Part shown: in pieces, positions 1 through 32,000 of the stretch
How the letters are laid out: the number at the start of each line of letters is the position of its first letter
How positions within the stretch are numbered: position 1 is the first letter of the stretch
From: Caldimicrobium thiodismutans
GTDB taxonomy: Bacteria > Desulfobacterota > Thermodesulfobacteria > Thermodesulfobacteriales > Thermodesulfobacteriaceae
Length of the DNA stretch: 32,000 nt
Direction: 5' to 3'
Assembly: GCF_001548275.1 (NCBI RefSeq)
Contig: NZ_AP014945.1
Coordinates: 1,650,001 to 1,682,000, forward strand
Notes under the pieces: generated by a model
Told to the model about the DNA's origin: nothing
What the model saw: the letters and a program-made list of their open reading frames with translations, nothing else
Databases searched by the model: none
Program-made: the position numbers and the translations under genes

Positions 1-1
1 T

Positions 2-304
2 CAATTTGTTAAGGCTATAGTTGAGGCCCGGAGGCTCCCTTTAGAAAAAGTTAAAACCCTTGCTAATGGAAAGATTTATACCGGGGAAGAGGCTGTCAAA
101 CTTGGGTTAATTGATGAACTTGGAAATTTTTATCAAGCCCTTGAAGCTCTTAAAAAGCGAACAGGCCTTAAAGAGGTTGTTTTAGTCCATTATCCTGAAA
201 AGAAGGGTATTTTAAAGAAATTTTTAGAGGAACGCCTTCCCTTTAAGTCTGTGCAGGTCTTTGAACCCTTAGGTCTTAGAGCTCTCTATCTTTTACAAAT
301 TTAA
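2..304 (+). CDS. sppA: signal peptide peptidase SppA (36K type), C-terminal fragment; 5' end lies outside the window
   Basis: Frame 2 is open from the window edge to TAA 302-304. The translation ...LANGKIYTGEEAVKLGLIDELGNFYQALE... matches the conserved SppA C-terminal motif (G-x-v-y-T-G-x-x-A-x-x-x-G-L-v-D-x-l-G). Confidence 0.7.
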   Translation, partial: QFVKAIVEARRLPLEKVKTLANGKIYTGEEAVKLGLIDELGNFYQALEALKKRTGLKEVVLVHYPEKKGILKKFLEERLPFKSVQVFEPLGLRALYLLQI

Positions 305-307
305 ACC

Positions 308-1510
308 ATGACCAAACGGGACCTTAGCGAGAGACTTAAAATTCAATTCCCAGAACTGGAAAAAAAGGATCTTGAATTCATTGTGGATAATTTCTTTGAG
401 ATTTTGGCAACAGCTCTCAAAAGGGGAGAAAAGATTGAATTGAGGGGTTTTGGGGTATTAGAGCTTCATTATGCCAAACCCTATTTTTTTACTAATCCTA
501 AGAATAAGCAGAAATATTATCTTAATGGTAAGGCCAGAGCAGTTTTTCATTTGGGAAAGGAGTTAAAGGAGAGATTGAACACCCCTCTTCTGGCTGGGCT
601 TGACCTTGGCACTCAGAGTTTCCGCTTGATTCTTGGAAAGGAACTTGAGGAAAACATCATTTTTTTGAAAAGTTTTAGAGAAAATGTGAGACTTGGTGAA
701 GGATTAACTGAGTCAGGAAATATAAGCTCTCAGGCTATTGAAAGGGCTGTAAAGGCACTTAAAAGCTTCAAAGAGGTTATAGAAAATCATAAGGCTAAGG
801 ATTATTATGCAGTTGGCACAGCAGTCTTCAGAAAGGCGCAGAATGCAAAAGAAGTCCTTAAAAAAATTGCTGAGGAGACGGGTTTTCAGATAGAGGTTAT
901 CTCCCCGGATAAAGAGGCTGAACTTACCTTGCTTGGACTATCTTATGGATTAAAGAAATTGGGGTTGAATTTAAAGAAGTTTCTAATTGTAGATGTAGGA
1001 GGAGGGTCAACAGAGTTTCTCTATCTAAAAGAGGGCCAACCTACCCTTATTAAAAGTCTTGATCTTGGAGCGGTTTCTTTAAAGGAGACCTTTAATCTAA
1101 GGTATCCTTTGACGAGAAGGCTTCTTGAATCCTTAAGGGCTTATGTGAGAGACCAACTTAAAGAACTTCCCAAAGAAGATTTTGAAAAAATAGTTATTAC
1201 TGGAGGGTCTGCCAGTCTTCTTGGGAGCCTTGACCTTAAACTTCTCAAATTTGATCCTGAAAGGCTTCATGGCCATAAAATTACAGCGGATCGGGTGGAG
1301 AAATTAATTCAAAAGCTTGCTGATTCAACCCTGCCAAGGATTAGAATTATGAAGGGAATGGAGGAGGGAAGAGAAGACATTGCCCTTCCCGGGCTTGTGA
1401 TTTACGGGGAGATTCTTGCCTATTTTGGTAAAAATGAACTCTTGCTCAGTGAATATGGAATCTTAGAGGCAACTTTACTTTGCCGCAGTAAGAATTATAA
1501 TATAAGCTAA
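308..1510 (+). CDS. fusion protein: N-terminal IHF-beta/HU-like DNA-binding domain plus Ppx/GppA-family phosphatase (domains I-II)
   Basis: 400-aa ORF. aa 1-92 ([10 protein letters not shown]...[14 protein letters not shown]...NPK...GKELKERLN) parallel E. coli IHF-beta as I recall it (MTKSELIERL...RIEIRGFGSFSLHY...NPKTG...GKELRDRAN). aa ~95-400 carry ASKHA/Ppx-GppA motifs ([20 protein letters not shown]). The ATG lies 3 nt after the sppA stop. Confidence 0.75.
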
Positions 1511-1536
1511 ATTTTTTCACAAGGAGAAGATCTTAT

Positions 1537-3006
1537 ATGCTTGAGATCCTTGGTGAAGCCTATACTTTTGATGATCTTTTACTTGTCCCATCTTATTCTC
1601 AGGTCCTACCCAAGGATGTTGAAGTTTGCACATATATTACTTCAAAGATAAAATTGAACATACCTCTTATTTCAGCGGCTATGGACACGGTTACAGAAAG
1701 CCAGATGGCAATAGCTATGGCCAGAGAAGGGGGGCTGGGAGTAATCCATAGAAATATGAGTCTTGAGGAACAGGTCAGAGAGGTTGAGAGGGTTAAAAAA
1801 TCTGAAAGCGGTATGATTTATGATCCCATTACTGTTTCTCCAGATACTACCATTCGTCAGGTTATGGCTCTGATGGAGGAATATAAGATTTCTGGAATTC
1901 CAGTGGTAGTTGGTGCTGAAAAGAAGCTCGTTGGAATTGTTACTAACAGAGATTTACGCTTTGAGACCCAGCTGGATAAACCTGTTAAAGAGGTAATGAC
2001 CAAGGAGAATTTAGTTACCGCAAAGCCTGGGATTACTTTGGATGAGGCAGTCAAAATCCTTCACGAAAGGCGGATTGAAAAGCTTCTTATTGTGGATGAC
2101 AACTTTTGTCTTAAGGGTTTGATAACCATTAAGGATATTGAGAAGATAAAGAAGTATCCAAATGCTTGTAAAGATGAGCTTGGTAGGCTCAGGGTTGGAG
2201 CAGCTATCGGAGTTGGGAAGAATCGCCTTAAGCAGGCTGAGGCTCTGTTAAAGGCAGGTTGTGATGTCCTTTTCATAGACTCGGCTCACGGGCATAGCAA
2301 AAATGTTATTGAGACTATCAAGGAGGTTAAGTCTCACTTTCCAGATTGTCAGTTAATTGCTGGAAATATTGCAACCAGTGAGGCAGCAGAAGCCTTAATC
2401 AAGGCTGGGGCAGATGGTCTCAAGGTAGGTGTTGGTCCAGGATCTATTTGCACAACAAGAATTGTAGCTGGGGCAGGAGTTCCTCAGCTTACCGCTATTC
2501 ACAATGTAGCAGTTATAGCTGATAAATTTGGAATCCCTCTGATTGCGGATGGTGGTATTCGTTTTTCAGGGGATATTACAAAGGCCATTGCAGCAGGGGC
2601 TTATGCAGTAATGATTGGAAATCTCTTTGCAGGAACTGAGGAAGCCCCGGGGGAAACTATTCTTTACGAGGGAAGAACCTATAAGATCTATAGAGGAATG
2701 GGCTCCCTTTCAGCTATGTTTAAAGGAGGAGGAAGGGAAAGATATGGCTATGAAGCTGAGGATATTTCAAAATTTGTGCCTGAAGGAGTGGAAGGAAGGG
2801 TTCCCTATCGTGGGCCAGTTTCTAAGATGATTTATCAGTTAGTAGGAGGTTTAAAGTCCGGGATGGGGTATTGTGGCTGTAAGAGTATTGATGAATTGAG
2901 AAAAAAGGCTAAGTTCATTAAAATAACCCCTGCAGGGTATAGGGAGAGTCATGTGCATGATGTAACTATTCTCCGGGAATCTCCAAATTACTGGGTAGGA
3001 AAATAA
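1537..3006 (+). CDS. guaB: inosine-5'-monophosphate dehydrogenase
   Basis: 489 aa. Catalytic loop [19 protein letters not shown] and an internal CBS pair, with full-length similarity to IMPDH. AAGGAG lies ~10 nt upstream. Confidence 0.97.
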
Positions 3007-4212
3007 ATGCCCTTTTTTGAATGGAAGGGAAAATCTATCTCAGGTGAGATTCGTTCAGGGGTCTTAGAGGCTCCCAATTCTCAAATTGTAGAAGTTTATC
3101 TCAGAAGATTAAATATTATTCCAATCAAGGTAAATCAGAAGAAGGAAAGTGCCTTTAAAATAAGGCTCAAGAGAGTTTCTGATAAGGAGCTTGCCCTTTT
3201 TACTCGTCAGTTTTCAACGGTGCTTGAGGCTGGTCTTCCCATTGTTAAAGGTCTTGAGACCCTGGCTATGCAGCAGAAAAATATTTATTTTAAAGAAGTA
3301 ATTACAGATTTGAAAAGAAAGGTAGAGGCAGGAATGGCTCTTAGTGAAGGAATGTCCGAATATCCAAAAATTTTTGGAAATCTTTATCTTCAAATGGTTC
3401 GCTCAGGAGAGCAATCAGGAAATTTAGATATTGTTCTTAAAAGACTTGCCAATTACCTTGAAAAGATAGTTGCTCTAAAGTCTAAGATTAAACATGCCAT
3501 GATTTATCCCTCAGTTATAGTCTTTGTAACAATAGTTGTAGTCTCGATCATTATGTTTTTTGTTATACCTAAATTTGCAGAACTTTTTAAAGAAGCTGGT
3601 CAATCCTTACCACTTCCTACGCAAATTTTGATAAATATAAGTCAGAACTTTAAGAGTATATTTTTGTTTTTTGTAGTTTTTATTATTGCATCTGTTATTG
3701 GAATCAAATATTACCGGAAAAGTGAAAAAGGCAGGTATAATACTGACAAGATTCTTTTGCGTTTACCTCTTCTTGGCGAGTTATTTCATAAAGCGGCAAT
3801 ATCAAGAATTGCAAGGACTTTGGCTAATCTCATCGGGGCAGGCGTGCCTTTACTTCAGGCCTTAACCATTGCCGGGGAAACCTCGGGCAATAAAGTTCTT
3901 GAAAAGGCTATGGAAGATACAAGAATTAATGTTTCAGCAGGGCACACCATTGCTGATCCCATGTTTTTCACCGGTGTCTTCCCTTATATGGTAATTGAAA
4001 TGGTGCGTATTGGTGAGATGGCAGGTAATTTAGAAGAGATGCTTACAAAAGTAGCTGATTTTTATGAAGAGGAGGTGGATAGGACTGTGCAGACCCTATC
4101 CACCCTGATTGAACCAATTCTTTTAATCATCCTGGGGATAGTAATTGGTGGAATCTTAGTTGCCCTTTATCTTCCTATTTTCCAGCTGGGTGGAGTTGTA
4201 GGAGGAGGCTAA
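3007..4212 (+). CDS. pilC: type IV pilus assembly platform protein PilC / T2SS-F family
   Basis: 401 aa with two GspF-type repeats and hydrophobic TM segments (e.g. YPSVIVFVTIVVVSIIMFFVIP, and the C-terminal LIEPILLIILGIVIGGILVALYLPIF motif typical of PilC/GspF). The ATG directly abuts the guaB TAA. Confidence 0.9.
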   Translation: MPFFEWKGKSISGEIRSGVLEAPNSQIVEVYLRRLNIIPIKVNQKKESAFKIRLKRVSDKELALFTRQFSTVLEAGLPIVKGLETLAMQQKNIYFKEVITDLKRKVEAGMALSEGMSEYPKIFGNLYLQMVRSGEQSGNLDIVLKRLANYLEKIVALKSKIKHAMIYPSVIVFVTIVVVSIIMFFVIPKFAELFKEAGQSLPLPTQILINISQNFKSIFLFFVVFIIASVIGIKYYRKSEKGRYNTDKILLRLPLLGELFHKAAISRIARTLANLIGAGVPLLQALTIAGETSGNKVLEKAMEDTRINVSAGHTIADPMFFTGVFPYMVIEMVRIGEMAGNLEEMLTKVADFYEEEVDRTVQTLSTLIEPILLIILGIVIGGILVALYLPIFQLGGVVGGG

Positions 4213-4376
4213 CCAGACTTTTTCTTACAGCCTTTCTTGGCAGAACAGCTTGCTTTAGACTCAGACCCTGTTCCTTCTTTTACCATAGAATCTGCCTCTC
4301 CACAGGATGTGCACTTTTTAGGTTTACACCTTGACTCCTTAGTGGTTCCACATTTCTCACATTTCCAAACAGCCAT
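4209..4376 (-). CDS. small (55 aa) Cys-rich zinc-ribbon protein; below the ORF-track length cutoff
   Basis: My reverse-strand translation is MAVWKCEKCGTTKESRCKPKKCTSCGEADSMVKEGTGSESKASCSAKKGCKKKSG*. It has a CxxC...CxxC ribbon pattern and a strong SD (AGGAGGTG) 6 nt upstream of the ATG. Its stop codon overlaps the pilC stop codon. Confidence 0.55.
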   Translation of the reverse strand: MAVWKCEKCGTTKESRCKPKKCTSCGEADSMVKEGTGSESKASCSAKKGCKKKSG

Positions 4377-4438
4377 ATAGCACCTCCTGGAATTTTTTAT
4401 TTAAAAGTTAATCAAGAATTTTTAAAATTTCAATAATT

Positions 4439-4568
4439 TGTATGCATCCATATCCGTTGAGATCATAATCTACCTCTTTGGGCAGATAAATTTGTATTTC
4501 CTCTTATTTCACTTTTTCCCTGTTATCTCTTTCCACCCTTTCTTTTTCTTGTAAGCTTATGAGGAATT
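4439..4568 (+). repeat. intergenic inverted-repeat element, copy F (diverged)
   Basis: Left arm TGTATGCATCCATATCCGTTGAGATC and right arm TTCCACCCTTTCTTTTTCTTGTAAGCTTATGAGG align with the arms of copies A-D. Confidence 0.5.
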
Positions 4569-4627
4569 TAGCTAAAAAGGCAATTAAAAAATTTTTGACC
4601 TTTGGAGAGTGAAATCAATAACTTTTT

Positions 4628-5668
4628 TTACCACTCAAAGCTTTGAACTACGATAATACCTCTCTCTTCTGCCATCTTTAAAGCTATGGGCTTGGCATAG
4701 TGAGTTACTATAAGCTTTACTACTTCTTTATCTCTATAAACCTTTCTAACTGCTATTTCCTTTTTCTCAATCTCTTTTAAGGCTCTATCAAAATCTCTTT
4801 TCCCCTCGTCAAATCTCAACTTAGCCTCTCCAACAAGCACCACTTCTTTTCCATTTACCCTTCCCTTTGCCAGAAAATTGATCTCCTCTCCTTCAATCTC
4901 TGTCCTTATAAATCTTTCTGTAACTTCTATTCCATATTTCTCCTTTAAAACTTTTGGAAGATTCCTGTAAGCTTCATTTTCAAAGGCATAAGAAAAAGTT
5001 CTTGTGAATCCACCAAACTCTTTTCTTAACTGGTGTAAATCCTCCCTTGTTTTTCTGTGCTCTTCCGCAAGCTTTCTTAACTCTTCTTCAGTTTTTTTCT
5101 GGGCTTCCACAAGTTTATTTAATTTTTCTTCAGTTTTTTTCTGAGCTTCCGCGAGTTCATTTACTTTTTCTTCGGTTTTTTTCTGGGCCTGGGCAAGCTC
5201 TTTTACTTCCTGAGCAAGTTCTTTAAGTTCCTGAGCAAGGGCATTTACTTTTTCTTCAGTTTTTTTCTGGGCTTCAGCGAGTTCATTTACTTTTTCTTCG
5301 GTTTTTTTCTGGGCCTGGGCAAGCTCTTTTACTTCTTCAGCGAGTTCATTTACTTTTTCCTCTGTTTTTTTCTGGGCTTCAGCAAGGCTTTTTACTTCCT
5401 GAGCAAGCGCTTTTACTTCCTCAGCAAGGGCATTTACTTTTTCTTCAGTTTTTTTCTGAGCTTCAGTGAGTTTTTTTATTTCCTCTTGGGTCTCTTTTTG
5501 AGCCTTAGTAAGGTCACTAACTATATTTTTTAACTCAAGAAAATCTTCACGCTTTACAGTATCACCAATAGATTTCTCAAGTTTTTCAAGAATTTTTATA
5601 AAAACTTTCCTAACAGGAGGCTCAAGTTCTTCCAGGGCTTTAATTATGTCTACCGCTAAGAGAGCCAT
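4628..5668 (-). CDS. coiled-coil repeat protein with C-terminal PD-(D/E)XK-like (DUF3782-like) domain
   Basis: 346 aa. aa ~55-205 are heptad-based repeats (AQKKTEEKVNELAE / EVKELAQ). The C-terminal ~130 aa (…GEEINFLAKGRVNGKEVVLVGEAKLR…) resemble the restriction-endonuclease-like fold with an E-x-K motif, as seen in thermophile DUF3782-type proteins. Confidence 0.7.
   Translation of the reverse strand: MALLAVDIIKALEELEPPVRKVFIKILEKLEKSIGDTVKREDFLELKNIVSDLTKAQKETQEEIKKLTEAQKKTEEKVNALAEEVKALAQEVKSLAEAQKKTEEKVNELAEEVKELAQAQKKTEEKVNELAEAQKKTEEKVNALAQELKELAQEVKELAQAQKKTEEKVNELAEAQKKTEEKLNKLVEAQKKTEEELRKLAEEHRKTREDLHQLRKEFGGFTRTFSYAFENEAYRNLPKVLKEKYGIEVTERFIRTEIEGEEINFLAKGRVNGKEVVLVGEAKLRFDEGKRDFDRALKEIEKKEIAVRKVYRDKEVVKLIVTHYAKPIALKMAEERGIIVVQSFEW
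5054..5506 (-). repeat. in-frame tandem repeats (42-bp and 21-bp units) encoding the coiled coil
   Basis: Near-identical DNA units recur about 8 times on the + strand, e.g. ttcttcagtttttttctgggcttc / gagttcatttactttttc. Confidence 0.85.
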
Positions 5669-5708
5669 ATTTTTACATTAATTCAACTTTCATAAAAATC
5701 AAGTGTGG

Positions 5709-5815
5709 TGTATAAGTCCCCTATCTTTTGAGACTCAAAGGTTTTTTTCTACTACCTTTCACCTCTTACCTCTCACCTTTTTACCACTTTTTTCAGAAGA
5801 ATGTGATCCTATACA
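5709..5815 (+). repeat. intergenic inverted-repeat element, copy A (short form)
   Basis: TGTATAAGTCCCCTATCTTTTGAGAC ... pyrimidine core CTACTACCTTTCACCTCTTACCTCTCACC ... GAATGTGATCCTATACA. The two ends are imperfect reverse complements. Confidence 0.7.
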
Positions 5816-5884
5816 AAAACCCTATTGACAGGATTTTTATTTATGTTAACTTTTATTAAAATTATAGTTAACAAAGAGGAGTCT

Positions 5885-7687
5885 ATGCGGATAGGTATTA
5901 AAGATTCAGGAGGAGTGAAAAATTTTTCTTTCTGGTGGCTTTTGGGAGGAGCTGTTTTCCTTTCAGGGCAGGGGGAGGCTCTTTCTCAGTCAGAAATTGA
6001 GTTGAAAGAAGTTGAGATTACTGCACCTGCAGTCAAAGAGCCTCCAGAAAGGCTCTCTCAAGAGGTGAGGATTCTTTCAGGTAAGCTTTTGGAGTCCCTT
6101 GGCACTTCCATTTATTCTTCCCTTGATCTGCGTGAAAGGGGAGGCTTTGGAGTTCAGGAGGATTTATCAATCCGGGGGACAACTTTTGAGCAAAATCTTG
6201 TCCTTTTTGAAGGGATCAGGGTTTCTGATTTACAGACCGGGCATCACCTAATGAATCTCCCCTTTACGACTAAAAATCTATCAGCCCTTGAGATTTTGCC
6301 AGGAGGGGCAAGTCCTCTTTATGGAGCAGGGGGTTTTGGTGGGGCCTTAAATTTTTTACTTAAGCCCTCTCAAAGGGGTATAAATTTTTCAGCTGACCTT
6401 GGCTCCTATGACTTTAAATCCGTCTATCTTCAGGGAGGATTCCCCATAGGTAACAGGACTTTTAGCTTAACCCTGGATTCAAAAAAAAGTAATGGTTTTA
6501 TTGAAAATCGGGATTTTGACTTGAGAAGTTTTAATCTTTATACCAAGGATAAAGAGATGACCCTTTTTTACGGATTTACTGAAAAGGACTTCGGGGCAAG
6601 AAATTTTTATACACCCCGCTTTGATAATGAGTTTGAAGAGACAAGGACGCACCTTTTTCTCATAAAGAAATCTCTGGTCCTGAATAACCTTTTTTTAGAG
6701 CCCGCCCTTTTATATCGTAAAAATTATGACTACTACATTCTTGACCGCCAGAAACCCTCCTTTTACCAGAACCAGCATCAGACTTATCTTTACAGGATAA
6801 ATATTCCCGGAGCCTTAGAGACAGAGAGAGCCCTTTACCTCTTCGGGATTGAAACCGGTTATGAGAGACTTAAGAGCTCAAGACTTGGTGAATACTTGCG
6901 CAGAAATTTATCTTTTTACACCGGGGTTAAACCCAAGATTTCAGAGAGGTGGCACCCTTCTTTACAATTGAGATATGATCTCAATGTGGAGGAGAAGGAC
7001 TTTTTGTCCCTTGGTTCTGGCCTTGCCTATAACTTAAAGCCAGGCCTTAAATTAAGAACTGCCTTTAATTATTCCTACAGGCTTCCCAGTGTTACAGAGC
7101 TTAGATATCAATCCTTAGGGATTAAGGGGAATCCTGATCTTTCAGTGGAGAAATCCTTAAACCTTGAGGGTGGCTTTGATTTCCAGAGGCACGATTTAAC
7201 CCTTTCTGGGACACTTTTTTTCAGAAAGGGAGATAATTTGATCGACTGGATTTTTAATGGCACTTCTTCATCAGCAGAAAATACTGATGTAAAAACCCTT
7301 GGTTTTATCTTGCACACTGAAAAGAGCTGGAAAGGGCATACCTTTCTTTTCAGTTATACCTACCTCAATCAAAAGGGAAGAGACATAGAAAAATCCCGCT
7401 ACTATGGAAATTATCTGAGGCATGGTGCAAGCTTGGGAGGAATCTGGAGACTGCCCAGGGAAACAAATTTAAATCTACTCCTTCAGTATCAGAAAAGGCT
7501 GAATCAAAGGGGAATATATGTTCTTGACTTTGAATGGGAAAAGCCCGTAGGGAAGAATTTAAAATTTGCTATCTGGGGAAAGAACCTTTTAGATGAAAAA
7601 TATTACGAAATCTTTTATCCTGAGGCTAAGAAAGGGGTCTCAGGTATTCCCCAGTGGTTTGGAATAAGGGTTGAGGGAGGTTTCTAA
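5885..7687 (+). CDS. TonB-dependent outer-membrane receptor
   Basis: Plug-domain motifs (DLSIRGTTFEQNLVLFEGIRVSD, LEILPGGASPLYGAGGFGGALNF) and a beta-barrel C-terminus ending in aromatic F. I prefer the ATG at 5885 (SD AAAGAGGAG 4 nt upstream) over the track's TTG at 5825. Confidence 0.85.
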   Translation: MRIGIKDSGGVKNFSFWWLLGGAVFLSGQGEALSQSEIELKEVEITAPAVKEPPERLSQEVRILSGKLLESLGTSIYSSLDLRERGGFGVQEDLSIRGTTFEQNLVLFEGIRVSDLQTGHHLMNLPFTTKNLSALEILPGGASPLYGAGGFGGALNFLLKPSQRGINFSADLGSYDFKSVYLQGGFPIGNRTFSLTLDSKKSNGFIENRDFDLRSFNLYTKDKEMTLFYGFTEKDFGARNFYTPRFDNEFEETRTHLFLIKKSLVLNNLFLEPALLYRKNYDYYILDRQKPSFYQNQHQTYLYRINIPGALETERALYLFGIETGYERLKSSRLGEYLRRNLSFYTGVKPKISERWHPSLQLRYDLNVEEKDFLSLGSGLAYNLKPGLKLRTAFNYSYRLPSVTELRYQSLGIKGNPDLSVEKSLNLEGGFDFQRHDLTLSGTLFFRKGDNLIDWIFNGTSSSAENTDVKTLGFILHTEKSWKGHTFLFSYTYLNQKGRDIEKSRYYGNYLRHGASLGGIWRLPRETNLNLLLQYQKRLNQRGIYVLDFEWEKPVGKNLKFAIWGKNLLDEKYYEIFYPEAKKGVSGIPQWFGIRVEGGF

Positions 7688-7693
7688 AAGATA

Positions 7694-8113
7694 TCAGGAT
7701 TTAGAAAGAATCTGGCAGTGAATGGACTGGTTATTAAGGGTGCATTGGGATTTATAGAGGTCAACTCCCTCAAGCTCTCCAGTGATAGTGCCATTTGAGA
7801 TGTGGCCTGAAGCCTCGCAGGTGAAAGTGCCTGTTATGGTGACATTGAGAGTTCCTGAGGCAGTGGCTATGGCATTTCTGCAGTTGGGAAGGGAGGTAAC
7901 ATTCATGGTGATGCTCGGGATATCAGAAGCCCTGCCACTCATACAAAAAGTGAGGGCATCATTGGCGCAGGCCTTAACAATAGGTAAGGCATTGGAAGCA
8001 ATTTTTGATTTTTGTTGATAGCGGATATAAGTGAGTATGGAAATGGAGGCAAGGATGGAAATAATGGCTATGACAATGATCAGCTCAACAAGGGTAAAGC
8101 CCTTAGAATTCAC
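7694..8113 (-). CDS. type IV pilin / pseudopilin (prepilin-type N-terminal cleavage-methylation domain), paralogue 2
   Basis: MNSK|GFTLVELIIVIAIISILASI class III signal sequence and 6 Cys in the globular part. GTG start with no SD. Confidence 0.85.
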   Translation of the reverse strand: MNSKGFTLVELIIVIAIISILASISILTYIRYQQKSKIASNALPIVKACANDALTFCMSGRASDIPSITMNVTSLPNCRNAIATASGTLNVTITGTFTCEASGHISNGTITGELEGVDLYKSQCTLNNQSIHCQILSKS

Positions 8114-8116
8114 GAT

Positions 8117-8147
8117 AAAAAAATAAGGAGCCTGAAAGGGGCTCCTT
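8117..8147 (-). terminator. intrinsic terminator between the two pilin genes
   Basis: On the minus strand the stem AAGGAGCC/GGCTCCTT (8 bp, 7-nt loop) is followed, after one A, by T7. It ends 4 nt before the GTG of pilin 2. Confidence 0.6.
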
Positions 8148-8208
8148 GGAGAAAGGTTTTAAATTCCTATTAATTTGCATACATATAACTTCATAATCAT
8201 ATAATTTA

Positions 8209-8232
8209 AACCCCCTTTTTTAAAAGGGGGTT
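8209..8232 (-). terminator. GC-clamped palindromic hairpin downstream of pilin 1 stop
   Basis: AACCCCCTTTT/AAAAGGGGGTT palindrome 23 nt after the stop at 8255. The U-tract is weak on both strands. Confidence 0.35.
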
Positions 8233-8254
8233 AAACCATATAAGAATAATATTT

Positions 8255-8686
8255 CTATTGCCCTTCAACTACACATTTAATATTTTGGTTATCAATTGTG
8301 CATTTAGCTATATAATCACTTGCTGCAGTTAGGTTACCAGTAACGGAGGCACCTGAAAGTTTCCCGTCATTTGAACAAGTTCCTGGAGTAGTGGCAAGAG
8401 TTACATCACCACCTGCAGTATTAAAAGTTTGACTACCATTACTAAAACAATTAGGGGTTGAGGTTTGGGTTACAGTGTAATTTGAAGGATTTTCAACACA
8501 AGCAGTCACCATGTCCATGGCGCAAGCCCTTGCTACTGGAAGAGCATAACTTGAAACCTTTGATTTCCTCTGATACTTCAGATACTGAGGGATGGCAATG
8601 CTTGCAAGAATGGCAATGATGGCAATAACAATCATCAACTCAACCAGGGTAAAACCACCCACCTTACTTCCTCTAAGCTTCCTCAT
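8255..8686 (-). CDS. pilA: type IV pilin (likely major pilin), paralogue 1
   Basis: [10 protein letters not shown]|[25 protein letters not shown] prepilin motif and 6 Cys. Very strong SD (AAAGGAGGTG) 4 nt from the ATG. Confidence 0.88.
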
Positions 8687-9015
8687 ACAACACCTCCTTT
8701 TAAGTTTTTTTCCTTTCTTTTATAGAAAAAATTTTAATTTATCTAATCAGCAAGTCAAGGGTAAAAATTGCCTCACTAAAATTTATTTGAAATTTTATCG
8801 TTGCCTCATATAAAAAATCTCCTAAATTAATTCAGGAGGGGGAAGGGTGCAAAATCTAAACTTAAACGCAAAAGAAAACCTATCTATGATGAAAAGGTTA
8901 AGAAAGAGTGGCAAAAAGAGTAGGCAAAGAAGCTTTACAGAGAGATAAGGAGAAATCAGAGAAGACTTGAAAGAGCACTTTTAAAGAAAAAGGGAATTAT
9001 TCCCAGGATATAAAA

Positions 9016-10406
9016 GGTAGTATTATAAATTTTGTGTATAGATTGGGGAGGATTAAAGTTAAGTCAGTAACCTGGGTTGAATTTAAAAAAATTTGGTAAA
9101 ATGCCCTCCTAGCCTCTACCTAAAAACTAACCAGGAGGGCGAAAATGAAGGATCCGCTCTATGAGAACCTCAAAATTATTATACAACATCCTGAGAAAAA
9201 GAAAATACTTGAAAACCTCTTATTTAAGGAAATTAAAAATATGACTAAAAACCTTCTTGAAACCTTGATTTTGGAAGAAAGAAGAATTTTTTGTGAAGAA
9301 ATGGATGATGTGGGGAATGGATATTTCTTAAGGAGTTTAAAAACACCTTTTGGAGAGATAAAAAATCTTAGGGTGGCAAGAACAAGGAAGAAAAATTTTA
9401 AAACCGCTATTTTTGAGCCTTATTCAAGGGAATTCTTATATTTAGATGAGCTGATTTATTACATGTATGCTGGTGGGTGTTCTACGAGAGATGTTGCTAA
9501 CACCTTAGAAAAAATTTACGGGGTTAAATATTCTCCCACTTCTATATCTCGTATTACATCAGTTGTGACTAAAAAGATAGAGGAATTTAAAAATGCCCCT
9601 ATAACAAAGTGGTATCCTGTGTTATATGTTGATGGGACTTATTTAAAAGTCAGGCGTGGAGGTGTGACAGAGAATGAAGTAGTTTATTTTGTTGCTGGAT
9701 TAAGTGAGGATGGACATAAGGAGATTTTAGGATATTGGATACCTGGAGGAAGTGGAGAGAGTGCACTTAATTGGAAAGAGATATTTAAAGAACTTTATAA
9801 AAGAGGACTAAAGGAACCTCTTTTAGTGGTAGGAGATAACCTTCCTGGGCTTGAAGAAGCTGTAAAACTTATCTATCCTCTTGCAGATTTTCAGAGCTGT
9901 GTGTTGCATAAGGTTCGGAATACTTTGAATAGAGTAAGGAAACGAGAAAGACCCTGCAGTTGCAGAAGATTTGAAGGAGATATATGAAAGGCACGATGAG
10001 AGAGAGTGGAAGCTTGGATTTGAGAGATTTAAGAGGAAATGGGAAAGAATTTATCCTGATATAATAAGGTCATGGGAGAGGGATTTGGACAAACTTATGG
10101 TTTATTTGAAGTATCCTTATCCTTTGAGGAGATTTATATATACCACGAATGCCCTTGAGAGATTTATTAAGGAAGTGAAGAGGAGAGTAAAGGTTATAGA
10201 AGTATTTCCGAGTGAGGGTTCAGTTGATAAGATTGTTTATTTAGTAGTTGAGGAGATGAATGAGAAGTATAGGAGTAGGAGACTAAAAAATTTTGAGAGG
10301 ATAATAGAGGAGCTAAGGGGGGAAAGGAGGGCAAGATATGGGAGTGGAGAGATTAAAATTATTACAAATGAAAAAGAATTTTATACACAAAAAAGTTGAC
10401 ACTATG
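9016..10406 (+). mobile_element. IS256-family insertion sequence (~1.39 kb)
   Basis: Encodes a Mutator/IS256-type transposase. Imperfect terminal inverted repeats: GGTAGTATTATAAATTTTGTGTATAGA (left) against the reverse complement of the right end, CATAGTGTCAACTTTTTTGTGTATAAA (about 17/25). The flanks ATATAAAA and GAATAAAA share ATAAAA, a possible decayed 8-bp target duplication. Confidence 0.6.
9145..10399 (+). pseudogene. IS256-family transposase split by a +1 frameshift near 9940-9960
   Basis: ORF 9145-9987 carries YVDGTYLKVRRGG, GLSEDGHKEILGYW and FQSCVLHKVRN. ORF 9971-10399 (+1 frame, open from 9938) carries IYTTNALERFIKEVKRR. The expected continuous sequence ...RKRE|KDPAVAEDLKEIY... requires a 1-nt correction. 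Confidence 0.8.
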
Positions 10407-10575
10407 GAATAAAATTGACAATAGATAATGGGGAAGTTAAAATGATTTTAATTAGAAAATTAAATTTCGCAACGAAACCTATTTCAAATAGATTTTTAAA
10501 TGAGGCATTATGGGTAAAAATTAAAATTTAATACCCTGGTATTAAAACTATTTAATACTAAAGCCCTGTAACTTC

Positions 10576-11565
10576 TTAGAAGAGATTAAGCATTAAAGTA
10601 TAAAAAGTTAGTTCTGGATTTACATAAAAGTCAAGGGCAACCTTGGCTTTATACAAAATCCTCAGTGCTTCAGCAGGGTCTCCCTTAAAGGTTTCCTCAG
10701 GGAAGGCAGAGGGATAGGATATATCAACCTTTGCTTTCAAATAGGATCTCCAGACCCAAAGAGTAAGAAGATAAAGAAAAAGCTCCTGGGAATCTTTATC
10801 TAAACGGGAAAGCCTTTCTGCTATTTTAAAGCATCTTTCAATATTTTTACTCTCCCCTGCCTTAACAAAGGCGTTTAATTCCTCAAGAAGCCCCTTTTCA
10901 GCCATTTCAAGAGCCCTACCAAGGCTTCCTGAAGAAAGCTCCGCCAAGGTCTCTGCCATAGATTCATCTAAATCTCTCCTGAATAGATATTCTTTGATTG
11001 TTTCTCTGGCTAAAGGATGAAATCTTACCACCTGAGAACGGGAGATAATAGTGGGAAGAAGTTTAAGGAGATTTTCGGTTAGAAGTATGAAAATCACATA
11101 ACCTGGAGGTTCTTCCAAGGATTTTAAGAGGGCATTTCCAGCCTCAAGATTCATTTTCTCTGCCCTTTCTATAAGAATCACTTTATAGGGTGCTTCAAGA
11201 GGTCTCAGACGGATAAAGCGCTCAATAGACCGGATGGTATCAATACGAATGTCCCGTTTTTCCGGGGAAATCAACATCACATCAGGATGAAGCCTTTTTT
11301 TTAGCTTTTTGCAGGCCATACACTCTCCACAGGGCTTCTCAAAATTTGTTGCACAAAAGAGATGATAGATAAAGGCATAGGCCATAGTTTTTTTCCCCAC
11401 TCCCTTTGGCCCAACAAAGAGATAACTATGAGCAAGCCTTCCCCTCTTTAGAGCGGATTCCAGAAGACTCCTGGCTGATTTTTGACCAAACACTTCAGAA
11501 AAACTCAGTATGGAAGATGAGTCTGTCTCAGGCTTTGGAGGGATTAAAAATTCTTTTTCCTGCAC
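10576..11565 (-). CDS. holB: DNA polymerase III subunit delta'
   Basis: 329 aa. HSYLFVGPKGVGKKT Walker-A-like motif, a CGECMACKK zinc module and an SRSQ (SRC-like) motif. Confidence 0.85.
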   Translation of the reverse strand: MQEKEFLIPPKPETDSSSILSFSEVFGQKSARSLLESALKRGRLAHSYLFVGPKGVGKKTMAYAFIYHLFCATNFEKPCGECMACKKLKKRLHPDVMLISPEKRDIRIDTIRSIERFIRLRPLEAPYKVILIERAEKMNLEAGNALLKSLEEPPGYVIFILLTENLLKLLPTIISRSQVVRFHPLARETIKEYLFRRDLDESMAETLAELSSGSLGRALEMAEKGLLEELNAFVKAGESKNIERCFKIAERLSRLDKDSQELFLYLLTLWVWRSYLKAKVDISYPSAFPEETFKGDPAEALRILYKAKVALDFYVNPELTFYTLMLNLF

Positions 11566-11608
11566 AGTTTCAGAAGGTTAATATAACTTCTGTTGATTGC
11601 AAGGGTAA

Positions 11609-12886
11609 TCAGGATAGGACTTCAATTTTTGCTCCAAGGGATGCCAATCTTTCAGGAAGAGCCTCATAGCCCCTTTCAACAAGCTCAACCTCATAGAGGG
11701 TAGTTGTGTTTTCAGCCATAAGGCCAGCCAAAATCAGGGCAGCCCCGGCTCTGAGATCTGTAGCTTTAACAGGAGAGCCAGTAAGTGGAGTTGGCCCTGA
11801 AATTAAGGCTACTCTATCCTCTACCTTGATATTAGCTCCCAGACGGTTGAGTTCCAGAGCATAGAGAAATCTGTTTTCAAAGAGATTCTCCCTTATAAGG
11901 GAGAGCCCTTCAGCCTGAGTGAGAAGCACTGCAAAGATGGGTTGAAGGTCCGTTGGAAAACCAGGATAGGGAGCTGTAACAACCTCAAGGGGTCTAAATT
12001 TCTGAGGTCGGTTAGCCCGAAAGATTCCCTTTCCAAGCCTTTCAACCTTTACTCCCATCTCCTGAAGTTTTAAAAGAGGCGTCTCCAAATATTCCTCAGG
12101 GAGATTTTTAACTATCACCTTATTTTCGGGAAGGAGCGCTGATAGAACAAGAAAAGTGCCAGCTTCAATACGATCGGGAATTATTTCTATTTTTACAGGT
12201 TTTAGACTCCTTTTACCTTTGATATAAATGGTATCTTCTCCTGCTCCTTTAATATTTGCACCCATGCGAGAAAGCATCTCCGCAAGAAAGACCACTTCTG
12301 GCTCTCGGGCTGCATTTTTGATAATAGTTTCTCCTTCAGCTAAGCTTGCTGCCATGAGAAGATTTTCCGTTGCTGTAACCGAGGGGAAATCAAGAATGAT
12401 TTCAGCTCCCTTGAGTTTGCGCGCCTTTGTGACAATGTTTCCGTGATCAAGGTAAATCTCAGCGGAAAGTTGCATAAGCCCTTTTTCATGGAAATTAACC
12501 GGTCTTTTTCCTATGGCACATCCTCCAGGCAATGGAACTCTGGCTTCCCCGAAGGAGGCAGTTAGTGCTCCAAGAAAGAGGATGGAGGCCCGGATCTCTC
12601 TGGCAAGATCATAGGGAATCTCGGTGTGATTGACAGATTTTGTATCTAAGAAAAGGGTAGAGCCCTCAAAGGAAAATTTTGCTCCAAGATGTTCAAGGAT
12701 CTTGAGCATACAAAAGACATCTCTAACACGGGGGACATTTTTAAGCCTGTATTCTCCTCTGGCAAGGAGAGTTGCTGAAAGGGCTGGTAGCACAGCATTT
12801 TTTGCACCCTTAACCTCAATTTCCCCATTTAAAGGGATTCCTCCTTTAATCAGGTATCTTTTCTGTTTTTCCACATCAGGGCGCAT
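11609..12886 (-). CDS. murA: UDP-N-acetylglucosamine 1-carboxyvinyltransferase
   Basis: 425 aa with full-length MurA similarity (KGAKNAVLPAL, LPGGCAIGKRPVNFH with the catalytic Cys). The start overlaps the prmC 3' end by 37 nt. Confidence 0.95.
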   Translation of the reverse strand: MRPDVEKQKRYLIKGGIPLNGEIEVKGAKNAVLPALSATLLARGEYRLKNVPRVRDVFCMLKILEHLGAKFSFEGSTLFLDTKSVNHTEIPYDLAREIRASILFLGALTASFGEARVPLPGGCAIGKRPVNFHEKGLMQLSAEIYLDHGNIVTKARKLKGAEIILDFPSVTATENLLMAASLAEGETIIKNAAREPEVVFLAEMLSRMGANIKGAGEDTIYIKGKRSLKPVKIEIIPDRIEAGTFLVLSALLPENKVIVKNLPEEYLETPLLKLQEMGVKVERLGKGIFRANRPQKFRPLEVVTAPYPGFPTDLQPIFAVLLTQAEGLSLIRENLFENRFLYALELNRLGANIKVEDRVALISGPTPLTGSPVKATDLRAGAALILAGLMAENTTTLYEVELVERGYEALPERLASLGAKIEVLS

Positions 12887-13695
12887 CTTTCAATATTTAA
12901 AAGGTCTTTGTAAAATTTAAACTCATAATTATATTCTCTGGCAAGGGTAAGTATGGTTGAAGCCTGATTATACCCCATCTCAAAAATTAGAAAACCCCCC
13001 TCCTGAAGATAAAAAGGGGCATTTTCAAGAAGATTTTCATGGAACTCCCTTCCAGAAGGCCCGGCAAGAAGGGCCTCTTTAGGTTCAAAGTCTCTGACCT
13101 CTCTATCAAGGGTCTTCCATTCTTCAAGGGAGATGTAAGGAGGATTTGAAAGAATGGCTTTAAAAAAGGGGGCTTTCTTAAGGGGAGTGAACCAGTTTCC
13201 CCTGATCAAAAAGAGTCTATCATAAACTCTATGGAGATAGGCATTTTTCCTGGTCACCTCTATAGCCTTTTCTGAGATATCCACTGCAAAGGCTATGAGT
13301 TTTGGGCATTCAAGGAGAAGAGTAACGGAGATAACCCCTGAGCCACATCCCAGTTCCAAGATCGGACCCTCCTGAATCCCTGTCTCAAGAAAGGCTGAAA
13401 TGATGGTTTCTGTCTCTGGCCTTGGAATAAGAACACCCTCTTCCACATAAAAAGCCCGGCCATAAAAATAAGCCTCTTTGAGAATATAGGGGAGGGGTTT
13501 GAAAGTAAGCCTTTTTTCAAGGATCTTTTTCAGTTCTTCATCAGGAATCTCCTCTTCCGGATAAAGAAAGACATTAAGAGGCGAGGTTTTAAGGAAGTGA
13601 GCAAGAATTATCAGGGCAGAAGATCTTGCAGAAACTGGATCCTCAACCTCTAAGAGAGCTTCTTGAAGATAAAGAAGGGCCTCTTTAACCTTCAC
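12850..13695 (-). CDS. prmC: peptide chain release factor N5-glutamine methyltransferase
   Basis: 281 aa. SAM motif LELGCGSGVISV and catalytic NPPY (ILSNPPYI). Confidence 0.88.
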   Translation of the reverse strand: MKVKEALLYLQEALLEVEDPVSARSSALIILAHFLKTSPLNVFLYPEEEIPDEELKKILEKRLTFKPLPYILKEAYFYGRAFYVEEGVLIPRPETETIISAFLETGIQEGPILELGCGSGVISVTLLLECPKLIAFAVDISEKAIEVTRKNAYLHRVYDRLFLIRGNWFTPLKKAPFFKAILSNPPYISLEEWKTLDREVRDFEPKEALLAGPSGREFHENLLENAPFYLQEGGFLIFEMGYNQASTILTLAREYNYEFKFYKDLLNIERCALMWKNRKDT

Positions 13696-14347
13696 GCTTG
13701 GGAAGAAGTTTGTTTAGAATGACTTCCTGAGTTTCCTCTTGAGATCTCAGTTTCCTGATACTTGTTTGAATTTCAAAAAATTCCTGAGCCCTGTGAAGAA
13801 AGGGGATAAGAATTCGCTTTCTCTCTGCTGAGTGTGCAAGAAGAACCTCACCTTCAGGCTTAAGCGAGCTTTTAAAGAGGTTTATGAGAGGCTCAAAATG
13901 GGATTTTTTAAAGATGATTTCAGCACCCACTACTAAGTCAAATTTTTTAGATATTTCTGGTGCAAGCCAGTCAAGTTTTTGAATATTAAGAGAGAGACCA
14001 TTTTCCTTAGCGGATTTTTCAAGCAGTTTAAGAGGAAGTTCTTCTTTGTCTGTTGCTAAGACCCTGTGACCAAAGGCTGAGGCAAAGAGACTTATGACAC
14101 CAAGCCCTGCCCCAAGCTCAAGAATTTCCTTTCCAGGAGGAAGACTTCCTAAATAATCCGTTAGCACAATTGAAGCCTCCCAGAGCTTTAACCAGAGCGG
14201 AAATTTTTCCGTTTCTAAAAAGGGATCACCTTGAAAGACTTCCTCAAGTTTAGCAGGACGAAAAAGCCTTAAGGTCTTACCCCTGATAGTAATAAGTTCA
14301 GTTTCAAGTGTTAAATTTTTAATATCCATATTTTTCTTCCCTGCCAT
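13685..14347 (-). CDS. class I SAM-dependent methyltransferase (Methyltransf_16 / protein-lysine MTase-like)
   Basis: 220 aa. LWEASIVLTDYL...EILELGAGLGVISLFASAFGHRVLATD is typical of the METTL21/Nnt1-like family. The true start could be M7 (14329). Confidence 0.7.
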   Translation of the reverse strand: MAGKKNMDIKNLTLETELITIRGKTLRLFRPAKLEEVFQGDPFLETEKFPLWLKLWEASIVLTDYLGSLPPGKEILELGAGLGVISLFASAFGHRVLATDKEELPLKLLEKSAKENGLSLNIQKLDWLAPEISKKFDLVVGAEIIFKKSHFEPLINLFKSSLKPEGEVLLAHSAERKRILIPFLHRAQEFFEIQTSIRKLRSQEETQEVILNKLLPKREG

Positions 14348-14380
14348 AAGATAACAAAATTTTAAAAAAATACCAGTCCC

Positions 14381-14616
14381 TGTATAAGTCCATATCTTTT
14401 GAGACTTAAGAGGATTTTTCTCCTACTTCGGTTGTAGGAAAATGAACCTGTATTTTGTAGAGGCAAACCTATGTGTTTGCCATCTTTTGGAAAATTTATG
14501 TGTTTGTCTGTTATGAGGTCCTTTACATTATTGGGCAGACACACAAGGGCTTCCCCTGCTCTCACATCTTACCTCTTACCACCCTTTCTTTTTTCTTTTA
14601 AGGATGTGAACTTAGG
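14381..14616 (+). repeat. intergenic inverted-repeat element, copy B (long form with internal hairpin module)
   Basis: Left arm TGTATAAGTCCATATCTTTTGAGACTTAAGAGG and right arm CTCTTACCACCCTTTCTTTTTTCTTTTAAGGATGTGAACTTAGG. The ~130-bp insert includes the hairpin GGCAAAC-ctatgt-GTTTGCC (14462-14481). Confidence 0.7.
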
Positions 14617-14631
14617 CGGGGGGGGAAATAT

Positions 14632-15378
14632 TTATAAAATGTATATTAACACAACAAGGAGGGCAAGGAGAATCCGGTAAAGGATAAAGGGATAAAGGCT
14701 GTGTTTTTTAAGAAAGTTAAGGAGAAAGGCTATGGCAAGAAAGCTAAAAAGAGCTGAGGAGAAAAATCCTGTTAGGGCATAGGTTAAGGGAATACTATTG
14801 GTTTTAATAAGTTTTAGGCCCTCATATAAACCTGCTCCAAGAATTAAAGGAGCACCTGCAAGAAAGGAGTATCTTGCAGAATCCTCTCTTTTTAGCCCGA
14901 GAATAAGCCCTGCAGAGATGGTTATTCCACTTCGAGAGGTGCCAGGAAGTAAAGCTAAGGCTTGAAATAAACCAATTCCCAGAGCTTTGGAAAAAGAAAG
15001 GGCCCTTAAAGTGTTTTCCTTTTTTCCAAATCTCTCACCAAGCAAAAGGGGTAAACTCATAAAACTTAAGAAAAAGGCAACCATTAAGGGGCTTCTTAGA
15101 TGGTTTTCAATCAAGTGTTCAAGGGTAAAACCAGCAAGTGCTCCGGGTATAGCCGAGACTATGATATACCACTTAAGGGACCAGATTTCCCGGAGGTCTT
15201 TCCAGAAATAGATAAGTATTGCCAGAAAAGAACCAAGATGGATAAAGGCATCAAAGGCAAGATTTGAGGGGATATGGAAAAATTTTGCTATAAGCACTAA
15301 ATGTCCTGTGCTTGAAATGGGAAGAAACTCGGTAAGCCCCTGAATAAGCCCGAGGATAAGGGGATATAAATAATCCAT
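14632..15378 (-). CDS. uppP: undecaprenyl-diphosphate phosphatase
   Basis: 248 aa polytopic membrane protein. GLIQGLTEFLPISSTGHL and PGTSRSGITI are BacA/UppP signature motifs. Confidence 0.93.
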   Translation of the reverse strand: MDYLYPLILGLIQGLTEFLPISSTGHLVLIAKFFHIPSNLAFDAFIHLGSFLAILIYFWKDLREIWSLKWYIIVSAIPGALAGFTLEHLIENHLRSPLMVAFFLSFMSLPLLLGERFGKKENTLRALSFSKALGIGLFQALALLPGTSRSGITISAGLILGLKREDSARYSFLAGAPLILGAGLYEGLKLIKTNSIPLTYALTGFFSSALFSFLAIAFLLNFLKKHSLYPFILYRILLALLVVLIYIL

Positions 15379-15387
15379 GGAGGCTCC

Positions 15388-16356
15388 TTAGAGATAGCGT
15401 TTTTTTCTGAGGAGAAGGAGAAGGGAAAGACAAAGACCGATAACTATAGCATTAACCACATAAAAGGCATGAGGGCTCTCTTTAAGAGGTTCCAATTGCT
15501 GAAAAGGAAGGGGAATATTCATACCAAATAGGCTATAAATAGTGTTAGGAATGGAAAGAATTATGGCTATACTTGCCAAAAACTTCATAATCACATTGAC
15601 ATTGTTATTAATAATAGAGGCATAGGCATCCATGGTATTGGCAAGAATACTTGTAAAGACCTTGGTCATCTCCACAGCCTGTTTGTTTTCAATCTGAACA
15701 TCTTCAAGGAGTTCAAGTTCTTCCTCTGTCAATCTTAAATATCTTCCACTTTGTAGTTTGGTTAAGACCATATCATTTCCCTGTAGAGAGGTATTGAAAT
15801 AGGTAAGGGTCTTTTCAAGAGTGAGCATGCGCAAAAATTCTTCATTACTTAAGGCTCTAAAAATGGCCTCCTCATATTCCTCAATGGCTTTATCAATTTG
15901 CCGTAAAAATTTTAAATACAGATTGGTGGCCATAAAAAAGAAGTTAAGGAGAAAGGTTACAGGTTTTTCCAGGTCAAAGGTCTTACTTTTGTTGGCAAAG
16001 GCTATAAAGTCTTCAAAAATAGGATGATCAACCAAGCATATAGTGATAATATTTTCTTCTGTTACTATGATACCAATGGGAATGGTCTCATATTTAACAT
16101 AGAGACCTGAGCCAGCTGGAACCGGTATGCGAATAATCATAAGTACTTGCTGTTCTTCTTTTTCAAGACGAGGCCTTTCCTCTTCATCTAAGGGATATCT
16201 CAAAAATTCAGGAAATATTTTAAGCCTTGTTTCCAGATAGTTTAATTCAAGCTCAGTTGGAGTAGTAACACAGATCCAGGTCTCATCTTGAATCTTTTCA
16301 GCAGGAACAAGAAGCCCTCTTTCAGAACGATAAACTCTAATCATAACTACCCACAA
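15388..16356 (-). CDS. corA: CorA-family magnesium/cobalt transporter
   Basis: 322 aa with two C-terminal TM helices flanking the FGMNIPLP (GMN) motif. The track start is TTG at 16356; ATG at 16344 is an alternative. Confidence 0.85.
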   Translation of the reverse strand: MWVVMIRVYRSERGLLVPAEKIQDETWICVTTPTELELNYLETRLKIFPEFLRYPLDEEERPRLEKEEQQVLMIIRIPVPAGSGLYVKYETIPIGIIVTEENIITICLVDHPIFEDFIAFANKSKTFDLEKPVTFLLNFFFMATNLYLKFLRQIDKAIEEYEEAIFRALSNEEFLRMLTLEKTLTYFNTSLQGNDMVLTKLQSGRYLRLTEEELELLEDVQIENKQAVEMTKVFTSILANTMDAYASIINNNVNVIMKFLASIAIILSIPNTIYSLFGMNIPLPFQQLEPLKESPHAFYVVNAIVIGLCLSLLLLLRKKRYL

Positions 16357-16408
16357 ATGGTTAAAGTTTTCCTTATTAAACTTCTCTTTTTGAGTGTGTC
16401 AAGCCCCT

Positions 16409-16625
16409 TGTATGCGTTTATGTCTTTTGAGATATAAATCTGCCCTTACATTCAATCTAAGTCAATCCTTTTTGAATAATATTTATTTTCAGCAGGGGAA
16501 ACCTTATGTGTTTGCCCATTTGTGGCTATAGATTTGCCCTTCCATTGATTCTGCCCATATATTGATGATGAAATGTATGTGGTTTGAGTGGTTTGACCTT
16601 ATTTTTGCATAAGGAGTAACTTTTG
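16409..16625 (+). repeat. intergenic inverted-repeat element, copy E (degenerate; right boundary uncertain)
   Basis: Left arm TGTATGCGTTTATGTCTTTTGAGAT. The internal module GGGGAAACCTTATGTGTTTGCCCATTTGTGG is nearly identical to copy B (GAGGCAAACCTATGTGTTTGCCATCTTTTGG). The right arm is only weakly recognisable (GCATAAGGAGTAACTT). Confidence 0.4.
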
Positions 16626-16752
16626 AATCTATTGATAATTTGAACTAATTAATTGGGGGTAATGCTTTTGTTGTAAAGGTTAAAAATTCTAAACCCCTAC
16701 AAATTTTTACCTAAGCTTATAGAAAACGCAAAAATAAAATTTGATGAAATTA

Positions 16753-17799
16753 TTAGCTTTCAAAGAGTTTAAAGATATCTTCAGAGCTCTTCGCAAGAAT
16801 TATTTTCCTCAGCCACTCCTTAAGAACTCCTCTATCCTCCTCTCTTACCACCCTCTCTCTCACTTCCTCCGGCACATACCCGAGCTTCACCTCTATGGCC
16901 TCAAGCACAAGCTCCCTTGCATTCTGTATTAATCCCTGATATATCCCCTGTTCAATTCCCTGCTCAATCCCTTGCTTAATTCCCTGCTCAATTCCCTGCT
17001 TATAAAACTTCTCTCCCACTTTATCCCAAAAGCTCTTTAACTCCATCTTTACCCCCTCTTCTTCACAACTATCTAATATATTAAACCAGATTACCTCCCC
17101 GTCAACCCTGAACTTTATTTCAGATATCCTAATCAAAAATCCCATCTCCCATCTTCCTTTCTCCCCTATTGCTACTAATCTCTCTGTCGCCCTTGTAATA
17201 ACTTCAATTATCTCTTCAAAATCCAGTGATTCCGCCTTCATTAAATAAAGATAACACCCAAGCCCTGCTAAGATATCAAATATCCTCAATATCTTATCAT
17301 CCTCTACCCTCTTTAAATCAACCACATGAACCTTAAAAAGTTCTCCCTTTAACCCCTCTGGCACTGAAAATATCTCCTCTATCCTTTCAGGATAGCCCCA
17401 GGGCTTATCCCCTTCATAAAACACAAGAGGTAAAACAGGCACATACCCCTTCCCCTCCTTGAGAGACCTCTCATTTAATGCGGTTATGTAATTTAAAATC
17501 TGAAGGTAAATCCTTTTATCAGGTGCACTTTTGTGCTCAATGAGGATATAGAGATGGGCTTTGGTTGAAGGTTTACCTTCACTAAGGAGATTAACCTCTG
17601 CAACAAGATCTGGGATTTCTCGCTTTTTTCTTGAAAGGGAAACCTGTTCTTCAGGGATGATTTTAAGGGAGTCAAGGTCAAGATGAGTTTTAATGTGATC
17701 AGGGAGGAAGGTTGAGAGGAAGGCTTTTAAGTTTTCAGGGTCTTTGAGGAAGGCCTTGGCAAAAAGGTCATAGGGAACAGGAGGTTTCTTTCCTGACAT
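16753..17799 (-). CDS. Rpn-family recombination-promoting nuclease / putative transposase (PDDEXK_Transposase_31, YhgA-like)
   Basis: 348 aa. N-terminal PYDLFAKAFLKDPENLKAFLSTFLP...DLVAEV...YILIEHKS pattern, and a C-terminal QGIEQGIKQGIEQGIEQGIYQG repeat typical of this family. Confidence 0.8.
   Translation of the reverse strand: MSGKKPPVPYDLFAKAFLKDPENLKAFLSTFLPDHIKTHLDLDSLKIIPEEQVSLSRKKREIPDLVAEVNLLSEGKPSTKAHLYILIEHKSAPDKRIYLQILNYITALNERSLKEGKGYVPVLPLVFYEGDKPWGYPERIEEIFSVPEGLKGELFKVHVVDLKRVEDDKILRIFDILAGLGCYLYLMKAESLDFEEIIEVITRATERLVAIGEKGRWEMGFLIRISEIKFRVDGEVIWFNILDSCEEEGVKMELKSFWDKVGEKFYKQGIEQGIKQGIEQGIEQGIYQGLIQNARELVLEAIEVKLGYVPEEVRERVVREEDRGVLKEWLRKIILAKSSEDIFKLFES
16930..17001 (-). 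repeat. about six 12-bp in-frame tandem repeats (QGIE units) inside the Rpn-like gene
   Basis: The + strand reads aattccctgctc / aatcccttgctt / aattccctgctc / aattccctgctt, preceded by two diverged units. Confidence 0.8.
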
Positions 17800-17838
17800 A
17801 GAGGTATTTTGCCAGAATTTAGAGGTATTTCAAGATAG

Positions 17839-17943
17839 TGTATAAGTCCATATCTTTTGAGATTTAAGAGGATTTTTCTACTACTTCTCCTCTCACCTCT
17901 TACCTTTTACCACCCTTTTTCTTGTAAGGATATGAACTTATCC
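17839..17943 (+). repeat. intergenic inverted-repeat element, copy C (best-preserved short form, 105 bp)
   Basis: TGTATAAGTCCATATCTTTTGAGATTTAAGAGG-ATTTTTCTACTACTTCTCCTCTCACCTCTTACCTTTTACCACCC-TTTTTCTTGTAAGGATATGAACTTATCC. GTATAAGTCCATATC against the reverse complement of GATATGAACTTATCC matches 13/15. Confidence 0.75.
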
Positions 17944-17954
17944 CCCATTTCCCC

Positions 17955-18005
17955 CTTTGGTTTAAGGTTCATCAAAATTCTATTACAAGGATACTGAACT
18001 CTTGC
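17955..18005. repeat. solo arm fragments of the same element
   Basis: TTACAAGGATACTGAACTCTTGCC (17982-18005) resembles the right arm. AAGGTTCATC (17963-17972) resembles its reverse complement. Confidence 0.3.
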
Positions 18006-18051
18006 CCTTTCTTTGTGTTCTTTAAGCTCTGTGAAATCTTTAATGAGGGTC

Positions 18052-18079
18052 TTGATATTTTCGTAAATTTTATTATGTT
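18052..18079 (+). promoter_or_regulatory. candidate sigma70-type promoter for the Rrf2 gene
   Basis: TTGATA-N16-TATGTT, ~48 nt upstream of the ATG at 18127. The SD AAAGGAGGAGG follows. Confidence 0.4.
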
Positions 18080-18126
18080 AATGAAAAATAAAAATAAATA
18101 TTAAAATTCAAAGGAGGAGGTTAAAA

Positions 18127-18582
18127 ATGTTTAGACTCTCAACGAAGGGTCGGTATGCGGTAAGGGCTATGTATGAAATTGCTAAAGCCTATCCAGAGGG
18201 AATTACCCTGGATGAGATTTCAGAGAAACAGAAGATTTCAAGGGTCTATCTTGCTCAGATTCTTAATCGTTTGAGACAGGCAAGGCTTATTCGTTCTTCT
18301 CGTGGGCCAGGGGGAGGTTATGTCCTTAGGAAATCTCCTGATGAGATTACCCTTTACGATGTTTTAGAGCCCTTAGAGGGTCCTGTATGTGTAGCCTCTT
18401 GTATTGATCCCTCTGAAGGATGTGACGAGGTGGATGAATGTGTAGCCTTCCCTATCTGGAGAAGACTTGCCCAGTATATAGAGTGCATGCTTAAAAATGT
18501 TAAACTTGCTGATCTTATTAAGACCATGAGTTCTCAAGAAAGAGAAAAGTTTGCTGAATCTGTTACTCTTAAATGTTTTTAA
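18127..18582 (+). CDS. Rrf2-family transcriptional regulator (IscR-like, Cys-rich ligand region)
   Basis: 151 aa. MFRLSTKGRYAVRAMYEIA...ISRVYLAQILNRLRQARLIRSSRGPGGGY winged-helix region, followed by CVASCIDPSEGCDEVDEC. Confidence 0.88.
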   Translation: MFRLSTKGRYAVRAMYEIAKAYPEGITLDEISEKQKISRVYLAQILNRLRQARLIRSSRGPGGGYVLRKSPDEITLYDVLEPLEGPVCVASCIDPSEGCDEVDECVAFPIWRRLAQYIECMLKNVKLADLIKTMSSQEREKFAESVTLKCF

Positions 18583-19148
18583 GGATGATATCAGCTTCAG
18601 AAAGAAAAAGGCTGATTTTTCCTCTTGAGGATAGCTCCCTTTTGCAGGATCTTAAAGCTGGTGAGATGCTTCAAATTTCTGGCTGGATACTCTGTGGAAG
18701 GGATGCTACTCATAAAAGGATTTTGTCTGCCCTTGAAAAGGGTGATTTCAAATTTGATTTTACTAACCAGCTAATATACTATGTAGGGCCCACACCACCC
18801 CCTCCAGGGAAAATAATTGGTGCCTGTGGCCCTACAACTTCCTCTCGTATGGACCCCTTTCTTGAGAATTTTTTTAAGCTTGGTATTTCTGCAACCATGG
18901 GTAAGGGTAAAAGAGGCTCTTTAGCAAGAACACTTCACAGGACCTACCAGAGGGTTTATTTTATTACCTTTGGAGGAGCAGGAGCTTATCTGTCTCAATT
19001 TGTAAAAAAAGTTGAAGCTATAGCTTGGTCAGAACTTGGTCCGGAAGCCTTTTTTAGAATCAAGGTTGAAAACTTTCCAGCAATAGTAGGTATTGACACC
19101 TTAGGGACAGATTTTTATGAACTCTCCTCAGCCAGTCTTCCAGCTTGA
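18573..19148 (+). CDS. Fe-S type hydro-lyase beta subunit (class I fumarate hydratase / L(+)-tartrate dehydratase C-terminal domain)
   Basis: 191 aa. GRDATHKRI..., YYVGPTPPPPGKIIGACGPTTSSRMDPF and ATMGKGKR are characteristic of the FumA_C/TtdB domain. It overlaps the Rrf2 gene by 10 nt; ATG 18585 is an alternative start. Confidence 0.8.
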   Translation: MFLRMISASERKRLIFPLEDSSLLQDLKAGEMLQISGWILCGRDATHKRILSALEKGDFKFDFTNQLIYYVGPTPPPPGKIIGACGPTTSSRMDPFLENFFKLGISATMGKGKRGSLARTLHRTYQRVYFITFGGAGAYLSQFVKKVEAIAWSELGPEAFFRIKVENFPAIVGIDTLGTDFYELSSASLPA

Positions 19149-19303
19149 GCAAAGTTGTGCTTTTCAATGTCGTCAAAAATAATTATTACTGCCTCAGAAG
19201 GGATATTTAAATTCTTAACCAGAATATCTGTAATCTCTTGAGCTATCTTTTTCTTGATCTCAATGCTTCTACCTGAAAAAAGCTCAATTTTAACAATGGG
19301 CAT
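19115..19303 (-). CDS. 4-oxalocrotonate tautomerase family enzyme
   Basis: 62 aa with MPIVKIELFSGRS (catalytic Pro1 after Met removal) and a beta-alpha-beta length typical of 4-OT. SD GTAGGAGGAAA. Its 3' end overlaps the convergent hydro-lyase gene by 34 nt. Confidence 0.8.
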   Translation of the reverse strand: MPIVKIELFSGRSIEIKKKIAQEITDILVKNLNIPSEAVIIIFDDIEKHNFAQAGRLAEESS

Positions 19304-19356
19304 ATTAATTTCCTCCTACAAATATTTATAATATTAGCATCTCACCTTTGCTTATT

Positions 19357-19430
19357 AAAAAAACGAGGGACAAAAACTCCATAGCACCTAAGCTTAAAAG
19401 CCCTATTAGGAGTCTGTCCCTCTGTCCCTC
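19357..19430 (-). terminator. long-stem intrinsic terminator downstream of the thioesterase gene
   Basis: The minus strand reads GAGGGACAGACTCC...(28-nt structured loop)...GGAGTTTTTGTCCCTC followed by GTTTTTTTAA. The 8-mer TGTCCCTC is tandemly duplicated at 19415-19430. Confidence 0.65.
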
Positions 19431-19500
19431 AACTCTCAAAAGCTTGGTTGGGTTAAAAGTCGTTGCCAAATGGGAGGATGGAGTAAGGGATAGCAGACTC

Positions 19501-19926
19501 CTATTCAGAAAAAATGGATTTATCAAAGCGGTAAACCATTCCTGTAAAAAAGGCCACTTTTTCATTAGTTCCCTCTTTGGTGATGGTAATGTGATAGGTG
19601 GCAAGACTTTTTCCCCGGTTGAATTCTTCTGCTCTGGCTTTTAAAGTATCTCCTATCTTGGCTGGTTTAAAGTAATTTATAGTGGCATTTATAGCTAAGG
19701 CTAAAGTGCCATAGGAATTAGAGGCTAAGGCAAAGGCTAAATCTGCTAAGGTAAAAATTACACCCCCCTGACAAACATCTGCTGCATTCAGATGATTTTC
19801 TGTAACCGTCATGCTTACCTCAGCAAAACCCTCTCCCATGTCTGTTACCTCAGCCCCGAGAAAAGCAAAAAGTCTATCATTTTTGTAAATATGATCTCTT
19901 ACCTTTTCATAGGTCTTTTCTTCCAT
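19501..19926 (-). CDS. PaaI-family hotdog-fold thioesterase
   Basis: 141 aa. HLNAADVCQGGVIFTLADLAFALASN matches the PaaI/YdiI-type motif. Confidence 0.8.
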   Translation of the reverse strand: MEEKTYEKVRDHIYKNDRLFAFLGAEVTDMGEGFAEVSMTVTENHLNAADVCQGGVIFTLADLAFALASNSYGTLALAINATINYFKPAKIGDTLKARAEEFNRGKSLATYHITITKEGTNEKVAFFTGMVYRFDKSIFSE

Positions 19927-19937
19927 AAAGACTCCTT

Positions 19938-21152
19938 TTAAAAAAGTTTTCCCCAGTCCGGATAATAGAGATTTTCAAATGGTAGATAGGGATAAATCAG
20001 GAGAGAATCAAGATGCATTAGATAGATGCCCCCTCCCTTTTTTCCCTTCCCCTTGAAGATAAGAAAGTCTCCAGAGGGGGAAAAGGAAGGATCGGTTAAA
20101 GTGTAAGGTATTGAAAGGCTCTTTTTTTCTCCGGTTTTAAGGTTGTATAAAACAAGGGTTCTATCTCCTCCACTTGATGAGACATAGAGGAGCAGATTTC
20201 CTTTGGGAGAAATACGGGGGGCTGTATTATGCTTGCCTTCAAAGGAGATTCTCTGGGGCTTTAAGGTCTCAAGATTTAAAAGATAAACCTGAGGTCTCCC
20301 TGAAGTGTCCGCTACATAAGCCAGATATTTTCCATTAGAAGAGAGACTACCGGCTTGATGAACACCCTTTCCTGAGGTAAGGGGGATTAATTTTTGAGTT
20401 TCTAAGAAAAATTGGTAGATATTTATCTCATCGTTCTTACCAAGCGTAAGAATGAGGCTTTTCTCATCAGGCAACCAGAGGGGGGCAGAGCTAAGTCCCT
20501 TCACCTCAAGCTTTTTTCTTTCCCGGGTGATTAAGGAATAAATTTCCAAAAAATAGTGCTCCCTTTCATAAACAATATAGGCTAATTGCTTCCCACTTCC
20601 TGAAAACTTAGGAAAAAGGATTAAATCAGAGGAGCGAATTTTACGGAGATTCCTTTTGGAAAAGTCCATGATATAAAGGTTGTCCCCGGTTGAGGTGCGC
20701 TTAACAAAGGCAAAGCGCGTCTCACTTACCCCTCTATAAGGGGAAATATCTTGAATAATTTGATCCGCTATAGCATAAATCAATCTTTCAAGAGATGAAC
20801 CCTCTGCAGAATATTTTTTGAGGGGCTTATTCTCATATACATCCCAGAGTTCCCCTGAAAAATTAAAAAATCTCTCTGAGGAGGTTATTTTTCCTTTGAG
20901 ATAAAATTCTTTGTTTTTGAATCCGGTAAGAGGGGGCTCTTTTAAAGCCAGACAAAAAAGGTGATAGTTTAAGAGATTCCTTAATAGCTCCCCGGCATTA
21001 TCTCCTGAATCACCTTCCAAAGGGGGAATTCGTATAATAACTTTAGAATAGCTCTGAGGGGTAATAGTAATAATTCCCTCATTTTGGGCAAATCCCGAAG
21101 GTAAGGCCAGATTTATGAGAAAAATCAATAAAATCAAAAGTTTAAGTTTCAT
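19938..21152 (-). CDS. tolB: TolB-like periplasmic beta-propeller protein
   Basis: Repeated WD40-like PD40 motifs (PRISPKGNLLLY, PSFSPSGDFLIF, LSSNGKYLAYVADTSGRPQVYLLNLET). I start it at MKLKLLILLIFLINLALPSGFA (signal peptide, ATG 21152) rather than at the track start 21227. Confidence 0.72.
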   Translation of the reverse strand: MKLKLLILLIFLINLALPSGFAQNEGIITITPQSYSKVIIRIPPLEGDSGDNAGELLRNLLNYHLFCLALKEPPLTGFKNKEFYLKGKITSSERFFNFSGELWDVYENKPLKKYSAEGSSLERLIYAIADQIIQDISPYRGVSETRFAFVKRTSTGDNLYIMDFSKRNLRKIRSSDLILFPKFSGSGKQLAYIVYEREHYFLEIYSLITRERKKLEVKGLSSAPLWLPDEKSLILTLGKNDEINIYQFFLETQKLIPLTSGKGVHQAGSLSSNGKYLAYVADTSGRPQVYLLNLETLKPQRISFEGKHNTAPRISPKGNLLLYVSSSGGDRTLVLYNLKTGEKKSLSIPYTLTDPSFSPSGDFLIFKGKGKKGGGIYLMHLDSLLIYPYLPFENLYYPDWGKLF

Positions 21153-22941
21153 TTTCGCTTTCCATCTTGACGAGATCCTCAAACCGGATATCCATTCCCA
21201 GAAGCCCGATGATTTCCTCTTCTGCATTACGGATAGGAGCAGAAACTGTTATACAGAGACTTCCTGTAATTCTTGAAGTATAAAATTTGGAGACAAAGGT
21301 TTTACCTGTTTTTAGGGGCTTGATAAACCATTCCCTATCCTCAAAGGTCTCGGTAGCAAAAAGCCTCTCAAACTCTTTTTTGTATTCTAAATCCTTAGTA
21401 AGACCAAAAATTGGTTTCCCTTCAGTATCAACAATGTAAATAAACTGAATGTAAGGGTGCTCGTCAAGAAAGTTTTCAAAGAGGGGTCTAATTCTTTTAA
21501 CCTCAAGGGAAATGATATCCCTTTCCTGGACAAACTCTTCAATGAGTTTGCTTATAAGATTGATGGCATAATTTCTGAGATGATCCAATTCAGACTCAAA
21601 AAGTTCTGGAATATACTTTTTAGTAAGGGCAAGCATCTCTTCATTTGAAATAGAGGTAATCCTGCCCCTCTCATATTGTTCAAGAATTTTTTTGTATATT
21701 TTCACGACCCCTGGATGTTTTTTATCAACTTTTTTCTCCTGAGGGAGATTAAGATAGGTATTTACCCAGTAAGCCACTCCAGCAGTTCCGCTTTTATCGG
21801 TAATGATAATATGAATTGGCCTTCCTAAGACTTTTACAGAATCAAAGGAGTTATAGATCTCTTCATTTTTGATGAGACCATCAATGTGAATTCCTGCCCG
21901 AGTAGCGTTGAAGTCATCTCCCACAAAGGGTTGACGAAAAGGAATTTTTTCATGTAATACCGTCTTATAGTAATTTGCAATCTCTGTTATAACAGTTGTA
22001 TCCATTCCATCAGGGCTTCCCTTTAAAGCAATATATTCAAAGACCATGGCTTCAAGAGGGGTATTTCCGGTCCTTTCACCAATACCAAGTAGAGAGGTAT
22101 TAACATAGGAACAGCCATATAACCAGGCTGCAGTTGCATTAATCACTGATTTATAATAATCGTTGTGTCCATGCCATTCTAAAAGTTCCTCTGGAACTCC
22201 AGCCTCATCAATAAAGGCCCTTACAAGTTTGGGAACACTTATTGGTAAAACCGCTTCTGGATAGGGAACAGCAACCCCAAGGGTATCACAGAGCCTAATT
22301 TTGATATCAATTTTACTCTCCTCCCTTAGTTTCATAAGCTCAATAGCAAAGGGAATAACAAATCCATAGATATCCGCGCGGGTTATGTCCTCAAAATGGC
22401 ATCTGGGTTTTATTCCATAAGAAAGGGCCTCTTTAACAACAGCTAAGTAGTCCTCTAAAGCCTGTTTTCTTGTTTTCCCAAGTTTGAGATAAATATGATA
22501 GTCTGAACAGGAGGTAAGCATACCGGTCTCTTTAAGTCCTGCCTCTTTGACAAGGTTTAGATCCTCTTTTTTAGCCCTTATCCAGCCTGTAATTTCTGGA
22601 TAGGGATAACCCAAGGAGAGACATCTCTCTAAGGCTTCCCTATCCTTGGGGGTATAGAGAAAAAACTCGGTCTTGCGAATTATACCTTTGGGGCCACTCA
22701 AACGATGTAAAAATTTATAAAGGGCTTCAATTTGCTCAGGAGTATAAGGAGTCCTTGCCTGCTGACCGTCTCTAAAAGTGGTATCGGTAATATAAATTTG
22801 GGCAGGTGGCTGAGGAGGAATATATTTGCCATCAAAAAAGATCCTCGGAGGCTCAATATAAGGAAAAAGCTCTTTGTATAGCTCTGGATTTTCCTTTTCT
22901 ACAAGACAAAAATTCTCCTTTTTTGGTCTTATTTTGAGCAC
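21142..22941 (-). CDS. DRE-TIM metallolyase of the homocitrate / 2-alkylmalate / Re-citrate synthase family fused to a C-terminal Cache-like sensor domain
   Basis: 599 aa. ITDTTFRDGQQA and EWHGHNDYYKSVINATAAW are HMGL-like catalytic motifs. The C-terminal ~160 aa contain ...IVDTEGKPIF...FEDREWFIKPLKTGKTFVSKFYTSRITGSLCITVSAPIRN..EIIGLLGMDIRFEDL, the classic Cache/PDC pattern. GTG start with SD AAAGGAGGTG. Confidence 0.75.
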   Translation of the reverse strand: MLKIRPKKENFCLVEKENPELYKELFPYIEPPRIFFDGKYIPPQPPAQIYITDTTFRDGQQARTPYTPEQIEALYKFLHRLSGPKGIIRKTEFFLYTPKDREALERCLSLGYPYPEITGWIRAKKEDLNLVKEAGLKETGMLTSCSDYHIYLKLGKTRKQALEDYLAVVKEALSYGIKPRCHFEDITRADIYGFVIPFAIELMKLREESKIDIKIRLCDTLGVAVPYPEAVLPISVPKLVRAFIDEAGVPEELLEWHGHNDYYKSVINATAAWLYGCSYVNTSLLGIGERTGNTPLEAMVFEYIALKGSPDGMDTTVITEIANYYKTVLHEKIPFRQPFVGDDFNATRAGIHIDGLIKNEEIYNSFDSVKVLGRPIHIIITDKSGTAGVAYWVNTYLNLPQEKKVDKKHPGVVKIYKKILEQYERGRITSISNEEMLALTKKYIPELFESELDHLRNYAINLISKLIEEFVQERDIISLEVKRIRPLFENFLDEHPYIQFIYIVDTEGKPIFGLTKDLEYKKEFERLFATETFEDREWFIKPLKTGKTFVSKFYTSRITGSLCITVSAPIRNAEEEIIGLLGMDIRFEDLVKMESENET

Positions 22942-23019
22942 AAAACACCTCCTTTGAAGAAATTGATGTGAATTGGTTTTAAATCATAAAATAAACAAGA
23001 GGAGACATCTTGTCAAGGC

Positions 23020-23272
23020 TTATGTTTGAGTCCAGGTCTTTTGAGACTTAAATAGTAAGGGTTTAAAATTTTATACCCCTTGAATTTTTTTGTGGGTCTG
23101 TTGTAGCACAGACATTCTTGTCTGTGTTTCTTTCATACATTGGAGTGTAATTTGCCTCCACAGGCAAGATTGCCTGTGTTACTTTTACAGACTTGTAAAG
23201 CCTTCCTTGTATAGATATCTAATTCCTCTTTTACCACCCTTCCTTTTTTCTTGTAAGGATCTGAACTTATGC
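23020..23272 (+). repeat. intergenic inverted-repeat element, copy D (long form, two internal hairpins)
   Basis: Left arm TTATGTTTGAGTCCAGGTCTTTTGAGACTTAAATAG and right arm TTTTACCACCCTTCCTTTTTTCTTGTAAGGATCTGAACTTATGC. Internal hairpins are CACAGACA-ttct-TGTCTGTG (23107-23126) and CACAGGCA-agat-TGCCTGTG (23159-23178). Confidence 0.65.
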
Positions 23273-23296
23273 AGCCCTTTTTCTTTTTAAAAAATT

Positions 23297-23305
23297 TGTT
23301 ATAAT
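23297..23305 (+). promoter_or_regulatory. extended -10 promoter element (TGtTATAAT) for the CBS gene
   Basis: A perfect TATAAT at 23300-23305 is preceded by TGn. It lies ~30 nt upstream of the ATG at 23335, with SD AAAAGGAG in between. There is no convincing -35. Confidence 0.5.
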
Positions 23306-23334
23306 TATTTTAAAAATTTAAAAGGAGTAATAGC

Positions 23335-23739
23335 ATGAGGGTTGAAGAAAAAAGGGTAGCAGATGTCATGAGTAGAACTCTTTTCACTGTCTCAGAAAGG
23401 GCTTCTGTAACTGAAATAGTTGAAACTATGCTTAATAACAGGATTTCAGCGGTTATCGTGGTTGCTGATAACGGTGAATTTCTCGGGATAATCAGTAAAA
23501 CGGATCTTTTGTCAGGTTTAAAGAAATATGGGAAAGAGCTTTTGGAAAAATCCGCAGAAGATTTACTCTGTCCCAAACCATATACCATTGAGGGTAGTGC
23601 GACCCTGAGGGAGGCAGCTCAGAAGATGTTTGCCCATAAGGTTCATAGATTACTTGTTGTAAGTCCTTCAAGCATAGGCAAATTTATGCCTGTAGGAATT
23701 ATTACTGCTTCAGACCTTTTAAGAGAGCTTGCCTTCTGA
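23335..23739 (+). CDS. CBS-pair domain protein
   Basis: 134 aa made of two CBS motifs (VADVMSRTLFTV...RISAVIVVADNGEFLGIISKTDLL and YTIEGSATLREAAQKMFAHKVHRLLVV...VGIITASDLL). Confidence 0.85.
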   Translation: MRVEEKRVADVMSRTLFTVSERASVTEIVETMLNNRISAVIVVADNGEFLGIISKTDLLSGLKKYGKELLEKSAEDLLCPKPYTIEGSATLREAAQKMFAHKVHRLLVVSPSSIGKFMPVGIITASDLLRELAF

Positions 23740-23759
23740 TAAATTTTAAGTTGAGCCTC

Positions 23760-23789
23760 TTGACAGATTAGAAAAAAGTTGTATATAAA
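23760..23789 (+). promoter_or_regulatory. candidate sigma70 promoter of the str operon
   Basis: Consensus TTGACA (23760-23765), a 16-nt spacer and TATATA(AA). It lies ~45 nt upstream of the rpsL ATG. Confidence 0.55.
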
Positions 23790-23831
23790 GGGCTTGTCAA
23801 TTTTTAGGAAAAAAGGAGAGGGAAAAGAAAA

Positions 23832-24212
23832 ATGCCAACCATTAACCAATTAGTTAGGCTGGGAAGAAAAAAGAAGGAAAAGAGATCTAAATCCCCTGCC
23901 TTACAGGGCAATCCTCAGAAAAGAGGAGTTTGTGTAAGGGTTTATACTGTTACACCTAAAAAGCCAAACTCCGCTTTAAGAAAGGTAGCCAGAGTCAGGC
24001 TAACTAATGGTATTGAGGTGACTGCTTATATCCCGGGAATTGGGCACAACCTTCAGGAGCATTCTGTTGTCCTTGTAAGAGGAGGGCGTGTTAGGGATTT
24101 ACCTGGTGTCAGATATAAGATTATTAGAGGAACCCTTGATGCTGCTGGTGTTCAAAACAGAAAGAAATCCCGTTCCAAATATGGAACACCAAGACCTAAA
24201 ACAACCAAATAA
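23832..24212 (+). CDS. rpsL: 30S ribosomal protein S12
   Basis: MPTINQLVR...[19 protein letters not shown] signature, and operon position. Confidence 0.98.
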
Positions 24213-24228
24213 GAGGAGTAATTAAAAG

Positions 24229-24702
24229 ATGCCACGGAAAGGACCAGTCCCAAAAAGAATAGTTCCACCAGATCCCAAGTTTGGAAGTGTTTTGGTGGCT
24301 AAATTTATTAATAATTTAATGAGAGATGGAAAGAAAAATACTGCCCGTAAGATTTTTTATTCCGCCTTGGAGATCCTGAGGGAAAGATCTGGTGGGGAAG
24401 AGCCTTTAAAAATCTTTGAGACCGCTGTAGAAAAAGTTAAACCCCTTATTGAGACCAGATCTCGGAGAATTGGTGGTGCAAACTACCAGGTGCCTGTGGA
24501 GGTAAGGCCTGATCGTCAGATTTCTCTGGCTATTAAGTGGTTAATTAATGCAGCCAGAGCCCGTAGTGAAAGAACTATGGTTGAAAGGCTTGCCAATGAA
24601 CTTTGGGATGCTTATAATGAAAAAGGTGCTGCCATAAAGAAGAGGGAAGATACCCATCGTATGGCAGAATCTAACCGGGTTTTTGCCCATTTTCGCTGGT
24701 AA
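24229..24702 (+). CDS. rpsG: 30S ribosomal protein S7
   Basis: MPRKGPV..., [18 protein letters not shown] and the C-terminal FAHFRW. Confidence 0.98.
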
Positions 24703-24728
24703 TTAAGTAAGGGTCTGAGTTTTAGAAT

Positions 24729-24766
24729 TTCCCCTTTTCTTTGATAAGGGGAATAATTATTTTTTA
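24729..24766 (+). terminator. hairpin plus T-tract between rpsG and fusA (possible internal attenuator)
   Basis: TTCCCCTT-(9 nt)-AAGGGGAA followed by TAATTATTTTTT. Confidence 0.4.
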
Positions 24767-24790
24767 GAAAAACTAAGGAAAGGTGAGGTT

Positions 24791-26872
24791 ATGACACCTG
24801 AGGAACTTAAAATTTTGAAGACCACCAGAAACATTGGAATTGTTGCGCACATTGACGCAGGGAAAACTACAACTACAGAGAGAGTCCTTTACTATACAGG
24901 TAAGACCTATAAGATCGGTGAGGTGCACGAAGGCACAGCGGTTATGGATTTTATGATTCAAGAACAGGAGAGGGGCATTACTATTACCTCTGCCTGCACA
25001 ACCACCTTTTGGCGAAATCACAGAATTAACATCATTGATACCCCAGGACATGTGGATTTTACTATTGAAGTAGAGAGAAGTTTAAGGGTTCTTGATGGGG
25101 CTGTGGTGATCTTCTGTGCGGTAGGAGGAGTTGAGCCTCAGTCAGAGACAGTCTGGAGACAGGCGGATAAATACAGGGTTCCTCGTATTACCTTTGTCAA
25201 TAAAATGGATAGATTGGGGGCTAATTTTTACAGAGTTCTTGAGGAGATGAAAGCTCGCCTTGGGGCTAATCCCCTTCCTTTACAGATTCCATACGGGGCT
25301 GAAGAATCCTTTGTTGGAGTAATAGATCTCATAGAGATGAAGGCTATTGTCTGGGAAGAAGAGACTTTGGGAGCTAAATTCCATGACGAAGAAATTCCAG
25401 CCCATCTAAGGGATCAGGCTGAAGAATACAGAATCATGATGCTTGAGAAGCTTGCAGATGTTAATGATGAGATAATGGAAAAATATCTTGAGGGACAGGA
25501 AATCTCCCCAGGTGAGATAAGGAAGGCTATTAGAGAGGCTACCTGTCAGCTAAAGCTTGTCCCAGTGCTTTGTGGATCGGCCTTCAAGAATAAAGGAGTG
25601 CAGCCTCTACTTGATGCTATTGTGGATTATCTTCCTTCACCTCTTGATATCCCTCCAGTTAAGGGTATTAATCCTAATACCGGTGAAGTTGAGGAAAGAC
25701 ATACTGATCCATCAGCCCCTCTTTCTGCCCTTGCCTTTAAGATTATGACAGACCCCTTTGTGGGGACCTTAACCTTTTTAAGGATTTATTCAGGTCGGAT
25801 TGAGACTGGAATGAATGTTTATAACTCTACCAAACGAAAAAAAGAAAGGATCGGAAGACTTGTGAGAATGCATGCCAATCAAAGAGAAGAGATAACAGGG
25901 GCAGCAGCTGGAGACATTGTTGCGGCTCTTGGTCTAAGGGTTACTACAACTGGAGATACCCTCTGTGATGAGGCTAACCCTATAGAGCTTGAAAAGCTTG
26001 AGATTCCTGAGCCAGTTATCTCAGTTGCAGTTGAACCAAAAACCAAGGCTGATCAGGAAAAGTTATCTCTTGCTTTGCAAAAGATCTCCCTTGAAGACCC
26101 CTCTTTTAGGGTTTCAATCAATCATGAGACAGGGCAAACCTTGATTTGGGGAATGGGAGAGCTTCATTTGGAAATTATTGTGGATAGATTGATTAGAGAG
26201 TTTAAAGTGGGTGTAAATGTGGGAAGGCCAGAGGTAGCTTATAAAGAGACTATTACAGCCTCTGCTGAGGCTGAAGGTAAATATATTAGACAAACGGGTG
26301 GACGTGGACAATATGGACATGTTAAGTTAATTGTTGAGCCAAATCCTGGAAAGGGAGTTGAGTTTGTCTCTGAAATCGTGGGTGGAGTTATCCCAAAGGA
26401 GTTTATCCCCTCTGTTGAAAAGGGTGTAAGGGAGGCGGCTCAGGAAGGGGTTCTGGCTGGTTATCCAGTAATTGATGCTAAGATTCGCTTGATTGATGGA
26501 TCATATCATGAAGTGGATTCTTCAGATCTTGCCTTTGCTATTGCAGGTTCTATGGGATTTAAGGAGGCTTGCAAAAGAGCAAATCCTGTGTTATTGGAAC
26601 CTATTATGAAGGTTGAGGTTGTCCTGCCCGAGGAATATCTTGGTGAGGTTCTGGGGGACCTTTCTTCAAGAAGAGGAAGGGTTGAAGGAATGGATATGAG
26701 GGGTAATGTTAGAGTAATTAGGGCCTTTGTTCCCTTAGGGGAGATGTTTGGCTATGCTACTACCCTGAGGTCTTTAACTCAGGGAAGAGGCACTTTTACC
26801 ATGCAATTTGATCACTATGAAAAAGTGCCAGCCCATCTGGCAGAAGCCATAATAAAGAAAGCTAAAGGATAA
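24791..26872 (+). CDS. fusA: elongation factor G
   Basis: 693 aa. [32 protein letters not shown] and NKMDR G-motifs, with full-length EF-G similarity. Confidence 0.98.
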
Positions 26873-26893
26873 AAACATTTAGGAGGAAAAGCT

Positions 26894-28093
26894 ATGGCCA
26901 AGCAGAAATTTGAGCGTAAGAAGCCCCACTTAAATGTAGGAACAATAGGACACATTGACCACGGTAAAACCACATTAACGAGTGCAATAACCAGGGTTTT
27001 ATCTACGAAGGGGTATGCCCAGTGGATACCCTTTGATAGCATTGATAAGGCCCCTGAGGAGAAGGCGCGTGGAATAACCATTCAGCTTGCCCATGTGGAG
27101 TATGAGAGTGATAAGAGGCACTATGCGCATATAGATTGTCCGGGGCATGCGGACTATATAAAGAACATGATAACAGGAGCAGCGCAGATGGATGGAGCGA
27201 TACTTGTGGTTGCGGCAACGGATGGGCCTATGCCGCAGACGAGGGAGCATGTATTACTTGCTCGTCAGGTGAATGTTCCAGCGATGGTGGTGTTTATGAA
27301 CAAGATAGACATGGTGGATGATGCGGAGTTACTTGATTTAGTTGAGCTTGAGGTGAGGGAGTTATTGAGCAAGTATGGATTTCCTGGGGATGAGGTGCCA
27401 GTGATAAGGGGTAGTGCCTTGAAGGCGCTTGAGTGTGGGTGTGGAAAGGAGGAGTGTCAGTGGTGTGGGGCGATATGGCAGTTGGTGAAGGCGATGGATG
27501 ATTATATACCTGAGCCAGTTAGGGATATAGATAAGCCATTTCTTATGCCGGTTGAGGATGTGTTTAGTATAAGTGGTAGGGGTACGGTAGTGACAGGAAA
27601 GGTGGAGAGGGGGGTATTGAAGCCTGGAGAGGAGGTGGAGATAGTAGGGTTAAGGCCAACGATAAAGACGGTGGCAACGAGTCTTGAGATGTTCAGGAAG
27701 ATACTGGATGAGGCGTTACCTGGAGACAATGTGGGGGTGTTGTTGAGGGGAGTTGGGAAGGATGATGTGGAGAGGGGTCAGGTATTAGCGAAACCTGGGA
27801 CGATAAAGCCGCATACGAAGTTTAAGGCAGAGGTATATGTATTGAAGAAGGAGGAGGGGGGTAGGCATACACCTTTTTTTAATGGATACAGGCCACAGTT
27901 TTATTTTAGGACAACGGATGTTACAGGGGTAGTGAGTTTACCGGAGGGAGTGGAGATGGTGATGCCTGGAGATAATGTGGAGTTTGAGGTGGAGTTAATA
28001 AAGCCGGTAGCGTTGGAGGAGGGATTGAGGTTTGCGGTGAGAGAGGGAGGAAGGACGGTTGGAGCTGGAGTTGTAACCAAGATTATAGAATAA
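26894..28093 (+). CDS. tuf: elongation factor Tu (with a 4-Cys insertion in domain I and atypical codon usage)
   Basis: 399 aa. [19 protein letters not shown] and NKIDMV motifs. Canonical position after fusA. Confidence 0.98.
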
Positions 28094-28114
28094 AAGAGGT
28101 GAGGAGTTCCAGAA

Positions 28115-28426
28115 ATGATATACTCACAAAGAATTAGGATTAAACTTAAAAGCTATGACCACCGGGTGCTTGATAAATCTGTTGTAGATATAGTGCAGAC
28201 AGCTAAGGAGACAGGAGCAAAAATTGTAGGCCCTATTCCTTTGCCAACTAAAATTAGCCGGTGGACGGTTTTGAGGTCTCCCCATATTGACAAGAATTCA
28301 AGAGAACAATTTGAGGTAAGGGTCCATAAAAGGCTGATTGAAATTTTAGAACCCTCTCAGCAGACCATTGATGCCCTAATGCAGTTGGAATTACCTGCTG
28401 GGGTAGAGGTTGAAATAAAGACTTAG
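28115..28426 (+). CDS. rpsJ: 30S ribosomal protein S10
   Basis: 103 aa. [14 protein letters not shown]...PLPTK...[14 protein letters not shown]. Confidence 0.97.
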
Positions 28427-28444
28427 GGTTAGGGAGTGATCAAG

Positions 28445-29080
28445 ATGAAGATAGAGGGAATTGTTGGAAAAAAGCTTGGAATGACAAGGATCTTTGACGA
28501 AGAAGGGAACAGTATCCCTGTAACAGTGCTTGAAGTTGGCCCCTGTGCTGTGGTTCAGGTAAAGAGGGCTGAAAAGGATGGATATAATGCTATACAGGTA
28601 GGCTTTAATCCTAAGAAACTTACTAAGTGCACGATGCCTATGATAGGGCATTTCCTTAAGGCTGGTTTAGATAGTGGGTATTACATTTTAAGAGAATTTA
28701 AAGTTGCTAATATAGAAGATTTTAGCCCTGGACAGATTATTACTTTAAAGGATCTGGAAATTTCTAAAGGTATGAAGGTAGATGTAGCTGGAATTACAAA
28801 GGGAAGGGGATTTACTGGTGGTATTAAGAGATGGAATTTTCAGAGACAACCTATGAGCCATGGTGCCAAGAAGGTGCACAGGAAAAGGGGGTCCAGTGGA
28901 GCAAATACCTTTCCTGGAAGGGTAATAAAGGGAAAGAAAATGGCAGGCCACTATGGTGCAGAAAGGGTAACTATTAAGAATTTAAAGGTAGTTGATATAT
29001 TACCAGATAAAAATCTTTTGCTGGTTCAGGGTGGGGTTCCCGGAGCACCCAATGGTTATGTTACAGTCTATTTTAAGTAA
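28445..29080 (+). CDS. rplC: 50S ribosomal protein L3
   Basis: GIVGKKLGMTRIFDEEG... I prefer ATG 28445 (SD AGGGAG 8 nt upstream) to the track's GTG at 28436. Confidence 0.95.
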   Translation: MKIEGIVGKKLGMTRIFDEEGNSIPVTVLEVGPCAVVQVKRAEKDGYNAIQVGFNPKKLTKCTMPMIGHFLKAGLDSGYYILREFKVANIEDFSPGQIITLKDLEISKGMKVDVAGITKGRGFTGGIKRWNFQRQPMSHGAKKVHRKRGSSGANTFPGRVIKGKKMAGHYGAERVTIKNLKVVDILPDKNLLLVQGGVPGAPNGYVTVYFK

Positions 29081-29092
29081 GGGGTAAGATCT

Positions 29093-29725
29093 ATGACAGA
29101 GATAAAGGCCAAGCTTATCGGCGATACAGGTGAGGTTAAGGGGGAAGTTGATTTACCTCTTGATATATTTGGAGTAGCTCCCCGGGAGGGTCTTCTCCAT
29201 GAAATAGTCAGATGGCAGATGGCCCGGTGGAGGGCTGGAACTGCATCAACCAAGACTCGCTCTGAGGTTAGAGGGGGAGGGAAAAAGCCCTGGTCTCAAA
29301 AGCATACAGGAAGAGCAAGACAGGGATCAATTCGTGCTCCCCAATGGGTAGGTGGAGGAATTGTGCATGGTCCTAAACCCAGAAGCTATGAATTCAAGTT
29401 AAATAAAAAGGTTAGAAGGCTTGGATTAAAAATGGCTCTTTCAAGTAGGGCCTTAACGGAGAATGTCTATGTAGCAGAGACCTTTCCTGGTCTTGAGAAA
29501 CCCAAAACAAAAGTAATGGAAGACTATCTCAAAAGGGCTGGACTTAAGTCTGCATTAATTGTGCTTCCTGAGAGGAATCAACTTCTTGAAAAGAGTGTGG
29601 ATAATTTGCCTAATGTTAAGGTTTTGGCTGTAGAGGGTCTTAATGTTTATGATATACTTAATTTTGATAGCCTGATTATTGATAGGAATGCTATTTCTAA
29701 ATTAGAAGAAAGACTGAGGAGATAA
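29093..29725 (+). CDS. rplD: 50S ribosomal protein L4
   Basis: 210 aa. TKTRSEVRGGGKKPWSQKHTGRARQGSIRAPQWVGGG. Confidence 0.97.
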   Translation: MTEIKAKLIGDTGEVKGEVDLPLDIFGVAPREGLLHEIVRWQMARWRAGTASTKTRSEVRGGGKKPWSQKHTGRARQGSIRAPQWVGGGIVHGPKPRSYEFKLNKKVRRLGLKMALSSRALTENVYVAETFPGLEKPKTKVMEDYLKRAGLKSALIVLPERNQLLEKSVDNLPNVKVLAVEGLNVYDILNFDSLIIDRNAISKLEERLRR

Positions 29726-29728
29726 AAG

Positions 29729-30019
29729 ATGAAGGATCCAAGAACAATAATTTTAGCACCTATAATAACAGAAAAGAGTATGCTTTTGAAGGAAGGCAAT
29801 AATCAGGTTTCTTTCTGGGTAGACCCTAAGGCTAATAAGATTGAAATTAAGAAGGCGGTAGAGGAGTTATTTAAGGTAAAGGTTCTTGATGTCCAGACGA
29901 TAAGGTCTAAGGGAAAGCCCAAGGGTGGTTACAGAAATCCTGGTAGAACAAGTTTAAGAAAAAAGGCTATTGTCAGGCTTGCTGAGGGCCAGAGTATAGA
30001 ATTTTTTGAAACTGTGTAA
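29729..30019 (+). CDS. rplW: 50S ribosomal protein L23
   Basis: 96 aa. [10 protein letters not shown]...[22 protein letters not shown]. Confidence 0.96.
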
Positions 30020-30036
30020 AAGGAGGCGAAGTTTTT

Positions 30037-30861
30037 ATGCCTATAAAAAAGTCCAAGCCCACATCAGCGGGGAGGAGATTTCAGACCATCTTAATTAATC
30101 CTGAGTTGACACCTAAGGAGCCAGAAAAATCGTTAACTGAGCCTCTTAAAAAAACTGGTGGCAGAAACAATTACGGTAGAGTTACCCTTAGATTCAGAGG
30201 GGGTGGTCATAAAAGACTATATAGAATTATTGATTTCAAGAGAGACAAAGATGGGATTCCTGCTAAGGTTATAGCCTTAGAGTATGATCCCAATAGGTCA
30301 GCTAATATTGCCCTTTTACAATATATGGATGGTGAAAAGAGATATATCCTTGCCCCGCAAGGCTTAAAGGTTGGGGACACAGTGATGTCTGGAGAGTCTG
30401 CGGAAATCAAGGTTGGGAATGCCCTACCTTTAAAGAGTATACCTGTTGGAACTATGGTGCATAATGTAGAGTTGAGGCCAGGCAAGGGTGGACAGTTAGC
30501 CCGTTCAGCTGGTGCTTTTGCTCAGCTCCTTGGAAAAGAAAAAGATTATGTTATATTAAGACTTCCTTCTGGAGAGATTAGAAAGGTTCATGGAAATTGT
30601 AAGGCAACAGTTGGTCAGGTGGGAAATCTTGAATGGGAAAATGTTATCTGGGGTAAGGCAGGAAGAGTCAGGTGGAGGGGAAGGAAACCCCATGTGAGAG
30701 GGGTTGCCATGAATCCTGTGGACCATCCCCTTGGTGGTGGTGAGGGTAAGACCCATGGTGGTAGACATCCCTGTTCACCCTGGGGCCAGCCTGCTAAAGG
30801 GCTTAAAACTCGCCGTAAAAAGGCCTCAGACAAACTAATACTTAAAAGAAGAAAAGGTTAA
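30037..30861 (+). CDS. rplB: 50S ribosomal protein L2
   Basis: 274 aa. [19 protein letters not shown] and [17 protein letters not shown]. Confidence 0.98.
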
Positions 30862-30876
30862 GAGGTGAGGTAAAAG

Positions 30877-31164
30877 ATGCCCAGATCTAAGAAAAAAGGC
30901 TTTTTTATTGATGATCATCTTTTTAAGAAGGTGCTTAAGGCAAGAGAGGCAGGGGATAAGAAACCGATTAAGACCTGGAGCAGAAGATCAACCATTATTC
31001 CTGAAATGGTTGGGCTTACCTTAGCGGTGCATAATGGGCATAAATTTATTCCTGTCTATGTTACAGAAAATATGGTTGGGCACAAACTTGGTGAATTTGC
31101 CCCTACAAGGACCTATAAGGGGCATCCTGCGGATAAGGGAAAGGTTTCTGGTAAAAAGAAATAA
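30877..31164 (+). CDS. rpsS: 30S ribosomal protein S19
   Basis: 95 aa. [26 protein letters not shown] and [24 protein letters not shown]. Confidence 0.98.
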
Positions 31165-31176
31165 AGGAGGTTAACC

Positions 31177-31530
31177 TTGAAAGCCAGAGCTACAGCAAAA
31201 TATATTTTAATTTCTCCTTATAAGGCAAGATTGGTGGCTGATTTAATAAGAGGCAGAAAAGTTAGTGAGGCTATAAATATCCTTGATGCTACCCCAAAGA
31301 AAGCCTCTCGATTGATTAAGAAGGTTTTACTAAGTGCTGTAGCTAATGCAGAAAACAACTATGGTCTTGATGTGGATAAGCTATTTGTCACTGGGGCTTA
31401 TATTAATGAAGGGCCAGTGCTAAAGAGGGTTTGGCCAAGGGCCTGGGGAAGGGCAAGTAGAATTTTGCGGAGAATGAGTCATATTACCATTGAGGTAGAA
31501 GAAAAAGAAGAGAAAAGGAAGAGGAGGTAA
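31177..31530 (+). CDS. rplV: 50S ribosomal protein L22 (TTG start)
   Basis: 117 aa. [34 protein letters not shown] upstream. Confidence 0.96.
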
Positions 31531-31533
31531 GCC

Positions 31534-32000
31534 TTGGGCCAGAAAGTTGATCCAAGAGGATTGAGAATTGGGATTACCAGAACCTGGGAATCACGCTATG
31601 TAGCTAAACCAAGAGAGCTCCCTAAGTTTGTCCAGGAGGATTATCAGATACGAAAGTATCTGAAAGAGAAATATTATCATGCTGGAATTCCAAAGATTGA
31701 AATAGAGAGAGCGGGAAATAATGTAAAAGTTATTATCTATTCAGCCAGGCCGGGTATTGTTATTGGAAAGAAGGGAGCTGAGATAGAAAAGATAAAAAAA
31801 GAACTTCAAAAGAGATTTAAGGAGAGAGAGATTGAGGTAAGTGTTGAGGAGATTAGAAGGCCTGAGCTTGAGGCTCAACTGGTAGCTGAAAATATTGCCC
31901 AGCAGATTGAAAGAAGGGTCTCTTTTAGAAGGGCCATGAAAAGAGCAGTGACCTTGGTGATGAGATTTGGAGCACAGGGAGTTAAATTACAGTGCTCTGG
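31534..32000 (+). CDS. rpsC: 30S ribosomal protein S3, N-terminal part (TTG start; 3' end outside the window)
   Basis: Not in the ORF track because it has no stop in the window. My translation is [24 protein letters not shown]...[21 protein letters not shown]...[13 protein letters not shown], which matches S3. SD GAGGAGG lies upstream. Confidence 0.93.

Follow-up and report, generated by a model that had tools for sequence, protein, structure and literature searches.

The window, a 32,000-nt stretch of DNA from a hot-spring bacterium assigned by neighbouring proteins to the Caldimicrobium group of the Thermodesulfobacteriaceae, carries an intergenic repeat family of six copies and one solo right-arm remnant. 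They are dispersed among genes for a 55-aa zinc-ribbon ORF, a coiled-coil protein, a TonB receptor, UppP, a methyltransferase, CorA, an Rpn nuclease and an HMGL/Cache protein. With corrected bounds, the features are as follows.

4439-4562 (+): copy 1, 124 nt, diverged; left arm TGTATGCATCCATATCCGTTGAGA, right arm with a 3-nt deletion (CTTGTAAGCTTATGA)
5709-5815 (+): copy 2, short form, 107 nt
14381-14618 (+): copy 3, long-A form, 238 nt, a short form plus a 131-nt internal insert with the hairpin GGCAAACCTATGTGTTTGCC at 14462-14481; in the spacer between uppP and the methyltransferase gene
16409-~16722 (+): copy 4, long and degenerate, 314 nt; left arm TGTATGCGTTTATGTCTTTTGAGA, hairpin module at 16500-16516, right-arm-like end TAAGCTTATAG at 16712-16722
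17839-17944 (+): copy 5, short form, 106 nt; left arm 17839-17862, pyrimidine-rich core, right arm 17919-17944
17983-18005 (+): solo right-arm remnant, TTACAAGGATACTGAACTCTTGC, 39 nt right of copy 5
23023-23273 (+): copy 6, long-C form, 251 nt; terminator-like hairpins on the + strand at 23105-23128 and 23159-23178

An earlier note, made from the letters of the window, had described six MITE-like inverted-repeat elements here. The family is real: a repeat search combined with arm HMMs recovered six left arms and five right arms across the window, exclusively on the + strand and at no other sites. The arm strings lie where the note had placed them, the left one exact at 14381 and 17839 and the right one exact at 17919 and with two mismatches at 23248, where none is expected by chance. 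Its six loci stand, with shifted bounds: copy 1 ends at 4562, copy 4 reaches 16722 rather than ~16625, and copy 6 occupies 23023-23273. What it called arm fragments at 17955-18005 is the right-arm remnant at 17983-18005, probably the leftover of an older copy in the corA-Rrf2 spacer. Comparison with the open reading frames agrees that all copies are intergenic, the only overlapping ORFs being short and spurious; six of the ten spacers longer than 100 nt in the window are filled by a copy.

The left arm of the element is TGTATRMGTCCATATCTTTTGAGA and the right arm is TTCTTGTAAGGATATGAACTTATRCA, giving termini of the form 5'-TG...CA-3' (TGTATRMGTCCATATC ... GATATGAACTTATRCA). These imperfect terminal inverted repeats of 16-24 nt enclose a pyrimidine-rich core with no coding capacity. 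Complementarity between the arms, measured over nine complete copies, is 77.6%, compared with 17-46% when the partner is slid by one to three columns, and in the copy at 17839 the outer 15 nt are reverse complements at 13 of 15 positions, as had been noted. The division into short and long forms also holds, with window copies of 106-107 nt on the one hand and of 238, 251 and 314 nt on the other. The basic form measures ~105 nt, and the long forms, 190-315 nt, contain extra internal modules and themselves recur at several loci. At 106-314 nt and non-coding, the window copies are within the size range of miniature elements (<~500 bp). A search for target-site duplications of 2-9 bp with offset tolerance found none at 11 of the 12 copy boundaries, the sole exception being 4 bp inside a T-run, and none even at the two copies with identical left arms, in line with the failure of the first inspection to find any. 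For an 8-9 bp duplication of the IS256 type, at most five of nine flanking positions match at any copy. No autonomous element with the same ends was seen in the window or in the fetched loci.

Further copies exist outside the window, which removes the earlier note's refuting condition that there be none. Using exact protein matches to reach DNA of the same species, we assembled a sample of ~87 kb. Besides the window it comprises loci L002-L004, at 99.3% identity to it, and L047, L048 and L049; overlapping parts agree at 99%. L047 and L048 both come from assembly GCA_017880035.1, and L049 is 99% identical to L048. The sample holds 16 copies, or ~1 per 5.4 kb. Fifteen of these belong to the set of 16 copies used below for the layout around genes (six from the window, nine from other loci of the same species and one from a relative, L042); the sixteenth, in L003, lies outside that set. 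Two short-read contigs that are 99.7-99.9% identical to the window, L001 and L041, terminate within or exactly at element copies, and L041 ends 1 nt outside the left arm of copy 4. Such breaks are the assembler behaviour expected at a multi-copy repeat. Arm-pattern scans of collections of genomes, metagenomes and viral contigs, the genome scans being run with the minority arm variant, returned either nothing or single chance matches in unrelated organisms. These data establish that a Caldimicrobium-like bacterium harbours small non-coding repeats in high copy number; the family looks restricted to this lineage, as judged from genome scans made with the minority arm variant and not the majority GCGTCC.

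When the copies are read in the sense of the adjacent gene, all 16 have one layout: right arm, purine-rich core, left arm, spacer, a -35-like hexamer, 16-18 nt, a -10 and then the gene. In this sense the left arm ends ...GATATGGACGCATACA, that is, ...GATATGGAC(G/T)(C/T)ATACA. The junctions in the window, given in gene sense from the end of the left arm, are these.

Copy 1: AATTA, -35 TTGAAA (4428-4433); upstream of the zinc-ribbon ORF at 4209-4376 (-)
Copy 2: CCACAC, -35-like TTGATT (5697-5702); upstream of the coiled-coil protein gene at 4628-5668 (-)
Copy 3: GGGAC, weak -35 position TGGTAT, extended -10 TGTTATCTT (14348-14356)
Copy 4: AGGGGC, -35 TTGACA (16397-16402) of the corA promoter
Copy 5: CTATC, -35 TTGAAA (17828-17833), 16 nt, -10 CAAAAT, 6 nt, ATG of the Rpn gene (17799), on the minus strand
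Copy 6: TAAGCC, -35 TTGACA (23011-23016), 17 nt, TATTTT; upstream of the HMGL/Cache gene

On the other side of copy 2, a TTGACA lies 10 nt past the right arm and points to the TonB-receptor gene.

The distance from the arm end to the -35 is 5 nt in 10 of the 16 copies, 6 nt in four and 8 nt in one. In 14/16 the left terminus is thus followed, after 5-6 bp, by the -35-position hexamer of a predicted sigma-70-type promoter, and the orientation is the same in every copy; the exceptions to the spacing are copy 3, with its weak hexamer and extended -10, and the second copy of L047 (L047-2), with its 8-nt spacer. The hexamer is exactly TTGACA in nine copies and matches at five or more of the six positions in 12. 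Given a background TTGACA frequency of 3e-4 per position, nine or more exact matches among 16 copies, with two offsets allowed, have a probability of 1e-25. The last base of the arm carries 2.0 bits of information and the spacer ~0.1 bits, after which the content rises again at the -35 and the -10. The rule also held out of sample: a left-arm model based on only the six arms of the window, with the flanks left out, picked up seven independent loci, and each of the seven shows TTGNNA at offset 5, in five cases as an exact TTGACA. The short form would thus span roughly -41 to -145 of the predicted promoter. This docking at a fixed distance and in one orientation was missed by the earlier note.

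The downstream genes include four tRNA units (tRNA-Met/Cys, tRNA-Ser, tRNA-Leu and one further tRNA), in which the mature tRNA 5' ends follow 7-15 nt past the -10; every tRNA promoter in the sample (4/4) is occupied by an element. The others are rimP(-nusA), a sigma-70-family gene, ribBA, corA, the methyltransferase gene, HMGL/Cache, Rpn and the zinc-ribbon ORF. Orientation tracks the gene and not the strand: copies before + strand genes in L047, L048 and L049 are inverted, the left arm faces the downstream gene in all seven cases of same-strand gene pairs, and the divergent tRNA-Leu/rimP spacer contains two copies, each docked on its own promoter. The right end follows no comparable promoter-distance rule. 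In L003 and L004 an A-tract replaces the outer half of the arm. The -10 of copy 2 is poor, and some other -10 assignments are weak. That the hexamers beside the arms are parts of working promoters is strongly suggested at the tRNA units and less so for copy 2 and the other exceptions.

The left arm itself gave no match to sigma-54, sigma-28 or ECF promoters or to an IHF site, judged by eye against their consensus sequences. An outward-facing or junction promoter, with a right-arm TTGTAA 17 nt from the end and the TATAAG of some left arms, was set aside: its two boxes would be 19 nt apart, and the majority GCGTCC variant lacks the -10-like box. An inverton was likewise rejected, with the polarity of the core relative to the arms constant in 16/16 and the predicted promoter outside the element.

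To get a view of the sites with and without the element, we compared the window with its relatives, and on this comparison the copies are inserted DNA. Loci L043-L046 (72% UppP identity) retain the gene order corA-uppP-methyltransferase, with a uppP-methyltransferase spacer of 27 nt versus 284 nt in the window, where it includes copy 3. The same loci keep the corA promoter (TTGACA ... TTTAATA; TTGACA, 17 nt, TTAATA) without the element, and in L043 an A/T-rich tract stands at the position of the window's corA arm. The closer relative L042 (82% identity) has diverged arms in its corA-Rrf2 spacer, with a different hairpin-repeat family in the interior; as these arms are already present there, insertion of the corA copy must be old. 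Copy 6 has a 92%-identical counterpart at a different locus (L049, 12788-13046), upstream of ribBA. At the Rpn gene, the window reads ...TTATACA|CTATC|TTGAAATACCTCTAAATTCTGGCAAAAT from arm through spacer to promoter. Three paralogous Rpn units (in L047 and L048/L049) have the same promoter and no arm, and the five bases before it are ATTTC or CTCTC. These resemble the CTATC of the window, which indicates that the five-base spacer is part of the target. Comparison of occupied and empty sites thus assigns both the 5-6 bp spacer and the -35 to the host and not to the element. Neither a recent pair of occupied and empty sites at strain level nor an enzyme for the insertion was found.

A mobile promoter cassette that brings its own -35 was accordingly rejected: the -35/-10 of corA pre-exists in a relative without the element, that of Rpn is found in paralogous units without the element, and near-identical copies have nothing in common past the arm end, neither in the sequence of the 5-6 nt spacer nor in that between the -35 and the -10. 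The MITE-like description in the earlier note is partly supported: the inverted repeats are non-coding, dispersed, inserted and polymorphic for presence between relatives (absent at the corA and uppP-methyltransferase sites of L043-L046); the missing target duplication and the docking at promoters are unlike ordinary miniature transposons.

The explanation we favor, with a probability of about 60%, is a mobile repeat docked at promoters, brought there by target-directed insertion, kept there as an upstream promoter region, or both; its mechanism is a matter of inference. Neutral insertion followed by tolerance is excluded by the single orientation and the 5-6 bp distance, which hold even in spacers of 400-900 nt. 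Placement would then be non-neutral, and target-directed insertion is its most economical reading and the one we prefer. On this model, the window does not encode the enzyme, which would act in trans, recognize the promoter or the RNA polymerase bound to it, and attach the left end at ~-41 with no duplication of the target. A new upstream promoter region would thereby be formed by the conserved left arm, in the usual position of an UP element or activator site, and such a role may explain the persistence of copies at the tRNA, rimP and corA promoters, although the arm differs from a classical UP element in not being A/T-rich. That the machinery specifically reads sigma-70 promoters, at the -35 region or through bound RNA polymerase, inserting ~5 bp upstream in fixed orientation and favoring strong (tRNA) promoters, we put forward only tentatively. 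The chief alternative to targeting is that copies are selected for a regulatory role upstream of the promoter; such selection could yield the same geometry, and it may act as well.

In its pure form, the regulatory alternative holds that the repeat is a cis-regulatory upstream module and not a transposon, with arms that bind a global factor or nucleoid protein or act in an UP-like manner, and with copies spread by recombination or gene conversion. We consider this rather unlikely. Phasing and orientation relative to the -35 are indeed fixed, and the best-conserved blocks include, besides the termini, the internal motifs TCTTTTGAGA, TACCACCC and CTTGTAAGGAT. The left and right arms each retain their own variant (GCGTCC versus AAGTTC) without compensating changes. 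Copies 3 and 5 are 96% identical in their left halves and differ in their right halves, a pattern that suggests gene conversion, and the corA copy has been kept since the split from the relative at 82% identity, L042. However, the downstream genes are functionally unrelated (tRNAs, rimP, corA, ribBA, Rpn nuclease, methyltransferase, zinc-ribbon peptide); homology stops sharply at the arm end, with none of the common flank that recombination would need; long forms keep the same ends around unrelated inserts; and sister species have the same conserved promoters without the element. This alternative overlaps the functional half of the promoter-docked explanation.

It is improbable that the family is an ordinary selfish miniature transposon derived from IS256, inserting near-randomly between genes and merely tolerated by promoters. 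The earlier note had raised a non-autonomous IS256 derivative on seeing the arm motif AAGTCC in the register of the IS256 end, which it gave correctly as GATAAAGTCCGTATAATTGTG, a sequence that has been used as a primer (PMC4207318). Terminal inverted repeats, small size, the lack of an ORF, many copies and presence/absence between relatives all suit such an origin, and the window does encode an IS256-family transposase. The likeness of the arms is confined to three of the six window copies, which have AAGTCCnTAT in common with the IS256 end and match it at 10 of 14 positions, in a register that requires the first T to be dropped; most copies in the species read GCGTCC instead. Against descent from IS256 are also the TG...CA termini, where GA/GG would be expected, and the absence of an 8-9 bp target duplication, or of any of 2-9 bp. 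The note was right that the resident IS256-family element has different ends: they show no match to the arms, and its transposase-less derivatives form a different repeat family. Finally, random insertion cannot account for a single orientation combined with a gap of 5-6 bp to the -35. The IS256 derivation is therefore not supported.

The multi-copy Rpn genes (YhgA-like, PF04754), nucleases also annotated as 'putative transposase', might mobilize the element or use it as a recombination substrate, which we regard as highly improbable. An Rpn gene adjoins a copy in all four Rpn loci (window 16753-17799, L047, L048 and L049), 18 members make up the Rpn cluster at 90% identity, and the homology between the window and L047 Rpn units extends ~80 nt beyond the stop codon, taking in right-arm-like sequence. 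Rpn proteins are reported to promote RecA-independent recombination in E. coli (PMC5350276), whereas the current view is of toxin or defence nucleases (PMC10400941). Six of eight Rpn flanks have an element, which is no enrichment because six of the ten window spacers over 100 nt are occupied. Moreover, the orientation of the element relative to Rpn varies between loci, and L048 has no arm 3' of Rpn. We reject the Rpn gene as an autonomous partner, since element density accounts for the adjacency.

The least probable reading is an RNA: either a small-RNA gene running from the left-arm TTGAGA to the right arm and ending at the long-form hairpins, or a 5' leader structure formed by arm pairing. 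No hexamer is better conserved than TTGAGA, which in copy 6 is followed after 17 nt by TAAAAT and then by the two terminator-like + strand hairpins; the hairpin module AAACCTATGTGTTTGCC keeps a constant orientation in long forms at four loci, and the minus strand of copy 5 folds with z = -3.1. However, copies other than copy 6 are missing a correctly spaced -10, the fold z of the other short copies is +0.35 to +1.1 or -0.4, and arm covariation is not above shuffles (147/500 and 223/500), with wobble positions favoring different strands at different pairs. Rfam gave no matches at the gathering score or at E <= 1, and the element, being upstream of the predicted promoters, would fall outside the downstream mRNA. 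The signature that the earlier note had associated with a structured regulatory RNA, namely fixation across distant genera with compensatory changes, was not seen in the relatives' loci or in arm covariation. A structured RNA is thus not supported.

We know of no bacterial element that targets promoter -35 boxes in general. If the docking rule applies genome-wide, this would be the first bacterial repeat family known to us to be placed base-precisely at many unrelated -35 boxes, including those of tRNAs and rimP-nusA. Should targeting be true, it would imply an unknown promoter-recognizing insertion system, of value as a tool and bearing on how mobile DNA spares genes; should selection be true, the element would be a portable upstream promoter module in a thermophile, making promoter rewiring by mobile DNA directly testable. 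Either way, the elements explain short-read assembly breaks at most promoter-containing spacers of the lineage, and would flag promoters, and hence the starts of transcription units, in an uncultivated group.

Among known systems, REP/REPIN sequences, which are short G+C-rich palindromes usually 3' of genes and linked to a RAYT transposase, can be set aside: here the arms, of 16-24 nt, are rich in A/T, the core is non-palindromic, the copies lie 5' of genes beside promoters, and no RAYT gene was seen in the loci examined. IS256 and its derived miniature elements are partly similar in the outer arm (AAGTCCnTAT), and differ in the 8-9 bp duplication, the termini and the majority GCGTCC discussed above. 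Insertion at a fixed distance and orientation with respect to a recognized site or a bound transcription complex is a property of Tn7 at attTn7, and of Ty3 and TRE5-A upstream of eukaryotic tRNA genes. As a functional analogy only, such selector-directed insertion shares with the family described here the termini TGT...ACA, as in Tn7, and the occupation of tRNA promoters (4/4). Tn7 makes 5-bp duplications at one chromosomal site; here, the element is linked neither to a TnsD/TniQ-like gene nor to one for another selector. By the same analogy, promoter-reading insertion would be a prokaryotic counterpart of tRNA-gene targeting by Ty3 and TRE5-A.

The ERIC/IRU sequences of enterobacteria are imperfect palindromes of ~127 bp; their longer variants arise by internal insertion at fixed points, and their effect on neighbouring genes depends on orientation. 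They are similar to our family as imperfect palindromic intergenic repeats with longer, internally inserted variants. Unlike the ERICs, which are located within transcribed regions and work at the level of RNA, the copies here are upstream of predicted promoters and have no RNA-structure signal. Correia elements (CREE/NEMIS) of Neisseria are also intergenic, ~100-155 bp long, with terminal inverted repeats and short and long subtypes. They contain their own promoters and an IHF site, and duplicate a TA target. In contrast, our element has no duplication, a host-derived promoter and a left end locked 5-6 bp from the -35. Hundreds of Correia copies exist, mostly immediately upstream of genes, and affect promoters (PMC10969869). 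A fixed distance and orientation to a host -35 have not been reported for them. Putative mobile promoters (Matus-Garcia, Nijveen and van Passel 2012; PMC3575422) are similar non-coding sequences before unrelated genes, with an unknown mobilization mechanism. Like our family, they are highly similar non-coding DNA upstream of unrelated genes in one genome. They are defined by similarity from -150 to -50 alone, with no fixed -35 junction or terminal inverted repeats, whereas the repeated unit here stops sharply 5-6 bp before the -35 and so excludes the core promoter. Correia elements, putative mobile promoters and ERICs (PMC10969869, PMC3575422) are the nearest known kinds, none of them described with a base-precise, oriented junction to a host -35. 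The family is best placed as a variant of the miniature-transposon/mobile-promoter kind, set apart from strict membership by the absence of a target duplication.

Relative to the locus L042, from a relative at 82% identity, the window carries an inserted gene between corA and the Rrf2 gene, with an internal repeat array:

16753-17799, minus strand: Rpn/YhgA-like nuclease gene (PF04754)
16934-17000: 12-nt repeat array inside the Rpn gene

The Rpn gene is multi-copy, with 18 members in its 90% cluster, and THC_0837 of C. thiodismutans is 96% identical to the protein encoded in the window. When the Rpn units of the window (16678-16752) and of the same-species locus L047 (3424-3501) were compared, their homology was found to run about 80 nt beyond the stop codon and to end within a copy of the inverted-repeat element, just past its right arm. 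Dispersed copies of the element may provide portable homology for the movement of neighbouring genes.

At the 5' end of the Rpn gene (window 17793-17833), as at that of rimP in the same-species locus L048 (15111-15155), a -10 sequence (CAAAAT or TAAAAT) is followed after 6 nt by the ATG. No Shine-Dalgarno sequence lies between the -10 sequence and the ATG of either gene, and both appear to be leaderless.

Synteny with the same-species loci L002, L003 and L004 is lost at window 19325-19393, a short way upstream of the gene for the 4HBT thioesterase. The window and these three GCA_017880035.1 contigs are 99.3% identical rightward of the break; on its other side, L002 has an IS607/IS605-type unit (resolvase and OrfB/TnpB-like gene), and L003 and L004 have rhamnose and capsule genes.

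In sister species, hairpin repeats of a different family (for example, GGTAGCCGCAAGACCTTTAGCCTGCG) occupy the same spacers:

L042 8780-8900 and 10800-10990: hairpin repeats
L005-L007, upstream of the CBS gene: hairpin repeats, from the alignment

In the corA-Rrf2 spacer they sit within an old copy of the element. Between close lineages, intergenic repeat families seem to take one another's place.

The earlier note placed an IS256-like copy at 9016-10406. An IS256-family transposase is indeed encoded there, but these bounds are probably too small:

9145-9987 and 9971-10399: IS256-family transposase, frameshifted

The transposase lies between two mutually inverted copies (8766-8826 and 10478-10520) of a second family of repeats, GAATTGCCTCATTAAAAATCTATTTGAAATTTTATCGTTGCCTCATATAAAAA, and the full IS therefore probably spans about 1.75 kb (8766-10520). 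The GAATTGCCTCATTAAAAATCTATTTGAAATTTTATCGTTGCCTCATATAAAAA family also occurs without transposase at L048 12150-12490 and L047 ~10950-11110; both versions retain about 130 nt from the IS 5' region and appear to be the resident IS's true miniature derivative.

Internal repeats mark another window gene as well:

4628-5668, minus strand: gene for a 346-aa coiled-coil protein

It contains at least eight tandem 42-nt repeats (5020-5522), each encoding a 14-residue coiled-coil unit, AQKKTEEKVNELAE; no Pfam family matches the protein at a score above the curated cut-off. Nearby, a 55-aa zinc-ribbon-like ORF with two CxxC motifs (4209-4376, minus strand) is preceded by a good Shine-Dalgarno sequence and has no called-gene record in the protein collection.

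The 12-nt array of the Rpn gene encodes a variable tetrapeptide repeat, QGIE/QGIK, and the paralogues measure 348, 344, 336 and 332 aa. This variation fits the repeat variation reported (PMC10400941) for Rpn toxins that have internal antitoxins.

Follow-up and report, generated by a model that had tools for sequence, protein, structure and literature searches.

The tuf gene in the str operon of Caldimicrobium thiodismutans, which encodes EF-Tu (399 aa) and is located between fusA and rpsJ at positions 26894–28093 (+ strand) of the analyzed stretch of 32,000 nucleotides (called here the window), is written in a codon dialect that is a real, inherited, and actively maintained feature, and not foreign DNA. 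In sequence comparisons, the two tuf copies of this bacterium are shown to overwrite each other by gene conversion, and the silent sites of tuf copies homogenized in this way are pushed toward G, and here somewhat toward A, on the coding strand. The dialect most likely belongs to the concerted evolution of tufA/tufB pairs and works like biased conversion, but in a strand-polar form. The whole account proposed here, namely strand-polar biased gene conversion between twin tuf genes, probably filtered by mismatch repair, is one to which we lean with moderate confidence.

Codon usage of tuf and the limits of the dialect

Direct counts in tuf gave ATA for 20 of 24 Ile codons and no ATC, AGG for 17 of 21 Arg codons, AAG for 26 of 29 Lys codons, GAG for 34 of 35 Glu codons, and CAG for all ten Gln codons. 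Ala, Thr, and Val are frequently encoded by GCG (15/27), ACG (12/23), and GTG (24/45), Ser is AGY in nine of ten cases, and Leu is TTR in 21 of 30. The figures given for Ile and Arg in the initial annotation of this DNA proved exact, and the preference for GCG, ACG, and GTG described there is borne out by genome-wide fractions of only 0.04, 0.05, and 0.19, respectively; for Lys, the preference is confirmed and the count of 27/30 is corrected. Genome-wide fractions of ATA, AGG, AAG, and GAG are 0.27, 0.29, 0.36, and 0.41. In comparison with ten neighboring genes, Fisher tests returned p = 4e-4 to 6e-9 per codon tested, and the codon usage of tuf against the genome (closed, 1.81 Mb, 38% GC) gave a G-test value of 409 with 41 df. 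When codon distances were computed for 1346 genes, as had been suggested, the two tuf copies occupied ranks 1 and 2. Where G is available, its share is 0.59 in tuf vs 0.215 ± 0.054. Four-fold sites of tuf contain A.28, C.07, G.42, and T.23, compared with A.24, C.23, G.11, and T.43 genome-wide, and the order at silent sites on the coding strand is G > A >= T > C. First codon positions (TTR, AGR) and the choice of AGY for Ser are affected as well, and the bias thus is not a wobble effect.

Independent sequencing runs reproduce the letters of tuf, with about twice the flanking depth in two of them (X1 and X3), so the sequence is not an assembly artefact; RNA contigs also cover the gene. Relief of CpG depletion was considered as a cause and rejected, because C before G is lower in tuf. 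In the pooled tuf genes of the class, NAY codons retain C before A (0.44–0.88) and tend to lose C before G (0.06–0.34).

A search for a second tuf copy, proposed in the initial annotation, found a near-identical gene at 124241–125440 of the host genome (G000), in a locus of the order tRNA-Tyr-Gly-Thr-tuf-rpmG followed by secE. The two copies differ by one synonymous substitution and in their stop codons, and this single silent difference compares with 99 to a sister species. The block common to both copies spans 26867–28092 (+) and comprises the ORF together with 27 nt upstream, including the ribosome-binding site; independent contigs end loosely at 26867 and 28092, matching its limits. Within tuf, the dialect is present from the first codons and keeps its full strength through codons 1–380 (26894–28033, +), where the share of G at sites that allow it is 0.63–0.84 against a background of 0.34 in 22 pooled genomes, and it fades over codons 381–399 (28034–28090, +) to the background value of 0.34 and then to 0.20. 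Fading over the last 20–30 codons was seen in three clades, the class and two others. The statement that the switch coincides with the ORF borders is therefore accurate at the 5' border and not at the 3' border, where about 19 codons are at background.

Neighboring genes served as controls. Up to its last 40 codons, fusA (24791–26872, +) has ordinary local usage (ATA 8/56, GAG 38/71); its first 90 codons indeed contain no ATA, while they hold 11 Ile codons (nine ATT and two ATC) and not the 12 reported earlier. Directly 3' of the shared block, rpsJ (28115–28426, +) is also ordinary, and of the genes said to lack the dialect, rplC departs in part from this description (AAG 19/26, AGG 7/10). The codon bias had additionally been held responsible for several long stop-free antisense ORFs at 26999–27729. 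Stop triplets are indeed scarce on that strand (26.7/kb vs 55 ± 8), and yet the ORFs are not noteworthy, an antisense ORF as long being present in 39% of genes of at least 1.2 kb. They are unsupported as genes and, with their ordinary lengths, are a by-product of codon bias.

It had been noted at the outset that a similar pattern in other highly expressed genes would speak against a peculiarity of tuf. Such a pattern was not found: groEL, dnaK, dsrAB, atpAD, tsf, and gap have ordinary codon usage, ribosomal-protein genes show no optimal-codon signal (S = -0.6), and elongator tRNAs are encoded by one gene per anticodon. Major-codon selection was rejected on the grounds that the pattern is absent from the ribosomal-protein and other highly expressed genes.

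Another possible source of such asymmetry is ordinary replication-strand skew or, alternatively, strand-symmetric GC-biased gene conversion (gBGC). Both host copies lie on the leading-like strand, the GC content of tuf is raised (0.48 vs 0.43), and a symmetric component may be present, as in the genome G182 described below. However, genes on the same strand next to the two copies are normal, the replication-linked difference in skew is at most 0.3, and four-fold C falls to 0.01–0.10 in the full-length tuf genes of the class, the opposite of what symmetric gBGC should produce. This loss of C refutes both processes as a full explanation, and we judge them very improbable. As for orientation elsewhere, the tuf copies of genome G095 are oppositely oriented, with skew too weak to place the origin, and the pair in G179 is co-oriented yet unshifted. 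In the host, the + strand is leading-like over 0–660 kb and 1020–1815 kb, and dnaA (64–1524) is not located at a skew flip, which suggests uneven replichores, an inversion, or an origin elsewhere.

Inheritance of the dialect and the question of a donor

The dialect was found in 22/22 Thermodesulfobacteria tested, that is, members of three families with background data, and each of the seven closed genomes of the class carries two tuf copies. The class shifts in log-odds are +2.7 for G over C, +3.4 for G over A, and +1.5 for ATA over ATT, each in 22/22 genomes, and the dialect follows the GC level of each host. Sharing of the anomaly by relatives had been named in the initial annotation as an argument against transfer, and it is what we observe.

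Four-fold sites of tuf are saturated between genera. The equilibrium fitted with the non-reversible UNREST model, on 138 sites and with noisy rates, is A.24, C.04, G.43, and T.28 for tuf (3.7 substitutions per site), in comparison with A.30, C.14, G.15, and T.41 for neighboring genes (tree length 6.0). An ameliorating horizontally acquired gene should decay toward its host; here, the equilibrium G of 0.43 and C of 0.04 equal the observed state. Since the observed state of saturated sites is the fitted equilibrium, the dialect is being maintained and is not decaying. Silent change per codon is 0.25 in tuf vs about 0.39 in its neighbors, and such slower silent evolution favors a fixation bias over hypermutation. 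Parsimony between the host and a close species counted 21 G>A and four A>G changes, which may reflect parsimony bias or a relaxing drive; polarization of this kind is unreliable because the outgroups are saturated.

These results bear on the proposal that tuf was replaced by a xenolog from an Aquificota-like donor, whose codon usage would still be visible or refreshed. Some observations are in line with it. EF-Tu is 77–82% identical to Aquificota proteins, as close as to the sister family within Desulfobacterota (81–83%), a quick tree placed one Aquificota row within the class, at the end of a long branch, and ATA, AGG, AAG, and GAG are typical of Aquificota. The tuf gene of the one Aquificota member compared in this respect, Hydrogenivirga, shares these four codons with the host tuf, and in Hydrogenivirga they are a genome-wide habit that includes the reverse gyrase gene. 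The match ends there, as the Hydrogenivirga tuf uses CTT/CTC, CCC/CCT, and ACA/ACC, and not TTR, CCG, ACG, and AGT; its Leu, Pro, Thr, Ala, and Ser codons all differ. In the EF-Tu tree, the deep branching of the class is recovered and the class is joined to the Desulfobacterota sister family; with the class held together with this family to the exclusion of the single Aquificota row, the tree scored 5.75 lnL above the unconstrained one (AU 0.58). The named proteins among the 120 best EF-Tu matches of 5.8 billion are all from Thermodesulfobacteria, the closest being Thermodesulfobacterium and Caldimicrobium species, which places the host in the Thermodesulfobacteriaceae. Additionally, EF-Tu carries a CxCx4CxxC loop (27434–27466, +), a lineage marker shared by the class, the sister family, and several other Desulfobacterota, and absent from the one Aquificota EF-Tu read. 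The loop occurs in all class members inspected and is a possible metal site.

With one Aquificota row, the phylogenetic check leans toward vertical descent with respect to Aquificota. Within one family of the class (f1), EF-Tu and the species tree disagree, the latter being rejected by the alignment (AU p = 0.003, 2000 replicates), so that tuf exchange between genera is possible there. The C. thiodismutans EF-Tu groups with Thermodesulfobacterium and not with its own genus, again a possible inter-genus exchange. Even an ancient transfer of the EF-Tu protein would leave the present silent sites unexplained, and the same shift occurs in unrelated phyla. With 22/22 relatives sharing the dialect, saturated sites at equilibrium, and the vertical tree scoring better, replacement by a dialect-bearing donor is not supported and can be given very little probability. 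The other origin suggested earlier, gene conversion from a donor, was half right: conversion does take place, and its partners are the two resident copies.

Homogenized copies, mismatch repair, and the origin of the bias

Two tuf copies within a genome differ by 1–9 nt while orthologous four-fold sites are saturated. In Desulfobacterota outside the class, 12/25 duplicates are shifted and 0/7 single copies are (p = 0.0015), all seven singles having been verified by synteny, with the second site intact and empty. In the class that includes a bin titled Acidimicrobiia, referred to by this name throughout, the shift is present in 17/17 near-identical duplicates and in none of four diverged (70–87%) ones (p = 2e-4). 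Three of 15 Acidimicrobiia genomes with one match are also shifted; all three are fragmented bins that are assumed to hide a collapsed second copy. With these three and a further, mixed bin excluded, eight independent pairs on the tree gave 7.4 in the same direction and 0 in the opposite one (p about 0.016), and in a cross-phylum set 17/27 vs 6/18 were shifted. The comparison of duplicates with single or diverged copies thus ties the bias to converting sequence, a link of the kind known from gBGC, and we consider it likely that the silent-site bias depends on conversion. A G-over-C shift is absent from 13/25 Desulfobacterota duplicates, among them several pairs with 99.8% identity, so conversion looks necessary for the dialect but does not suffice on its own. 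A translational-selection proxy does not predict which duplicates shift (rho 0.17).

A second group of sequences shows a related bias. After tuf, the most tuf-like genes in the host genome are copies of the Rpn/YhgA family (PF04754), represented by a gene in the window (16753–17799, −) and about ten sister copies, which are approximately 87–96% identical. The 3' part of the window gene (16753–17410, −) is tuf-like (four-fold G 0.36, A 0.33, T 0.23, C 0.08; two-fold C 0.06), and its 5' third (17470–17799, −) has the mirror bias (four-fold C 0.34, T 0.45, G 0.00; two-fold C 0.52). Rpn and IS110 copies make up the top 10 of 777 genes for such a flip from 5' C/T to 3' G/A, while single-copy genes are flat. 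The flip recurs in the separately homogenized Rpn families of G004, G009, and G037, whose proteins are 34–60% identical to those of the host. It may correspond to a two-ended break with invading 3' tails as the corrected strands. A weaker flip was noted in apparent singletons (G008, G011, and one copy in G002).

The same comparisons weigh on selection acting on the tuf mRNA itself, in the form of purine loading, low structure, or a private set of C34-anticodon tRNAs. Such selection would account for the lower silent divergence of tuf, the absence of inverted repeats of at least 12 nt from the gene, the retention of C in NAY codons before A (possibly a site-specific constraint), and the reversion near the start of the next gene. 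On the other hand, single-copy tuf genes, from which at least as much output per gene is needed, and diverged duplicates lack the dialect, and Rpn copies, presumably weakly expressed, show both the bias and its mirror image. Acidimicrobiia move to G/T and not to purines, and the ordinary usage of groEL and the other highly expressed genes, the S value of ribosomal-protein genes, and the single tRNA genes described above point in the same direction. We therefore regard mRNA selection as distinctly unlikely.

According to the mechanism that we propose, the conversion heteroduplex would tend to form with one polarity, so that correction falls on the antisense strand, and mismatch repair would treat the two reciprocal mismatches unequally. 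Well-repaired mismatches would restore the template and poorly repaired ones would admit the incoming base, the corrected strand thereby gaining bases that form poorly repaired mismatches. G:G mismatches are well repaired by MutS, and C:C mismatches escape it. Under MutS, one allele would thus be kept and the other gained, and over time pyrimidines would accumulate on the corrected strand and purines on the template strand; for A/A versus T/T, a modest excess of A over T would be expected. By the same logic, NucS would drive the template strand to G=T >> A=C. The ends of the shared block would rarely be converted and would for this reason keep local usage, although the presence of the following gene's start region could be another reason for the fading at the 3' end. 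The drive would be visible in this host because translational selection is weak in its genome. A uniform polarity along tuf would require a directional source, such as transcription or lagging-strand gap repair. In the Salmonella conversion model, breaks are spread evenly and tracts extend in both directions (PMC5485169), an arrangement that would predict a mid-gene flip like that of Rpn and not the uniform bias of tuf.

The two repair systems are distributed in a way that allows their signatures to be compared. NucS was detected in 27/30 Acidimicrobiia and 0/32 Desulfobacterota, MutS in 0/30 and 31/32, respectively; NucS was called with NF002876, Pfam PF01939 having missed it in five bins. 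C. thiodismutans has MutS and MutL and lacks NucS. The prediction for NucS, whose specificity covers G-G, G-T, and T-T mismatches (PMC11551767), was formed after one G/T genome and then tested on 36 genomes. The tuf genes of Acidimicrobiia follow G≈T≫A≈C, with shifts of 0.0 for G vs T, -0.1 for A vs C, -3.1 for A vs T, and +2.4 to +2.6 for T vs C, and thus fit the pairwise prediction that G equals T, A equals C, and the former two greatly exceed the latter. In MutS genomes, G is first and C last. The A-versus-T shift ranges from -4.5 to -1.6 with NucS and from -1.1 to +1.9 with MutS, with no overlap.

The fit of the MutS ranking to the dialect is partial. G over C and, in Ile, A over T occur as predicted, the latter being clear only in Ile, while the large excess of G over A was not predicted; the change from A to G at two-fold sites is the strongest effect in the host (94%). 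MutS efficiencies for A/C and G/T mismatches, as quoted for Salmonella and Escherichia coli, are both high (PMC5485169), and G over A therefore needs an extra symmetric GC bias, which is a free parameter. As the repair contrast sets one NucS clade against several MutS clades, other differences between clades could explain the contrast in signatures. G182, a closed 2.0 Mb Desulfobacterota genome without MutS1, MutL, and NucS, shows no G-over-C shift, and neither does its MutS-positive sister G126; the twin tuf genes of G182 have G over A +1.5 and C over T +1.3, a symmetric GC rise, with more ATA. We see nearly an even chance that mismatch-repair specificity is the filter of the bias, and we are slightly more reserved about a bacteria-wide strand-polar drive in ectopically homogenized sequence, toward G (and A) under MutS and toward G/T under NucS. 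One bin (L093/G090) is titled Actinomycetota, carries MutS and no NucS, and is possibly mislabelled; it has A-rich twin tuf genes (0.55 vs 0.17) and an EF-Tu that clusters with a Desulfobacterota row.

Strand-asymmetric mutation linked to conversion, arising in ssDNA intermediates or by error-prone synthesis in tracts, would dispense with any choice by mismatch repair. The dependence on homogenized copies, the loss of the dialect at the 3' end, and the flip in Rpn genes would follow from it just as readily. Moreover, Acidimicrobiia show the G/T pattern that is classic for single-strand deamination (PMC10030826), and a changed spectrum has been reported in converting paralogs of Mycobacterium tuberculosis (PMC13061034). 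Nevertheless, silent divergence of tuf is below that of its neighbors and not above it, deamination predicts T up and A down whereas ATA replaces ATT in 22/22 genomes, and nothing in a mutational origin would make the signature depend on whether MutS or NucS is present. We consider this explanation unlikely, and prefer strand-polar biased conversion.

Known systems, consequences, and other repeats

Concerted evolution of tufA and tufB by gene conversion has been described (Paulsson et al. 2017, PMC5485169; Wang & Chen 2018, PMC6053082), and RecA-dependent non-reciprocal transfer was demonstrated experimentally in Salmonella, where conversion at nt 1126 reaches about 1% of the mid-gene level (PMC5485169). 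Judged by the consulted parts of these papers, the C. thiodismutans pair resembles tufA/tufB pairs in its two near-identical copies at the conserved str and tRNA-secE loci, in the probable drop of conversion near the gene end, and in the proposed unequal treatment of mismatches by mismatch repair. In contrast, those parts report no directional effect on base composition, and the bias in C. thiodismutans is polar, while the Salmonella model is direction-symmetric.

Bacterial gBGC is strand-symmetric, with both G and C rising, and was demonstrated for allelic recombination in a paper that makes no reference to tuf, to paralogs, or to strands (Lassalle et al. 2015, PMC4450053). The dialect is similar to it as a recombination-linked fixation bias at silent sites that is able to override codon selection (PMC4450053). 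It differs in acting between paralogs and in its asymmetry, since coding-strand G goes up at four-fold sites and C nearly disappears. Hex/MutS marker effects in pneumococcal transformation (PMC3375284) are comparable in that unequal heteroduplex repair decides which allele is transferred, and the mismatch set of NucS/EndoMS (PMC11551767) matches the G/T dialect. Unlike the present case, both concern the efficiency of markers in the laboratory, with no demonstrated influence on how the composition of duplicated genes develops over long times. A purine- or G-rich coding or leading strand also results from purine loading and from replication GC skew (PMC10030826), but these act genome-wide, whereas the dialect is confined to homogenized repeats, is several-fold stronger, and flips inside Rpn genes. 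In the literature searched, which covered few subscription journals, no description was found of the G-rich tuf dialect or of a strand-biased (polar) form of conversion.

Optimal codons are commonly judged with tuf as a standard reference, and the gene also serves as a phylogenetic marker and as a textbook example of concerted evolution. If a strand-biased conversion process sets its silent sites, EF-Tu silent sites would be rewritten regardless of host codon preferences, and codon-adaptation indices, transfer detectors, and growth-rate predictors would misread tuf in many lineages. Biased gene conversion, known so far as symmetric and GC-directed, would also include a polar variety that depends on the repair enzyme, and the molecular bias behind bacterial gBGC, together with the strand corrected in ectopic conversion, would become directly testable. 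In such a case, silent sites in twin genes could reveal which repair system an uncultured lineage has and how its recombination intermediates are polarized.

Several other repeats were noted in the host genome. An IS110-family transposase gene (G000:93087–94313) and three more copies, 99–100% identical, have extreme C/T-ending codons (G 0.02), moving to A at the 3' end. In the successive quarters of a non-coding repeat (G000:46191–46510) with about 25 copies, the GC skew is -0.45, -0.70, +0.31, and +0.44, matching the Rpn flip in polarity, and three other non-coding repeats show no flip. The AAA-ATPase and PD-(D/E)XK nuclease family (PF09820, PF08011), represented by L028:980–2527 and about 12 more host copies, is mostly 85–94% identical, and its 3' third is mildly G-shifted. 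In the window, an IS256/Mutator transposase gene at 9145–10399 is split over two frames and has a second near-identical copy in the genome, and a coiled-coil repeat protein with a purine-rich coding strand is encoded at 4628–5668 (−), with paralogs at G000:1471565 and 1781688.
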